From: Candidatus Eiseniibacteriota bacterium
Lineage (GTDB): Bacteria > Eisenbacteria > RBG-16-71-46
Length of the DNA stretch: 64,000 bases
NCBI GenBank assembly: GCA_038231135.1
Contig: JBBRLX010000001.1
Coordinates: 192,001-256,000, forward strand
Direction of reading: 5' to 3'
Below, one piece after another: positions 1-64,000 of this stretch (the stretch's first letter is position 1; each line of letters starts with the position of its first letter). The notes beneath the pieces are model-generated. The model was not told the origin of the DNA. It was given only the letters and a program-made list of their open reading frames with translations, and did not search any database. Both the position numbers and the translations under genes were made by a program.

Positions 1-121
1 ACGTGTAGTGCTGGCCGGTGTGGATCAGCACATACGGCACGTCCCGTGCGATGCATGCGCGCACGATCGGCGCCATCTTCACGATCTCGGGACGGGTGCC
101 GACCACGATGCCGAGCTTCAT
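1..121 (-). CDS. wecB: UDP-N-acetylglucosamine 2-epimerase (non-hydrolysing), 5' part only; runs off the window edge
   Basis: Not in the ORF track. Manual translation of the minus strand from ATG 121 gives MKLGIVVGTRPEIVKMAPIVRACIARDVPYVLIHTGQHY, with the GTRPE and HTGQH motifs. ATGA overlap with the upstream GT2 stop. Confidence 0.9.
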   Translation of the reverse strand, partial: MKLGIVVGTRPEIVKMAPIVRACIARDVPYVLIHTGQHYT

Positions 122-927
122 TTCGCCGCGTCGCCCTGCGCCGCCGTAAGCCGCGCCGCCACCGCGCGCTTCGAATGGACGCCGAAGCGCTCGACGAACC
201 GCTTCACCAGCAGCGTGACGGTGCTGCGCACGGTGCTCAGCACCTTCATCTTGCTCTGGCCGAGCCGGCCGCGGTAGTCGAGCTCGAACGGCAGCTCGAC
301 CGCGCGGACGCCGAGTGGCCGCAGCTTGATCAGCAGGTCCATCACCGACTCGAACCCGCGGGCGGTGCACAGGTCGTCGCCGTAGACCAGGCGCGCCCGC
401 TTGAGCAGGGGCACGCGGTAGGCGCGGAAGCAGCAGGTGAAGTCCCGGACGCCCGGGATCGGGAACATCGCCTGGAACACCAGCCGTCCGATGTCGGACA
501 GCGCCCGGCGATACCCGGGCACGCCGCGCACGTCCGAGCCATGGCGGTAGCGCGACGCGATCGCGAGGTCGTAGTCGAAGCCGAGCGCGTCCACCAGCGC
601 CGGGATCATCGCGGGGGGATGCGTGAGGTCGGCGTCGAGCGTGACGATCACGTCGCCGTCCTCGGCGCGGTCGAGGCAGGCGTAGATGCCGGTGCGCAGC
701 GCCGCGCCCAGGCCGCGATTCACGTCGTGCTGGAGGATCGTGAGCGACAGGGCATCCCCGCACTCGGCGGCGGCTCGCTCGGCTTCCGCCACGGTGGCGT
801 CGGTGCTGCCGTCGTCCACCACGACGGCGCGGTAGTCCCTGCGGCCGGCCATCGCCTCGGCGAGCGCGAGCAGCACGGGCCGGATCACACGCTCCTCGTT
901 CCAGGCGGGGAACATGACGTAGATCAT
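118..927 (-). CDS. Glycosyltransferase family 2, DPM1/polyprenol-phosphate glycosyltransferase-like
   Basis: PAWNEE, VVDDGSTD, NRGLGAA, LDADLTH and DFTCCFRAY motifs. GGAGG RBS before ATG 927. Confidence 0.9.
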   Translation of the reverse strand: MIYVMFPAWNEERVIRPVLLALAEAMAGRRDYRAVVVDDGSTDATVAEAERAAAECGDALSLTILQHDVNRGLGAALRTGIYACLDRAEDGDVIVTLDADLTHPPAMIPALVDALGFDYDLAIASRYRHGSDVRGVPGYRRALSDIGRLVFQAMFPIPGVRDFTCCFRAYRVPLLKRARLVYGDDLCTARGFESVMDLLIKLRPLGVRAVELPFELDYRGRLGQSKMKVLSTVRSTVTLLVKRFVERFGVHSKRAVAARLTAAQGDAAK

Positions 928-2219
928 GCCGCCGTCTCCTCCGCCAGCCGCGGCATCATGCCGTCGACCACCTCGCAGCACGAGTTCCACGAGTTCACGT
1001 TCGGGTACACCTGCGCCGTGGACGCGAGGTACAGGCGCCCCGGGATCACGGACGTCGCCGGCTTCCGATTCGCGTAGTCCAGCGTCCAGATCGGCTCCAC
1101 GAACGGCGCGCGGAACACGTAGGCCTCGACCACCGACCGGGCGGCGAGCGGGAACAGCGCGGCGAGGTCGACGCGGTAGCGGCGCAGCAGCTCGTCGTCG
1201 TCGATCGCGAACAGCGGGCTCGAGCGGTGGGCGTAGTTCACGAGGTAGGTTACATGGAGACCGTGCGCGCGTTCGAGCGGCACCAGGTTCGACATCTCGA
1301 TCACGCCCTGCGCGGTGGTCGTGCTGTCGACGAACGGCATCCAGTAGTAGGGCGACAGCGGCTCGCGCATCAGGAACACTGCGCTCACCACGCCCTGGTA
1401 GTCGAGCTGGAGGGTCGCGATCGCGGGGTCGATGCCGAGGCTGCGCGTCAGCTTCTGGAACGCGACGAGTGGCGACGTGGCGACGACGTAGTCGTGGGTG
1501 ACGCGCGCGCCGCCGGCGAGCACGACCGCCATGCGATCACCCTCGCGCTCGATCGCGTCGACGCGGGTCCCGAGCCGCACCGTCGCTCCCGTGTTCGCCA
1601 GTCGCTGCTCGAATGCGCCGATCAGCGAGCGGTAGCCGCCGGCGAGACAGCCCTTGGTCTCGGGGCCGGTGTTCTTCTCGCGCGCCATGCGGCTCGACAC
1701 CCACAGCGCCGGCAGCGATTCGTAGGGGTCGCCGATCTTGGCCGACAGCAGCGGTTTCCACAGCACGTCGAACGCGCGTTCGCCGGCCATGTCGCGCAGC
1801 CAGTCGGCGGCGGTGACCTGGTCCAGCGCCGGGTCCTTGCCGCGCGCGCGCGCGCGCAGGCCGAGCAGCCCCATGCGCACCCGCTCGGGAAGCGTGAGCG
1901 GGGAGAACCGCAGCAGGTCCCACGCGGTGTTGAGCGGGAACACGCGGCGCCGGTACATGAACCCCATGCGCGTGCGGCGCCACAGCAGCTCGGGTTCGAG
2001 GCCCAGCTCGCGCACGTGCCGCAGCAGCGCCCGGTCGGAGGGCAGGATGCAGTGGTAGAACTTCTCGAGGTGGACGTCGCGCCACGGGAACGTGGTGCCG
2101 AGGCCGCCCAGCCCCGGTTCCCCTTCATACAGCGTGACGCGATGGCCGAGGCCCGCGATCCGGACGGCGCTCGCCAGCCCCGAGATGCCGCCGCCGATCA
2201 CCGCCGCATGAAGCGTCAT
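924..2219 (-). CDS. FAD-dependent oxidoreductase (amine oxidase/protoporphyrinogen-oxidase-like family found in glycan loci)
   Basis: N-terminal VIGGGISGL...E...LGGL dinucleotide-binding motif and EKFYH. Translationally coupled to the GT2 gene. Confidence 0.8.
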   Translation of the reverse strand: MTLHAAVIGGGISGLASAVRIAGLGHRVTLYEGEPGLGGLGTTFPWRDVHLEKFYHCILPSDRALLRHVRELGLEPELLWRRTRMGFMYRRRVFPLNTAWDLLRFSPLTLPERVRMGLLGLRARARGKDPALDQVTAADWLRDMAGERAFDVLWKPLLSAKIGDPYESLPALWVSSRMAREKNTGPETKGCLAGGYRSLIGAFEQRLANTGATVRLGTRVDAIEREGDRMAVVLAGGARVTHDYVVATSPLVAFQKLTRSLGIDPAIATLQLDYQGVVSAVFLMREPLSPYYWMPFVDSTTTAQGVIEMSNLVPLERAHGLHVTYLVNYAHRSSPLFAIDDDELLRRYRVDLAALFPLAARSVVEAYVFRAPFVEPIWTLDYANRKPATSVIPGRLYLASTAQVYPNVNSWNSCCEVVDGMMPRLAEETAA

Positions 2220-2432
2220 CCGCCGACCGGCCTCCGGATTCCATGGGTTGGGGAACGGGCGCCGGCGGCCGGGGACCCCCGGACGCGACTCGATGCACCG
2301 GGCTTCACAATAGAATCGCGGGCGGATCGAAACAACCGCCCGGAGCCGGCGGGGGCGCCCGTGGAAGAAATCCCCGCGGGCGGCGTATGGTGTGCGGAAT
2401 CCACGAGTTCGACCCCTTGAACGGAGGTGATC

Positions 2433-3782
2433 ATGTCGTTCCCCCGTATGTTCCCCCGCTGGACGTTCGCTGCCGCGCTGGCCATCGGCGTCGTCCCGAC
2501 GGTTTCGGCCCACGCCGGGCCCGCCGTGACGGTGTATTCACACGACCTCGGCTTCGTACGCGAGACGCGCGCGCTCGACCTGCGCCGCGACCGCGACACA
2601 CTGCTGGTGCCGGTGCCGGAGCGCGTCGACTTCACGTCGGTGCGGCTGGCGCCCGACGGCGCGCGGCTGGCGCGGCTGGCCTATCGCTACGACGTGGCGA
2701 GCGGCGACGGCGCGCTCGACCACGCCCGCGGCAGCCGTGTGCGCGTGACGCTGCGCGGCGACCGCGCGGTGGAGGGGACGCTGATCGCTGTCGATGGCGC
2801 GTGGCTGGTGGTGCGCGAGGACGGCGGCGACGTGCACACGCTGTCGCGCGCGGCGGCGGACGACGTGAAGATCGCGAGCCCGGGCGACCGGCTGGCGATC
2901 CGCCCGTCGCTGGAGGCGGTGCTCGACGGCCACAAGGGGCGCGTGACGGCGGAGCTGTCGTACCTGACGGGCGGGCTGTCGTGGACGGCCGAGCACGTGG
3001 TGGTGCGCCACGGCGAAGCCGGCGCCACCTGGTCGTCGCGGGTCACGGTCGAGAACACCACCGGGCGCGAGTTCGCCGATGCCACGCTCAAGCTGGTGGC
3101 CGGCGATCCCAACCGCGTGAACGCGTCACCGCCGCCGATGCCGATGTTCCGCGCGATGGCCGTGGCCGGGCAGGCGGAGGCGAAGTCCGACATGACCGAG
3201 CAGACGTTCGGTGAATACCACCTCTACACCATCGATCATCCGGCCACGCTGCGGGACCGCGAGACGCAGACGCTCGACATGTACGACGCGCGGCCGATCA
3301 AGGTGGCGGCGCGCTATCTGTACCGCGGCGACGGCGCGGGCGTGCACGCGCAGCTCGAGGTCGTGAACGACCGGGCGGCCGGGCTGGGCATGCCGCTGCC
3401 GGCGGGCCGCGTGCGGTTCTACGAGCAGGACGCCGGCGGCGCGCTGCAGTTCACCGGCGAGACGACCATCAATCACACACCCGACGGCGAGAAGCTGACG
3501 CTCGACGTGGGCACGGCGTTCGACCTGGCGGCCGAGCGCCGCGAGACGTCCAACAAGCGGATATCGGATCACGAGCGCGAGTACGGCGTCGAGATCAAGC
3601 TCCGCAACCGCAAGTCCACGAGCGTGCAGATCGTGGTGGAGGAGAACGCGGGCGGCGACGTCGAGATCACCCAGAAGACGCACGAGTTCGTGCGCAAGGA
3701 TGCGAACACGCTGCAATTCACCGTGACCGTGCCGGCGGGCAAGGAAGTCGTGGTGGGCTACACGGCGCGCCAGCGCTGGTGA
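2433..3782 (+). CDS. DUF4139-domain exported protein
   Basis: Signal peptide, VTVYS..LGFVRETR, LSYLTGGLSW, GMPLPAGRVRFYE and GTAFD motifs. GGAGG RBS. Confidence 0.8.
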   Translation: MSFPRMFPRWTFAAALAIGVVPTVSAHAGPAVTVYSHDLGFVRETRALDLRRDRDTLLVPVPERVDFTSVRLAPDGARLARLAYRYDVASGDGALDHARGSRVRVTLRGDRAVEGTLIAVDGAWLVVREDGGDVHTLSRAAADDVKIASPGDRLAIRPSLEAVLDGHKGRVTAELSYLTGGLSWTAEHVVVRHGEAGATWSSRVTVENTTGREFADATLKLVAGDPNRVNASPPPMPMFRAMAVAGQAEAKSDMTEQTFGEYHLYTIDHPATLRDRETQTLDMYDARPIKVAARYLYRGDGAGVHAQLEVVNDRAAGLGMPLPAGRVRFYEQDAGGALQFTGETTINHTPDGEKLTLDVGTAFDLAAERRETSNKRISDHEREYGVEIKLRNRKSTSVQIVVEENAGGDVEITQKTHEFVRKDANTLQFTVTVPAGKEVVVGYTARQRW

Positions 3783-5059
3783 GCCGCCGCGACCCGCGCG
3801 GCGGGGCGCCCAGCCCGGGCCGCAGCCTCGAACCGGGCGCGGACGACCGCGTCGGGTTCGTGCTGCGGCTGGGGCGCGCGCTGCACAGCTACGGCTACCC
3901 CGCGCATCGGCTCGAGGACGTGCTCGCGCAGGTCGCGCGGAAGCTCGGCCTCGAGGCGCAGTTCTTTTCGCTGCCCACCGGGATCTTCGCGGGGTTCGGC
4001 TCGCCCGAGCTGCAGCGCACGCATCTGCTGCGCGTGCAGCCGGGGGAGGTGCAGCTCGACCGGCTGGTCGACGTGGACCAGGTCGCGAGCGAGGTGCTGA
4101 AGGGGACGCTCGACCCCGCGGGCGGCACCGCGCGCATCGAGGCGATCGCCGCCCGCCCGCCGTGCTACGGGCCCGCGCTCACGGTGGCGGCGTACGGCCT
4201 CGCGGCGGCGACCTCGGCGCGGTTCCTGGGCGGCGGCGGGCGCGAGATCGGGCTGGCCGCGGTGGGCGGACTCGTGGTCGGGCTGCTGGCCGCGGTGACC
4301 GGCCGCGGGCGGGCCGGGCGGGTGTTCGAACCCCTCGCGGCGTTCGTGGCGTCGGCGCTGATGGGTGCGCTGAGCCTGGTGACTGGCGCGTGCTCGGTGT
4401 ACGTCGCCACGCTCGCGGCGTTGATCGTGCTGATCCCCGGGCTCACGATCACCACCGCGATGACGGAGCTGTCGACGCGCCATCTCGCCTCCGGCACCGC
4501 GCGCCTGTCGGGCGCGATCGTGCTGTTCCTCGGCATCGGGTTCGGTGTCGCGCTCGGCACCCGGGTCGCGGCGCTGGCGGTCGGACCGCCGCACATCGCC
4601 GAGCCCCGCGAGCTGGCAGCGTGGACCGAATGGCTGGCACTGGCGCTCGCGCCGGCCGGCCTGATGGTGCTATTCCGCGCGCCGGTGCGCGAGCTGCCGT
4701 GGATCACCGCCACCGGCGTGCTGGCGTTCTACGGCGGGCGGCTCGGCGCCCGGCTGCTGGACCCCGAGCTCGGCATCTTCGCGGGCGCGCTGACGGCCGG
4801 GGTCGCGAGCAATCTCTACGCCCGCTGGCGGGACCGCCCGTCGGCGGTCACGCTGGTGCCGGCGGTGATCCTGCTCGTGCCGGGCAGCGTGGGTTTCAAG
4901 AGTCTCGCGCTGCTGCTCGAGCAGCACGTGCTGGTCGGCGTCGAAAGCGCGTTCCGCATGGTGATCATGCTGTCGGCGCTCGTCGCGGGGCTGCTGATCG
5001 CCAACGTCGTCGCGCCGGTCGAGCGCGCGGGCGAGTGGGACGCGGGCACGGCGGTATAG
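3779..5059 (+). CDS. Threonine/serine exporter family (ThrE; YjjP-YjjB fusion) membrane protein
   Basis: GRALHSYG.PAHRLE, LIPGLTITTAMTEL and LVPGSVGF motifs; about 10 hydrophobic segments. Confidence 0.85.
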   Translation: MSRRDPRGGAPSPGRSLEPGADDRVGFVLRLGRALHSYGYPAHRLEDVLAQVARKLGLEAQFFSLPTGIFAGFGSPELQRTHLLRVQPGEVQLDRLVDVDQVASEVLKGTLDPAGGTARIEAIAARPPCYGPALTVAAYGLAAATSARFLGGGGREIGLAAVGGLVVGLLAAVTGRGRAGRVFEPLAAFVASALMGALSLVTGACSVYVATLAALIVLIPGLTITTAMTELSTRHLASGTARLSGAIVLFLGIGFGVALGTRVAALAVGPPHIAEPRELAAWTEWLALALAPAGLMVLFRAPVRELPWITATGVLAFYGGRLGARLLDPELGIFAGALTAGVASNLYARWRDRPSAVTLVPAVILLVPGSVGFKSLALLLEQHVLVGVESAFRMVIMLSALVAGLLIANVVAPVERAGEWDAGTAV

Positions 5060-5232
5060 GCCGGACCGAAATCGCGGTCCGGATGCCCGCGGAACCGCCG
5101 AAAACCGCCGCGAAATTGACCGGTTCTTGCGGGACGGCCCGGCCCGCACACGGTATACTCGGTCGGTCGCTGCCGGCGGCCGTCATGACAACGCCCAATT
5201 CCGCTCAAAATCGCCCGGGGGAGGCTTCCAGG

Positions 5233-5808
5233 ATGCTGCGCGCCGCGTTCGTGCTGCTGCTGCTGTCGATGACGCTGGCCACGCCGGCCCACGCCCAGCG
5301 GTACGCGCCCCACAAGGACGGCGAGCTGCCGCGCATCATCTTCCCCGATTCGCTGGTGTCGCTGAACGACAAGTGCGCGGTCGCGAAGCGCAAGCTGAGC
5401 ACCCTGATCGACCCGATCTACGTGAACCAGCTGCCGATCGCGTTCTGCTGCGCCCCGTGCCCGGCGATCTTCTCGCGCAACCCCGCGCCCTACGTGAAGG
5501 CGATCGCGCCGAAGCTGCCGTGCGTCGTGAATCCGGCGCGCGCCGCGGTGATCGACTCCGCGGGCGCCGTGTTCGTGGATCACGACGTGTTCTTCTTCTC
5601 GGACGTCAAGGCGCGCGCGGCGTTCCTCGCCGATCCGCTCAAGTACGCGCGCCACCTGACGGATCCCGTCAGCCAGGTGCGGTTCGCGACCACGGCCAAG
5701 TCGCCGCACCTCGTATACCACGGCCGCAACTACTACTTCGAGAGCCCCGACACGTTCGCCCAGTTCCAGACGAACGAGCGCGCGTACGCGGTCCGCGGCG
5801 GCGAGTAG
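5233..5808 (+). CDS. Exported protein with three YHS/TRASH-like modules
   Basis: Signal peptide ending AHA. Modules NDKCAV...FCCAPC..F..NP..Y, PCVV...FFFSD...F.ADP.KY and DPVS...YYFES...F. Confidence 0.7.
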   Translation: MLRAAFVLLLLSMTLATPAHAQRYAPHKDGELPRIIFPDSLVSLNDKCAVAKRKLSTLIDPIYVNQLPIAFCCAPCPAIFSRNPAPYVKAIAPKLPCVVNPARAAVIDSAGAVFVDHDVFFFSDVKARAAFLADPLKYARHLTDPVSQVRFATTAKSPHLVYHGRNYYFESPDTFAQFQTNERAYAVRGGE

Positions 5809-5898
5809 GTCCCTTAGCCTCGCGCCGGCCGGCGCCGCTCCCGGGATTCGGCGGCCGCCTCGACCGCGACGGGACGGCTCCGGTAGCATCGAGCGGTC

Positions 5899-7965
<2,067 letters not shown>

Positions 7966-7967
7966 CG

Positions 7968-8519
7968 TTGGCAGCCGGCACGGCCGGTTCGCCGCACCCC
8001 GCGCCACGGCGAGGAGGCCGCCTGCGAGTTCGCCTGATCCTGGCCACCGTCGACGACGCTCCGGCGATGGCCGTGCTCAAGGAGGCCGTCGCGAACCGCA
8101 TGACGTCCGTATACGGGACGGGCCCGTGGTCGTCGTTCGGCACCGTGCGTGGCGTGCTCGCGCAGATGCGGGCGGGCCGGTATTTCATCGCGAAACACCG
8201 CGGCCGGGTCGTGGCGAAGCTGTGGCTCGGCACGCGGAAGCCGTGGGCCATCGACCCCCGCTACTTCACGCCCTGCAAGCGCCCGCTGTACCTGCTCGAC
8301 ATGGCGGTGGCGCCGGCGCTGCAACGCACCGGGCTCGGCCGCCAGTGCCTCGACGAGGCGCGGCGCATCGGCCGCGAATGGCCTGCCGACGCGATCCGGC
8401 TCGACGCGTACGACGCCGCGGCCGGCGCGGGCGGGTTCTACGCGCGCTGCGGGTTCGCGGACCGCGGCCGCGCGGCCTATCGGAACGCTCCGCTGGCGTA
8501 CTTCGAGACGCTGCTGTAG
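7968..8519 (+). CDS. GNAT family N-acetyltransferase (start uncertain)
   Basis: MAVAPALQRTGLGR acetyl-CoA motif A; AGGFYARCGF. Confidence 0.8.
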   Translation: MAAGTAGSPHPAPRRGGRLRVRLILATVDDAPAMAVLKEAVANRMTSVYGTGPWSSFGTVRGVLAQMRAGRYFIAKHRGRVVAKLWLGTRKPWAIDPRYFTPCKRPLYLLDMAVAPALQRTGLGRQCLDEARRIGREWPADAIRLDAYDAAAGAGGFYARCGFADRGRAAYRNAPLAYFETLL

Positions 8520-8618
8520 ACCGGTGCGGCGCGGCCGGCCGCAGCGCTTCGAATCGCTGCGGGCCGGGAGCCGCCGCGGCTCGACCGCTCCGGTCCCGCT
8601 CGGGTAGCATGACCGGTC

Positions 8619-9512
8619 ATGCTCGAAACCGTGGCGCTTCAACTCATCCGGTACGCCCTGTCCGAGGACGTGGGCACCGGCGACATCACGTCGCTGAACA
8701 CGATCCGGTCCGGGGTCAAGGCGCGCGCGGCGATCGTGGCCAAGTCGCCGGGCACGCTCGCGGGTGTCGACATCGCCGGCTACACGTTCCGTGAGGCCGA
8801 TCCCAATCTCAAGTTCCGCAAGCTGCTGCCCGACGGCTCGCAGGTGGAGCCGGGCGCCGCGTGCGCGCAGGTGATCGGTGACGCCGGCAGCGTGCTGAAG
8901 GCGGAGCGTACCGCGCTCAATTTCCTGCAGCGCCTGTCGGGCATCGCGACGCTCACCCGCAAGTTCGTCGACACCGTGGCCGGCACCGGGTGCATCATCC
9001 TCGACACGCGCAAGACCACGCCCGGGCTGCGCTACCTCGAGAAGTACGCCGTGACCTGCGGGGGCGGGGAGAATCACCGGCTCGCGCTGTGGGACATGTA
9101 CCTGGTGAAGGACAATCACATCCGCGCCGCGGGTGGCCTGACGGCCGCGATCGATCGCATCACGCGCACGCGGCAGGGCGACCTGCTGCTCGAGGTCGAG
9201 GTCGAATCGCTCGATCAGCTCGCCGAGGCGCTGCGCCCGGAGGTGGATCGCGTGCTGGTCGACAATCGTTCGCCCGAGGAGGTTGCCACCGCGGTGCGCG
9301 AGGTGGACCGGTGGTGCCGCGAGCATCCGCCCGACAGCTCGCGCATGCGGCCCGGCGCGAAGCGCTGGCCGGAGGTCGAAGTGTCGGGCGGCATCCGGCT
9401 CGACAACGTGCGGGAGTACGCGCTCACGGGGGCGGACTACATTTCGGTGGGCGCGCTCACGCATTCGGCGCCGGCGCTCGACCTCAGCCTCGAGATCGAG
9501 GAAGTGGGATGA
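8619..9512 (+). CDS. nadC: Nicotinate-nucleotide diphosphorylase (carboxylating)
   Basis: ED...GDIT, ERTALNFLQ, DTRKTTPG, KDNH, EVEV and SVGALTHS motifs. Confidence 0.97.
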   Translation: MLETVALQLIRYALSEDVGTGDITSLNTIRSGVKARAAIVAKSPGTLAGVDIAGYTFREADPNLKFRKLLPDGSQVEPGAACAQVIGDAGSVLKAERTALNFLQRLSGIATLTRKFVDTVAGTGCIILDTRKTTPGLRYLEKYAVTCGGGENHRLALWDMYLVKDNHIRAAGGLTAAIDRITRTRQGDLLLEVEVESLDQLAEALRPEVDRVLVDNRSPEEVATAVREVDRWCREHPPDSSRMRPGAKRWPEVEVSGGIRLDNVREYALTGADYISVGALTHSAPALDLSLEIEEVG

Positions 9513-9565
9513 CCGCCGCCGTCGGCGCCGCCTCGCGTCGGACCTGAACCGGGAGTCGGAAGCCA

Positions 9566-10399
9566 TTGCCTGAGAATACGTTCGATCGCGCCCGCTTCGC
9601 GCAGCGTCTCGCCACCCGGCGGCTGGGGCGGCAGCTGGTCGTACGCGCCGAAACGGCGTCGACCAACGACGACGCGTGGGACGCGCTCGCCCAGGGCGCC
9701 CCCGACGGGGCGACGGTGATCGCGGAATCGCAGATCCGCGGCCGCGGCCGTGGCGGGCGTACGTGGCAGTCGGCGCCGGGACGCGGGCTGGCGTTGTCGC
9801 TCGTGCTGCACCTCGACTGCGATCCCGAGCCGCTGGTGTCGCTGCCGCTGGTCGTCGGGCTCGCGCTGGTCACGGCGCTCGACCGGCTCCATGTGCGCGC
9901 CGAGCTCAAATGGCCGAACGACGTGCTGTTCGACGGTCGCAAGCTCGCGGGCATCCTGTGCGAGCGGCGGTCGACTCCCGACGGGCTCGACGCCGCGGTC
10001 GTGGGAGTGGGCGTGAACGTGCTCCAGTCCCGTGACGAATTCGCGCCGGAGCTGCGCGACACCGCGACGTCCGTGGCGCTGGCGCTCGCGTCGAGCGCGG
10101 CCGCGCCGGCCTCGCGCGAGGACGTGGCCGCGGAGTTCCTGAACGCATTCGAGCCGCTGTGGACGGAGCACGCAGAAGGTGATCCGCGCCGCGCGCTCGA
10201 CGCGTGGTCGCGCCGCGCGGCGTTCTGGGGCGCGCCCGTCACGGTGCGCACTCCGGCCGGCAGCGTACGCGGCGTCGCGCGCGCGCTCGATCCCGTGGGT
10301 GCGCTGCTCGTCGACACCGGCGACGGCGGAGTCGTCCGGGTGCTCGCCGGCGACGTCGAGGTGGACGCGCCCGAGTCGGCGCCGGGCGGAACGTCGTGA
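9566..10399 (+). CDS. birA: Biotin--[acetyl-CoA-carboxylase] ligase (no HTH)
   Basis: STND, Q..GRGR.GR.W.S, LKWPND and KLAGIL motifs. Confidence 0.93.
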   Translation: MPENTFDRARFAQRLATRRLGRQLVVRAETASTNDDAWDALAQGAPDGATVIAESQIRGRGRGGRTWQSAPGRGLALSLVLHLDCDPEPLVSLPLVVGLALVTALDRLHVRAELKWPNDVLFDGRKLAGILCERRSTPDGLDAAVVGVGVNVLQSRDEFAPELRDTATSVALALASSAAAPASREDVAAEFLNAFEPLWTEHAEGDPRRALDAWSRRAAFWGAPVTVRTPAGSVRGVARALDPVGALLVDTGDGGVVRVLAGDVEVDAPESAPGGTS

Positions 10400-11187
10400 C
10401 CGATCCGCGCCAGACCGGCGAGATGCCGTTCCTCGACCATCTCGTGGAACTGCGGTCGGTGCTGTTCCACTCGGTGATTGCGGCCGTGATCGGGGCCAGC
10501 TTCGGCTGGTGGTTCGCGCCGCGCGTGCTCGAGGACCTGGTGCATCGCACGGTCGGTGTCGCGGTGGTGCTGTCACCGCTCGAGGCGTTCAACGAGCGCT
10601 TCAAGCTGTCGCTGCTGATCGGGCTGGTGCTGGTGCTGCCCTACGTGTTCTACCGCATCTGGCTGTTCGTCGTGCCCGGGCTCATGAAGCGCGAGCGCAG
10701 CATGATCCTGCCGATGGCAATGGGCTCGATGGTGCTGTTCGTGATCGGCGTCGCCGTGGCGTACTTCTACCTGGTGCCGCTGGTGCTGCGGGTGCTGATG
10801 CAATTCATGACGCCGAGCATGCACGCCGACATCCAGCTGGGTCCGCTGCTGGGGTTCTTCTACAACATGGCGCTGGCGTGCGGGCTCGTGTGCCAGCTCC
10901 CGCTCGTCACGATGACGCTCACCGCGGTCGGCCTCGTCACGCCGGGCTTCCTGCTCAAGCAGTGGCGGATCGCGATCGTGGCGGTGTTCTTCATCACCGC
11001 TGTGATCACCCCCGGCGACGTGGTGACGGCCCAGGTGATCATGGCGCTGCCGATGACGCTTCTGTATTTCCTGAGTGTGCTGCTGTCGTACCTCGTCGCG
11101 CGGCGACGGCAGGAGGCTGCAGCCGAGCCCGAGGCCGAGCCGCTCGTCCCCGGGCCCCGACCGATCGATGGAGGTGACCATGCCTGA
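10396..11187 (+). CDS. tatC: Twin-arginine translocase subunit TatC
   Basis: EMPFLDHLVELR, W.FVVPGL..ER and AVITPGD motifs; 6 TM segments. GTG start overlaps the birA stop. Confidence 0.95.
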   Translation: MTDPRQTGEMPFLDHLVELRSVLFHSVIAAVIGASFGWWFAPRVLEDLVHRTVGVAVVLSPLEAFNERFKLSLLIGLVLVLPYVFYRIWLFVVPGLMKRERSMILPMAMGSMVLFVIGVAVAYFYLVPLVLRVLMQFMTPSMHADIQLGPLLGFFYNMALACGLVCQLPLVTMTLTAVGLVTPGFLLKQWRIAIVAVFFITAVITPGDVVTAQVIMALPMTLLYFLSVLLSYLVARRRQEAAAEPEAEPLVPGPRPIDGGDHA

Positions 11188-12028
11188 GCGCCGGCGCAGT
11201 TCCGCGCGCAGCTCGAAGACCCGTGTCGCGAACACCCGCTCCCGGGCGGCCCGCGCAGCCGGGCGCACCGCGCGGGTGCTCGCCGTCGACGTCGGCAACA
11301 GCGAGACGACGCTGGGGCTGTTCCACGGCGAGAAGGTCGCCGGGTTCTGGCGGCTCACCAGCACCCGCCAGACGGCGGATGAGGTCATGCTCGTCGTGCG
11401 GTCGCTGCTCGCCACGGCGGGAGAGGCGAAGCTCGACGGCACCGCGCTGTGCTCCGTGGTGCCCGCGCTCACCGGGGCATGGACTGCGGCGCTCGCGGGC
11501 CTGGCGCCCACCGCGCCGTTCGAGGTGTCCGCGGCGTCGGCGGAGGACCTGACGATCCGCTACAGGGATCCGTCCGCCGTCGGGGCCGACCGCATCGCCA
11601 ACGCGATCGCGGTGCGCGCGCTCTACGGCGCACCGGCGATCGTCGTGGACCTGGGAACCGCGACCACGTTCGACTGCATCGGCCGCGGCGGCGACTACCT
11701 GGGCGGCATCATCGCGCCGGGCGTGGGCACCTCGGCGGAGGAGCTGTTCCGCCGCGCGGCGCGCATCGCGCGCGTGGAATTGCGCCGGCCTCCGCACGCC
11801 GTGGGCCGCACCACCGAGGAGTCGCTGCAGGCGGGCGTGCTGTGGGGGCACGCCGGCCAGGTCGACGCACTGGTGCGCCGGCTCGCGCTCGAGATTCGCG
11901 GCACGCCGCACGTGATCGCGACCGGCGGCTGGGCGGCGATCATCGCGCCCGAGTGCGAGACCATCAACCGCGTCGACGATACGCTCACGCTCAAGGGCAC
12001 GCGGCTGCTGTGGGAGCGCGCGCGCTGA
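11180..12028 (+). CDS. coaX: Type III pantothenate kinase
   Basis: LAVDVGNS, VGADR, VDLGTATTFD, GGIIAPG and VIATGG motifs. Confidence 0.95.
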   Translation: MPERRRSSARSSKTRVANTRSRAARAAGRTARVLAVDVGNSETTLGLFHGEKVAGFWRLTSTRQTADEVMLVVRSLLATAGEAKLDGTALCSVVPALTGAWTAALAGLAPTAPFEVSAASAEDLTIRYRDPSAVGADRIANAIAVRALYGAPAIVVDLGTATTFDCIGRGGDYLGGIIAPGVGTSAEELFRRAARIARVELRRPPHAVGRTTEESLQAGVLWGHAGQVDALVRRLALEIRGTPHVIATGGWAAIIAPECETINRVDDTLTLKGTRLLWERAR

Positions 12029-12066
12029 GCGCCGCCCGCGGGCCGCGGCCGCCGGGCACCCTCGCG

Positions 12067-13848
12067 GTGATCGCACTGCTCGTGGCCTACCTCGCGGCGG
12101 CGTGGGGCTTCGCGTTGCCGATGCCGTTCATCAGTGACGACTGGCAGATCCTCGCCCGCGTGCGCACCGCGTCGTTCGGAGCGCTGTGGGGCGGCCAGGA
12201 TCTGCTGTGGCGCTGGTGGCGGCCGTGGTCGCGCGAGCTGCACTTCTGGTCGCTGTCGCGCCTGTTCGGCCCGCGCGAACCGGCGTTTCACGCCGTGAGT
12301 TTCGCGCTGTGGGTCGCGGTGCTCGCGCTGTTCTTCACGCTCGCGCGCCGCGCCGCCGGGCCGCGCGTGGCCGCGATCGCGTGCGCCGGGCTCGCCGCGC
12401 TGTCCGCGTGGTCGGGCGCGCTGCTGTGGGCGGCGGGTGTCCAGGATCTGTGGATGCTCGTGTGGGTGCTGCTCTACCTGCACGCGGTTGCGCGCGGCCG
12501 CGCGTGGCTGGCGCTGGTGGCGCTCGCCGGCGCGCTGCTGAGCAAGGAGCTGGCGGCCGTGGCGCCGGGGCTCGGGTTCGCGTGGGCGCTGTGGGTGTCG
12601 CGCGCGCGCGCGGCAACGGCGCTGCGCCGCATCGCGCCGCATGCGGCGCTGGTGACGGTGTGGGTGGTCGTGCATCCCACGTTGCGCGACCGGTTGCTGC
12701 ATCCGGCCCAGCTCGACGTGGAGCTGCCACGCCGCACCGAATCGCTGGTCACCACCGCGATGCGCACGCTGGGCACGTTGATCAACCTGCAGTACGCGCC
12801 GCATCCCCAGGCGGGATGGGCGGCCGCGATCGTGCCGGCACTGCCCGCGATCGCCGTCGTCGTGGCACTCGGAGCGTGGGCGGCGTTCGCGCGGGGAGCG
12901 GCGGGTGGCGGTGCGACCGGGGGTGGCAACGAGGCGACGAGCGGGGGCGCCGCTCCTGCCCGGGCGCGGCGCGCTCGCCGGAGTGCACAGGCCGACGCGC
13001 CGGACGCGCCGGCACCGCCACGACCCGCGATGCTGGGCCTCACGTGGGCGGGGGTGGGCTGGCTGCCGCTGGTGCTGCCGTCGATCGACTGGCATCCGTA
13101 TTACACGCTGCTCGGCGCGATGGGGGCATGGCTCGCAATCGGCACCTGGCTGGCGCGGCGCCCCGCGGTGGCGTCGGTCGCGCTGCTCGCGGTGGCGATG
13201 CTGGAGCCGGTGCAGGCCGACACGCCGGTGTGGAGCTTCAGCGCCAGTCTCTACCAGCGACGCCAGGCGTACTTCGTGGGCCGGCTGCGCGCCGAGTTGC
13301 TGCGCATGCATCCCGCGCTGCCGCCACGCTCGCGGCTGTACTTCTCGCGGGTACCGAACAGCATCGGGCTCGGCTACTCGTGGTTCAGTCCCGCGTTCAG
13401 CGTGTGGTACGCGGACTCGACGATCCACGGCGGGTTCTGGTCGTCCTACCGCCCGCGCGCCGCGGACGGCGCGCCGGACTATTTTTTCCGCTACGACAGC
13501 TCAGGGGTGCGGTGGGCGGAGGTGCGCCCGGGTGCGGAGCCGGTGCCAGGCGCGATGCGCATGAATTCCCGGTGGCGCGAGGATCACGCCGAGCTGGCCG
13601 CGTTGTTCGCGCGCACCGGCGACTGGCCCGGCGCGGCCGGGGAATACGCGAAGCTGTGGAGCGCCACGCCCGAAAGCATCGCGTACGCCTACGATGCCGG
13701 CGTGGCGCACGAGATGGCCGGCGACAGCACGGGCGCGGCACGGGCGTACCGTGCGGTGGTCGAGTCATCGCGGTCCACGCCCGACGCGCGCACGTTCGCC
13801 CGCGCGTTCGGCGCCCGCCGCGCCGCGATCCGGAACGGTCCCCGATGA
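12067..13848 (+). CDS. GT-C fold membrane glycosyltransferase, TMTC/PMT-like, with C-terminal TPR-like helices (start uncertain)
   Basis: TM1-PFISDD, WWRP, AFHAVS and LLSKE motifs; many TM segments; helical C-terminus. Confidence 0.7.
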   Translation: MIALLVAYLAAAWGFALPMPFISDDWQILARVRTASFGALWGGQDLLWRWWRPWSRELHFWSLSRLFGPREPAFHAVSFALWVAVLALFFTLARRAAGPRVAAIACAGLAALSAWSGALLWAAGVQDLWMLVWVLLYLHAVARGRAWLALVALAGALLSKELAAVAPGLGFAWALWVSRARAATALRRIAPHAALVTVWVVVHPTLRDRLLHPAQLDVELPRRTESLVTTAMRTLGTLINLQYAPHPQAGWAAAIVPALPAIAVVVALGAWAAFARGAAGGGATGGGNEATSGGAAPARARRARRSAQADAPDAPAPPRPAMLGLTWAGVGWLPLVLPSIDWHPYYTLLGAMGAWLAIGTWLARRPAVASVALLAVAMLEPVQADTPVWSFSASLYQRRQAYFVGRLRAELLRMHPALPPRSRLYFSRVPNSIGLGYSWFSPAFSVWYADSTIHGGFWSSYRPRAADGAPDYFFRYDSSGVRWAEVRPGAEPVPGAMRMNSRWREDHAELAALFARTGDWPGAAGEYAKLWSATPESIAYAYDAGVAHEMAGDSTGAARAYRAVVESSRSTPDARTFARAFGARRAAIRNGPR

Positions 13849-15695
13849 CGCCGCGGCCACGACAGCGTCCGCCCGTCGCGCCCGTCGCGCCACGGTCGCG
13901 CCATGGATCCGGCGCGGTGTCGCTCGCGCTCGCCGGCGGCATCCTGCTCGTGCACTGGCTGCACGCGTTGCGCGTGCCGTTCATCAACGACGACTACGTG
14001 TTCCTGGACATGGTGCGCGACCGGGCGTTCGCGTCGCTGTGGGGAACGTCGCGGCTGATGTTCGGGTGGTGGCGGCCGGTGTCACGCGAGTTCCACTACT
14101 GGGCGCTCGAACGCACGATCGGCGCGCGCGAGCTGCCGTTCCATGTCGCGAGCCTGCTGCTGGCGCTCGCGGTGCTCGCCGTCTACTACCGCCTCGCCCG
14201 CCGCCTCGCCGGCGCGCGTGCCGCGGCGATCGCATCGGCGGGGGTGGCGGTGATGGCGGCGTGGGCCGTGCCGATGGTGTGGGTCGCCGGCGCCCAGGAG
14301 TTGTGGATGCTGCTGTTCGCGCTGCTGTGTATCGACGCGTTCGCGTTCGGCAGCGTGTGGATCGCGGCGCCGGCGCTGGCGGTGGCGCTGCTGAGCAAGG
14401 AGACCGCGGCCGTGGTGCCGGGCATCGCACTCGCCGTCGCCATCGCGACCCGCCGGTTCGCGCCGCGTGCCACGCTGCTGCGCGTGCTGCCGCTCGCGGC
14501 CGTGACCGTGGCGTGGGCGCTGGTGCATCCGGCGGTGCGGGCAATGCTGACGGGTGTCGCGCATGGAGCGGGTTCCGCGGACGGCACCACGGTGACCTCA
14601 CCGGCGGCGATCGTGCTGCACACCCTGCGCGTCCCCGTGAACCTCGACCAGCCGCCGGCGCCGGATCACGGCTGGATGAGCGTGCTGGTGCGGGCCGCGC
14701 CATCGATCGTGCTCGTGGTGCTCGCTGTGGTGTGGGCGTTCCGGAACGAACGGCGGGAGGGCGGCGGATCGCCCGCGGCCGGCGCGGGCACCGGCGTGCC
14801 GGCACTCGCCCTGGTGCCAAGGTCCCGCGCGGCGGACATCGTATCGCCCGCGAGTACGGACCCGCGGCCCCTCGACAGCACGCACCTCGCGGCGTGCACG
14901 ATCGTGTGGGCCCTGCTCGGCTGGCTGCCGGTGCTGTGGCCCGCGCTCGGCTGGCACTCGTACTACACGCTGCTCGGCGCATTCGGCGTTTGGTTGCTGG
15001 CGGGTGCTTGGCTCGCGCGCGAGCGCTCGGTCGCGCTCACGGTGCTGATCGCGCTCGCGGTGCTGCGCGCCGGCCAGGCGGCGACGCCGTCGCTCGACTG
15101 GGGCACCGAGTGGTATCAGAACCGCGCCGCCGCGTTCGTGCAGTTCCTGCGCGCCGACCTGCTGCAGCGCGAGCCCCGGCCCGCACCGCACTCACGGTTG
15201 TTCTTCGGAGGTGTGCCGAGCAACGTGGGGTTCCTCACCGCGGGCGCTCCGGCGCTGCGCGTGTGGTACGGCGACAGCACGCTGTCGGGCGGCTACATGT
15301 CGCAATACGCCGCGCGCGGCGCCGGCGCCGCGCCCGGACCGGACCGGTTCTTCCGTTACGACAGCACCGCCGGCTGGGTGGAGCTGCGCACCCTAGACGA
15401 GCCGGCCGCGGCGCGCGCAGAGAATCCGCGCTGGGAGGCGGATCACCGCGAACTCGCGGCGGTGTTCGCCCGCGCGCGCGACTGGACGGCCGCGGCGCAC
15501 GAATACGCAAGGCTTGCGACCGCGGCGGACGCGCCGCTGAAATCCGCGACCGATGCTGGCGTATGCTTCGCGATGGCGGGCGATTCGACCGCCGCCGCCC
15601 GCTGGTTCGCCCTCGCGGCGCGCCAGCCGGGTGCCGATGACGAGGTGAAGGCGTTCGCGCGGCGTTTCGCGCATCATCTGAGCGCCGTGCCCTAG
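13845..15695 (+). CDS. GT-C fold membrane glycosyltransferase, tandem paralog of 12067..13848
   Basis: PFINDD, WWRP, PFHVAS, LLSKE, WHSYYTLLGAFG and FFRYDS are collinear with the upstream paralog. ATGA overlap. Confidence 0.72.
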   Translation: MTPRPRQRPPVAPVAPRSRHGSGAVSLALAGGILLVHWLHALRVPFINDDYVFLDMVRDRAFASLWGTSRLMFGWWRPVSREFHYWALERTIGARELPFHVASLLLALAVLAVYYRLARRLAGARAAAIASAGVAVMAAWAVPMVWVAGAQELWMLLFALLCIDAFAFGSVWIAAPALAVALLSKETAAVVPGIALAVAIATRRFAPRATLLRVLPLAAVTVAWALVHPAVRAMLTGVAHGAGSADGTTVTSPAAIVLHTLRVPVNLDQPPAPDHGWMSVLVRAAPSIVLVVLAVVWAFRNERREGGGSPAAGAGTGVPALALVPRSRAADIVSPASTDPRPLDSTHLAACTIVWALLGWLPVLWPALGWHSYYTLLGAFGVWLLAGAWLARERSVALTVLIALAVLRAGQAATPSLDWGTEWYQNRAAAFVQFLRADLLQREPRPAPHSRLFFGGVPSNVGFLTAGAPALRVWYGDSTLSGGYMSQYAARGAGAAPGPDRFFRYDSTAGWVELRTLDEPAAARAENPRWEADHRELAAVFARARDWTAAAHEYARLATAADAPLKSATDAGVCFAMAGDSTAAARWFALAARQPGADDEVKAFARRFAHHLSAVP

Positions 15696-15760
15696 GTCAC
15701 TGCAATGCAGCCAGTTGGACGAGTGCGGGTCGCGGGCCCGCACGCATCAGGGACGAGCCC

Positions 15761-17359
15761 ATGGGCAAGCTGATCCAGTTCGACGACGAAGCGCGGAATG
15801 CCCTGCGCCGGGGCGTGGACAAGCTGGCGGGCGCGGTGCGCGTCACGCTCGGCCCGCGCGGCCGCAACGTGGTGATCGATCACCGCGACGGCAATCCCAC
15901 GATCACGAACGATGGACTCACGATCGCGCGCGAGATCGAGCTCGAGAATCCCTTCGAGAATATGGGCGCCCAGCTCGTCCGCGAGGTCGCGATCAAGACC
16001 GGCCAGGTCGCGGGCGACGGCACCACCACCGCGACCGTGCTCGCGCACAGCCTGGTGTCACGCGGACTGCAGGCGGTGGCCGCCGGCCACAATCCGATGG
16101 CCGTGAAGCGCGGCATCGACCACGCCGTGGAGGCGGTGGTCGAGGATCTGCGCCGCCAGGCGCGCACCGTGAACAACCGCGCCGACCTGCAGCGCGTGGC
16201 GCGGGTGAGCGCCGGCGACGACACGATCGGCAACATGGTCGCCGACGCGCTCGACCGCGTGGGCGCGAGCGGCGTGATCACGATCGACGAAGGCCGTGGC
16301 ATGACCGACACGCTCGAGGTGGTGGAAGGCGTGCGGTTCGACCACGGCTACCTGTCGCCGTACTTCGTCACCGACGCGGAGAGCATGGAGGTGGTGCTCG
16401 ACAACCCGCTCGTGCTGATCACCGACCTGCGCGTGTCGGCGGCGCAGGAGGTGCTGGGAGTGCTCGAGCACGCCGCCGCCACGCGCCGTCCGCTGCTGGT
16501 GATCGCGGACGACGTCGAGGCCGAGGCGCTTGCCACGCTGGTCGTGAACCGCCTGCGGGGCACGCTGCACTGCGTGGCCGTGCGTGCGCCCGCGAGCGGC
16601 GAGCGGCGCCGCGAGCTGCTGGAGGACCTCGCCGTGCTGACCGGCGCCACGCTGGTGACCCGCGACATGGGCCGCTCGCTGGAACGGTTCCACGCCCCCG
16701 ACCTGGGGCGCGCGAAGCGGGTCGTGGTGGATCACGACTCGACCACGATCATCGAAGGCGGCGGCGACGCCGTGGCGATCCGCGCGCGCGTCGCCGAGCT
16801 GGAGCGCGCGCTCACCGGCGCCGGCACCGACCACGACCGCGAGCTGCTCAGGGAACGCATCGCGCGCCTCACCGGCGGCGTCGCATTGATCCACGTCGGC
16901 GCCGCGAGCGCGCTCGAACTGGCCGAGCGCAAGAACCGGTTCGACGACGCGCTCGCCGCGACGCGCTCGGCCGTGGAGGAGGGCATGCTCACCGGCGGCG
17001 GCGTCGCGCTGCTGCGCGCGCAGAAGTCGCTCGATTCGAGCAAGGCGCGCGGCGACGAGAAGATCGGCTACGACATCGTGCGCCTCGCACTCGAGCAGCC
17101 CACCCGCCAGATCGCGGAGAACGCCGGCGAGCGCGGCGAGGTCGTGGTGGCGCGCACCCGAGAGCAGACCGGCGGATTCGGCTACGACGCGCTGGCCGGC
17201 GTGTACTGCGACCTCGACGCCGCGGGGATCGTCGATCCCGCCAAGGTCACGCGCTGCGCCCTGCAGCACGCCGCGAGCATCGGGACGCTGATGCTCACGA
17301 CCGACGCGATCGTCGTGGATGCGCCGGGCAAGGATGACGAGGGGGGCGGGGAGGAGTGA
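15761..17359 (+). CDS. groL: Chaperonin GroEL (divergent paralog, no adjacent groES)
   Basis: TLGPRGRNV, ITNDG, AGDGTTTAT, GYLSPYF and GIVDPAKVTR motifs. Confidence 0.95.
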   Translation: MGKLIQFDDEARNALRRGVDKLAGAVRVTLGPRGRNVVIDHRDGNPTITNDGLTIAREIELENPFENMGAQLVREVAIKTGQVAGDGTTTATVLAHSLVSRGLQAVAAGHNPMAVKRGIDHAVEAVVEDLRRQARTVNNRADLQRVARVSAGDDTIGNMVADALDRVGASGVITIDEGRGMTDTLEVVEGVRFDHGYLSPYFVTDAESMEVVLDNPLVLITDLRVSAAQEVLGVLEHAAATRRPLLVIADDVEAEALATLVVNRLRGTLHCVAVRAPASGERRRELLEDLAVLTGATLVTRDMGRSLERFHAPDLGRAKRVVVDHDSTTIIEGGGDAVAIRARVAELERALTGAGTDHDRELLRERIARLTGGVALIHVGAASALELAERKNRFDDALAATRSAVEEGMLTGGGVALLRAQKSLDSSKARGDEKIGYDIVRLALEQPTRQIAENAGERGEVVVARTREQTGGFGYDALAGVYCDLDAAGIVDPAKVTRCALQHAASIGTLMLTTDAIVVDAPGKDDEGGGEE

Positions 17360-17368
17360 GGGCGTTGT

Positions 17369-18763
17369 TCATGGCGACGCCTTCCCCGAAACGGCCACGC
17401 ATTCTTGCTGTCCGGGTGTAAACGACTCTCGACGCACGCGATGAGCTGAATTAGAACCGAGGAATGCCAGCGCGGCCCGGACTCGCTCGTCGAGCGAAGC
17501 GTCGGACATGGTCTCGCAATGCTCCGCCGCGCGTCGTGCCTCCTCGGCGCGGAAGCCGAGCCGTCGCAGCCAGGGCATCACGTTTCTCTTCGGGTTCATG
17601 GCGTCGGCCTTTGCCGCCGCTGCGGCCGCCCGTTGCTGTTCGTCGGCTGCGACTCTTGCCTCGGCTGCCTGCGCACGTCCCTGCGCCGCTGCTTCCCGGG
17701 CGAGTCCCCGCTTGCGGCTCATGAAATCGGCGCCGAACTCGCATTCCGCCGTGTACTGGTTGTGCGAGCGGCACCGCAGCCGCATGCCTGCAAGGGTCGC
17801 TTCGCCGCCACGCGCCACCGGATCGATGTGATCGAATTCCAGTAGCGATCGCGAGGGGCAGCGCTTGCCGGTGTCGCTCGTGAACGTGCATTGGCCGTGA
17901 TCCCGCTGCCACACGGCGCGTTTCACGTGTCGTGGAACGTACCTACGATTCTCGTTCGCGCATTCCGTATGTGCGCCGCTACGCGTTGCCTTCCTACGCG
18001 GCCGCTGGGTCGCCCCGAACTTGCGCCGTTCGAGTTCGTGAACGAGCAGATCCAATGCCTGTCCGAGGAGTTCCTCGGCGTCCCGCCCGGTGGTTCGGTG
18101 GCTCGCGAGGGACTTGGCATACTGCAACTTGCCGTAGTTGGTCTCACCGATCGTGCGCCGAAGTTCCTGCGAGCCAGGCTGGCGCCGCGCACATGTCTGA
18201 ACGGGCCCCGGGGCCTGCTGCGCGAACAACTCCGACTCCAGGGCCAGCCGCCCCGACGTCTCAACAGGCTCCGGGGCCTGTTGCGCAGATGTCAACTTAA
18301 CAGGCCCCGGGGCCTGTTCGGCGCAGGCCGCCGACGTAGCCATTACGGAGGGCGCAACTCCAGGGAACCGCTGCGCGAGCAGCCGTTCGATCTCGATCCG
18401 GGTCTTGTGCCTGGCCGCCGCCAGCAACTCGTCGAGATTCTCGGGCGTGAGATGCGGCGCCAGCGCGATCACGGAACTGTGGTGCAGATGCTCCGCGGCG
18501 AGCTCCAGAAATAGGGCCGGGAACTTCCACGCCGTTCGCGCCACGCGGATGAGCTTGAAGGCCGGATCCGGCTCCATGTTCATCTCATGCACGCAATAGG
18601 AATGCATCGACGGATGCGCCGCCGGCAGGTACAGCCGGCGAGCGTCGAATTCTGCCAGCCAGGCGAGCGCCTCGGTCGCGTTGCGAGAAACCCGGGCGAA
18701 CTTCACCGGCAGTCCACGAGCAATGTCACCGTCAGCGAGATGAGTCAGCGAATACCAGGTCAT
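17369..18763 (-). CDS. HNH endonuclease-domain protein (DUF222-like N-terminus, HNH, RuvA-C-like tail); probable mobile/selfish gene
   Basis: RAVWQRDHGQC...C....LEFDHIDPVARGG.......RLRCRSHN. C-terminal LRRLGF..EEARRA...SLDERVRAAL. Codon usage differs from the flanking genes. Confidence 0.8.
   Translation of the reverse strand: MTWYSLTHLADGDIARGLPVKFARVSRNATEALAWLAEFDARRLYLPAAHPSMHSYCVHEMNMEPDPAFKLIRVARTAWKFPALFLELAAEHLHHSSVIALAPHLTPENLDELLAAARHKTRIEIERLLAQRFPGVAPSVMATSAACAEQAPGPVKLTSAQQAPEPVETSGRLALESELFAQQAPGPVQTCARRQPGSQELRRTIGETNYGKLQYAKSLASHRTTGRDAEELLGQALDLLVHELERRKFGATQRPRRKATRSGAHTECANENRRYVPRHVKRAVWQRDHGQCTFTSDTGKRCPSRSLLEFDHIDPVARGGEATLAGMRLRCRSHNQYTAECEFGADFMSRKRGLAREAAAQGRAQAAEARVAADEQQRAAAAAAKADAMNPKRNVMPWLRRLGFRAEEARRAAEHCETMSDASLDERVRAALAFLGSNSAHRVRRESFTPGQQECVAVSGKASP
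18200..18318. repeat. Three 20-bp palindromic repeats inside the HNH ORF (encode QAPGPV/QAPEPV)
   Basis: AACAGGCCCCGGGGCCTGTT at 18299-18318 (perfect), 18263-18282 (1 mismatch) and 18200-18219 (2 mismatches). Confidence 0.9.
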
Positions 18764-18996
18764 GGGTCGCTCACGAGAATTGGGTGAGCGGGGGCTCTTC
18801 AGCTCTCAATTCTAATGGCACCTGATTTCGCGCTCGAGGATCTCGCGAGAGCGTGCGGAGTGAAGGGTCGCGAGATATTCGCGTCCGGAGATGATCGAGG
18901 CCGCCGCACGTAGCCTGAACGGCGACAGACGCCCAATGCGGCAAGCGCGGTGAGGCGTCGGTTACCCCAACCCGTGGGTCGTCAAGTTAATTCGAT

Positions 18997-19048
18997 GGTA
19001 CGGACCGGGCACACTGGTAACAGATCGGACCGGGGATATGGGTTACAG
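18997..19048. mobile_element. Probable relic end of an IS481-family element (no transposase)
   Basis: Two tandem 25-bp-spaced units, CGGACCGGGCACACTGGTAACAG and CGGACCGGGGATATGGGTTACAG, resembling the repeated transposase-binding sites at IS481 termini. The terminal TGT appears as GGT. Confidence 0.5.
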
Positions 19049-19122
19049 CTCGCGAGAATCATCCGGGGCGCGAGCATCGTCAGAAGGTCGCCGGGAAAAC
19101 TGGACGCGGTTTCCAAGAGCCC

Positions 19123-19500
19123 CTATGGCACTATTTGAAGCCCCGCACCGATACGCGCGAATAGCTCGAGGCAGTGATTCGGGATATATCCAAGAGATTC
19201 GCGCTCTTTGTTAAACACCCCATATCCAACGGTTACTCGAGCGCCTCTCGGAAGGGCGGTGAATCGATCTGCGTGATCTCTGATCAAGCTCGAAAGGGCT
19301 TCCATCCGGGCTTCGACGGAGTCTTCCTCGGTTGCGGGTGCTTGAAGTGCCCAGCCGCCTTCATCATGAACAAGTAGTCCTTCGCAGCGGGCAGGATCGA
19401 GTTGAAGAATCTCCGTAATGTATTCCGGGGCGCACTCAAACTCAGAAATTACCAACAGGGCGTTGAATTGCGGCTCATCGCGAGTTGGTTCAACCATCAC
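19123..19500 (-). CDS. DUF4279-like small protein (possible orphan immunity-type protein), low GC
   Basis: L.IS.....PE.IT.IL.L.P, central W.L and C-terminal IP...LE.FARIG..L.I pattern; markedly AT-richer than the flanks. Confidence 0.6.
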   Translation of the reverse strand: MMVEPTRDEPQFNALLVISEFECAPEYITEILQLDPARCEGLLVHDEGGWALQAPATEEDSVEARMEALSSLIRDHADRFTALPRGARVTVGYGVFNKERESLGYIPNHCLELFARIGAGLQIVP

Positions 19501-19563
19501 ACCTCCACAACATGCAGGTGATGCGCGATGGACCTCGCGCGGCGATGCGGTCTACGCGCCTAT

Positions 19564-20355
19564 TCATCCGAGGTCTGCGCCTTGTTCTGGCAGCCCCAGC
19601 GCCCGCGTCTCCGCAAACGCCTCGGCTCGCTCGAGCGTCGACAAATCGCCGATCGCAAGTGCCGGCACCGGCGTCCCAACATCCCGTCCCAGAACCGCCA
19701 GCCCCAGCCAGCGCGCCTCCGCGCCGCTCGCAGGCAACGCATGAGCACTCGTGATGCGCCCCAGCTTCGCATCGTCCCGTCGCGCGTCGTAGGGCACAGC
19801 AGGCGGCGGCCCCGAACCTTCCACCAGCACCAGCCGCCGCCGCACGCTCTTATAGGTGACGAGCCGCATCAGCGCCTCCTGGCCGGTGAAGCAGCCCTTG
19901 CTTAGATGCACTTCGTGCGCGCGGCCGATCTCGAACGGCGTGAACTCTTCGGCGATCTCGTGGCCATGTCGCGCGTGGCCGGCGCGAATTCGCGCGAGAT
20001 CGTCCACGAACGTCTCGCCCAAAGGTAGCAACGGCGCGTTCGCGTCGCCGGTGCGGTCTTCGAGGCGCACGTCCTCGCGAAAGATCGAGCGATCGAGGAA
20101 CGCCATCAACTCGCTGGCGGGCGCATCGTCGCGCAGCAGCCACACCATTCCGGATGCATCGCGCTGCACCCACGCGCGGTGCAGCAGCCGGCCGCGGAAC
20201 TCGCAGAACATCGTGGCGCGACCCTGCCCGGGTTCGAGATCCGACAGGAACTGCGTCGAGATCCGGTGCAGCAGATCGAGCGAGTCCTTGCCGGGGAGGG
20301 CGATGGCGGCGGTCGGGGCGACCGCCCGTGCGGCCGTGTTCGGCAGGGATTCCAT
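19564..20355 (-). CDS. ygfZ: YgfZ/GcvT-like folate-binding Fe-S assembly protein
   Basis: KGCFTGQE signature; N-terminal G.D....L..ISTQ. Confidence 0.85.
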   Translation of the reverse strand: MESLPNTAARAVAPTAAIALPGKDSLDLLHRISTQFLSDLEPGQGRATMFCEFRGRLLHRAWVQRDASGMVWLLRDDAPASELMAFLDRSIFREDVRLEDRTGDANAPLLPLGETFVDDLARIRAGHARHGHEIAEEFTPFEIGRAHEVHLSKGCFTGQEALMRLVTYKSVRRRLVLVEGSGPPPAVPYDARRDDAKLGRITSAHALPASGAEARWLGLAVLGRDVGTPVPALAIGDLSTLERAEAFAETRALGLPEQGADLG

Positions 20356-20489
20356 TCATCGAGGCTAGCCGCGATCGCCGCAGACCCGCAAACAGCTCAC
20401 GCAATCCCATTCCGGAGCCCATTCCCTCCGAACCACCGCAATCGCGCACGGTTGGCGGCCTTCGCTCACCCGATGCTAGAGTCGCGCGT

Positions 20490-21581
20490 ATGCCCGACAC
20501 CGTGTCCACCGACTCCCTGCTCGTCCTGCTCGAATCCCTCGTGAACATCCCGAGCGAGACGGGCCACGAGGACGCGGTCGTGGAGTTCATCCGCGGCCGG
20601 CTGCGGATGGCGGGAGCCACGCGCGGCGAGACGCTGGCCTCGGGACGCAGCTTGATCTGGCGCGGTCCGCAGCGTGGCAAGCCGCTGGTGGTGCTCGCGG
20701 GGCACACGGACACCGTGCCCGCGCAGGGCAACGCGACGGCGCGCCGCGAGGGCGACAAGCTGTACGGCGTCGGCACCACCGACATGAAGTCCGGCGACGC
20801 GGTGATGCTCGCGCTGATCGAATCGCTCGATCCGATGTCGCTGCGGTTCGATCTGGCATGCGTGTTCTACGACGGAGAAGAAGGGCCGCAAACCGGCAAC
20901 GGTCTCGGCCGCGTGCTGCAGGAGCTGCCGTGGCTCGCGGACGCGAGCCTCGCGGTGCTGCTCGAGCCCACGAACCTCGGCGTCGAGCTGGGCTGCAATG
21001 GCGTGATCAACGCCGAAGTGCGGGTGACGGGCAAGAGCGCGCATAGCGCGCGACCGTGGACCGGCGTGAACGCGATCGGCCGCGCGGCGGCGTGGCTCGC
21101 CGAGATCACCCAGGTGCCGGTGAAGCCGAAGCAGCTCCACGGCGTCGAGTACATCGAGACGCTGCAGGTCACGACGCTCACCGCCGGGCGCGCGCGCAAC
21201 GTCGTGCCCGACGAACTGGTCGCGAACCTCAACTATCGTTTTACTCCCGACATGTCGATCGCGGATGCCGAGCAGGCGCTACGCGCACGCGTGCCCGCGG
21301 AGTTCGAGTTGCGGTTCGTCGATCGCGCACCGGCCGGCGACATGAGCCTCGACGCGCCCGCGGTCAAAGAGTTCGTCGCGCGGTTCCCGGCGAAGCTCGC
21401 GGGCAAGCAGGGCTGGACGGACGTGGCGCGGTTCACGGCCGCCGGCATCCCGGCGTTCAACTTCGGTCCCGGCCGTCCCGAGCTGTGTCATCAGGCGGGC
21501 GAGTACTGCCCGATCGGCAATCTCGAACCGGCGTATCGCTGGCTCGCGGAGTTTCTCACCACCCGCGGAGCGGCCGCATGA
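20490..21581 (+). CDS. dapE: Succinyl-diaminopimelate desuccinylase (M20 family)
   Basis: LAGHTDTVP, G.GTTDMKSG, YDGEEG, HSARPW and KQGWTDVARF motifs; clustered with dapC and dapD. Confidence 0.92.
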   Translation: MPDTVSTDSLLVLLESLVNIPSETGHEDAVVEFIRGRLRMAGATRGETLASGRSLIWRGPQRGKPLVVLAGHTDTVPAQGNATARREGDKLYGVGTTDMKSGDAVMLALIESLDPMSLRFDLACVFYDGEEGPQTGNGLGRVLQELPWLADASLAVLLEPTNLGVELGCNGVINAEVRVTGKSAHSARPWTGVNAIGRAAAWLAEITQVPVKPKQLHGVEYIETLQVTTLTAGRARNVVPDELVANLNYRFTPDMSIADAEQALRARVPAEFELRFVDRAPAGDMSLDAPAVKEFVARFPAKLAGKQGWTDVARFTAAGIPAFNFGPGRPELCHQAGEYCPIGNLEPAYRWLAEFLTTRGAAA

Positions 21582-22762
21582 CTTCATCCCGCGTCGGCGC
21601 CCACGTGTCGCTGCCCGGCCCGATCAATCCGCTGCTCGAGGGTCCCGGCGAATATCCGTTCGTGCGCCTCGAGCGGCGCAGCCGCGAGCTGATCCCCGCC
21701 GGCGTCACGCCGATCGACTTCAGCATCGGCGACCCGCGCGAGCGCACGCCGGCATTCATCCGCGATGCGTTGCGCGCGGCGGTGCCCGAGGTTTCGAGCT
21801 ATCCGACCGTCGCCGGGGTGCCGGAGCTGCGCCGCGCCGCCGCGGGCTGGGCGCAGCGCCGGTTCGGCATCACGCTCGATCCGGATACGGAGCTGCTGCC
21901 GGTGAACGGCACCAAGGAGGCAGTGTTCCTGCTCGCGTTCGCGGTGATCGGCCGCGAGGCCGAGAAGAATCTCGTCGTGATCCCGACGCCGGCCTATCCG
22001 GTGTATGCACCTGCCGCGCGGCTCGCGGGCGGCGAGCCGCACTTCGTGCCGCTGCGCTCCGCCGATGGCTGGAAGTTCCGGCTCGACTCGGTGCCCGATG
22101 AGATCTGGCGGCGCACGGCGCTGCTGTGGCTCAACAGTCCGCACAATCCCACGGGCTCGATGCTCGAGCTGAACGAGCTGTCCGCGATCGGCGCGCACGC
22201 CCGGCAGTTCGGCTACTGGGTCGGCGCCGACGAGGCGTATGCCGAGGTGTTCTTCGGCGACGCCCGGCCGCACTCGATGCTCGAGTGCGGGCTCGAGAAC
22301 GTGCTGGCGTTCCACACGCTCAGCAAGCGCTCGGCGATGACCGGCTATCGCTCGGGCTTCATGGCCGGCGACGCGCGCCTGATCCACGCACTGCGGCGGC
22401 TGCGTCCGAACGTCGGCGTCGCCACGCCGGAGTTCGTGCAGCGCGCCGCGATCGTGGCGTGGAACGACGACGCGCATGCCGCGGCGCAGCGCGACGTCTA
22501 CCGCACGAAGCGCGACGTGATGCTCGCCGCATTCACGGCCAAGGGCTGGCACGTCGAGGCGAGCGTGGCGGCGTTCTACCTGTGGATGCGCGTGCCGGAC
22601 GGCGACGACACTGCGTTCGTCGAGCGCCTGCTGCGCGCGGGGCTCGTCGCGATGCCGGGCTCGTGGTTCGACCCGGCGGGCGCGGGCTACGTGCGCTGGG
22701 CGCTCGTGCCGACGCTCGAGCAGTGCCGCGAGGCGCTCGAGCGGATAAGTCACATCGCCTGA
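21578..22762 (+). CDS. dapC: Succinyldiaminopimelate aminotransferase (PLP class I)
   Basis: YPF, SIGDP, NSPHNPTG, DEAY and SKRSAMTGYRSG motifs; gene context. Confidence 0.88.
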   Translation: MTSSRVGAHVSLPGPINPLLEGPGEYPFVRLERRSRELIPAGVTPIDFSIGDPRERTPAFIRDALRAAVPEVSSYPTVAGVPELRRAAAGWAQRRFGITLDPDTELLPVNGTKEAVFLLAFAVIGREAEKNLVVIPTPAYPVYAPAARLAGGEPHFVPLRSADGWKFRLDSVPDEIWRRTALLWLNSPHNPTGSMLELNELSAIGAHARQFGYWVGADEAYAEVFFGDARPHSMLECGLENVLAFHTLSKRSAMTGYRSGFMAGDARLIHALRRLRPNVGVATPEFVQRAAIVAWNDDAHAAAQRDVYRTKRDVMLAAFTAKGWHVEASVAAFYLWMRVPDGDDTAFVERLLRAGLVAMPGSWFDPAGAGYVRWALVPTLEQCREALERISHIA

Positions 22763-22779
22763 GTCCCCGGAGACTGCGC

Positions 22780-23610
<831 letters not shown>

Positions 23611-23681
23611 GTGCGGGGCCCGGCGCTGCGTTACCGGCGCCCGGCGCCCGAACGCAAGCGCGTTCGCAACCGCCCAGCGGG

Positions 23682-23870
23682 TCAGGGCAGGCGAACGATT
23701 CGCCGCGCTTGGCTCTCACCGTTCGCGTTCAGCTCGTAGAAGTAGGCGCCCGCCGGCATGGCACGCCCATTCAGCGGCGGGAGCTGATCGTGACCTGTCG
23801 CCCGGCCAGCACGTCACGAATGTGGCAGTCGTTGAGACGAACCTCGGACTGCTCGAGCAACGCGACCACC
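23682..23870 (-). pseudogene. Frameshifted relic of an FlgD-Ig/T9SS type A-like C-terminal sorting domain
   Basis: One frame ends ...NGRAMPAGAYFYELNANGESQARRIVRLP*. An adjacent frame has EVRL...IRDVLAGRQV. No intact N-terminus. Confidence 0.55.
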
Positions 23871-24008
23871 TGCCCGCGTACCGTCGTATCCAGCCGGCGG
23901 ATCGAGCCCGAGGCTTGACCCTCGTCCGGGGCCGCTCCTAGACTCCGGATGGTTCGGTGGCCGTCCTCCGAGGCTGCCGCTTTCGAGCTTGCGGACCGTG
24001 GAGGCACG

Positions 24009-24368
24009 TTGGCTGTCATCCGTCTCGAGGGCCTGTCCGTGTTCGGACATCACGGCGCCCGGCCATACGAAAAGGAAGCCGGGCAGCGCCTCGAGGTCGA
24101 TCTCGAGCTCGAACCGATGGACAATCGGGCCGAGTCGAGTGACCGGCTGGCGGACGCGGTGGATTACGACCGGCTGTACCGCACGGTGCGTGAGGTGGTG
24201 GAGGACCAGAGCTTCCACCTGCTCGAGAAACTGGCGGCCACGACGGCCGAGGCGATCCTGGAACGATTCAACGTCCGCTCCGTCAAGGTGCGGATCTCGA
24301 AGCAGAACCTGGGTTGGACCACCGGGGGCCGCGCGGTGATCGAAGTGGAGAGGACGCGTACGTCATGA
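24009..24368 (+). CDS. folB: Dihydroneopterin aldolase
   Basis: I.L.GL..FGHHG...E...GQ, DAVDY and FHLLEKLA motifs; GGAGG-TTG start. Confidence 0.93.
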   Translation: MAVIRLEGLSVFGHHGARPYEKEAGQRLEVDLELEPMDNRAESSDRLADAVDYDRLYRTVREVVEDQSFHLLEKLAATTAEAILERFNVRSVKVRISKQNLGWTTGGRAVIEVERTRTS

Positions 24369-24862
24369 AGGCGTTCATCGGATTGGGATCGAACCTGGGC
24401 GAACGCGAGGCGATGATCCGCCTGGCGCTCGACGACCTCGCGCGGATGCCCGAGACGCTGCTGGTGCGCGCGTCGTCGCTGTACGACACCGAGCCGGTGG
24501 GCGAGGTGGAGCAGCCCAACTTCCTCAATGCGGTGGCGCAGATCGACACCGAGCTCACGCCGCGCCAGCTGCTGTGGAACCTGATGCTGATCGAGAAGCG
24601 CCTCGGCCGGGTGCGCACCCAGCAGCGCTGGGGCCCGCGCGCGATCGACCTCGATCTGCTGCTCTACGGCAGCCTGATCATCGACGAGGCCGATCTGCAG
24701 ATTCCGCACCCCGAGCTGACCAGGCGCTCGTTCGTGCTCGTGCCGCTCATGGAGCTGGACCCGCTGCTCGTGCATCCGGTCACGGGGGAGACGCTGCTGA
24801 ACCAGCTGTCACGTCTCGACGCCCGTCCGCCGGTGCGGCGCGGCAGCCGGCTGTGGAACTGA
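24365..24862 (+). CDS. folK: 2-amino-4-hydroxy-6-hydroxymethyldihydropteridine diphosphokinase
   Basis: IGLGSNLG, FLNAV, WGPRAIDLDLL and IPHPEL motifs. Confidence 0.96.
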   Translation: MKAFIGLGSNLGEREAMIRLALDDLARMPETLLVRASSLYDTEPVGEVEQPNFLNAVAQIDTELTPRQLLWNLMLIEKRLGRVRTQQRWGPRAIDLDLLLYGSLIIDEADLQIPHPELTRRSFVLVPLMELDPLLVHPVTGETLLNQLSRLDARPPVRRGSRLWN

Positions 24863-24897
24863 CGCCTTAAGGCCGCGCGGCGCCCCTTCCAGAGCCC

Positions 24898-25548
24898 ATG
24901 GCCGAGAACCGGTACGTCGTCGTCGAAGGGGTGATCGGGGCCGGCAAGACGAGCCTCGCCCGGCTGATGAGCGAGCGGCTCCAGGCCCGGCTGGTGCTCG
25001 AGGAAGTCGAGGAGAACCCGTTCCTCAAGGACTTCTACCAGGACCGCGAGCGGTTCGCGTTCCAGACCCAGATGCACTTCCTGTTCAGCCGCTACCAGCA
25101 GCAGCGCTCGCTCCGCCAGCTCGACCTGTTCCACGAGCGCATGGTGTCCGACTACCTGTTCCAGAAGGACCGCATCTTCGCCGGGCTCAACCTGTCCGAG
25201 CGCGAGCTGGCGCTGTACGACCGGCTGGTCGCCTGGCTCGAGCTCGACGTGATGAAGCCGGACGTGGTGGTGTATTTGCAGGCCAACCCGGACACGCTCA
25301 TGATGCGTATCGCGCGCCGCGGGCGGACGTTCGAGCGCGACATGAGCCGCGACTACATCCGCCAGCTGAACGACGCCTACAACCACTTCTTCTTTCATTA
25401 CGCCGAAGCGCCGCTGCTGGTGGTGAACACCAATGCCATCGATTTCGTGAACAATCCCGACGACTTCGAGGACCTGATGCAACGCATCATCGTGCATCGC
25501 CAGGGCACCACGTACTACGCACCCATCGACCGCGGAGCCGCGACGTGA
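24898..25548 (+). CDS. Deoxynucleoside kinase (dAK/dGK family)
   Basis: VEGVIGAGKT, NPFL..FY, FL.SRY.Q and RI.RRGR.FE motifs. Confidence 0.92.
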   Translation: MAENRYVVVEGVIGAGKTSLARLMSERLQARLVLEEVEENPFLKDFYQDRERFAFQTQMHFLFSRYQQQRSLRQLDLFHERMVSDYLFQKDRIFAGLNLSERELALYDRLVAWLELDVMKPDVVVYLQANPDTLMMRIARRGRTFERDMSRDYIRQLNDAYNHFFFHYAEAPLLVVNTNAIDFVNNPDDFEDLMQRIIVHRQGTTYYAPIDRGAAT

Positions 25549-26381
25549 CCGGCGAGCCGTCGGTCGGCGCCGGCCGCACCCGTCGCCACAAGGTCACCGC
25601 ACCCCAGGTGCTCGAGCTCAAGCGCAAGGGCCAGCCCATCACGGTGGTGACGGCGTATGATTTTCCCACCGCGCGGCTCGCCGACGACGCTGGCGTCGAC
25701 ATGCTGCTGGTCGGCGACAGCGTCGGCACCGTGGTGCTGGGCTACGACAGCACACTGCCCGTGACGATGGCCGACATGCTGCATCACACCCGCGCCGTGA
25801 CGCGCGCGAAGCCCGCGGCGCTGGTGATCGGCGACATGCCGTTCATGTCGTACCAGGTGAGCGTCGAACAGGCGGTCGCGAACGCCGGGCGGCTGGTGCA
25901 GCAGGGCGGCGCCGACGCGATCAAGCTCGAAGGCGGCGAGCGTGTGGTCGAGTCGGTGAAGCGCATCGTCGATGCCGGCATCCCGGTGATGGGGCACCTC
26001 GGCCTCACGCCGCAGTCGGTGCTCGCGTTCGGGGGTTACAAGGTGCAGGGCCGCGGCGAGGCCGATCAGGAGCGGCTGCTGCGCGAGGCAAAGCTGCTGG
26101 AGGCCGCCGGCTGCTTCTCGATCGTGCTCGAAGGCATACCCGCCAAACTCGGCACCGAGGTCAGCAAGGCGCTCACCGTGCCCACCATCGGCATCGGCGC
26201 CGGCGTGGGCTGCGACGGACAGGTGCTGGTGACGCACGATCTCCTGGGGTTCTACCTGGGCCACACCCCCAAGTTCGTGCGCCGCTACGCCGAGCTGTCG
26301 ACCACGATCCGCGAGGCGTTCGAGCGATTCGTCGCCGACGTGCGCGAGCGGCGGTTCCCGAGCGACAAGGAGTCCTATTGA
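25545..26381 (+). CDS. panB: 3-methyl-2-oxobutanoate hydroxymethyltransferase
   Basis: TAYD, LVGDS, DMPF.SY, KLEGG, GHLGLTPQ and DGQVLV motifs. Confidence 0.97.
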   Translation: MTGEPSVGAGRTRRHKVTAPQVLELKRKGQPITVVTAYDFPTARLADDAGVDMLLVGDSVGTVVLGYDSTLPVTMADMLHHTRAVTRAKPAALVIGDMPFMSYQVSVEQAVANAGRLVQQGGADAIKLEGGERVVESVKRIVDAGIPVMGHLGLTPQSVLAFGGYKVQGRGEADQERLLREAKLLEAAGCFSIVLEGIPAKLGTEVSKALTVPTIGIGAGVGCDGQVLVTHDLLGFYLGHTPKFVRRYAELSTTIREAFERFVADVRERRFPSDKESY

Positions 26382-26455
26382 GCACCCGGCCGTCCGCCGG
26401 GCGCCGCCGCCGTGCCGGGGCGACCCGCGCGCGCGGACACCGCCGGACGGGCTCG

Positions 26456-27304
26456 ATGCGGGTCGTGCGCGGCATTGCCGCGCTGCGCCGGGTGATCGCG
26501 AGCTGGCGCGGCGAGGGCACGACGATCGCGTTCGTGCCCACCATGGGAGCGCTCCATCGCGGCCACCTGTCGCTGGTCCGGCGGGCGCGCGCCACGTCGG
26601 ATCGCGTGGTCGTGAGCATCTTCGTCAATCCGCTCCAGTTCGGACCGCACGAGGACTTCCGGCGTTATCCGCGTCCGATCGGCGCCGACCGCGCGCTGTT
26701 GCGCGCCGCCGGCGTCGATGTGTTGTGGCAGCCGGACGCCGACGAGATCTATCCGCCCGGCGACTGCACGCGGGTGCGGGTGGAAGGGTTCGATGCCACG
26801 CTCGAGGGCGTCTCGCGGCCGGGACACTTCACCGGCGTCACGACCGTGGTGGCGAAGCTGCTCCACGCGGTCGCCCCCGACGTGCTGTGGCTGGGACAGA
26901 AGGACGCGCAGCAGGCCCGGCTGATCGAACGGATGGTGAAGGACCTGCTGATTCCGGTCCGGGTGCGCCGCGCGCCGACCGTGCGCGAGCGCGACGGCCT
27001 TGCGTGTTCGTCGCGGAACCTGTATCTCAGCCCGGAGCAGCGGGCCGACGCGGTGGCGCTGTCGCGAGGGCTCGCCGAGGTGAAGGCGGCGCTCGACCGC
27101 GGCGAACGCCGCGCCGCGACCTTGGTGCGGCTGGTGCGGCGCGCCTGGCGCGACGCGCCGTCGGTGCGTGAGGACTACGTGGCGGTGGTCGACGCCGCGA
27201 CGCTGGCGCCGGTCAAGGCCGTGCGCGGGAAGGTGCTGGTGGCGGTCGCGGCGCGCGTCGGCGCCACGCGACTGATCGACAATCTCGAATGGGAGCCACG
27301 ATGA
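26456..27304 (+). CDS. panC: Pantoate--beta-alanine ligase (alternative TTG start at 26378)
   Basis: FVPTMGALH.GH, SIFVNPLQF, RPGHF.GV, GQKD.QQ, SSRN and RLIDN motifs. Confidence 0.96.
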   Translation: MRVVRGIAALRRVIASWRGEGTTIAFVPTMGALHRGHLSLVRRARATSDRVVVSIFVNPLQFGPHEDFRRYPRPIGADRALLRAAGVDVLWQPDADEIYPPGDCTRVRVEGFDATLEGVSRPGHFTGVTTVVAKLLHAVAPDVLWLGQKDAQQARLIERMVKDLLIPVRVRRAPTVRERDGLACSSRNLYLSPEQRADAVALSRGLAEVKAALDRGERRAATLVRLVRRAWRDAPSVREDYVAVVDAATLAPVKAVRGKVLVAVAARVGATRLIDNLEWEPR

Positions 27305-28080
27305 CGCAGTACCGGCATCCGGATGTGGTGGCGCTCGTGCTCGCCGCGGGCCAGGGCACGCGCATGCAGAGCGATCTCGCCAAGGTGCTGCATCCGATGG
27401 CCGGCCAGCCGCTGCTGGCGCACGTGCTCAGCACGCTCGACGACCTCGGCGTGGGCCGGCAGCTCGTCGTGATCGGGCACCAGCGCGAGCGGGTGCGCGA
27501 GGCGTTCGCGGATTCGGACGTCGAATGGGTCGTGCAAGCCGAGCAGCGCGGCACCGGTCATGCCGTGCTGATGGCGGGGCCGGCGCTCGAGGGCTTCGAA
27601 GGCCGCATGCTGCTGGTGTGCGGTGACACGCCGCTGCTGCGGGCCGCCACGCTGCACGGGCTGATCGAGGGCCACGCGCGATCCGGCTGCTCTGCCACCG
27701 TGCTGTCGATGCGACTGCCCGATCCCAAGGGCTACGGGCGCATCCTGCGCGGGCCGAACGGCGACCTCATCGGCATCGTCGAGGAGCGCGACGCCAGCCC
27801 CGAGCAGAAGGCGATCGACGAGGTGAACTCCGGCATCTACGTGTTCGAGGTTCCGGCGCTGCACGAGGCGCTCGCCGGGCTCACCGCCCATAACGCGCAG
27901 GGTGAGTACTACCTCACCGACACCATGGACCTGATGCGCCGCGCCGGCCGCCGCGTGGCGGTGGTGTGCGCGGCGGACTACCGCGAGCTGCTGGGCATCA
28001 ACACGGTGGATCAGTTGAAGCAGGCCGAGCGGGTGTGGCGCGAGCTGGGCTCGCGGGGCGGCGCTCCCGATGCCGGCTAG
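27301..28080 (+). CDS. GlmU N-terminal-like nucleotidyltransferase (N-acetylglucosamine-1-P uridyltransferase domain only)
   Basis: LAAGQGTRMQS..KVLH, GTGHAV, GDTPLL, GYGRI, EVNSGIY and NAQGEYYLTD motifs. The ORF ends before any LbH acetyltransferase domain. Confidence 0.88.
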   Translation: MTQYRHPDVVALVLAAGQGTRMQSDLAKVLHPMAGQPLLAHVLSTLDDLGVGRQLVVIGHQRERVREAFADSDVEWVVQAEQRGTGHAVLMAGPALEGFEGRMLLVCGDTPLLRAATLHGLIEGHARSGCSATVLSMRLPDPKGYGRILRGPNGDLIGIVEERDASPEQKAIDEVNSGIYVFEVPALHEALAGLTAHNAQGEYYLTDTMDLMRRAGRRVAVVCAADYRELLGINTVDQLKQAERVWRELGSRGGAPDAG

Positions 28081-28702
28081 GGCTCCCGGTCTGGCGCGGC
28101 TGTGGGCGCCGTGGCGCATGGCGTACATCGATGCCGCCGCGACCGGCAAGGCACGGCGCGGCCGTGGCCGGAAGGCGGTCCCGGCAGATCCGGCGCCCGG
28201 CGCCGGGCCGCCGTGCCTGTTCTGCCGCGTGCGCGACAGCGCCGACGATCGCGGGAATCTCGTGCTGGCCCGCCGCCCGCGGGCGATGCTGATGCTGAAC
28301 AAGTATCCCTACAACCCCGGGCATCTGATGGTCGCGGTCATGGAGCACAAGGCGCAGTTCACCGATCTCGATGCCGCCGAGCGGCGTGACGTGCTCGAGC
28401 TGGCGGCGCTCGCCGAGCAGGCGCTGGCGGCCGAGTATCATCCACACGGCATGAACTACGGGATCAACGTCGGCCGGGTCGCCGGCGCCGGGTTCCCCGG
28501 TCATCTCCACATGCACTTCGTGCCGCGCTGGGACGGCGACACGAATTTCATGCCGACGGTGGGTGAGACCCGGGTGCTGCCCGAGTCGCTCGAGAATACG
28601 TGGCGGCGCCTCGGCCGCGCGATCAAGCGCCTCGGCCGCCGGCGTCCGGCGGCCAGGACCCCCCGGGGTCGAGGACGGATACGTGGCCCGCTCGCGCGGT
28701 AA
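28070..28702 (+). CDS. HIT family hydrolase (Ap4A phosphorylase-like)
   Basis: LWAPWRMAYI, CLFC, NKYPYNPGHLMV and HLHMHFVPRW.GD.NF motifs. Confidence 0.92.
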   Translation: MPARAPGLARLWAPWRMAYIDAAATGKARRGRGRKAVPADPAPGAGPPCLFCRVRDSADDRGNLVLARRPRAMLMLNKYPYNPGHLMVAVMEHKAQFTDLDAAERRDVLELAALAEQALAAEYHPHGMNYGINVGRVAGAGFPGHLHMHFVPRWDGDTNFMPTVGETRVLPESLENTWRRLGRAIKRLGRRRPAARTPRGRGRIRGPLAR

Positions 28703-29111
28703 TCCGCTCGCTCGCGCGGTCCTCGGCGTGCTCGCGGTGCTGGTCGTGGCGCTCGCGCTGTCGACCGCCTACGCCCGGTTCCGGCCCACGACGCGGTTCC
28801 GCACCGACACCACGACTCACGCCCGGCCGATCCGCGTCCAGGTGCTCAACGGATCTGGGGAGAGCGGAATTGCGGGCAAAGTGGCTACCTACCTGCGGGA
28901 TGGCGGGTTCCAGGTGACCGAGGTGCGCAACGCCGATCGCTCGGACTACTTCGGATCCATGGTGGTGGCGCGCCGCGAAGATGTATCCTCCGCAGAGACC
29001 GTCGCCCGGTTCCTGGGCGGCACGCCCGTGATCCGCCAGACGTCCAGCGCGGACGGAGCCGAGGTCACGGTGGTGCTCGGCAGCGATCGCAGCCGGCTCC
29101 GCCTCGAATAG
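28683..29111 (+). CDS. LytR C-terminal domain membrane-anchored protein
   Basis: N-terminal TM segment; VQVLNGSG..G.A, V.NAD and VTVVLG.D motifs. Confidence 0.85.
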   Translation: MARSRGNPLARAVLGVLAVLVVALALSTAYARFRPTTRFRTDTTTHARPIRVQVLNGSGESGIAGKVATYLRDGGFQVTEVRNADRSDYFGSMVVARREDVSSAETVARFLGGTPVIRQTSSADGAEVTVVLGSDRSRLRLE

Positions 29112-29143
29112 CAGTTCACGCAGCGCTCGCAAGGGAGACTCAC

Positions 29144-29368
29144 GTGTTCGGAATGGGTGGATCGGAACTCATGGTGCTGTTCGTGATCATCCTGTTGATC
29201 TTCGGACCGAGCCAGATCCCGAAAATGGCTCGCGGCCTCGGCCAGGCCATGCGCGAGTTTCGCAAGGCGCAGCGCGAGCTCAACGACGAGATGACCCGCG
29301 AGGACGCGCCGCCCCCTCCGCCGCGCGCGCCGGAAGTGAAATCGGTGGAGAACAAGCCCATCCAGTAA
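29144..29368 (+). CDS. tatA: Sec-independent translocase TatA/TatE
   Basis: ELMVLFVIILLIFGP..IP..ARGLG..REFRKA. Confidence 0.92.
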   Translation: MFGMGGSELMVLFVIILLIFGPSQIPKMARGLGQAMREFRKAQRELNDEMTREDAPPPPPRAPEVKSVENKPIQ

Positions 29369-29407
29369 TTCGGCCAGGCCCCGTTCAGGGATCACAAACG
29401 GACGGCA

Positions 29408-29442
29408 GGCGGATCCGCCGGGCCATGCCCCGCGGATCCGCC
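29408..29442. terminator. Hairpin between convergent tatA and ppiD-like genes (likely bidirectional terminator)
   Basis: Perfect 11-bp inverted repeat GGCGGATCCGC...GCGGATCCGCC. Confidence 0.6.
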
Positions 29443-29452
29443 ATCGCATGCC

Positions 29453-31264
29453 TCAGTTCACCGAGTCGAGCCTCATGTCCTCAACCTTGGACTTGCCCCG
29501 CAGTTCGGCGAGGTAGGAGCTCAGGAACTGACGCTGCCGGCGTTCCAGGATTTCGCTCATGAGCTGCGACCTGGCCGCGACGAACGCCGCCGGCTCGGCA
29601 AGCGTCTGCCGGGTCACTCGCGCGAAATACCATCCGGCCACGGTCTCGGTCGGCCCGATGACCTGACCGGCCCTGGCGCCGAACAGGGCGCCCAGCACCT
29701 CCGGAGCGTTCTGCAGCCGCGGATCAGGGGTCGCCCGCGTGGTGCCGGTGATCGGGAACGGCTGGACGCCCGCGGCAGCCGCGGCCTCTTCGAGCGTGCG
29801 GCCCTGCTTCAGCGCCGCGGCGATCGCGTCCGCCTTCGGCTTGCTCGCCGCGAGCCGGGCGTCGAGCTCCGCGAGTTGGTGCAGCTGCTGTTCGACCTCG
29901 GAGCGGCTCGCGAGCCCGGCCGGCGACTGGCGGGTCACCTGCGCGATCACGAACTCGTCCGGACCCTCGAACACCGGGCTCAGGTCCTTGAGCTTCGCGT
30001 TGAGTCCCCAGTCGGCGGCTTCCGGGACGGCGTAGAGCTGGGGCGGCGTGTTGTTGGCGTCGTAGGCGCCGGTGGTCGAGGTGGCGAGGCCCGCCGAGGC
30101 GGCGGCCTTGCCGAGCCCGGACCGCTTCGCTTCGGTGAGCAGCGCCTTGAGCTTGTCGGCCTGGACGCGGAGCTCGTCGTCGCTCGCGCGCACGCGGACC
30201 ACGATCTGGGCGATGCGGATGCCGGTGGGCCCCGACGCCGAATCGGGCGGCAGCCGGCGGATGATCACGAACCGGCTGGCATCCTGGAACGGATCGGCGA
30301 TCTGCCCGGGCGCGAGCGCCGCGATCCTGCCGCCGATCACCGGGTCGAAGTCGCTCATCTTGAACACGCGGTCGATCACGCCGCCCTTGTCGGAGCCGGG
30401 ACCCTCGGAATAATCACGGGCGAGTGCCGTGAAATCCTCGCCGCCGCGGGCGCGATGCGTCAGGCCGTCGGCCAGCTCCTTCGCGGTGCGGATCTCGGAA
30501 TCGCCGTACTTCTTCTGGACCATGAGCACCTCGAGCTCGGTGTGGGCCGCGGCCATGAACCGGCTCTTGTACTTGTCGTAGGCGCGCTGCAGGTCCGCCT
30601 CCGCGACCTTGGGCGCCGCCGCCATGTCCGGCGGGATCTGCACGATGGTCGCATCCACCTTGTCGTAGCGCTGCTTGTAGGCGTCGAGCAGCTCGGGCTC
30701 GGACACCTTGAGCGACGAGATCAGGCGCTCCTGCAGCTTCCGCGTCGGGAGCTGCGTGCGGATCATGTCCTCGAACGGCGACCAGTTGACGTTCGGGTCC
30801 TTGAGCGCCGCCTGGTACTTGGCGTAATCGAACTGGCCGTTGGTCTGGAATCCGGCAGCCGACTGCAGCATGGTAGGCGGCTGGGTCTTGAGCGACAGCA
30901 CCACCTCGCCGTCGGTGGCCTGCAGCCCGGCGTGCTTCGCCTGCTGTGCCATCAGCCGCTGGTAGACGAGCGAGCGCCAGGTCTGCACCTCGAGCATCTT
31001 GAGGTCGCGATCGGCCGCCTCGCTGCCGTACTGCTGCTTGTAGTTCTGGCGCTGCTCCGCGAGCGCGGTCGTGAAGTCGGTGCGGGTCACGGGATCACCG
31101 TTCACGCTGCCCACCGCTCCCGCGACGCGGGCGCCATTCGAGCCTCCGAGGCCCGAGCCCAGCAGGAACACGAAGCCGCCGAGGAACGTGATCACCGTGA
31201 TCACGATCAGGATCCACCAGATCGTCTTGGTGCGCTTGCTGCCGGCGCGAAGGATATTGAGCAT
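29453..31264 (-). CDS. PpiD/SurA-like membrane-anchored peptidyl-prolyl isomerase chaperone
   Basis: ML..LR, single N-terminal TM segment, VG.VNG..V SurA_N domain and parvulin motif GEDF..LAR.YSEGPGS..GG. Confidence 0.85.
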   Translation of the reverse strand: MLNILRAGSKRTKTIWWILIVITVITFLGGFVFLLGSGLGGSNGARVAGAVGSVNGDPVTRTDFTTALAEQRQNYKQQYGSEAADRDLKMLEVQTWRSLVYQRLMAQQAKHAGLQATDGEVVLSLKTQPPTMLQSAAGFQTNGQFDYAKYQAALKDPNVNWSPFEDMIRTQLPTRKLQERLISSLKVSEPELLDAYKQRYDKVDATIVQIPPDMAAAPKVAEADLQRAYDKYKSRFMAAAHTELEVLMVQKKYGDSEIRTAKELADGLTHRARGGEDFTALARDYSEGPGSDKGGVIDRVFKMSDFDPVIGGRIAALAPGQIADPFQDASRFVIIRRLPPDSASGPTGIRIAQIVVRVRASDDELRVQADKLKALLTEAKRSGLGKAAASAGLATSTTGAYDANNTPPQLYAVPEAADWGLNAKLKDLSPVFEGPDEFVIAQVTRQSPAGLASRSEVEQQLHQLAELDARLAASKPKADAIAAALKQGRTLEEAAAAAGVQPFPITGTTRATPDPRLQNAPEVLGALFGARAGQVIGPTETVAGWYFARVTRQTLAEPAAFVAARSQLMSEILERRQRQFLSSYLAELRGKSKVEDMRLDSVN

Positions 31265-31514
31265 CGAAGTCTCCTCGTCCGGCATGGCGGACGATCACAC
31301 ACAAGGGGAACACGGAATGGCACAAGGGGAATGAGGGGAGCGAGTCTAACAGGGGGGACGAGGCCGCGCCAAACCCCGGCGGACTCGCGCCGGCGAGCCC
31401 GGACGCTGCCGCCGCAGACGGGCGATAATGTTGCGGACATGCGGGTTTCCATGGCGCCCGCCCCCGCCCTGTGCTACCCATCAATCACGCCGCGACCGTC
31501 CAACGGAGGGATGC

Positions 31515-32624
31515 ATGCGCAACGATGCCGCGGTCCGCACCGCCGAGCCGGAGACGGCCGGCAAGATCGCGCCCTGGCCCACCCAGGTGCTCGACGCGCT
31601 GGAACAGGCCGTGGTGGGTCTAGACCGCGAACGGCGTGTGGTCTACAACAACCGCCGCATCGAGGAGTTGCTCGGCATCGAGTCCGGCGCGCTGATCGGC
31701 ACCGCGGGGTCCCGGGTGTTCCCGGGCGCCGACGCACGCTGGCTCAAGGGTGCGTCCCGCGAGACCCGGGACTTCAAGTTCGAAACCGAGGGCCGCGAAC
31801 TGACGCTCAAGGCCGAGGCGCTGCCGATCCGCGACGAGGATGGCGACCTGGTCGGCTCGGTGGTGCTGGCCGAGGCGATCTCCGAGTCCGAGGATGGTGA
31901 ATTCCAGAAGAAGATCGACCGGCTGGTGTCGCTGGGCGAGCTGTCGGCCTACGTGGCGCACGAGATCCGCAACCCGCTGACCGGCATCCGCACCACGGTG
32001 CAGTTCGTGGGCTCCAAGTTCAAGCCCCACGACCCCCGCCGCGAGGACCTGGAAGACGTCATCAAGGAGCTCGACCGCATCGAGCAGATCATCACCGGCC
32101 TGCTGCTGTTCGCGAAGCCACCGGCGGCCCGGCCGCAGCCGTGCGACCTCGAACAGGTGCTCGAGAAGACCCTCGACATGCTCGAGCTCCAGCTCGGGGA
32201 CGCCCAGGTCCAGCTCCACAAGGACTACGCGCCCGACCTGCCGCTGGTCTACGCCGACCCCGACCTGACGCAGCAGGTGTTCCTGAACCTGAGCCTCAAC
32301 GCCGTGCAGGCGATGCCCCAGGGCGGTGAACTCCACGTCACGACCGGGGTGCGGCGCTACCGCACCCGCCGGTCGATGGTGGACGTGTCGTTCCATGACA
32401 CCGGCGTCGGGATTCCGAAGGAGCTGATGGAGAAGGTGTTCGACCCGTTCTTCACCACCCGCTCGATGGGCACCGGGCTCGGCCTGCCGATCTCGGTGCA
32501 GATCGTGCGGGACGTGGGGGGCATGATCACCGCGAAGAACAATCCCAGCGGCGGCGGCGCCACGCTGCGCGTGTCGTTCCCGGTCCCGACCGAACCCACG
32601 GGCCGCACCGAGGAGCTGCCATGA
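31515..32624 (+). CDS. Cytoplasmic PAS-domain sensor histidine kinase (NtrB-like)
   Basis: PAS domain, H-box AHEIRNPL, N-box QVFLNL..NA, DTGVGI and FDPFFTT..GTGLGL; no TM segment. Confidence 0.93.
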   Translation: MRNDAAVRTAEPETAGKIAPWPTQVLDALEQAVVGLDRERRVVYNNRRIEELLGIESGALIGTAGSRVFPGADARWLKGASRETRDFKFETEGRELTLKAEALPIRDEDGDLVGSVVLAEAISESEDGEFQKKIDRLVSLGELSAYVAHEIRNPLTGIRTTVQFVGSKFKPHDPRREDLEDVIKELDRIEQIITGLLLFAKPPAARPQPCDLEQVLEKTLDMLELQLGDAQVQLHKDYAPDLPLVYADPDLTQQVFLNLSLNAVQAMPQGGELHVTTGVRRYRTRRSMVDVSFHDTGVGIPKELMEKVFDPFFTTRSMGTGLGLPISVQIVRDVGGMITAKNNPSGGGATLRVSFPVPTEPTGRTEELP

Positions 32625-34012
32625 AGACCTCGGTGCTGGTCGTCGACGACGAGCTGCTGATCCGAAAGTCGCTGTCCAAGGTGCTGCGGGCCCGCGGGCT
32701 CAAGGTCGAGGTCGCGAGCACCGGGGGCGAGGGCCTCGAGAAGGCCGCCGAAGAGCGGCCCCAGGTCATGATCCTCGACATGCGGCTGCCGGACACCGAC
32801 GGGCTGTCGGTGCTGCGCAAGGTCCGCGAGATGGATCCGCTGCTCCAGGTGATCGTCATCACCGCGTTCGGCGACGTGCAATCGGCGGTGGACGCCATGA
32901 AGCTCGGGGCCTGCGACTTCCTGAGGAAGCCCTACGAGATGGAGGACATCGCGCTGGCGGTGGAGTCGGCGGGCAAGAATTTCCGGCAGGCCAGCGAGCT
33001 CGACCTCTACCGGCGCCAGGCGTGGCGGAACTATTCCGGAGACGAGATCGTCGGGCACTCGGGCAGGATGCGCGAAGTGCGCGGGCTCATCGACAAGGTG
33101 GTGCGCAGCCAGGCCACGTCTGTGCTCATCACCGGCGAGAGCGGGACCGGCAAGGAACTGGTCGCCCGAGCAATTCATTACCGCAGCGACCGCGGAAAAT
33201 CCCCGCTGATGGAGATCAACTGCTCGTCGTTCAACGAGAATCTGCTCGAGAACGAACTGTTCGGCCACGAGCGCGGCGCGTTCACCGATGCCTCGGAGTT
33301 GAAGAAGGGCCTGGTCGAGCTGTGCGATGGGGGCACGCTGTTCCTCGACGAGGTCGCCGACATGCCGCTGCCCACCCAGGCGCGCCTGCTGCGGTTCATC
33401 GATCAGCGGCATTTCAAGCGGGTCGGCGGGGCCGAGGACATCGCGGTCGACATCCGCATCGTCGCCGCCACCAACAAGGATCTCGAGGCCGAGGTGAAGG
33501 CGCTGCGGTTCCGCCACGACCTGTATTTCCGGCTCAAGGTGGTGCGGATCCATCTGCCGCCGCTGCGGGATCGCGGCGACGACGTGCAACTGCTCACCGG
33601 GCACTTCCTGCGGGAGTTCTCGAGGAAGTTCAGCAAGCAATTCACCGAGGTCACCCCCGACGCGCTCGCTCAGATGCGGGCGTACTCGTGGCCGGGTAAC
33701 GTGCGTGAACTGCGTAACGTGATCGAGCGCGTGGCGCTGCTCGAAGAAGGCGAGCGGCTCGAAGCCGAGCATCTGCCGCCCGAAGTGCTGGGTCGCCGCG
33801 CCACGCATACCGATGCATCGACCGATGACTCCGAAGCCATCTCGCTGCGCACGCTCGCGCAGATCGAGGCCGATCACATCAGCGAAGTGCTGCGTCTCAC
33901 CGCGGGAAACAAGAGCCGCGCGTCGAGAATCCTCGGGATCTCCCGCCAGGGATTGATCGAGAAGCTGCGGCGGCTGCGCATGGAAGAAGCCGTCGATCGT
34001 CAAGTATCTTGA
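32621..34012 (+). CDS. Sigma54-dependent response regulator (REC-AAA+-Fis HTH)
   Basis: VVDDE/LDM REC domain, GESGTGKE, ENELFGHERGAFTDA, LFLDE, WPGNVREL and HTH NKSRASRILGISR. Confidence 0.96.
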   Translation: MKTSVLVVDDELLIRKSLSKVLRARGLKVEVASTGGEGLEKAAEERPQVMILDMRLPDTDGLSVLRKVREMDPLLQVIVITAFGDVQSAVDAMKLGACDFLRKPYEMEDIALAVESAGKNFRQASELDLYRRQAWRNYSGDEIVGHSGRMREVRGLIDKVVRSQATSVLITGESGTGKELVARAIHYRSDRGKSPLMEINCSSFNENLLENELFGHERGAFTDASELKKGLVELCDGGTLFLDEVADMPLPTQARLLRFIDQRHFKRVGGAEDIAVDIRIVAATNKDLEAEVKALRFRHDLYFRLKVVRIHLPPLRDRGDDVQLLTGHFLREFSRKFSKQFTEVTPDALAQMRAYSWPGNVRELRNVIERVALLEEGERLEAEHLPPEVLGRRATHTDASTDDSEAISLRTLAQIEADHISEVLRLTAGNKSRASRILGISRQGLIEKLRRLRMEEAVDRQVS

Positions 34013-34222
34013 CACCAGCAACGAAATGGACAGTTGATCGTAAGTGATTGTGGAACAAGCTGATAACTTGAGTGTTCCGCGTAACACAGCACAAAACTAG
34101 ACACTTACAGGTTCTGTCCACCGCGATATCCACACCTGCTCCGCGGCCAGACATCGCCGACCCCGCCTCAAAGCCCACCAATATCAGTCATTTGCGACAT
34201 CCGGTGTTCGTCGATGTGCGAT

Positions 34223-34238
34223 TGGCATGCTACGTGCC
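34223..34238 (+). promoter_or_regulatory. Sigma54 -24/-12 promoter
   Basis: TGGCATGCTACGTGC has GG-N10-GC. An IHF-like TATCAGTCATTTG lies at 34182-34194, with an AT-rich upstream region. Confidence 0.75.
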
Positions 34239-34385
34239 TCTGTATAGATCGAGGCCATGCGGTGCGCTCGGGCGCGCTGCGACGTGGCCGCCCCGGCCGA
34301 GCAGCTCGGCGGCCAATATCAGTGTTGTGGCATGCGTATCAGTCGCGTGCCGATGGTTCGATACCACCGAGGAGGTGATTCTCCG

Positions 34386-34451
34386 ATGCCGGCGAAGAAG
34401 AAGGCCACGAAGAAGAAGGCTGCCAAGAAGGGTGGAAAGAAGAAGAAGTAA
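34386..34451 (+). CDS. 21-aa Lys/Ala-rich basic micropeptide MPAKKKATKKKAAKKGGKKKK
   Basis: Strong SD GGAGGTGA 7 nt upstream; nearly all Lys codons are AAG; own terminator downstream. Confidence 0.8.
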   Translation: MPAKKKATKKKAAKKGGKKKK

Positions 34452-34477
34452 ATTGATTTAGGACCTGGCACGTCCTT

Positions 34478-34520
34478 GGGGATTGGTTGGCGCCTGACGT
34501 CGGCCAATCCCCGTTTTTGT
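34478..34520 (+). terminator. Rho-independent terminator after the micropeptide
   Basis: GGGGATTGGTTGGCG-loop-CGTCGGCCAATCCCC followed by GTTTTTGT. Confidence 0.8.
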
Positions 34521-34534
34521 TCCACGTTGCGAGT

Positions 34535-34697
34535 GCCGGCCGTGTGCGAACGGGATGAAGCACGCAAAGGGAACGTGTTTCGTATCGCCGCACGCCGCTA
34601 CAAAACGACGCAGCTGGAGGCTTTGCGCTAGGGCTGGCCGGTTTTCCTCCAGTTCGTTGCAGCGGCCCGCTCACGGAAGGGCGGGCCGTTTGCGTTT
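34535..34697 (+). ncRNA. Candidate structured non-coding RNA ending in a terminator-like hairpin (strand uncertain)
   Basis: Stems 34555-64/34574-83, 34594-99/34661-66, 34604-08/34654-58 and 34613-20/34646-53. GC hairpin 34662-34689 followed by TTGCGTTT. Confidence 0.4.
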
Positions 34698-34820
34698 CCC
34701 TCCCCGCGTCGCCCCGCCTTGCGCCCTCCGCTATAGTCACGGGTTCCGGCCGCATAGCTCCCGTCGCCAGGAACCGGCAGGCGATCGGGTTCCAACCGCA
34801 GCGCGCGAGAGGACCCTCTT

Positions 34821-37607
34821 GTGAACCCGGCTCCCGGCCGCGACTTCATCCAGGTCCGCGGCGCCCGCCAGCACAACCTCAAGAACCTCGACGTCGACAT
34901 TCCGCGGGGCCGGATCACGGTGATCACCGGCGTTTCGGGGTCGGGCAAGTCGTCGCTCGCGTTCGACACGCTGTACGCCGAGGGCCAGCGCCGCTACGTG
35001 GAGTCGGTGTCCACCTACGCCAAGCAGTATCTCGATCGGCTGCCGCGGCCGGACGTCGACGGGATCGCGGGGCTGACGCCGGCGATCGCCATCCAGCAGC
35101 TCGCGCCGGCGCGCAGCGCCCGTTCGACGGTGGGCACCACGACCGAGCTCTACGACTTCCTGCGCCTGCTGTTCGCGCGGCTCGGGACCGTCCACTGCCC
35201 GGATTGCGACCGCCCGGTGGCGGCGGATTCGCCGGACAGCATCACGCGCGAGTCCGCGGCGTGGCAGCCCGGCGAGCCGGTGATCGTGGTCGCGGCGGTC
35301 ACGCGGCCCGCCGGCATGAGCTGGGAGGAGCACGCCGGTCATCTGCTCAAGGCCGGCTACACGCGCATCCTCTCGAACGACGCGATCACGCCGCTCGATC
35401 CGCTGCCGCGCCTGGGCAAGGCGGAGCGCACCGTGCGCGTGGTGGTCGACCGGTTCACGTGGCAGCCGGGTGAAGCGTCGCGGCTCGCCGAGGCCGCGGA
35501 GGCGGCGTTCCGCCGCGGCGAGGGCCGGCTCGAATTGCGCCATGGCGAGGGTCCGTTCGAGCCGCGCAGCGAGCGCTGGGAGTGTTCCGCATGCGGTGGG
35601 GCCGCGGTGCGGCCAGAGCCGAACCTGTTCTCGTTCAACAGCCCGATCGGCGTGTGCCCGGCGTGCCGCGGCTTCGGCAACGTGCTCACGTTCCAGCGCT
35701 CGCTGATCGTGCCGGATCCGTCGCTCACGCTGCGGGAGGGTGCGATCCGGCCGTGGGCGGGATCGTGGAAGAAGCTATTCTGGCCCCGGGTCGAGAAGCT
35801 CGCCGCCGAGCGCGGGATCGCGCTCGACATGCCGTGGCGCCGGCTGCCCGCGGCGCAGCGCGAGCTGCTGATGGACGGCGGACCCGGCTTCCGCGGCGCG
35901 ATCCCGTTCCTCGAGCGGCTGGCGCAGAAGAGCTACTCCGTCGGCAACCGGTTCGTGGTGAAGAAGTACCAGACCGCGGTGCCGTGCGCCGCGTGCGGCG
36001 GCTCGCGGCTGCGGCCCGAGGCGCTGCGCGTGCGGCTCGGCGGCCGGACGATCGCGGACGTGAACGCGATGACGGTGAGCACGGTGTCGGAGTACTTCGC
36101 GGCGCTGGAGTTCTCGGCGAGCGAGCGCGGGATCGCGGGGCCGGTGCTGAGCGAGCTGGACCACCGGCTCGAGTTCCTGCGGCGCGTCGACCTCGGCTAC
36201 CTCACGCTCGACCGGCTCACGCGCACGCTGTCCGGGGGCGAGGCGCAGCGGATCGAGCTGGCGAATGCGCTGGGCGCGAACCTGGCCGACACGCTCTACG
36301 TCCTCGACGAGCCGACGATCGGCCTGCACCCGCGCGATACCGACCGGCTCACCGCGATCCTGGGCGAGCTCGCCGGCCGCGGCAACACGCTGGTGGTGGT
36401 GGAGCACGAGCCGCGCGTGATGAGCGTGGCCGAGCACGTGATCGACATGGGCCCGGGCGCGGGGGAGCGCGGCGGCGAGATCCTCTACGCCGGTCCTGGC
36501 GGGGCGGCGCTCGCCGCCGCCGCCACGGACACCGCCCGCTACCTGAGGCGCGAGAAGCGCGTCACCCGCAAGCGCGTGACGGGCCAGCCCCGCAAGTTCA
36601 TCACGGTCGAGGGCGCCACCGAGCACAACCTCGAGGACGTCACCGCGCGGTTTCCGCTGGGGCGGCTGACGGCCGTGACCGGCGTATCGGGCTCGGGCAA
36701 GAGCGCGCTGGTCGAGGACGTGCTGTTCCGCGCCGCTCAGGTGGTGTTCGAGGAGCGCGCGCCCGAGCCGCCCGGCGCCCATCGCTCGATCACGGGGCTC
36801 GACGCGCTCGAGCGGGTGGTGATGGTCGACCAGTCGCCGATCGGACGCTCGCCGCGCTCCTGCCCGGTCACCTACCTCGGTGCCTACGCTCCGCTGCGCG
36901 AGATCTACGGGCGCCAGCCGGTCGCGCTCGCGAAGGGTCTCAAGGACGGCGCGTTCTCGTTCAACACCACGGGCGGGCGCTGCGAGACCTGTGAGGGCGC
37001 GGGCTCGGTGACGGTCGAGATGTACTTCCTCGCCGACCTCGTGGTGCCGTGCGAGGACTGCGACGGCGCGCGGTTCCGCCGCGAGGTGCTGGATGTCCGC
37101 TACCGCGGGCTCAACATCCGGCAGGCGCTCGACCTCACCGCCGACCAGGCGTTCGAGCACTTCGCCGCCGAGCCGCGGTTCACGCGCGCGCTCCACATCC
37201 TGCGCCGCGTGGGGCTCGGGTACCTCACGCTCGGCCAGCCGTCGAACCAGCTGTCCGGGGGGGAGGCGCAGCGGCTCAAGATCGCGCGCGAACTGGGTGC
37301 GCGGGGCGCCGGGCCCACGCTCTACCTGCTCGACGAGCCGACCGTCGGACTGCACTGGTCCGACATCCAGCAGCTGCTCACGGTGCTCGACGATCTCGTC
37401 GCGCGCGGCGACACCGTGGTCGTCGTCGAGCACAACCTCGACGTCATCCGAAATTGCGACTGGATCGTGGACCTCGGTCCCGAGGGCGGCGACGGCGGCG
37501 GCCGGCTGATGGCCGAGGGCCCGCCGGAAACGGTCGCCGCGACGCCGGAGTCCTGGACCGGTCGCTACCTGCGCGAGGAGGAGTCGCTGGCGGCGGCGGA
37601 GTCGTAG
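34821..37607 (+). CDS. uvrA: Excinuclease ABC subunit A (divergent paralog-like)
   Basis: GARQHNLKN, two GVSGSGKS Walker A motifs, two LSGGEAQR signatures, LDEPT and CxxC zinc fingers. Confidence 0.93.
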   Translation: MNPAPGRDFIQVRGARQHNLKNLDVDIPRGRITVITGVSGSGKSSLAFDTLYAEGQRRYVESVSTYAKQYLDRLPRPDVDGIAGLTPAIAIQQLAPARSARSTVGTTTELYDFLRLLFARLGTVHCPDCDRPVAADSPDSITRESAAWQPGEPVIVVAAVTRPAGMSWEEHAGHLLKAGYTRILSNDAITPLDPLPRLGKAERTVRVVVDRFTWQPGEASRLAEAAEAAFRRGEGRLELRHGEGPFEPRSERWECSACGGAAVRPEPNLFSFNSPIGVCPACRGFGNVLTFQRSLIVPDPSLTLREGAIRPWAGSWKKLFWPRVEKLAAERGIALDMPWRRLPAAQRELLMDGGPGFRGAIPFLERLAQKSYSVGNRFVVKKYQTAVPCAACGGSRLRPEALRVRLGGRTIADVNAMTVSTVSEYFAALEFSASERGIAGPVLSELDHRLEFLRRVDLGYLTLDRLTRTLSGGEAQRIELANALGANLADTLYVLDEPTIGLHPRDTDRLTAILGELAGRGNTLVVVEHEPRVMSVAEHVIDMGPGAGERGGEILYAGPGGAALAAAATDTARYLRREKRVTRKRVTGQPRKFITVEGATEHNLEDVTARFPLGRLTAVTGVSGSGKSALVEDVLFRAAQVVFEERAPEPPGAHRSITGLDALERVVMVDQSPIGRSPRSCPVTYLGAYAPLREIYGRQPVALAKGLKDGAFSFNTTGGRCETCEGAGSVTVEMYFLADLVVPCEDCDGARFRREVLDVRYRGLNIRQALDLTADQAFEHFAAEPRFTRALHILRRVGLGYLTLGQPSNQLSGGEAQRLKIARELGARGAGPTLYLLDEPTVGLHWSDIQQLLTVLDDLVARGDTVVVVEHNLDVIRNCDWIVDLGPEGGDGGGRLMAEGPPETVAATPESWTGRYLREEESLAAAES

Positions 37608-39442
37608 CGCCCCGCACCGACGAGGATCGCGTGGGCGAGGCGCCCGATGGAATCGTCCGGCGCCGTTCGCTCGATCACGGCGAGTTGGGCGAGCGCCGCG
37701 TCGGGCCGGCCGGACCGCAGCAGCGCGACGCTGTAGGCGAACCGCAGCCGGGGTTCGTCCGGATAGCGGACGAGCACGCGTTCGAGGAACGCGGGTGCCG
37801 GGCGTGACCAGTGATACCGCGTCATGAGCTCGGCGATCGCGATCGCGGCCGCGGCCCCGGTTCCCGCGTGCCACATGAATCCCGCCCCGACGGGTACGAA
37901 CACCTCGCGATCGAGATACGCATTGCTCCAATCGTGAACGTAGGCGACCCGGGTCACGCCGGGTAAGAACACCCGCGCGACCCGGCCGGAGTCGGACAGC
38001 GCCTCGACCAGATCGTAGCCCTGGTCGCGAACCTCCGGATACTCGCGTCCCGAGCGCGCGCCGAACGTGCGTGAGGCCCCCGTGGGGCTGAAGAATACGA
38101 GGTCACGGGTCGCGGGCGTCAGGTTCCCGCGCAGCGATTCCCCGACGTTGCGTTCCACCTGAATTCCGCGCAGGAACGGGTCGAGCAGCAGGTCCGAGTG
38201 CTCCACCATGGCATGCAGCCGGTGGTCGATCGTGGCATTGGCCTGGATCGCGTAGGCCGCGGCGATCGCGCCCGCCACGGCCGGCACCGCCAGGCGACGG
38301 AGCCGGGGCCGGCTCCGCGAAACCGCGGCGCCGGTCAGCGCCTCGATGGCCGTCGCCAGCGCCACCGCGAGGCCGGCGCTGGCGGCGTATGCGTAGTGTC
38401 CGTATGCCCGGTTCGCGAGCAGCAGCACCGGCAGCAGGCCCAGCACCCACCAGCCGGTGCCGAACATCAGCAGGGATCGGACGCGCCCCCGGTCCCGCCG
38501 CGCGGCGAGCCAGGCGCCGGCGAGCACGACCACCGCGGGCACTGCCACCCGCCACGCGGCCGGATCCCACGCGCCCACGCGATCGGGCAGCGTCGTCCAC
38601 ACGGAGACGAACCACGACAGGTAGGTGGCGAGATTGCGAACGACGTTCATCCCCGGAGCGATGGCGTACGGGGTGCCTGAGGAGGACGGCTGGATCGCGA
38701 AGAACGCCACCGCGGCGATCACGGAAATTGCGGGCAGCGCGAGCCGGGAGGCGAGGGCCGGCCGCGGCCGGGCCGGTTCGGGCGGCGCGACGCCGGGCGC
38801 CGCCGCGTCCTGGGCGACCGGACGCCGGTCCTCGAATGGCGGCACGATCCACAGCAGGAATGGCATGGCGAGGATCGATTCCTTGCTGAGCAGGCCGAGC
38901 ACGAATAGCGCCGCGGCGACCGGCGTGGAACCACGGGCGCGCCGCTGCAGCACCCACCACGCCAGCAGCCAGCAGGTGAGCGCGAGCGAATCGTTGAGGG
39001 TGACGGCGCGATGCAGCACGGTGACGAACAGCGGGCACGCGCCGAACACGATCACGGCGAGCGTCGCGGCGGTGCGCGAGCCGCCCTGGCGCCGCGCCAC
39101 GAGGAACAGCAGACCGCAATTCGCCAGGTGCACAGCGAGATTCACCGCCATGAACGGCGCGGGAACGGCCCCGAACAGCTTCAGCATCACCCGGAAGTAG
39201 ACGACCTGGCTCAGGATGCGCCAGATCATGGCCGGCGTCGGCAGGATTCCCAGCGCCTGCTCCATGTGCAGACAATCGTCCGGGGCGAAGAACGAACTCA
39301 GCGCGCGCCGCTGGACGACCGCCACGACGAGCAGCGCGAGGCCGAGGATCAGGAGCGATCCCGGCGCCACCGGCGAACGCCGCGCGCGACCCGGACGACC
39401 TGCGGGTGTTGCGGAGTTTCCCAGGCGCCCTCCGCCATTCAT
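37565..39442 (-). CDS. GT-C fold membrane glycosyltransferase, TMTC-like, with C-terminal TPR
   Basis: TM1-FFAPDD, PF.AVNLAVHLAN and LLSKES motifs; many TM segments; C-terminal TPR-like YPDEPRLRFAYSVALL..GRPDAAL. Confidence 0.7.
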   Translation of the reverse strand: MNGGGRLGNSATPAGRPGRARRSPVAPGSLLILGLALLVVAVVQRRALSSFFAPDDCLHMEQALGILPTPAMIWRILSQVVYFRVMLKLFGAVPAPFMAVNLAVHLANCGLLFLVARRQGGSRTAATLAVIVFGACPLFVTVLHRAVTLNDSLALTCWLLAWWVLQRRARGSTPVAAALFVLGLLSKESILAMPFLLWIVPPFEDRRPVAQDAAAPGVAPPEPARPRPALASRLALPAISVIAAVAFFAIQPSSSGTPYAIAPGMNVVRNLATYLSWFVSVWTTLPDRVGAWDPAAWRVAVPAVVVLAGAWLAARRDRGRVRSLLMFGTGWWVLGLLPVLLLANRAYGHYAYAASAGLAVALATAIEALTGAAVSRSRPRLRRLAVPAVAGAIAAAYAIQANATIDHRLHAMVEHSDLLLDPFLRGIQVERNVGESLRGNLTPATRDLVFFSPTGASRTFGARSGREYPEVRDQGYDLVEALSDSGRVARVFLPGVTRVAYVHDWSNAYLDREVFVPVGAGFMWHAGTGAAAAIAIAELMTRYHWSRPAPAFLERVLVRYPDEPRLRFAYSVALLRSGRPDAALAQLAVIERTAPDDSIGRLAHAILVGAGRYDSAAASDSSSRR

Positions 39443-39458
39443 GTCCCGTACCGTGAAA

Positions 39459-40361
39459 CTAGCTGTTCGCCAGCTCCTCGGGCAGCGCGCGGTCGAGCGC
39501 CACGGTGCGGGCCTCGGTGATGCCGAGCACCGCGTCCTCGACCACGATGCCACGGATCAGCTCGAACGGCACGAGCTCGAAGCACACGTTGCGCGGCAGC
39601 ACGCCGCGCGGCGCCTCGGTCCACACTTCATCCGGGGACAGCTCCTGGATCTTGAGCGCCCCGGTCGACGCCGGCAGGAACTTGCGGCGGGTGGCGATCA
39701 CGTAGACCGGCACCGAGTGCTCGCGCGCGGCGAGCGCCAGCGCGAACGAGCCGACCTTGTTCACGACGCCGCGGTCGGTGATCGCGTCGGCGCCGATCCA
39801 CACCATGCGTGCGCCCGACAGCAGCATCGGCAGCGCGGCGTCGACGACCAGCCACACCGGAATGCCGGCGGCGGCGAGCCCGGCCGCGAGGGCGCGGCCC
39901 TCGAACAGCGGCCGGCTCTCCGACAGCAGCACGCGCGGCGCGCGGTTCAGGCGCTTCGCGAGCAGCAGCGCATCGCGCACGGCGGAGCTGGCCGAGAGCG
40001 TGGCGACGAACGCGTCGGTTTCGTTCAGCAGCCCGACGGCCAGCTGCGCCGCGCCGAGCTGCGCGGCGGCGAGGTCCTCGCGCTCGCTGGCGCACGACTG
40101 GCTGAGCGACTGCCGCAACTCGGGCGCACCCACTTCGCGGGACACCCCGGCGTTCGCCACCTCGAGCGCCCGGGCCGCGAGCTGGTGAACGAGCGCCATG
40201 GTGGGCTGGGAGGCCTGGGCCGCGCGCAGCCACTCGTACAGCGCCTGGCGCAGCCCGGCGGCGGCGCGGGAGCGGTCGGTGGCGAGCCAGGTCTCGAGCT
40301 CGTCCAGGAATCGCATGGCGACGCCGGTCGAGCCGGACAAGTGGTCTTCGGCCAGGCTCAT
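39459..40361 (-). CDS. eIF-2B alpha/beta/delta-like sugar-phosphate isomerase family protein
   Basis: SG, QPTMA, ESRPLFEG, IGADAI, VVNKVGS and NVCFELVP motifs. Confidence 0.85.
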   Translation of the reverse strand: MSLAEDHLSGSTGVAMRFLDELETWLATDRSRAAAGLRQALYEWLRAAQASQPTMALVHQLAARALEVANAGVSREVGAPELRQSLSQSCASEREDLAAAQLGAAQLAVGLLNETDAFVATLSASSAVRDALLLAKRLNRAPRVLLSESRPLFEGRALAAGLAAAGIPVWLVVDAALPMLLSGARMVWIGADAITDRGVVNKVGSFALALAAREHSVPVYVIATRRKFLPASTGALKIQELSPDEVWTEAPRGVLPRNVCFELVPFELIRGIVVEDAVLGITEARTVALDRALPEELANS

Positions 40362-40583
40362 GGACACTCCGGAAGCAGCGAATCTGGGCGCATGGCCGCA
40401 TGGTAGCAGCTTCGTTGGCGGGGCCCGACGTGCCTGTGTTAACTTCGTCCGTTACAAAACGTTCGAACGCCGGACCTCGGCTTCGACAACCCACTGCTGT
40501 CGTTTCGGCTGCGCCCCGTACGCCCGCCATGGGCCTTCGCGCATGGCCCGGGTGTCACCTTTCGCGTCCCGACCACGGAATCC

Positions 40584-43289
40584 ATGAACGTTTCCACGCC
40601 CGATCTGATCCAGCACCAGCTGCTGCCCCGGGTCTCCAAGCCCAACCGCTATCTCGGGAACGCGCTGCACGTCCCGCGCAAGCCGCTGGACGAGGCGTTG
40701 GTGCGGGTGCTGCTCGCGTTCCCGGATGCCTACGAGATCGGCCTGTCGAATCTGGGGATGCGGATCATCCACCACGTGCTCAACCAGCGCCCCGACACGG
40801 CCGCCGAGCTGACGTTCGCGCCGTGGCCGGACGCCGAGGCCGAGATGCGCCGCCTCGGCATCCCGCTGTTCTCGCTCGACTCGCACGCCACCGCCGACCG
40901 CTTCGACGTGATCGGGTTCTCGCTCCAGTACGAGCTCCAGTACACCAACGTGCTGATGATGCTCGACCTGGCGGGACTGCCGTTGCGCACGCTGGATCGC
41001 GATGAGCGCCACGCGCTGGTGATCGCGGGCGGCGCCCAGGCGTTCAGCCCCGAGCCGATGGCGGAGTTCATCGACGCGTTCCTGGTGGGCGACGGCGAAG
41101 AGGTGATCCACCGCATCGTCGACGCCGTGCGCGACGCCAAGGCCGCGGGCGACTCGCGGGCACGGCTGCTGCGCACGCTCGCGCACGTTCCGGGCGTCTA
41201 CGTGCCGTCGGGCTACGAGCTGCGCCACACCGCGGAGGGCTGGCTGGTGCCGGTCGCGCGGCCGGGCTTCCCGTCGCGCGTGAACTCGGCGTACGTGCGG
41301 CAACTCGACAGCGCGAACTATCCGGCGGCGCCGCTGCTGCCGGTGGGCGAGATCACGCACGACCGGCTGTCGGTCGAGATCATGCGCGGCTGCACGCGCG
41401 GCTGCCGGTTCTGCCAGGCCGGGATGATCAACCGGCCGGTGCGCGAGAAGCCCGCCCAGCAGGTGGTGGAGGAGGTGCTGCGCGGCCTCGCCTCGACCGG
41501 GCTCGAAGAGGTCTCGCTGATCTCGCTGTCGACGACCGATCACACGCAGATCGTGGAACAGGTGGCGGCGCTGGCGGACGAGCTGTGCCCGACGCGGGTG
41601 CAGCTGTCGCTGCCGTCGACGCGCCCGGACAACGTGCCCACCGAAGTGGCGCGGCGCATCGCCGCCCAGAAGCAGGGCTCGATCACGCTGGCTCCGGAGG
41701 CCGGCAGCCAGCGCATGCGCGACGTCATCAACAAGAACCACACCGAGGAGGAGCTGCTCACGTCAGTCGCGACCGCGGCGCGCGAGGGCTACACCGGCGC
41801 CAAGCTGTACTTCATGTGCGGGCTGCCGGGCGAGCGCGACGACGACCTCGAGGCGATCCTCGATCTGGGGCACAAGGCGTATCAGCGCGCGCGCGAAGTC
41901 GGCAACCGCGGGTTCCGGATCACGGTGAGCGTGTCGCCGCACGTGCCCAAGCCGCACACGCCGTTCGCGTGGGCGGAGCAGGTCAGCACGGCCGAGCTCA
42001 ACCGCCGCCTGGGCGTGCTGCGACAGGCCGCGCGCGGCAAGTCGGTGACGCTCAAGTACCGCGACGCCGAGACGTCGCTGCTCGAAGGCGTGTTCACCCG
42101 CGGCGACCGCCGGCTGTGCCTGGCCGTCGAGGAGGCGTACCGCCGCGGCTGCCGGTTCGACGCCTGGACGGAGCATCTGCGGTTCGCCACCTGGCTCGAC
42201 GTGTTCCGTGACCTGGGGATGGATCCCGAGCGGCAGCTGATCGAGCGCTCGACCGAGCTCGAGCAGCCCTGGGACGTGATCCAGTCGCCGGTGACGAAGA
42301 AGTTCCTGGTGCGCGAGAAGCTGCGCGCCGACAAGGCGGCGATCACCGAGGACTGCCGGCTCGAAGACGTGTGCTTCTCGTGCGGCGTGGTCGAGTGCCC
42401 GCAGCGGCCGTGGGTCAAGCAGCCGCACGCGCCGCTCGACATCGCCGCGGCCCGCGCCGCGGTTGCCGCCGAATCGACGTTCGGCCGCCGCGGCCGGCGC
42501 GCGCATGCGCTGCCGTTGACGCCGCGCGCCTCCCGGTACGGTGGCGCCGGTCACGGGCTCGCCACCAGCACCCGGTTTCGCATCGTGTTTCGTAAGAGCG
42601 CGGAGATGCGGTTCACGTCGCATCTCGATCTCATGCGCACGTGGGAGCGCACGCTGCGCCGTTCGCAGCTGCCGCTTGCGTTCACCCAGGGGCATCACCC
42701 GCACCTCAAGATGTCGTTCGGGCCGCCGTTGCCGCTGGGATTTCGTTCACGGGCCGAAGCGTTCGACCTGGAGTTCTCGCAGCCGCCCGCGGTGGATCTC
42801 GCCGATCGGTTGAATGCGGTGCTGCCCGAGGGTCTCCAGGTGCTCGCGTTTCGTCCCATCCTGTTCAAGACGCCTTCGCTCATGAGTCAGCTCGACGGTG
42901 CGTCGTACCGGGTCCGCTTCCCGGCGTCGTATCTCGCCGAAGCCTGCATCGCCCCCGAGACGCTCGGGGACCGGCTGCACGCGGCGGTCTCGGAGCTGCT
43001 CGCCCGGGAGCACGTGATCGTGCGCCGGCAGAGCGAGGGCCAGACCCGCGAATTCGATGCCCGACCCTCGATTGCCGCAGTCGAAGTGACCGAAGAGGAC
43101 GGCCGTCCCGCGCTCGACATGCACCTCCGCTTCACGGTGCGTGCCCAGGCGCGGCCGGACGACGTGATCGCCCTGCTGATCCCCGCGGCGGATTCCCGCA
43201 CGACCGATGTCGAGCGGATGATGCTGTGGGTGGAGGCGTCCGGGCGGCGCCTCGATCCTCTCGAGCTGCTCGGCATGCGCACGACATGA
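40584..43289 (+). CDS. TIGR03960-type radical SAM protein fused to a TIGR03936/DUF2344 domain
   Basis: FPDAYEIG.SNLG, RGCTRGCRFCQAG (CxxxCxxC) and APEAGSQR; C-terminal RFTSHLD..R and F.PPLPLG. Conserved position upstream of rng-rplU-rpmA. Confidence 0.9.
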   Translation: MNVSTPDLIQHQLLPRVSKPNRYLGNALHVPRKPLDEALVRVLLAFPDAYEIGLSNLGMRIIHHVLNQRPDTAAELTFAPWPDAEAEMRRLGIPLFSLDSHATADRFDVIGFSLQYELQYTNVLMMLDLAGLPLRTLDRDERHALVIAGGAQAFSPEPMAEFIDAFLVGDGEEVIHRIVDAVRDAKAAGDSRARLLRTLAHVPGVYVPSGYELRHTAEGWLVPVARPGFPSRVNSAYVRQLDSANYPAAPLLPVGEITHDRLSVEIMRGCTRGCRFCQAGMINRPVREKPAQQVVEEVLRGLASTGLEEVSLISLSTTDHTQIVEQVAALADELCPTRVQLSLPSTRPDNVPTEVARRIAAQKQGSITLAPEAGSQRMRDVINKNHTEEELLTSVATAAREGYTGAKLYFMCGLPGERDDDLEAILDLGHKAYQRAREVGNRGFRITVSVSPHVPKPHTPFAWAEQVSTAELNRRLGVLRQAARGKSVTLKYRDAETSLLEGVFTRGDRRLCLAVEEAYRRGCRFDAWTEHLRFATWLDVFRDLGMDPERQLIERSTELEQPWDVIQSPVTKKFLVREKLRADKAAITEDCRLEDVCFSCGVVECPQRPWVKQPHAPLDIAAARAAVAAESTFGRRGRRAHALPLTPRASRYGGAGHGLATSTRFRIVFRKSAEMRFTSHLDLMRTWERTLRRSQLPLAFTQGHHPHLKMSFGPPLPLGFRSRAEAFDLEFSQPPAVDLADRLNAVLPEGLQVLAFRPILFKTPSLMSQLDGASYRVRFPASYLAEACIAPETLGDRLHAAVSELLAREHVIVRRQSEGQTREFDARPSIAAVEVTEEDGRPALDMHLRFTVRAQARPDDVIALLIPAADSRTTDVERMMLWVEASGRRLDPLELLGMRTT

Positions 43290-43338
43290 CGTCGAATCGC
43301 GGACCATCGGCGGCTCCCGCCGCCTGAAGGATCCCTTC

Positions 43339-44886
43339 GTGAAACAACGAATCGTCATCAACGCCGATTCCTACGAGACCCGCATCGCGATTCTCGAGGA
43401 GGGCGAACTGGCCGAGTTGTTCGTGGAGCGCGCGGAGCAGCGCCGCCACGTGGGCGACATCTACAAGGGCCGCGTCAACGCGGTGCTCCCCGGCATGCAG
43501 GCGGCGTTCGTCGACCTCGGGCTGACGAAGACCGGGTTCCTGCACGCCTCCGATCTCGCCGAGTCGCTGAACGAGCTCGAGGACATCTCCGATCTCGAGG
43601 AGAACGGCGACCGCCACCGGCGCCGCCGCGCTCCCGTCCCGAAGATCGAGGACCATCTCAAGAAGGGCCAGGAGATCCTGGTCCAGATCACCAAGGAGTC
43701 GATCGGCACCAAGGGGCCGCGCGTCACCCAGCAGCTCAGCCTGCCGGGGCGGTTCTGCGTGCTGATGCCCGGCGTGGAGCACGTCGGAGTGTCCCGGCGC
43801 ATCGAGGACCGGGCCGAGCGCCAGCGCATCAAGGCGATCATCAACGATCTCAAGCCCAAGGGCGTGGGACTGATCGCCCGCACCGCCGGCGAGGGCAAGG
43901 GCGATCCCGACTTCGACGCCGACGTGAAGCACCTGACGCGGCTGTGGCAGAAGCTCGACCGCAAGGCGGCGTCGGTGCGCGCGCCCGCGCTCGTGCACCG
44001 CGAGCTCGAAATGACTGCGAGCCTGATCCGCGACCTGTTCACCGACGACGTGGAAGAGGTGTGGATCGACGACAAGGACTCGTTCGCCGAGATCCAGAGC
44101 TACCTCAAGGCCGTGTCGCCCGAGCTGCGGGACCGGGTCCAGCTCTACAAGGGCACCGATCCGATCTTCGACGCGTTCGAGATCGAGCCCCAGATCGAGA
44201 AGACGTTCGAGCGCAAGGTGTGGCTCAAGAAGGGCGGCTACATCTGCATCGACCACACCGAGGCGCTGGTGGCGGTCGACGTGAACACCGGCCGGTTCAC
44301 CGGCAAGAAGAACCAGGAGGAGACGATCTTCCGCACCAACATGGAGGCCGCGAAGGAGGTGCCGCGCCAGCTCAGGCTGCGCGACATCGGCGGCATCATC
44401 GTGGTCGACTTCATCGATATGGAGATCGAGGCGAACAAGCGCGCGGTGCTCGAGGAGATCCGCAACGAGCTGCGCAAGGATCGCGCGCGCACCAAGGCGT
44501 TCGCCGTGTCGGACCTGGGACTGATCGAGATGACGCGCCAGCGCGAGCGCTCGAGCCTGCTGCACTATTATACCGAGGACTGCCCCCACTGCGGCGGCCT
44601 GGGCAAGGTGCCGTCGCCCGAGACGATGCTGGTCAAGCTCGAGCGGCTGATGCGCCGGGTGCGCGCGATGGGCACCGAGAAGCGCATCACCGTGAAGGTG
44701 GCGCCCGAGATCGCGCTGTTCTTCGTCGAGCAGGAGGGCCGGCGGTTCGCCGAGCTGGAGAAGCGCTTCCGGCTGCAGGTCGACCTCAAGGACGACCCCC
44801 AGCTCAAGCGCGGCGAGATGAAGGTGTACACCGAGAAGAAGCTCGACATCTCGAAGCAGGTGGTGGGGGCGGTGCCCGGCACGTAA
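43339..44886 (+). CDS. rng: Ribonuclease E/G family
   Basis: GDIYKGRV..VLPGMQAAFVD, DVNTG, QLRLRDIGGIIVVDFIDM and CPHCGG.G motifs. Confidence 0.95.
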   Translation: MKQRIVINADSYETRIAILEEGELAELFVERAEQRRHVGDIYKGRVNAVLPGMQAAFVDLGLTKTGFLHASDLAESLNELEDISDLEENGDRHRRRRAPVPKIEDHLKKGQEILVQITKESIGTKGPRVTQQLSLPGRFCVLMPGVEHVGVSRRIEDRAERQRIKAIINDLKPKGVGLIARTAGEGKGDPDFDADVKHLTRLWQKLDRKAASVRAPALVHRELEMTASLIRDLFTDDVEEVWIDDKDSFAEIQSYLKAVSPELRDRVQLYKGTDPIFDAFEIEPQIEKTFERKVWLKKGGYICIDHTEALVAVDVNTGRFTGKKNQEETIFRTNMEAAKEVPRQLRLRDIGGIIVVDFIDMEIEANKRAVLEEIRNELRKDRARTKAFAVSDLGLIEMTRQRERSSLLHYYTEDCPHCGGLGKVPSPETMLVKLERLMRRVRAMGTEKRITVKVAPEIALFFVEQEGRRFAELEKRFRLQVDLKDDPQLKRGEMKVYTEKKLDISKQVVGAVPGT

Positions 44887-44937
44887 TCGCCGAAGGCGTA
44901 CCTTGGGCCCTGGCCCGTGCCGGCGTCGGCCGCGCGG

Positions 44938-45516
44938 CTACGACATGATCTTGCGGAAGCTCAGCGGCCGCTGCAGCCGCTCGAATCCCGTGCGCGCGGG
45001 CTGGTCCATCTCGGCGATCACGCGCTCGAGGTGGCGCATGTTGTTCATGTCGTCCACCACGTTCTGGTTCGGCGGCTGCGTCTGCACGAGCATCACGAGC
45101 CGCACGGAGCTGCGCAGGTAGTTCCAGACCTCGCCGGCGGCGCGCGACGGCGGATAGCCCGGCAGGATCACGACCACGTCGGATTCCTCCGGCACCTGCG
45201 CCAGCGACGACACTGCGTTGATGTCCGCGGGCCAGCCGTCCAGCGACAGCACCACGTGCGAGAGGCCGCGCACCTGCGTCAGGTCGTTCACCTCGGACAC
45301 GTTCGGCACGTGCGAGAAATGCACCGTGGTCCCGATGCGCATGTCGGTGCGGTCCAGCAGCAGCGGCACCCCCGTGGCGGAGCCCTTCGTGGCCGGGGTG
45401 GAGTCGGCGCCGGGCTGCGCTCCCAGCCGGGATCCGTTCGCCATGCAGCCCACCGTCAGCCCGGCGGCGAACACCGCCGCGATCTTCCACGCGTTGCCCT
45501 GGTTCATGCGGTTCAT
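44938..45516 (-). CDS. Hypothetical lipoprotein-like protein
   Basis: Hydrophobic N-terminus with lipobox-like TVGC; GC3-rich codon usage; GGAG upstream. Confidence 0.7.
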   Translation of the reverse strand: MNRMNQGNAWKIAAVFAAGLTVGCMANGSRLGAQPGADSTPATKGSATGVPLLLDRTDMRIGTTVHFSHVPNVSEVNDLTQVRGLSHVVLSLDGWPADINAVSSLAQVPEESDVVVILPGYPPSRAAGEVWNYLRSSVRLVMLVQTQPPNQNVVDDMNNMRHLERVIAEMDQPARTGFERLQRPLSFRKIMS

Positions 45517-45607
45517 GGCGGAGCACTCCGATGCCGGCCGGATCGCGCAGGCACCCCCTGCGCTTTACCCCCGGCGGCTCACCGCCACCCGGAGCACGAG
45601 CCCCACT

Positions 45608-45940
45608 CTACTGCAGCTGCACCTCACGGGCGGTGGTGGTGGAATCCGCGCGCGCCAGCAGCCCGCCGGGGCGCGCTGCGTAACGGCGCGGCGCGCCCCG
45701 CGGCGGGGTGCGGTCAAGTCCGGGCGCGACCGCGAGGTCGAGATGCCCGGTGGGGGTCAGGAGCGGACCCGAGTCGGCCTGCATCCGCTCGAGACGGGGT
45801 CCGCCATGCGGCGGCTGGATTGTGGGGTGCGGCCGCGCGTCATGGGCGACGGGGCCCACGAGCTCGTGGCTCATCGGGATGCAGAGCACGAACACCGCGA
45901 AACAAAAGCATGGGAATGGCGGCAGGATGGCGCGGCGCAT
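45608..45940 (-). CDS. Hypothetical small protein with a hydrophobic N-terminus
   Basis: 110-aa ORF with a signal-like N-terminus; no recognisable motif. Confidence 0.3.
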   Translation of the reverse strand: MRRAILPPFPCFCFAVFVLCIPMSHELVGPVAHDARPHPTIQPPHGGPRLERMQADSGPLLTPTGHLDLAVAPGLDRTPPRGAPRRYAARPGGLLARADSTTTAREVQLQ

Positions 45941-46214
45941 GGTGGCGGACTCGATGTCGGGGCAAGGAACACAGTTCTGGCGCCATCCTGCTACGTTCTG
46001 CGCCGGCGTTCAAGAGTGTAAACGAACGTAAACCCGGGTTTTTTTCGTGAGGTTTAGCCGCATCGAACGCTCGTGAACCCCGACCGCATTTGACTGCGCT
46101 CGCGCGGGCGTGTTACAAACCACGGTCACTATTCCTCTGGCCTCCGGTAGGTGCCGTCCTGCGGCGATTCCGGGCGGCTCCAAACCGCAAAGCCCCAAGA
46201 TTCGGAGTGTTGGC

Positions 46215-46526
46215 GTGTACGCCATCGTGAACATCAATGGAATTCAGACCCGGGTCACCCCGGACGAAGTCGTCTCGGTGGCGCGGCTCACCGGTGACAT
46301 CGGTCAGCAGCTCACGTTCGACAGCGTGCTGCTGCTGGCGGACGGCGACTCGATCACCGTCGGCCAGCCGTACGTGAAGGGCGCCAGCATGGTCGCGGAA
46401 GTCGTCGATCACATGCGCGGCCCCAAGCTCAAGATCTTCAAGTTCAAACGCCGCCGGGAATATCGCCGTCGCAAGGGTCACCGCGACGAGCTCACGCGCA
46501 TCCGCGTGACCGCGATCCAGGTCTAG
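46215..46526 (+). CDS. rplU: 50S ribosomal protein L21
   Basis: YAIV...G.Q, VGQPYV.GA and [14 protein letters not shown] motifs; GGAG-GTG start. Confidence 0.96.
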
Positions 46527-46545
46527 GGGCACACGGGAGCAAGTC

Positions 46546-46815
46546 ATGGCTCATAAAAAAGGTCAGTCCTCGTCCAAGAACGGCCGCGAATCGAACGCGC
46601 AGCGGCTCGGCGTCAAGCGCTTCGGCGGCGAGCGTGTGCCGGCGGGTTCGATCATCGTCCGCCAGCGCGGCACCCGGTTCTTTCCGGGCACCAACGTCGG
46701 CCGCGGCAAGGACGACACGCTGTTCGCCATGATCGACGGCGAGGTGAAGTTCGTGCGCTACAAGGGCACGCGCAAGAAGGTTCATGTCATCGCGGTCGAA
46801 TCCTCGCTGAACTGA
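46546..46815 (+). CDS. rpmA: 50S ribosomal protein L27
   Basis: [26 protein letters not shown] and G.DDTLFA motifs. Confidence 0.98.
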
Positions 46816-46829
46816 ATCACGGGGTTCCG

Positions 46830-46874
46830 CGAACGCCACGTCGCCGCGACCTGGTCGCAGTGACGTGGCGTTTG
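46830..46874 (+). terminator. Long hairpin after rpmA (probable terminator)
   Basis: CGAACGCCACGTCGCCGCGAC-CTG-GTCGCAGTGACGTGGCGTTTG. Confidence 0.65.
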
Positions 46875-46974
46875 TCATGACCGGGAGTTCGAACATTCGA
46901 GCCGCCGCTCGGGCGGTCCGACACCACTACGTTCCGGCGCCGCGATTCCGAGCCGGCACCGGTCGCCAGGGAGG

Positions 46975-47919
46975 ATGCCAGTGAAGAACAGAGTCGCGGT
47001 CATCGGAGCGGGCAACGTCGGCGCCAGCACGGCGCTGTACATCGCCGAACGCGGGCTCGCGGACGTGGTGCTGATCGATCGTCCCGAGCTGGACGGCATG
47101 CCGCAGGGCAAGGCGCTCGACATGCAGCAATCGTCGCCGCTGTGGCGCACGGGCGGCAGCATCACCGGCGCCACGGACCTCGCCGCGGTCAAGGGCGCGA
47201 ACGTGGTGGTGATGACCGCCGGCTTCCCGCGCAAGCCGGGCATGTCGCGCAGCGACCTGCTGAAGGCGAACGCCGACATCATCCGGCCGGCGGCGGAGGC
47301 GGTGAAGCAGCACGCGCCCAACGCGTTCGTCGTCGTGGTCACGAACCCGCTCGACGTGATGGCGCACCTGTTCTGGAAGACCACCGGGTTCCCCAAGCAC
47401 CGCGTGATCGGCATGGCCGGCATCCTCGACAGCGCGCGGTTCCGCGCGTTCCTCGCCATGGAGCTCGGCGTGTCGGCCGCGGACGTGCAGGCGATGGTGC
47501 TCGGCGGCCACGGCGATTCCATGGTGCCGCTGCCGCGCTACACCACGGTCGGCGGCATCGCGGTGACCGAGCTGATCCCGGCGGACCGGCTGAACGCGAT
47601 CATCCAGCGCACCCGCGACGGTGGCGCCGAGATCGTGAAGCTGCTGAAGACCGGTTCGGCGTACTACGCGCCGGCGATGTCCGCGGTCGAGATGGTCGCG
47701 GCGCTGCTCACCGACCAGAAGCGCCTGGTGCCGTGCTCGGTGCTGCTCGATGGCCAGTACGGGCTGCGCGACCTGTTCATCGGCGTGCCGGTCGTGATCG
47801 GCGGCAACGGCATCGAGAAGGTGATCGAGCTCAAGCTGTCGGCCGAGGAGACCGCGGCGCTCCACAAGAGCGGCAAGGACGTGGCGGACATGATCGCGGA
47901 GCTCGCGGTCGGAGTGTGA
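46975..47919 (+). CDS. mdh: Malate dehydrogenase (LDH-like)
   Basis: VIGAGNVG, GKALD, TAGFPRKPGMSR.DL, TNPLD, LDSARF and GGHGD motifs. Confidence 0.96.
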   Translation: MPVKNRVAVIGAGNVGASTALYIAERGLADVVLIDRPELDGMPQGKALDMQQSSPLWRTGGSITGATDLAAVKGANVVVMTAGFPRKPGMSRSDLLKANADIIRPAAEAVKQHAPNAFVVVVTNPLDVMAHLFWKTTGFPKHRVIGMAGILDSARFRAFLAMELGVSAADVQAMVLGGHGDSMVPLPRYTTVGGIAVTELIPADRLNAIIQRTRDGGAEIVKLLKTGSAYYAPAMSAVEMVAALLTDQKRLVPCSVLLDGQYGLRDLFIGVPVVIGGNGIEKVIELKLSAEETAALHKSGKDVADMIAELAVGV

Positions 47920-48662
47920 ACGTACCGGGCCTCGATCCGCGCGCCGTGCTGGGCGTCATCCCCGCCCGGTACGGCGCGTCCCGGTTTCCGGGCAAGCCGC
48001 TGGCGACGCTGTGGGGCAAGCCGATGCTGCAGCACGTGTGGGAGCGCGCCCGCAACGCCCGCGGCATCGACGAGCTGGTGATTGCGACCGACGACGCGCG
48101 CATCGCGTCCGCGGCGCGCGGCTTCGGCGCCGACGTGGCGATGACCTCGGCGGCGTGCGCGAGCGGCACCGACCGCGTGGCCGAGGTGGCGCGGCAGCGG
48201 CCGCACCTGGGGCTCGTGCTCAATCTCCAGGGCGACGAACCGGAGCTCGAGACCGCCGCCGTCACGCGGCTCGTGGAGGTGATGCGCGCGGACCCGGCGC
48301 TGCGCATGGGAACGATCGCGCATCACGAGCCGGATCTGGCTCAGCTGGCGTCGGAACACGTGGTGAAGGTGGTGGTGGACGCCGGCGGGTGTGCGCTCTA
48401 CTTTAGCCGGGCGGATCTGGCCCAGGCCTCGCGCGGCGGGCCCGCGTTGCGCCATGCCGGCGTGTATGCGTTCCGGCGTGAGCTGCTGCTCGAATTCGCC
48501 GCCTGGCCGCCGGGGGCGCTGGAGCTGGCGGAGCGGCTCGAGCAGTTGCGCGCGGTCGAGCGCGGCGTGCGCATCCGGGTGGTGGTGGGGGAGCGGCCGT
48601 TCGCCGGAGTCGATACACCGGAGCAGCTCGCGGCGCTGGAATTGCGCGGCCCGCGCGGCTGA
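47916..48662 (+). CDS. kdsB: 3-deoxy-manno-octulosonate cytidylyltransferase
   Basis: IPARYGASRFPGKPL, SGTDR, NLQGDEP, LYFSR and ERLEQLR motifs. Confidence 0.95.
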   Translation: MNVPGLDPRAVLGVIPARYGASRFPGKPLATLWGKPMLQHVWERARNARGIDELVIATDDARIASAARGFGADVAMTSAACASGTDRVAEVARQRPHLGLVLNLQGDEPELETAAVTRLVEVMRADPALRMGTIAHHEPDLAQLASEHVVKVVVDAGGCALYFSRADLAQASRGGPALRHAGVYAFRRELLLEFAAWPPGALELAERLEQLRAVERGVRIRVVVGERPFAGVDTPEQLAALELRGPRG

Positions 48663-48705
48663 GCAGGGATGCCTACCGGCAGCAATCCGCGAAGGGGTTG
48701 AACGC

Positions 48706-50388
48706 ATGGCCAAGATCGTCGTCGTCACCGGGGGCGTCGTCAGCTCGCTCGGCAAGGGCATCGCCGCCGCATCGCTCGGACTGCTGCTCAAGGCGCGGGG
48801 GCTGCGGGTCACGCTGCAGAAGCTCGACCCCTACCTCAACATCGACCCGGGCACGATGAGCCCGTTCCAGCACGGCGAGGTGTTCGTCACCGACGACGGC
48901 GCCGAGACCGATCTCGACCTCGGGCACTACGAGCGGTTCACCGGCGCGTCGGTCACCCGCGGCCACAACGTCACGGCCGGCCAGGTGTACGACGCCATCC
49001 TGTCGAAGGAGCGCCGCGGCGACTACCTCGGGCGCACGGTGCAGGTGATCCCGCACGTGACGGACGAGATCAAGAAGCGCATCACCGGGCTCGCGCTCGC
49101 AACCCAGGCCGACGTCCACATCGTCGAGATCGGCGGCACCGTCGGCGACATCGAGTCGCTGCCGTTCCTCGAGGCGGTGCGCCAGCTCAAGCTGGAACAC
49201 CGCCGCGATGTGCTGTTCGTCCACGTCACGCTGCTGCCGTACATCAAGGCGGCGGGCGAGATGAAGACCAAGCCCACCCAGCACAGCGTGAAGGAGTTGC
49301 GCGAGATCGGCATCCAGCCCGACGTGCTGCTGTGCCGCAGCGAGCAGCCGCTCACCACCGACCTGCGCGAGAAGATCGCGCTGTTCTGCAACGTGCCGAC
49401 CGAGAACGTGATCGACGCCACCGACGTCGACTCGATCTACGACGTGCCGGTGGTGTTCCACCAGGGCGGGCTCGACGACGTCGTGGTGCGCGAGCTGGCG
49501 ATCGACACCGGCGCGCCGGACCTGACCGCGTGGCGCGACTACCTGGACCGCGTGCACCACCCGTCGCGCGAGTGCGACGTCGCGGTGGTCGGCAAGTACA
49601 CGCACGTGCGCGACGCGTACAAGAGCATCATCGAGTCGTTCGTGCACGCGGGCGCGGTGCACCGGGCCCGCGTGCGGCTGGTGTGGATCGAGGGCGAGGA
49701 GATCGAGCAGAAGGGCGCCGCGGAGCTGCTGCGCAACGTCGACGGCGTGGTGGTGCCCGGCGGGTTCGGCGAACGCGGCATCGAAGGCAAGATCGCCGCG
49801 GCGCGCTGGGCGCGCGAGCGCGGCGTGCCGTACCTCGGGCTGTGCCTCGGCATGCAGGTGGCCACGATCGAGTTCGCGCGCAACGTGGCGGGCTGGTCCG
49901 ACGCCAACTCCACCGAGTTCGACACCACGTCCGAACACAAGGTGATCGATCTGCTCGCGGACCAGCAGGGCATCACCGACAAGGGCGGCACCATGCGGCT
50001 CGGCGCCTATCGCTGCTCGCTCAAGGAGGGCAGCCTCGCCGCGCGCGCGTACGGCGCCGCCGAGACCGAGGAGCGTCACCGCCACCGCTACGAGTTCAAC
50101 AACCGTTACGCCCAGCAACTGCAGTCGCACGGCCTCGTGCTGTCGGGCCGCTGCGTCGGCCGGGAGCTGATCGAGATCATCGAGCTGCCGGATCATCCGT
50201 GGTACCTGGCGGTGCAGTTCCATCCGGAGCTCAAGTCGCGGCCGCACGAGCCGCACCCGCTGTTCGTGGACTTCGTGCGCGCGGCGCTCGAGCGCCGCCG
50301 CGCCCGGCTCGGGGACAACGCCTACCTCGCGGCCGCGGACGAGCCTGCGGCCGGGGAGCAGCGCCGGGAGCGGGCGGCCGGCCGGTGA
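48706..50388 (+). CDS. pyrG: CTP synthase
   Basis: TGGVVSSLGKG, HGEVFVTDDG, KTKPTQHSV, GLCLGMQ, RHRHRYE and QFHPE motifs. Confidence 0.98.
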   Translation: MAKIVVVTGGVVSSLGKGIAAASLGLLLKARGLRVTLQKLDPYLNIDPGTMSPFQHGEVFVTDDGAETDLDLGHYERFTGASVTRGHNVTAGQVYDAILSKERRGDYLGRTVQVIPHVTDEIKKRITGLALATQADVHIVEIGGTVGDIESLPFLEAVRQLKLEHRRDVLFVHVTLLPYIKAAGEMKTKPTQHSVKELREIGIQPDVLLCRSEQPLTTDLREKIALFCNVPTENVIDATDVDSIYDVPVVFHQGGLDDVVVRELAIDTGAPDLTAWRDYLDRVHHPSRECDVAVVGKYTHVRDAYKSIIESFVHAGAVHRARVRLVWIEGEEIEQKGAAELLRNVDGVVVPGGFGERGIEGKIAAARWARERGVPYLGLCLGMQVATIEFARNVAGWSDANSTEFDTTSEHKVIDLLADQQGITDKGGTMRLGAYRCSLKEGSLAARAYGAAETEERHRHRYEFNNRYAQQLQSHGLVLSGRCVGRELIEIIELPDHPWYLAVQFHPELKSRPHEPHPLFVDFVRAALERRRARLGDNAYLAAADEPAAGEQRRERAAGR

Positions 50389-51209
50389 GCCGCACGTTCG
50401 ACATCGGCGGCGCCCGCGTCGGCGGCGCGCCGCTGCTGGTGATCGCGGGCCCGTGCGTGGTCGAGAGCGCCGAGCTGTGCCTCGAGGTGGGCCGGGCGAT
50501 GCAGGACGCGTGCGCCGCGCGCGGCCTGCCCTACGTGTTCAAGGCGTCCTACCGCAAGGCGAACCGCTCGAGCGGCCGGTCCTTCGCCGGGCTGCCGCTG
50601 GACGAGGCGCTGGCGGCGCTGGCGCGCGTGCGCCGCGAGCTGGGCGTGCCGGTGCTCACCGACGTGCACGAGCCCGGCGAGTGCGAGGCGGCGGCCGCGG
50701 TGGCGGACTGTCTCCAGATTCCCGCGTTCCTGTCGCGTCAGACGGCACTGCTCGTCGCCGCGGCGCGCACCGGCCGGGCGGTGAACGTGAAGAAGGGCCA
50801 GTTCCTGGCGCCCGACGACATGCGGCAGGTCGTGGACAAACTGGGAGCGGCGGGCTGCGAGCGGATCCTGCTCACCGAGCGCGGCACCACGTTCGGCTAT
50901 CACGACCTGGTCGTCGACATGCGCGGGCTGGTGGTGATGCGCCGCCTCGGCTGGCCGGTGGTGTACGACGCCACCCACAGCCTGCAGCGCCCCGGGGGTA
51001 CCGAGACCGGCGGCGACCGCAGCTTCGCCCGGCCGCTCGCGCGCGCGGCGGTGGCGTGCGGCGTCGACGGCGTGTTCTTCGAGACGCACCCGGACCCCGC
51101 GCGCGCGCTGTCGGACGCGGCGACCCAGCTGCCGCTCGCCGAGGCCCCGGAGCTGCTCGACGAGCTGGTGCGCGTGCGCGACGCCGCGGCGGAGCGCGCC
51201 CATGCCTGA
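50385..51209 (+). CDS. kdsA: 3-deoxy-8-phosphooctulonate synthase
   Basis: IAGPCVVE, FKASYRKANRSS, QIPAFL.RQT, KKGQFLAP, DATHS and ETHP.P motifs. Confidence 0.96.
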   Translation: MSRTFDIGGARVGGAPLLVIAGPCVVESAELCLEVGRAMQDACAARGLPYVFKASYRKANRSSGRSFAGLPLDEALAALARVRRELGVPVLTDVHEPGECEAAAAVADCLQIPAFLSRQTALLVAAARTGRAVNVKKGQFLAPDDMRQVVDKLGAAGCERILLTERGTTFGYHDLVVDMRGLVVMRRLGWPVVYDATHSLQRPGGTETGGDRSFARPLARAAVACGVDGVFFETHPDPARALSDAATQLPLAEAPELLDELVRVRDAAAERAHA

Positions 51210-51870
51210 GCGCCGCCGTGCACCCGCGCGCCGCGGCCCGGCGCCGGTGAAGCGTGGCGGCCCCGCGTCCCGCGGCGCGCCGGCGGGGCGGGCCAGGCCC
51301 GGCGCCCGCGCGGCCGCGACCCGCGCCGCCGTGCCGATCGCGGGGCCGGTGCGGATCCTGTTCCTCGACGTGGACGGCACGCTCACCGACGGCACGATCA
51401 CGTTCGACGGCGCGGGCGACGGCCGCAGCTTCTGGATCCGCGACGGGCTCGCGCTCAAGTGGGCGCAGGACCTGGGCGTGCTGCCGGTGGTGATCTCGGG
51501 CCGCGGCTCGCTCGCGGTCGAGGGCCGCATGCGTGATCTGGGGCTCGAATTCTACCTGGGCGTCGCCGACAAGGTCGCGGTCGCGGAGCGCGTGCTGGCG
51601 CGCGAGCGCGCGGGCTGGGAGTCGTGCGCGATGGCCGGCGACGACCTGCCCGACGTGGCCCTGATGCGGCGCGTGGCGTGGCCGATCGCCGTGGGCGACG
51701 CCGACCCGGAGGTGAAGCGCGTGGCGAAGACGGTGACGCGCGCGGGCGGCGGCCGCGGCGCGGTGCGCGAGATCGTGACGAGCATCCTCCAGCACAACGG
51801 CACCTGGCAGCAGGTGCTCGACCGCTACCAGGTGCCCGCGGCCCCGCGATCCCGTCCGAGGTCACGATGA
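51202..51870 (+). CDS. kdsC: KDO 8-phosphate phosphatase (HAD)
   Basis: LDVDGTLTDG, F..RDG, GDDLPD and GGRGAVRE motifs. Confidence 0.93.
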   Translation: MPERRRAPARRGPAPVKRGGPASRGAPAGRARPGARAAATRAAVPIAGPVRILFLDVDGTLTDGTITFDGAGDGRSFWIRDGLALKWAQDLGVLPVVISGRGSLAVEGRMRDLGLEFYLGVADKVAVAERVLARERAGWESCAMAGDDLPDVALMRRVAWPIAVGDADPEVKRVAKTVTRAGGGRGAVREIVTSILQHNGTWQQVLDRYQVPAAPRSRPRSR

Positions 51871-52856
51871 CCGCCCCCGCGAACGCGGCCGCGCTGCTCG
51901 AGCGGGCGCGCGAGGTGGTGCGGATCGAGGCGGCCGCGGTGGCGGCGCTCGAGGCCCGCATCGGCGACGAGTTCCTGCGCGCCGTCGATCTGCTCGCGGC
52001 GTGCCGGGGCAAGGTCGTGGTGTCGGGCGTCGGCAAGTCCGGACTGCTGGCGCACCAGGTCGCGGCGACGCTCACGAGCGTGGGCACGCCGGCGGTGTTC
52101 CTGCATCCGACGGACGCCATGCACGGCGACGCCGGGCTGTTCGCGACGGGCGACGCAGCGCTGTTCCTGTCGAAGAGCGGGGCCAGCGACGAGTTGCTGG
52201 CGCTGTTGCCCTACGTCGAGCGTCATGGCATTCCGCTGCTGTCGATCGTGGCGGCGCCGCAGTCGTCGCTGGCGCGCCGCAGCACGGTGGCGCTGGTCAC
52301 CGGTCCGCTGCGCGAGGCGTGCCCGATGGACCTGACGCCCACGACCAGCCTCACGGTCGCCCACGTGGTGACCGACGCGCTGGCCGTGGCGCTGCTCGAG
52401 CGGCGGGGCGTGAGCCCCGAGGACTTCCGGTTCCTGCATCCGGGCGGGCTGCTCGGGCGCGTGGCGTCGCGCCGCGTCGCCGAACGGATGCACGCGGGGG
52501 CTGCGCTGCCGGCGGTGCCGCTCGGGGCCACGCTGCGGGAGGTCATGCTCGAGATCATGGAGAAGCGGCTGGGGATGGCGGTCGTGCTCGACGCGTCGGG
52601 CACGCTCGCCGGGGTGATCAGCGACGGGGACTTCAAGCGCATCCTGATGCGCCATCCGGATCCGTGGCACCTGACCGCGGCCGAGGTCATGACGGCGCGG
52701 CCGAGCACGATCGATCCCGACACGCACGTCGCGGCAGCGGTTCGGGCGATGGAGGAGCGGGCGGAGGGTCCGATCACGGCGCTCGTCGTCGTGGACTCCG
52801 ACGGGCGGCCGCTCGGCATTCTGCATCTTCACGACTGCCTGAGAGCTGGCGTCTAG
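51867..52856 (+). CDS. kdsD: Arabinose-5-phosphate isomerase KdsD/KpsF (SIS plus CBS pair)
   Basis: SGVGKSG, FLHP.DA.HGD, EACP.DL.PTTS and HPGG.LG motifs; C-terminal CBS LHLHDCLRAG. Confidence 0.94.
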   Translation: MTAPANAAALLERAREVVRIEAAAVAALEARIGDEFLRAVDLLAACRGKVVVSGVGKSGLLAHQVAATLTSVGTPAVFLHPTDAMHGDAGLFATGDAALFLSKSGASDELLALLPYVERHGIPLLSIVAAPQSSLARRSTVALVTGPLREACPMDLTPTTSLTVAHVVTDALAVALLERRGVSPEDFRFLHPGGLLGRVASRRVAERMHAGAALPAVPLGATLREVMLEIMEKRLGMAVVLDASGTLAGVISDGDFKRILMRHPDPWHLTAAEVMTARPSTIDPDTHVAAAVRAMEERAEGPITALVVVDSDGRPLGILHLHDCLRAGV

Positions 52857-52900
52857 CAGGCTGCAGAAGACGCTCGATGGCTGCGTTGGCTGGTCGCTTT

Positions 52901-53184
52901 AGCAGCGATGCCCTTCGGGGTGAGGTTCGGAGCAGCGATGCCGTTCGGGGTGAGGTTCGGAGCAGCGAAGCCGTTCGGGGTGAGATTCCTCCGGCGGGGA
53001 CGCTCGGCCCCGCCCTCCTGGCGGGGCCTCGCTACTCGCGCAGCGCTCCGTGCATCCCTGCACTCCCGCGCTGCGCTCGGTCCCCGCCTCCGGAACCTCA
53101 CCCCGAACGGCTTCGCGGCACGGGGTTGCGTGTCAAATTCTGGTCCACGCCTGCGCTCGGTCCACGCCTGCGGAACCCTACCCC
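52901..53184. repeat. REP/MITE-like branched inverted-repeat element with 3 x 30-bp tandem repeats
   Basis: AGCAGCGATGCCGTTCGGGGTGAGGTTCGG x3 (52901-52990). IR 52965-52989/53092-53116, inner stems, and a degenerate second right arm at 53151-53184. Confidence 0.85.
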
Positions 53185-53478
53185 TCACTCTTAGCCGCCT
53201 TGCATTTGGGCCTCTTCAGCAGCTGCGAGTAGCCGGGTTTGGGTGCCCCCGCCGGCCGGGGCGCACTGCAACGCGCCCGCCATCGCTCGGCCGCTCCGTG
53301 AATCCCAATGGGATGTAGGCAGAAGTGCGATTCGTCCACGCCCCGGACGCCGTCCGGTGGCAGATCCGGGACGGGGGGGACCCGAAGTGGTCGCGGATGA
53401 CCATTCCGTGGTCAAGATGGCGCTCGAAAATACCGATAAGGTCTTGGAATTGCTGCGAATTGCTGACTGCACCCAGTT

Positions 53479-53494
53479 TGGCACACACCGTGCT
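53479..53494 (+). promoter_or_regulatory. Sigma54 -24/-12 promoter upstream of lptC-lptB-rpoN
   Basis: TGGCACACACCGTGCT has GG-N10-GC, preceded by AT-rich sequence with an IHF-like site. Confidence 0.65.
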
Positions 53495-53569
53495 TGCGGC
53501 ACGCACGGACCCTTTGTTAGCGTGAGCCAATACACCACGGCTCATCCCTCACGCATCCGGAAGTCCATC

Positions 53570-54163
53570 ATGCGACAGCGTCGTTGGAAGTCGATCCTCG
53601 TTCGGTCGGGGCTCCTCGCCGTTCTCACGGCGGGTGCCCTCGCGGGCTGCTCGCAGAAGCGGTCGGTGAGTCCTGCCGCGATGACGGGCGAGCTTCCGGA
53701 CCAGGAAGTCAGCGACTTCGCGATCACCGAGACCGATGCCGGTCACGTGGACTGGAAGCTCTATGCCCACGACGCCGCCACCTATAGCGCCCGCGATCTG
53801 ATCCTGGCGCACCAGGTGCGCATCGATTTCTTCGACGACCAGGCGAAGCAGTCCTCGGAGCTGGTCGCCGCGAAGGGCGAGATCAACCAGCGCACCCGCA
53901 ACATGACCGCGCGCGGCAACGTGGTGCTCCAGACCACCGAGGGCACCCGGATGTCGAGCGACGTGCTGACGTTCCTGAACAAGGAGCAGAAGGTCGTGGT
54001 GCCGATCGATCACCTGGTGCGGGTGGAGCGCGGCGGCGACGTGCTCACCGGCTACGGCTTCGAGAGCGACCCCAATCTCCGGCACTTCGAATTCAAGCGC
54101 CAGGTGCAGGCCACCGTGCGCATCGGGACCGGCGGCCTCATCCAGTCGGGCGGCGGCAAATGA
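53570..54163 (+). CDS. lptC: LPS export ABC transporter periplasmic protein LptC
   Basis: Lipoprotein-like N-terminus (LAGC), beta-jellyroll pattern (W.L.A..A, A.GNV.L, LTG.GF); lies between kds and lptB. Confidence 0.85.
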   Translation: MRQRRWKSILVRSGLLAVLTAGALAGCSQKRSVSPAAMTGELPDQEVSDFAITETDAGHVDWKLYAHDAATYSARDLILAHQVRIDFFDDQAKQSSELVAAKGEINQRTRNMTARGNVVLQTTEGTRMSSDVLTFLNKEQKVVVPIDHLVRVERGGDVLTGYGFESDPNLRHFEFKRQVQATVRIGTGGLIQSGGGK

Positions 54164-54933
54164 CCGTGAACGCCGAGCCCCGCGAACACGACGCCGCCCC
54201 CGGCGTAGCCGGCCGCGAGCTCCGGGCCGAGCACCTGGTGCGCTACTACGGCAAGTGGCGCGTGGTGAGCGACGTGTCCATCCACGTGCGCCGTGGCGAG
54301 GTCGTGGGGCTCCTGGGGCCGAACGGCGCCGGCAAGACCACGACGTTCTACATGATCGTCGGACTGCTGCGCCCGTCGCAGGGCACGATCGCGATGGACG
54401 GCGAGGACATCACCGACGAGCCCGTGTATCTGAGGGCGCGCCGTGGGCTCGGCTATCTGGCCCAGGAGCCGAGCGTGTTCCGCCGGCTGACCGTGCGCGA
54501 GAACGTTCTCGCGGTGCTCGAGACCATGAAGATGACCCCGGCGGCGCGCGCGGACCGGCTGGCCCAGCTGCTCGACGACCTCAACCTGACCCAACTCGCC
54601 GACCGCGTCGCGAGCAAGCTGTCGGGCGGCGAGCGGCGGCGCGTCGAGATCACGCGCGCGCTGGCGCGCCAGCCGTTCTACATGCTGCTCGACGAGCCGT
54701 TCGTCGGCATCGATCCCATCGCCGTTTCCGAGATCCAGGACATCGTGGGCCGCCTGCGCGACCGGGGTCTCGGCGTGCTCATCACCGATCACAACGTGCG
54801 GGAGACGCTCCGCATCACGGATCGGGCCTACATCATGTACGAAGGCAGAATCCTGCTGCAGGGCACCGCGGAGGAGCTGGCCCGGGATCCGCGTGCCCGG
54901 GAGATCTACCTCGGAGAACGCTTCAGCCTCTAG
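54160..54933 (+). CDS. lptB: LPS export ABC transporter ATPase
   Basis: GPNGAGKTTTFY, GYLAQEPSVFR, LSGGERRR.EI, LDEPF.GIDP, ITDHNVRETL and YLGE.F motifs. Confidence 0.96.
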   Translation: MTVNAEPREHDAAPGVAGRELRAEHLVRYYGKWRVVSDVSIHVRRGEVVGLLGPNGAGKTTTFYMIVGLLRPSQGTIAMDGEDITDEPVYLRARRGLGYLAQEPSVFRRLTVRENVLAVLETMKMTPAARADRLAQLLDDLNLTQLADRVASKLSGGERRRVEITRALARQPFYMLLDEPFVGIDPIAVSEIQDIVGRLRDRGLGVLITDHNVRETLRITDRAYIMYEGRILLQGTAEELARDPRAREIYLGERFSL

Positions 54934-54949
54934 GAGTCGACGACCCATC

Positions 54950-56383
54950 ATGGACATGAAGCCTTCGCTCAATCTGTCGATGCGCCCGGCGCTGATCATG
55001 ACGCCGCGGCTGCAGCAGGCCTTGAAGCTCCTGCAGGTGCCGACGCTCGAGCTCCAGCAGATCCTCAAGCAGGAGATCATGCAGAATCCGCTGCTCGAAG
55101 AGGTGGACGAGATCACCGACAACGAGGATCTCGACCGCGAGGACTCGCCGGAGGAGACCGCGAACGAGGAGGGCGAGACGCCGAGCGAGGAGGATCCGAT
55201 CGACTGGTCGGACTACATGCAGGACGGACTCGACCGCACCTACGTGCCGCAGAGCGAGACCAGCATGGAGTTCCTCGAGAAGGTGCCGGTCACCCGCGGC
55301 ACGCTGGCCGAGAGCCTGATGGAGCAGCTGCACTTCCTGAACCTGCCGCGCGAGCGCATGGCGGTCGCGGAGTTCCTCGTCGGATCGATCGACGACAGCG
55401 GCTGGCTCGCCAGCTCGCTCGACGAGATCTCCGAGGCGATCGGCCGGCCGGTCGAGGACATCGAGCGCGTGCTGTGCGTGATCCAGGCGCTCGAGCCGGT
55501 GGGGGTGGGCGCGCGCAACCTGCGGGAGTGCCTGCTGATCCAGCTCGAGGCGCGCGGCGAGAAGGACACGCTGCCGTGGAAGATCATCCACGACCACTTC
55601 GACCATCTCGTGAACCGGCGGTTCCCCGAGATCGCCCGGCAGCTCAAGTGCACGGCGGAGGACGTCCAGGCCGCCGCCGACGTGATCGCCACGCTGAATC
55701 CGCGCCCCGGCCTGCAGGTGTCGAGCGAGGAGCCCAAGTACGTCACGCCCGACCTGCTCGTCGACCGCGTGGACGAGGAATACGTGGTGGTGCTCAACGA
55801 CCGCCACCTGCCGCGCTTGCGTATCTCGTCGGCATACGAGAGCGTGCTGCGCGAGAAGAAGAAGTCGGAGTCGAACTCGGACGAGCTCAAGACGCGCGAG
55901 TACATCCAGGGCAAGCTGAATTCGGCGCGCTGGCTGATCCAGACCATCGAACAGCGCCGCAAGACGATGATCAAGGTGATGAGCTGCATCATCCGCGAAC
56001 AGCGCGAGTTCTTCGACAAGGGGATCGCGTTCCTGAGGCCGCTCACGCTGCAGCAGGTCGCGCGGCAGATCGACATGCACGAGTCGACGGTCAGCCGGGT
56101 GTGCAGCGGCAAGTACGTCCAGACGCCGCGCGGCGTGTTCGAGCTCAAGTTCTTCTTCTCGAGCGGGCTCGAGACCGAGGACGGCGAGGACGTGTCGGCG
56201 CGCTCGGCCAAGAACATCATCAAGACGCTCATCGACGAGGAGGAGAAGCGCAGTCCGCTGTCCGACGACGCAATCGCGAAGAAGCTGCACGAGAAGGGCC
56301 TCAAAATCGCCCGCCGCACGGTGGCAAAGTACCGTGAACAGCTCAATATCCTGCCGGCGCGGTTTCGCCGGCGGGTCGCCTGA
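54950..56383 (+). CDS. rpoN: RNA polymerase sigma-54 factor
   Basis: TPRLQQALKLLQ, PVGVGARNLRECL, MHESTVSR and RpoN box ARRTVAKYRE. Confidence 0.98.
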   Translation: MDMKPSLNLSMRPALIMTPRLQQALKLLQVPTLELQQILKQEIMQNPLLEEVDEITDNEDLDREDSPEETANEEGETPSEEDPIDWSDYMQDGLDRTYVPQSETSMEFLEKVPVTRGTLAESLMEQLHFLNLPRERMAVAEFLVGSIDDSGWLASSLDEISEAIGRPVEDIERVLCVIQALEPVGVGARNLRECLLIQLEARGEKDTLPWKIIHDHFDHLVNRRFPEIARQLKCTAEDVQAAADVIATLNPRPGLQVSSEEPKYVTPDLLVDRVDEEYVVVLNDRHLPRLRISSAYESVLREKKKSESNSDELKTREYIQGKLNSARWLIQTIEQRRKTMIKVMSCIIREQREFFDKGIAFLRPLTLQQVARQIDMHESTVSRVCSGKYVQTPRGVFELKFFFSSGLETEDGEDVSARSAKNIIKTLIDEEEKRSPLSDDAIAKKLHEKGLKIARRTVAKYREQLNILPARFRRRVA

Positions 56384-56448
56384 CCCTGTCGCGAATCGCG
56401 GCGGCCGTGCCGTGATTCCGGATCCACACCCTCAGCGGAGGTGGAACG

Positions 56449-56856
56449 ATGCAGATCCACACGACGGCACGCCACTGCGAACTCGATCCCGCCGACCGGG
56501 CGTTCGCCGAACAGCGGCTCGGGAAGCTCACGCGCTTCGCGCCCGATCTGAGTGAGGTGCACCTCACCGTCACGGCGGAGAGCTACCGCCATATCGCCGA
56601 GATCACGCTCAAGCTCAAGGGCAAGGACGTGGTGAGCCGCGAGACCTCGACCGAGGCCCGCGCCGCGATCGACCTGGCCTCGGACGCGCTCGAGGAGCAG
56701 TTGCGCCGCATCAAGGGCCGCCGCGTCGACCGCTCGCACGGCAAACTGCAGAACGGCAAGTCGGCTCCGGCCGATGCCCCGGCGGCGGCCGGCCCCAAGG
56801 ACGGCGCGACCGACGAAGCGATGGACGACGACGGGTTCGACAGCGGGACCGGGTAG
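56449..56856 (+). CDS. hpf: Ribosome hibernation factor HPF/RaiA
   Basis: MQI..TARH.EL and AAID.A...LE.QLRR.K motifs; located after rpoN. Confidence 0.9.
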   Translation: MQIHTTARHCELDPADRAFAEQRLGKLTRFAPDLSEVHLTVTAESYRHIAEITLKLKGKDVVSRETSTEARAAIDLASDALEEQLRRIKGRRVDRSHGKLQNGKSAPADAPAAAGPKDGATDEAMDDDGFDSGTG

Positions 56857-56863
56857 GTCCCGC

Positions 56864-57835
56864 GTGCAGACTCTCAGCATCGCGCGGCTGTTCGAAGACC
56901 AGCATCAGGAGTTGCAGCTCGAGCAGCTGACCGAGTCGCTGGCGTCACAGCGTGAGATCACCGTCAGCGACATCCACCGCCCCGGCATGGCGCTCATGGG
57001 GTTCGTGGAGAACTTCCTGCCCGAGCGCATCCAGATCATCGCGCAGACCGAGCTCACGTATCTCGCGACGCTCAGCGAGTCGGACGTGCACGCGGCCGTG
57101 GACCGGCTGTTCCAGTTCACGATGCCGCTGATCGTGGTGTGCAAGGGTCTCGATCCGCCGCCCTACCTGGTGGTGCGTGCGAACGAGATGCAGGTGCCGG
57201 TGCTGCGCACGCCGCAGAGCACGACGCCGTTCATCCACTACCTGACGCTGTACCTCGATCACATGTTCGCCCCGCACACGACGGTGCACGGGTCGCTGGT
57301 CGACGTCTACGGTGTGGGCCTGCTGTTCACGGGCCGCAGCGGCGTCGGCAAGTCGGAGTGCGCGCTCGACCTCGTGGAGCGCGGGCAGCGGCTGGTGGCG
57401 GACGACGTCGTGACCGTCACCCGGCGCCACGGCGACGTGCTGATCGGCACCGGCAACCAGCTGTTGCGGCACCACATGGAGATCCGCGGCCTCGGCATCA
57501 TCGACGTGCAGGCGATCTTCGGCATCCGCGCGATCCGATTGCAGAAGCGCGTGGAAGTGATGGTGAATCTGCAGGAGTGGTCGAGCGAGAAGGACTACGA
57601 GCGGACCGGGCTCGATGAGAAGAAGATCGACGTGCTGGGCGTCCAGATCCCGCTCGTCGAGGTGCCGATCACGCCCGGCAAGAACATCACGGTGATCGCC
57701 GAGGTCATCGCGCTGAACTACCTGGTGAAGGTGACGGGCGGGTATTCTCCGGCGGAACGCCTGAACCAGCACCTGATGGAACTCATGAAGCGCAAGAGCG
57801 CCGCACGCACCTGGGTCCGGGAGGACACCGAGTAG
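56864..57835 (+). CDS. hprK: HPr kinase/phosphorylase
   Basis: HGSLVDVYG.G, G.SG.GKSE.AL.LV.RG..LVADD and EIRGLGII motifs. Confidence 0.96.
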   Translation: MQTLSIARLFEDQHQELQLEQLTESLASQREITVSDIHRPGMALMGFVENFLPERIQIIAQTELTYLATLSESDVHAAVDRLFQFTMPLIVVCKGLDPPPYLVVRANEMQVPVLRTPQSTTPFIHYLTLYLDHMFAPHTTVHGSLVDVYGVGLLFTGRSGVGKSECALDLVERGQRLVADDVVTVTRRHGDVLIGTGNQLLRHHMEIRGLGIIDVQAIFGIRAIRLQKRVEVMVNLQEWSSEKDYERTGLDEKKIDVLGVQIPLVEVPITPGKNITVIAEVIALNYLVKVTGGYSPAERLNQHLMELMKRKSAARTWVREDTE

Positions 57836-57836
57836 C

Positions 57837-58229
57837 ATGGGCCGCGTACCCGCACTGCTCGTCACCCACGCCGATCTGGCGGAGGCGCTGGTGCGCGCCG
57901 CCGAGAAGGTGTACGGGCCGGTCGAGGACGTCGAGCGGCTGTCGAACGATGGCCTGTCGCGGGCCGCGCTCGAACACGAGATCGTGAGCCGCGTGTCGCT
58001 ATGGCCCGCGGGCGGGCTGGTGCTGATCGATTTCTGGGGCGGTTCGTGCTTCATCTGCGGCGTGTCGGCGGCGCGCGGCCGCGAGGTGGTGGTGCTCACC
58101 GGCATCAACCTGCCGGCGCTGCTCGACTACCTGCACAACCGTGAGGCGCTGGGCGTGGTCGAGCTCGCCGAGCGGCTGCGCACCAAGGGGCAGGAAAGCT
58201 TCCGGCTGCAGCGCGCTCCGGCCGCATGA
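57837..58229 (+). CDS. PTS mannose-family EIIA
   Basis: LLVTH..LA, D.WGGS and GINLP motifs. Confidence 0.88.
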   Translation: MGRVPALLVTHADLAEALVRAAEKVYGPVEDVERLSNDGLSRAALEHEIVSRVSLWPAGGLVLIDFWGGSCFICGVSAARGREVVVLTGINLPALLDYLHNREALGVVELAERLRTKGQESFRLQRAPAA

Positions 58230-58732
58230 CCTGGTCCCTCCACCGCATCGACGATCGGTTGATCCACGGCCAGGTGCTGGTGGCGTGGGGACACCGGCTC
58301 CATCCGCAGCGAATCTGGGTGGTCGACGACGCGTCGGCCGCCAGCGCCTGGGAACGCGAGTTGCTCGTGTCGTCGGCGCCCGACATCGACGTCCGTGTCG
58401 TGTCGGTGGCGGAGGCCGCCGAGATCCACGCGGTGGAGCACGCGGCGGCCGGGGGCGCGTTCCTGCTGGTGCGCGACCTCCAGACCGCGCTCGCGCTCAT
58501 CGAACGCGGCGCGGCGGTGGTGACGTTCATCGTCGGCGGGCTGCACTACGCGCCGGGCAAGGACAAGGTCCACGAGTCGGTGTACCTCGACGCGGCGGAT
58601 CGCGCGGCCGCGCGGGCGCTGCTGGCCCGTGGCGTCGCGCTGCCCGTGCAGGACGTGCCGGCGTCCCGCTCCCAGCCGCTCGAGAAGCTCGATCCGTCCC
58701 TGGTGCGCGGCGGCGCCGGGTCCGCGCCGTGA
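58226..58732 (+). CDS. PTS mannose/sorbose-family EIIB
   Basis: RIDDRLIHGQV phospho-His motif. Confidence 0.92.
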   Translation: MTWSLHRIDDRLIHGQVLVAWGHRLHPQRIWVVDDASAASAWERELLVSSAPDIDVRVVSVAEAAEIHAVEHAAAGGAFLLVRDLQTALALIERGAAVVTFIVGGLHYAPGKDKVHESVYLDAADRAAARALLARGVALPVQDVPASRSQPLEKLDPSLVRGGAGSAP

Positions 58733-59436
58733 TCCCCGAGGTGCTGGGCACGGTGCTGCTCGGCGGCGTCGGGGCGCTCGACGCGACGCCGGTCGGCCAG
58801 ACGCTGCTGTCGCAGCCGCTCGTGACCGCGGCGCTGCTCGGCGCGCTGTGGCACGACATGCCGGTCGCGCTCGCCGTGGGCGTGGTGCTGCAGATCCTCG
58901 CCGCCAGCACGCTGCCCGTCGGCGCGCGCACGCCCGAGGACTACGCGGTGGGCGGCGTGGTCGGCACCGGGCTCGCGCTGCTGCTGGCGTCGCAGGTGTC
59001 GTTCACCATCGCGCGCGACGGCTGCGCGCTGCTCGGGGTGTTCGCGGGGATGATCGCCGCCACGTCGGGAGTCCCGCTGCTCAAGTGGCAGCGCCGGCAG
59101 CACGAGGGCTTGAGCCGCTGGTGCGAGGACGAGCTGCGCGCCGGTAACGAGGCCGCGCTCGGCCAGTGCCAGGCGGCCGGCGTTGGCCTCGCCTTCGGCG
59201 TCGGTGTAAGTTACTCCGCTGCCTGCCTGGGGCTGGGAACCCTGCTGCTGATGGGGCTGGCGCGTACGGAATCGGTGTGGCTGTCGCGCGCCTGGACACT
59301 CGCCCAGCCGCTGTGGATCGGACTCGGCCTCGCGCAGTTGCTGCACGCGTTCGTGCAGCGCCGGTTGCTGCGCGTCGGGGTGTTCGCCGCCGCGCTGTTC
59401 CTGACCTGGCTGCTGCTCATGAGCGGTGCATCGTGA
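58729..59436 (+). CDS. PTS mannose-family EIIC
   Basis: SQPLV...LLG and LPVGA..P motifs; multiple TM segments. Confidence 0.85.
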   Translation: MIPEVLGTVLLGGVGALDATPVGQTLLSQPLVTAALLGALWHDMPVALAVGVVLQILAASTLPVGARTPEDYAVGGVVGTGLALLLASQVSFTIARDGCALLGVFAGMIAATSGVPLLKWQRRQHEGLSRWCEDELRAGNEAALGQCQAAGVGLAFGVGVSYSAACLGLGTLLLMGLARTESVWLSRAWTLAQPLWIGLGLAQLLHAFVQRRLLRVGVFAAALFLTWLLLMSGAS

Positions 59437-60188
59437 CGGTGCCCGCGCTCCGGAAAGGGGATCTGTTGCGGATGGCGGCGCGCGCTTCGTTGTTGCAGGC
59501 CACGTGGAACTACGAGCGCCAGCAGGGCCTGGGCTGGGCGTTCGCGCTGGCGCCCGCGCTGCGGCGGTTCCTGCCGGAGCGTGCGGAGCGCTGCGAGCGG
59601 CTCGCCGAGCACACGTCGTACTTCAACACCCAGCCCACGCTGGCGTCGCTCGCGCTCGGCGCCGTCGCCGCGCTCGAACAGCAGCGCGCGGACACGGGCC
59701 AGCCCGACGCCGACGGCATGCGCCGCGTGAAGCACGTGCTGGGCTCGACGCTGGCGGCGCTCGGGGACCGGATGTTCTGGCTCACCCTGCGGCCGCTCGC
59801 CGCCTGCCTGGGCCTGATCCTCGCGATCGGCGGCTCGCCGGCGGGGGCGGCGGTGCTGTGGGTGTGCTACAACGCCATGCACCAGAGCCTGCGCCTGGCG
59901 GGCGTGTTCTGGGGCTACCGGCTGGGGCCCAAGGTGCTGAGCGGCGAGCTGCGTCCCCGCCTGGAGCGGCTGGTGCACGCCTGGGCGATCATCGGCGCCG
60001 CCGCCGTGGGTTCGATCGTCGCGCTGCTGCTGGTGCCGGGCGGCACGCCGCGCCCGCTGGCGTTCCAGCTCGTGCTCGCCTGCGGGCTCGGGCTCGGGCT
60101 GGTCGCCGCCCAGCGCGTGCGGCCGTCGCCGACCGAGTGGGCGCTGGGAGCCGGGGTGCTGTGCCTGATCCTCGCGTGGCATCCATGA
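59433..60188 (+). CDS. PTS mannose-family EIID
   Basis: LQATWNYERQQG.G, YFNTQP and LAALGDR.FW..LRP motifs. Confidence 0.9.
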   Translation: MTVPALRKGDLLRMAARASLLQATWNYERQQGLGWAFALAPALRRFLPERAERCERLAEHTSYFNTQPTLASLALGAVAALEQQRADTGQPDADGMRRVKHVLGSTLAALGDRMFWLTLRPLAACLGLILAIGGSPAGAAVLWVCYNAMHQSLRLAGVFWGYRLGPKVLSGELRPRLERLVHAWAIIGAAAVGSIVALLLVPGGTPRPLAFQLVLACGLGLGLVAAQRVRPSPTEWALGAGVLCLILAWHP

Positions 60189-60454
60189 CCGAGGCCGAAT
60201 TGCTGATCAAGAACCAGCTCGGTCTGCACGCGCGCGCCTGCGCGATGTTCGTCAAGACCGCGGCGAAGTTCCAGTCGGAGATCGTCGTGAGCCGCGACGA
60301 TCTCGAGGTCAACGGCAAGAGCATCATGGGCGTCATGATGCTCGCGGCCGAGGAGGGTTCCACGATCAAGGTGCGGGCCGTGGGCGCCGACGAGTCGGAC
60401 GCGCTCACCGCGCTGACGCAGCTCGTGGACGGAAAGTTCGGCGGTGAGCCGTGA
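60185..60454 (+). CDS. ptsH: Phosphocarrier protein HPr
   Basis: N.LGLHAR (His15) and VNGKSIMGVMML (Ser46). Confidence 0.96.
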   Translation: MTEAELLIKNQLGLHARACAMFVKTAAKFQSEIVVSRDDLEVNGKSIMGVMMLAAEEGSTIKVRAVGADESDALTALTQLVDGKFGGEP

Positions 60455-60512
60455 GCCGCCCCGACGCCCGCCGCCCCGGCACGCGCGGATCGCGAACCCT
60501 GCGGGAGCAGCC

Positions 60513-62261
60513 GTGAAGTTCTCAGGGATTCCCGCGGCCCCCGGCATCGGGCTCGGCCGGATCGTGCGGCTCGAGCGCGAGGAGTTCATCGTGCGCGACG
60601 GCCCCGTGCCCGAAGCCGACGTCGAGGAGGAGATCCGGCGGTTCCACGGCGCGCTCGAAGCGTCGCGCCGGGACCTGACCCGGATCCGGGACGGCATCGC
60701 CGCGGAGCTCGGCGAGGAGCAGGCCGCGATCTACGACGCCCACCGCATGATCCTCGACGATCCCGAGCTGGTGAACGGCGTCGAACAGGGCGTGCGCGTG
60801 GAGCGGCACTATCCGGGATTCGTGTTCCGGCGCTGGATGACGTCCGTCGTGTCGCACTTCGACGGCATCGAGGACGAGTACCTGCGCGAGCGCCGTGCCG
60901 ACGTCGTGGATGTCGCCCGGCGCGTGCTGCGGCACCTGGTGGGCGGCGAGCGGCGCACGGCCGGCCGGCTCGACGAGCCGGCGGTGATCGTGGCGCACGA
61001 CCTGGGGCCCAGCGAGGTCGCGCTGCTCGAGCGCGATCGCGTGCTGGGGTTCATCACCGAGGTCGGCGGGCGCACGTCACACAGCGCAATCGTCGCCCGC
61101 GGCCGTGGCATTCCGGCGGTGATGAGCGTGCGCGGCGTGATGCAGCAGGTGAAGTCGGGCGACATGGGCGTGGTGGACGGCTACGCCGGAGTGTTCGAGG
61201 TGAACCCCGACGCGCCCACGACCGCATACTACCAGGGCCGCCGCACGCAATTCGACGAGGAGCTGCAGGCGCTCGGCACCGTGCGCAACGAGGCCTCGGA
61301 GACGCTCGACGGCCACCGCATCGATCTCGGCGGCAACATCGAGCTGCCGTCCGACGTGGACGCGGTGATCGCCGCCGGCGCCGACAGCATCGGGCTGTTC
61401 CGCACCGAGTTCTTCTACCTGAACCGGCTCGAGCTGCCGGTCGAGGAGGAGCAGTACGAGGCGTACCGCCAGGTGGCCGAACGGCTGAACCCACGGCCGG
61501 TGCTGTTCCGCACCATGGATCTGGGCGGCGACAAGGTGGCCTCGTACCTCGGCACGACGCACGAGGCGAACCCGTTCCTCGGCTGGCGCGGCATCCGCTT
61601 CGCCCTGCACCATCCCGAGGTGTTCCGCACCCAGATCCGCGCCATCTACCGCGCCAGCGCGCACGGCAAGGCGCGCATGATGTTCCCGATGGTCGCGAGC
61701 GAGGACGAGCTGACCGCCGCGCTCGCGATGTGCTCCGAGGTGCGGGCGGAGCTGGCGGCCGCCGGGGTCCCGCACGATCCGGAGCTCGAGATCGGAGTGA
61801 TGGTCGAGACGCCGAGCGCCGTGTGGCTCGCCGACGTGCTGTCGCGCCACGCGCGGTTCCTGTCGATCGGTTCCAACGACCTCACGCAGTACACGCTCGC
61901 CATGGACCGGGACAACGAGCGGCTCGCCCACCTGTACGAGCCGCTGAACCCGTCGATCCTGCGCAGCATCGACCACACGGTGCGCGCGGGGCACGCCGCC
62001 GGGCGCTGGGTGGGGATCTGCGGCGAGATGGCGGGGGACCCCCGCATCGCGATGCTGCTCGTCGGGCTCGAGGTGGACGAGCTCAGCATGTCGTGCTTCG
62101 ACCTGCCGCGCGTGAAGGCCGCGGTGCGCAGCGTGCGGTTCGAGGAGCTGAAGCTCGTCGCGCAGGAGGCGCTCGCGCTGCCGACCGCCGAGGCGGTGCG
62201 CGGGCTGCTGCGCACGCGGATCGACGCCATGCTGCCGGACTTCCTGCTGGTGGAACGCTGA
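60513..62261 (+). CDS. ptsI: PEP-protein phosphotransferase, Enzyme I (alternative start at 60444)
   Basis: GGRTSHSAI, GLFRTEF, EANPFLGWRGIR, SIGSNDLTQY and GICGEMAG motifs. Confidence 0.96.
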   Translation: MKFSGIPAAPGIGLGRIVRLEREEFIVRDGPVPEADVEEEIRRFHGALEASRRDLTRIRDGIAAELGEEQAAIYDAHRMILDDPELVNGVEQGVRVERHYPGFVFRRWMTSVVSHFDGIEDEYLRERRADVVDVARRVLRHLVGGERRTAGRLDEPAVIVAHDLGPSEVALLERDRVLGFITEVGGRTSHSAIVARGRGIPAVMSVRGVMQQVKSGDMGVVDGYAGVFEVNPDAPTTAYYQGRRTQFDEELQALGTVRNEASETLDGHRIDLGGNIELPSDVDAVIAAGADSIGLFRTEFFYLNRLELPVEEEQYEAYRQVAERLNPRPVLFRTMDLGGDKVASYLGTTHEANPFLGWRGIRFALHHPEVFRTQIRAIYRASAHGKARMMFPMVASEDELTAALAMCSEVRAELAAAGVPHDPELEIGVMVETPSAVWLADVLSRHARFLSIGSNDLTQYTLAMDRDNERLAHLYEPLNPSILRSIDHTVRAGHAAGRWVGICGEMAGDPRIAMLLVGLEVDELSMSCFDLPRVKAAVRSVRFEELKLVAQEALALPTAEAVRGLLRTRIDAMLPDFLLVER

Positions 62262-62262
62262 C

Positions 62263-63333
62263 GTGGGAGACGCACTCGATCCGCCGTACGATGCCCACGA
62301 CGCCCACGGCATGACCGCGCGCATCCTGGGCATTCCGGACCAGGTGGCCGCGGCGGTCGCGGCGAGCCGCGAATCCCCGTGGCGGATTCCGGTCGCGGAT
62401 CCCGACCTGCTCGCGGTCGGCGCGCTCGGGGGCTCGGCGATCGCGGCCGATCTCGTCGCCGGCACCGCGGCCGACCGGCTGCCGCATCCGCTGATCGCCG
62501 TGCGCGAGTACCGGTGGCCGGCGTTCGTCACCCGGCGTTCGCTCGCGCTGCTGTGCTCGTATTCCGGGAACACCGAGGAGACGCTGGCGCTGTACGACGA
62601 CGCCGGGGCGCGCGGGATCCCGCGGCTGGCGATGACCACCGGCGGCGAGCTCGCCCGCCGCTGCGAGCGCGACGGCGTGCCTCGCGTGACGCTGCCCGCG
62701 GGCTCGCCGCCGCGCGCCGCGGTGTACGCGTCGTGGGTGCGGCTCACGTATCTCGTGCACGCGCTCGGCTGGGACTCGGACCCGACGGCGGACTGGGGCG
62801 CCGCGGCGCGCCTGCTCGGGCAGCGGCGCGACGAGTGGTCGCCGGCGGTGGCGGAGGGCAGGAACCCGGTGAAGCAGATCGCGCGGCGCCTCGACGGCCG
62901 GTTCGTGCTGATCTACGCGGGCTCCGACCGCCTGGGGGCGGTCGCCACCCGCGTGAGGAACCAGCTCAACGAAAATGCTAAACTGCTCGCCCATTCGGCG
63001 GTGGTACCGGAGCTCCAACACAACGAAGTGGTCGGCTGGGAACGGCCGGTCGCGCCGGCGGCGAGCACCGCGGTGCTGATCCTTAGGGATCCGGAGGACG
63101 CGCCCGCGATCGACCTGCGGCTGACACTCACCGCCGAATACGTGCGATCGAAGGGTGCCGAGGTGGTGGAGTTCAGGGAGGAATCCGGGCCGCGGCTGGC
63201 CCGGATCGCGTCGCTGGTGCAGTTCGGCGACTGGCTGAGCCTCTACCTCGCGCTGCTGAATGCGGCGGACCCGACGCCGATCGCGTCGATCGACTGGTTC
63301 AAGCAACGACTCACGGACTCGAGGACGCAATGA
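62263..63333 (+). CDS. Bifunctional phosphoglucose/phosphomannose isomerase (SIS)
   Basis: GGSAIA.D, SYSGNTEETL, TTGG.L, QLNENAK, PEL.HNE and DPTPI..I..K motifs. Confidence 0.9.
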   Translation: MGDALDPPYDAHDAHGMTARILGIPDQVAAAVAASRESPWRIPVADPDLLAVGALGGSAIAADLVAGTAADRLPHPLIAVREYRWPAFVTRRSLALLCSYSGNTEETLALYDDAGARGIPRLAMTTGGELARRCERDGVPRVTLPAGSPPRAAVYASWVRLTYLVHALGWDSDPTADWGAAARLLGQRRDEWSPAVAEGRNPVKQIARRLDGRFVLIYAGSDRLGAVATRVRNQLNENAKLLAHSAVVPELQHNEVVGWERPVAPAASTAVLILRDPEDAPAIDLRLTLTAEYVRSKGAEVVEFREESGPRLARIASLVQFGDWLSLYLALLNAADPTPIASIDWFKQRLTDSRTQ

Positions 63334-64000
63334 CCGCCAGCCCCATCGCCATCATCCCGGTCGCCGGCACCGGCACCCGGTTGCGGCCGCACACGTATAC
63401 GCAGCCGAAGGTGCTGCTGAACGTGGCCGGCAAGCCGATCCTGGCGTACATCCTCGACGACCTGCCCGGGCTCGGCATCGACGAGGTGGTGCTGATCGTC
63501 GGCTACCTGGGCGACCGCGTGCGCGAGTTCGTGACCGCCGCCTATCCCCGGCTCCGCGTCCATTACGTGGAACAACCGGAGCAGCTCGGCCTCGGTCACG
63601 CGGTGTCGCTCGCCGCGCCCCACGCCCAGGACCGGCCGATCCTGATCATCCTCGGCGACACCATCTTCGAGGCCGACCTCGCGGGCGTGCTGCGCCGCGG
63701 CGCCGACGCGATCGGCGTGCGCGAGGTCGACGATCCACGGCGGTTCGGCATCGTCGAGACCGACGCCGCCGGGCGCATCACGCGCATGGTGGAGAAGCCC
63801 GAGCACCCGGCGTCGAAGCTCGCGATCACCGGCGTGTACTTCTTCGCATCCGGCGCGCCGCTGTTCGGCGCGCTGCACGAGCTGCAGCACAACAACGTCC
63901 GCACCCGCGGGGAATTCCAGCTCACGGACGCCATGCAGCTGCTGGTCGAGCGCGGCGCCGCGATCACGACGTTCCCGATCTCGGGCTGGTACGATTGCGG
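63330..64000 (+). CDS. Sugar-phosphate nucleotidyltransferase (glucose-1-P thymidylyltransferase-like), 3' end truncated by the window
   Basis: Manual translation MTASPIAIIPVAGTGTRLRPHTYTQPKVLLNVAGKPIL..., with QLGLGHAV, LGDT, EKP and GEFQLTDA motifs. Confidence 0.9.
   Translation, partial: MTASPIAIIPVAGTGTRLRPHTYTQPKVLLNVAGKPILAYILDDLPGLGIDEVVLIVGYLGDRVREFVTAAYPRLRVHYVEQPEQLGLGHAVSLAAPHAQDRPILIILGDTIFEADLAGVLRRGADAIGVREVDDPRRFGIVETDAAGRITRMVEKPEHPASKLAITGVYFFASGAPLFGALHELQHNNVRTRGEFQLTDAMQLLVERGAAITTFPISGWYDC

Follow-up and report, generated by a model that had tools for sequence, protein, structure and literature searches.

The GlmY transcript is non-coding, and GlrK is a sensor in the membrane. 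In the described circuit GlrK/GlrR (QseE/QseF)-glmY, a sigma54 promoter served by IHF and by a two-component enhancer-binding protein (bEBP) with three upstream sites yields a small transcript (PMC3045617), and the locus studied here parallels this arrangement, with a candidate IHF site. NtrB/NtrC and AtoS/AtoC share its layout of a PAS-HisKA-HATPase kinase and a REC-AAA+-HTH regulator. As for the product, Chlamydia Hc2 (HctB; PF07382, NF038052) and the Burkholderia-type H1-like protein (NF038053) consist of short Lys/Ala/Arg/Thr/Val repeats with no folded domain, as is the case here. HctB is reported to condense nucleic acids (PMC10597470). In two reports, hctB is transcribed by sigma28, with no sigma54 promoter and an indirect response only to CtcC (PMC7482065, PMC12282069); the peptide gene here, in contrast, lies directly behind a bEBP and a −24/−12 box. 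Finally, mycobacterial MDP1/HupB and Pseudomonas AlgP carry PAKK/KPAA-type disordered polycations, reported to serve DNA compaction or polyphosphate (polyP) spacing (PMC5974015, PMC9239181). These are long tails on folded domains, whereas the 21-mer described here is free-standing.

The window is a stretch of 64,000 nt from Candidatus Eiseniibacteriota (RBG-16-71-46; GCA_038231135.1, JBBRLX010000001.1, 192,001-256,000), and coordinates count from its first letter. The region in focus is 31515-34520 (Table 1). It was compared with 25 same-family loci from relatives in Candidatus Eisenbacteria. A first-pass annotation of this DNA had listed a soluble PAS kinase, a REC-AAA+-HTH regulator, a palindrome, an IHF-like site, a promoter, a Shine-Dalgarno sequence (SD), an ORF and a hairpin, and every one was located. 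The search in relatives that it proposed recovered the ORF, the SD and the −24/−12 box (relaxed pattern) in 25/25 same-family loci, and synteny of kinase, bEBP, promoter and peptide in 24/25. That annotation was silent on activator-like sites 2 and 3, a 5' hairpin that covaries, a structured leader of about 137 nt and a 15-nt element past the stop codon.

Table 1. Features of the cassette and its surroundings, numbered from the first letter of the window.
Feature	Position	Strand	Basis or remark
Soluble PAS-HisKA-HATPase histidine kinase, 369 aa	31515..32624	+	Pfam; NtrB/AtoS-like architecture
REC-AAA+-HTH enhancer-binding response regulator, 463 aa	32621..34012	+	Pfam REC, Sigma54_activat, AAA lid, HTH_8
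Activator-like site 1, CGTCAAGTATCTTGACA (YGTC-N9-GACA), over regulator stop	33998..34014	.	Family conservation
Activator-like site 2, right half GGACA conserved	34016..34032	.	Alignment; 21/22 among loci listed
Activator-like site 3, right half TAGACA then CTTA	34087..34103	.	Alignment; 21/22 among loci listed
IHF/HU-like site, TATCAGTCATTTG	34182..34194	+	Consensus match
Sigma54 −24/−12 promoter, TGGCATGCTACGTGC, TGGCA-N7-TGC (GG-N10-GC)	34223..34237	+	Predicted +1 near 34249
Two predicted 5'-leader hairpins	34252-34289, 34295-34314	+	Covariation of hairpin 1
Extended SD, GAGGAGGTGAT	34369..34379	+	Complements 3' end of the genome's 16S
21-aa ORF, MPAKKKATKKKAAKKGGKKKK, 12 Lys, no acidic residue	34387..34452	+	Conserved ORF
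15-nt element, GGACCTGGCACGTCC, just before terminator stem	34461..34475	+	Exact in 25/25 same-family loci
GC-rich 16-bp hairpin and T run, intrinsic terminator or 3' stabilising stem	34477..34520	+	Fold
Second GC-rich hairpin, then TTTGCGTTT, possible back-up terminator	34662..34689	+	Fold in window sequence
uvrA-like gene, downstream neighbour, not argued as part of the circuit	34821..37607	+	Pfam

The signalling architecture of the cassette is textbook. With moderate confidence, we read the sequence as pointing to a soluble PAS kinase and a sigma54 activator that would switch on one adjoining short transcript for a non-specific, H1-tail-like, DNA-condensing polycation. The peptide ORF, in the same cassette order, is present in 64/66 loci with at least 600 nt after the regulator. 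Of the metagenome loci found by motif, 47 have a Lys-rich ORF and at least 1 kb upstream, and all 47 carry the bEBP. Locus L018, of the same family, has promoter and peptide with no adjoining regulator; at L102 the regulator is present and no peptide lies within 2 kb. Only paralogue-level regulator matches were seen in 12/121 genomes, and viral contigs gave no match.

The kinase contains PAS, HisKA and HATPase_c domains by Pfam, with His149 inside an AHEIRNP motif, and its predicted start at 31515 is based on a GGAGG upstream. No hydrophobic or transmembrane segment was found in it (maximum 19-aa Kyte-Doolittle mean 1.14). For the PAS ligand there were generic matches alone, with no cofactor assigned. 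The regulator start overlaps the kinase stop (ATGA). The regulator has the receiver residue Asp53, the motifs GESGTGKE, GAFTDA and LFLDE, and a PF00158 match (E 2.7e-65) with Walker A/B and a GAFTGA-type loop. GAFTDA is among the loop variants listed as retaining activation (PMC4641369), and one study reports a failed sigma54 pull-down with a GAFTDA activator (PMC10714721). The genome has rpoN and three HU/IHF genes.

NtrB/NtrC and AtoS/AtoC models give the top NCBIfam matches, and the pair scores under every equivalog cut-off (AtoS 264/646, the top match of the kinase; AtoC 448/714; NtrC 411/559; NtrB 111/240). The GlrR model gives 307 against a cut-off of 763. Unlike GlrK, the kinase here is soluble, and unlike glmY the transcript encodes a conserved peptide. 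The pair differs from NtrB/NtrC and AtoS/AtoC in site and target, and its regulator orthologues form a single phylum-wide clade, separate from the four paralogues in the window's genome.

The DNA between regulator and promoter is AT-rich, as first described, with 52% GC overall and 44% in its first 100 nt, where the genome as a whole has 69%. The palindrome reported over the regulator stop was also found: GTCAAG-TAT-CTTGAC (33999-34013) spans the TGA and is the core of site 1, whose 17-mer keeps at least 14/17 identical positions in 24/25 same-family loci. With a leave-out matrix site 1 scores 30.8 and the genome runner-up 16.5, so that the genome has no comparable site elsewhere. The three conserved candidate activator sites precede the −24 GG by 226, 208 and 137 nt, all within 100-250 nt of the promoter. 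YGTC-N9-GACA with at most one mismatch occurs in 20/21 other-order loci, a count that carries no chance control.

The promoter proposed earlier, with correct −24/−12 spacing, is upheld by its strict pattern in 22/25 same-family loci and its relaxed pattern in all 25. It appears in 14/21 other-order loci, and most others carry TGG[A/C][A/C]C-N6-TG variants by eye. The IHF-like site is present as described and its conservation is partial: the strict consensus occurs in 1/25 loci, and a relaxed core, CAR-N4-TTR, loosened after viewing the alignment, in 14/25 at the same offset and at no other tested offset. When 34013-34386 was dinucleotide-shuffled 2000 times, 1.4% of the shuffled sequences had the promoter pattern and 0.55% the IHF pattern, and none had the two at the correct spacing. 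For these predicted features, conservation is stronger evidence than the shuffles.

A structured leader of about 137 nt separates promoter and ORF. The leader is specific to the family, where it measures 78-143 nt, and other families carry a receiver gene in its place. Across the 20/25 leaders aligned, both sides of hairpin 1 change in 8/8 pairs, and 86% of cells are paired, compared with 74% when shuffled and 29-47% when slid. The SD core GGAGGTGAT is identical in 20/20 aligned leaders, which, with the 16S complementarity, confirms the strong SD noted earlier. A 64-aa upstream extension from ATG 34257 was rejected, and the ORF start is fixed, because 21/25 leaders have an in-frame stop upstream. 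The leaders showed no conserved uORF and no SD-sequestering helix.

The variation in the peptide ORF, which is kept in 25/25 same-family loci, is of coding type. Entropy by codon position is 0.22/0.36/0.50 (16 loci). The Lys codon AAA is used in 0/318 cases in the peptide and 22/399 in the adjoining regulator, and the Ala codon GCT in 44/139 and 16/865. AAA does occur in AT-richer orthologues (27/64 and 4/9 Lys codons). Consecutive AAA codons are reported to cause ribosome sliding (PMC4363877). The idea of a real small Lys-rich ORF behind a sigma54-type promoter, with 12/21 Lys, is borne out by these data. So is its expected escape from gene callers, since a collection of 15 billion gene calls contained none of the 7 peptide sequences checked against it.

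Over 25 distinct peptides the composition is 61% K and 27% A, and 18/25 are 21-22 aa long. Arg is absent from the window peptide, makes up 1.2% across the family and reaches about 28% in some long forms. Protamines are defined by Arg-rich clusters; the earlier term protamine-like does not suit this Lys/Ala-based peptide. As in H1-like proteins, the repeats of the peptides are short and rich in Lys and Ala, and acidic residues are nearly absent (0-1 in 16 other-order forms parsed). The proposed H1/Hc2 likeness holds for the composition of the longer orthologues and fails on family cut-offs. HC2/H1-like models match long forms weakly (2/4 by Pfam, 3/7 by NCBIfam) at 18-23 bits, with 22.8 at the top and cut-offs of 40, 80 and 135 (PF07382, NF038052, NF038053), and these matches may be compositional. 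The 21-mer and short forms had no match in Pfam (0/1) or NCBIfam (0/6). The ESM Atlas gave unnamed low-complexity clusters plus one 23% HC2 cluster, and nothing else.

A DNA ligand is consistent with the reported enrichment of Lys-rich low-complexity regions in DNA-binding proteins (PMC6821194) and with DNA compaction driven by the MDP1/HupB tail (PMC5974015). The same source also places poly-Lys regions in RNA binding (PMC6821194), and a length held at 21-22 aa would suit a charge-neutralising or hibernation-like factor that binds RNA or ribosomes and not DNA. We find this rather unlikely: orthologues with permuted repeats of more than 200 aa fit poorly to a defined ribosomal site, the peptide has no conserved aromatic or Arg residue, and no ribosomal-protein family matched. 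Very small basic ribosomal proteins do have similar size and Lys content. Composition alone cannot separate DNA from RNA or polyphosphate as ligand.

The H1-like tail of AlgP, of similar KPAA-type composition, is reported to position polyP granules (PMC9239181). A role of the peptide in organising condensates of polyP or another polyanion nevertheless appears improbable, given that a search for PPK1 (PF02503) alone did not find it in the 93% complete genome and that the cassette holds no polyP gene. Poly-lysine antimicrobials are likewise short and cationic. An antimicrobial or envelope polycation acting at the membrane or outside the cytoplasm is very improbable here, where the cassette shows no signal peptide, hydrophobic face, transporter, protease or immunity gene. 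Against the DNA-condensing reading, the 21-mer falls well short in length of the H1-like condensers described in the cited literature.

Outside the window's family the cassette takes another form. In a sample of other families, the order kinase-bEBP-REC was found in 21/21 loci, with a lone single-domain receiver gene between the promoter and the Lys-rich gene in all of them. A Lys-rich ORF follows in 20/21, and the remaining locus stops at the contig edge. The receiver gene was sought elsewhere in the window's genome and not found, the best matches being 31-40%. It is judged from these comparisons to have been lost in the window's family, which makes the peptide-only state derived. The lone receiver is likely a phosphate sink or a second output. 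The circuit had been called dedicated to the peptide; this is true of the derived state in the window's family only, because elsewhere the receiver intervenes. Across the phylum the peptide slot holds permuted Lys/Ala pentapeptide repeats of 13 to more than 200 aa. This varying length and repeat order, with Lys/Arg exchange, would favour bulk charge over a shaped pocket.

The 15-nt element starts 6-16 nt past the stop codon and is exact in 63/64 loci, amid varying flanks. It occurs once in the window's genome, and another family has a second form, GGATTGGGCACGTCC. Of the 16 sequences that a degenerate pattern admitted, only 2 follow the peptide, at 71 and 32 of 103 loci. A looser pattern overcounts, matching 37/41 f18 genomes, of which 28 have the true element. 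Exact or near 15-mers at 8 other places (L041-L048) had no cassette gene nearby. The conservation of the element exceeds that of the peptide, a difference for which a pure condenser model gives no reason. The element likely acts at the RNA level, through stability or protein binding.

These counts and the covarying 5' hairpin speak for a dual-function transcript whose RNA is a co-equal or the main output, with the invariant 3' element binding a protein or pairing with a target. GlrK/GlrR-glmY is a precedent for a sigma54 two-component system driving an adjoining small RNA (PMC3045617), as are Desulfovibrio bEBPs with downstream ncRNAs (PMC4641369). Even so, we regard this as an unlikely account. 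The element is unrecognisable in most long-form families while the Lys-rich gene persists, which leaves the protein as the constant component. The predicted 4-bp hairpin of the element is weak, with mean pairing of 0.58 locally and lower in the whole transcript. Rfam over 33800-35000 gave at best 18.3 bits (E 0.41), under the gathering score, and Hfq was not found in the 93% complete genome. In the target search the longest rRNA complement was 8 nt and no conserved cis partner appeared; genome complements of 11-12 nt were not evidently at gene starts. The glnA-derived sRNA is reportedly a 3'-UTR-derived small RNA (PMC9731577). Such RNAs likewise have a conserved segment that lies past the stop codon and ahead of the terminator of an mRNA; for the one here, neither Hfq nor a target was found.

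Other roles for the element were rejected. For a second sigma54 promoter or −24 decoy, GC is missing at −12, and TGGCAC is absent from the form in the other family. The idea of an SOS box serving uvrA was discarded since the position follows the stop codon and the uvrA distance varies, and a readthrough signal since the stop distance shifts out of frame. Pairing with 16S covers 8 nt only, within chance, and the complement C3 lies inside an apparent coding region. As for a CsrB-like sponge, csrA is in the genome, yet the transcript has about four GGA only.

The terminator stem is predicted at −24 to −34 kcal/mol in 25/25 loci, and in 9/25 the 10 nt that follow contain at least 5 T. By themselves, terminator-like matches are no more frequent than chance predicts (2 in 5.5 kb, with 2.4 expected). 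In 4/4 runs, which were chosen using the window stretch, the small gene is covered by RNA-library contigs from a relative with 94-98% identity, and contigs extend 60-105 nt beyond the first hairpin. The intrinsic terminator described earlier is there as hairpin and T run, although it may be leaky. No contig starts upstream of 34269, and assembled contigs cannot map a start. Enhancer bins 33839-34172 had no cover in the four runs, which by itself proves nothing. In run X2, infB-pnp control pieces (155-279 nt, 96-99% alike) had depth 2.5-4.5, and the peptide contig had 25. Since genes cannot be ranked by contig depth, these values are not read as expression levels.

Contigs crossing the hairpin, and uvrA downstream in 23/25 family loci, would also suit a non-functional ORF or a promoter that serves uvrA. 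This is scarcely probable in view of the invariant SD, the codon-position pattern and the phylum-wide retention. Furthermore, uvrA lies 0.16-2.7 kb off and was not seen beside many other-order loci.

In the favoured mechanism of a DNA-condensing polycation, His149 would hand phosphate to Asp53, the regulator would bind the three YGTC-N9-GACA-type sites, and IHF or HU would bend the DNA between sites and promoter. Sigma54 polymerase would initiate near 34249. An mRNA of about 270 nt, guarded by its 5' and 3' hairpins, would be translated from the perfect SD, and the 21-residue Lys/Ala peptide is predicted to bind and compact the chromosome non-specifically; the first-pass annotation suggested dormancy as one setting for such condensation. 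More tentatively, and at low probability, the cassette might be a phylum-wide chromatin-state switch. It would induce an H1-tail mimic pared to 13-22 residues in several families, where short-peptide transcripts add an Hfq-independent 3' RNA output replacing the receiver or beside it.

If true, the cassette would combine a sigma54 transcript of dual function with a bacterial chromatin condenser that is very small and under signal control. As an RNA motif, the invariant 3' element is an orphan, though well defined. The phylum is uncultured, yet all parts can be synthesised or expressed in E. coli, and the series of 13 to more than 200 residues at one orthologous position offers a test of the H1-like tail length needed for condensation. 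Should the peptide compact DNA, nucleoid state would come under direct two-component control, through a tiny gene that escapes annotation.

The cassette is conserved among relatives. In the 25 loci read from the window's own family of Candidatus Eisenbacteria (this genome and 24 others), the synteny that the first-pass annotation had proposed for checking was recovered. A Lys/Ala ORF of 17-27 aa lies behind GGAGGTGAT in all 25, the -24/-12 box fits the relaxed pattern in 25 and the strict one in 22, and the regulator adjoins in 24. At one locus (L018) the cassette is apparently split: site, promoter and peptide are present, but no regulator adjoins them. A 661-nt cassette stretch matches 39 of 41 genomes. 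A second set, overlapping the first, held 80 loci, of which 66 were usable (8 lacked the regulator end and 6 had <600 nt beyond it), with the peptide in 64 and the promoter pattern in 63. Locus L146 has no peptide, with only 867 nt of flank; L102 has kinase and regulator, no promoter and no peptide within 2 kb, again apparently split.

Features of the cassette and RNA contigs that match it
Feature	Position	Strand	Basis or remark
Soluble PAS kinase	31515-32624	+	sequence reading
REC-AAA+-HTH regulator (bEBP)	32621-34012	+	domain search
Sigma54-type promoter, GG-N10-GC	34223-34237	+	sequence pattern
21-codon Lys-rich ORF with SD	window cassette	+	12 Lys, no acidic residue
Second hairpin	34662-34689	+	folding
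RNA contig 1	34269-34625		16 differences in 357
RNA contig 2	34327-34579		8 differences in 253
RNA contig 3	34410-34618		5 differences in 209
RNA contig 4	34293-34449		4 differences in 157

Judged by its sequence, the small ORF behaves like a coding gene. Variation at codon positions 1, 2 and 3 is 0.22, 0.36 and 0.50 bits (16 loci, non-independent kin). Lysine is encoded by AAG in 318/318 cases, against 377/399 in the adjacent regulator (also non-independent kin), and GCT is enriched relative to that regulator; AAA does occur in AT-richer orthologues. That the ORF has no function seems very improbable. A conserved longer protein extending upstream was rejected because 21/25 leaders carry an in-frame stop. 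None of seven peptide sequences is present in a collection of 15 billion gene calls, subject to its length floor and start-codon handling.

All features listed earlier are found in the sequence (kinase, regulator, palindrome over the regulator's stop codon, IHF-like 13-mer, promoter, SD, ORF, hairpin with T run), but two further activator-like sites, a leader hairpin and a 3' element had been overlooked. Correctly spaced promoter and IHF patterns arose in 0/2000 spacer shuffles. Alignment of the window-family loci makes the palindrome the first of three YGTC-N9-GACA-type sites upstream of the promoter. With a matrix trained on 22 loci, the window's genus left out, this site scores 30.8 and the runner-up in the genome 16.5. 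Of the 26 matches, just one besides it has a promoter close by, a weak one; the regulator therefore likely has one strong target in this genome. The IHF-like site keeps a relaxed core at the same offset in 14/25 loci, but the exact consensus in only one. Two contigs (G000:C29:58230/58266 and C32:51242/51278) carry the same pair of enhancer-like 17-mers at a distance of 36 nt, probably as part of a repeated element; the promoter scan found no promoter near them.

Searches of this genome found rpoN, three HU/IHF genes and ~20 full-length bEBP domains. The rpoN gene (Sigma54_DBD match) lies ~21 kb downstream of the cassette, at about 55900-56370. Among the best 80 relatives of the kinase, most bear the title Candidatus Eisenbacteria, and the remainder are uncultured or otherwise labelled bins. 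One of two uvrA paralogues (46% identical; the other on G000:C7) lies at 34821-37607, downstream of the cassette; it has this place in most of the window's order and also in certain others. On G000:C29 (about 15580-16050), an HU/IHF gene is directly followed by a short basic ORF with the C-terminal sequence ...LRKNRHKKRIR, which resembles bS22/mS38-type small ribosomal proteins.

All four soil metatranscriptome runs returned for 33900-34900 (two studies) have a contig covering the small gene; these assembled contigs, from a close relative and retrieved using the window stretch, place the stretch in RNA libraries but say nothing of strand, start or level. The cassette is real, conserved and probably expressed. 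The proposed intrinsic terminator has its hairpin and T run, but termination at 34520 is doubtful, since three of the four contigs extend beyond this first hairpin, and only 9/25 loci have a run of ≥5 T behind the stem.

The circuit had been described as dedicated to the peptide, which holds in the window family but not elsewhere in the phylum, where a receiver gene intervenes in 21/21 sampled loci (the best regulator match of 20 of 121 genomes across families, f14 left out, plus L040). All 21 have the order kinase, bEBP, gap, receiver, and in 20 the receiver is followed by an ORF of Lys-rich repeats, 13 to >200 aa long; at the remaining one the contig ends. In the two sister families, all 10 loci with enough flank have a single-domain receiver gene placed after the promoter and before the peptide. 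Twelve of the 121 genomes gave only paralogue-level regulator matches. In a quick tree, 36 cassette regulators form one clade (SH-aLRT 99), separate from four paralogues, and the receiver-less family (100) pairs with a receiver-bearing sister family (97); receiver loss is therefore likely derived. Very long Lys-rich cassette ORFs at L063 and L066 are broken or contain N runs, probably from assembly trouble in repeats. Two Lys-rich ORFs lie outside cassettes. One, of 25 aa (L039, G040:C251 near 17200), is in a genome whose cassette protein (L040) has 101 aa. The other, of 40 aa and Lys/Ala/Val-rich (L031, G025:C10 near 45700), is the second such ORF there, with SD and terminator-like stem and without the 3' element; it lies ~2.2 kb after another bEBP-like match, directly behind another Lys-rich coding stretch.

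The leader (78-143 nt in the window family) starts with a hairpin whose two sides vary in 8/8 pairs (in 20 of the 25 leaders, without the five that were short or most divergent); the whole-leader folding z-score is below -2 in only 5/25. Two sequences, AATATCAGT and TGGCATGC (34178-34188, 34314-34336), are each repeated within the leader (CCAATATCAGTGTTGTGGCATGC), a repetition not seen conserved in relatives. After the stop codon, GGACCTGGCACGTCC is exact in 25/25 window-family loci, 63/64 peptide-bearing loci of the second set, 8/9 loci of family f3 (one of the nine, L026, is from unpublished genome G026, on which no conclusion depends by itself) and 0/3 of f2, which carry a shorter variant. 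Family f18 has GGATTGGGCACGTCC instead (28/41 genomes). A degenerate metagenome scan, requiring one Lys codon plus stop and covering 24/64 parts, gave at least 119 loci. Among those listed, 103 follow a Lys-rich ORF, and of the 16 sequences allowed they show just GGACCTGGCACGTCC and GGATTGGGCACGTCC; all 47 of these with ≥1 kb upstream have a bEBP. Such constancy could suggest an RNA element as co-output of the transcript, which we consider unlikely: the 3' hairpin is weak, most long-form families show no recognisable copy of the element, and we found no Rfam family for the transcript, Hfq in the genome or target of the element.

We instead hold, with roughly even confidence, that the peptide is a bulk-charge polycation acting on a polyanion, most likely DNA. 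Bulk charge is favoured because orthologues can differ >15-fold in length, shuffle their repeats and swap Lys and Arg; DNA is favoured by comparison with Hc2 and the tail of MDP1/HupB (PMC10597470, PMC5974015). Binding to RNA or the ribosome would be another use of such charge, though an improbable one; polyP is less probable still, as PPK1 was not found in the genome search, and an external peptide hardly to be expected. The peptide would be comparable to Hc2/H1-like families in action but falls outside them by family assignment, since its long orthologues resemble their models weakly. Chlamydia offers a parallel to the product but not to the wiring, because hctB is sigma28-driven (PMC7482065, PMC12282069).

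From bEBP biology, a signal would be sensed at the kinase PAS domain and phosphate would pass from His149 to regulator Asp53. The regulator would bind the three candidate sites, IHF/HU would loop the DNA, and sigma54 initiation near 34249 would yield a short, protected mRNA from which the peptide would be strongly translated; the peptide may then act by its charge, most likely on DNA. No paper on the cassette or 3' element was among the top-ranked open-access matches. Sigma54 two-component wiring is itself standard; the literature searched does not describe the output it would drive here, a minimal H1-like polycation that stands alone and comes with an orphan 3' element.
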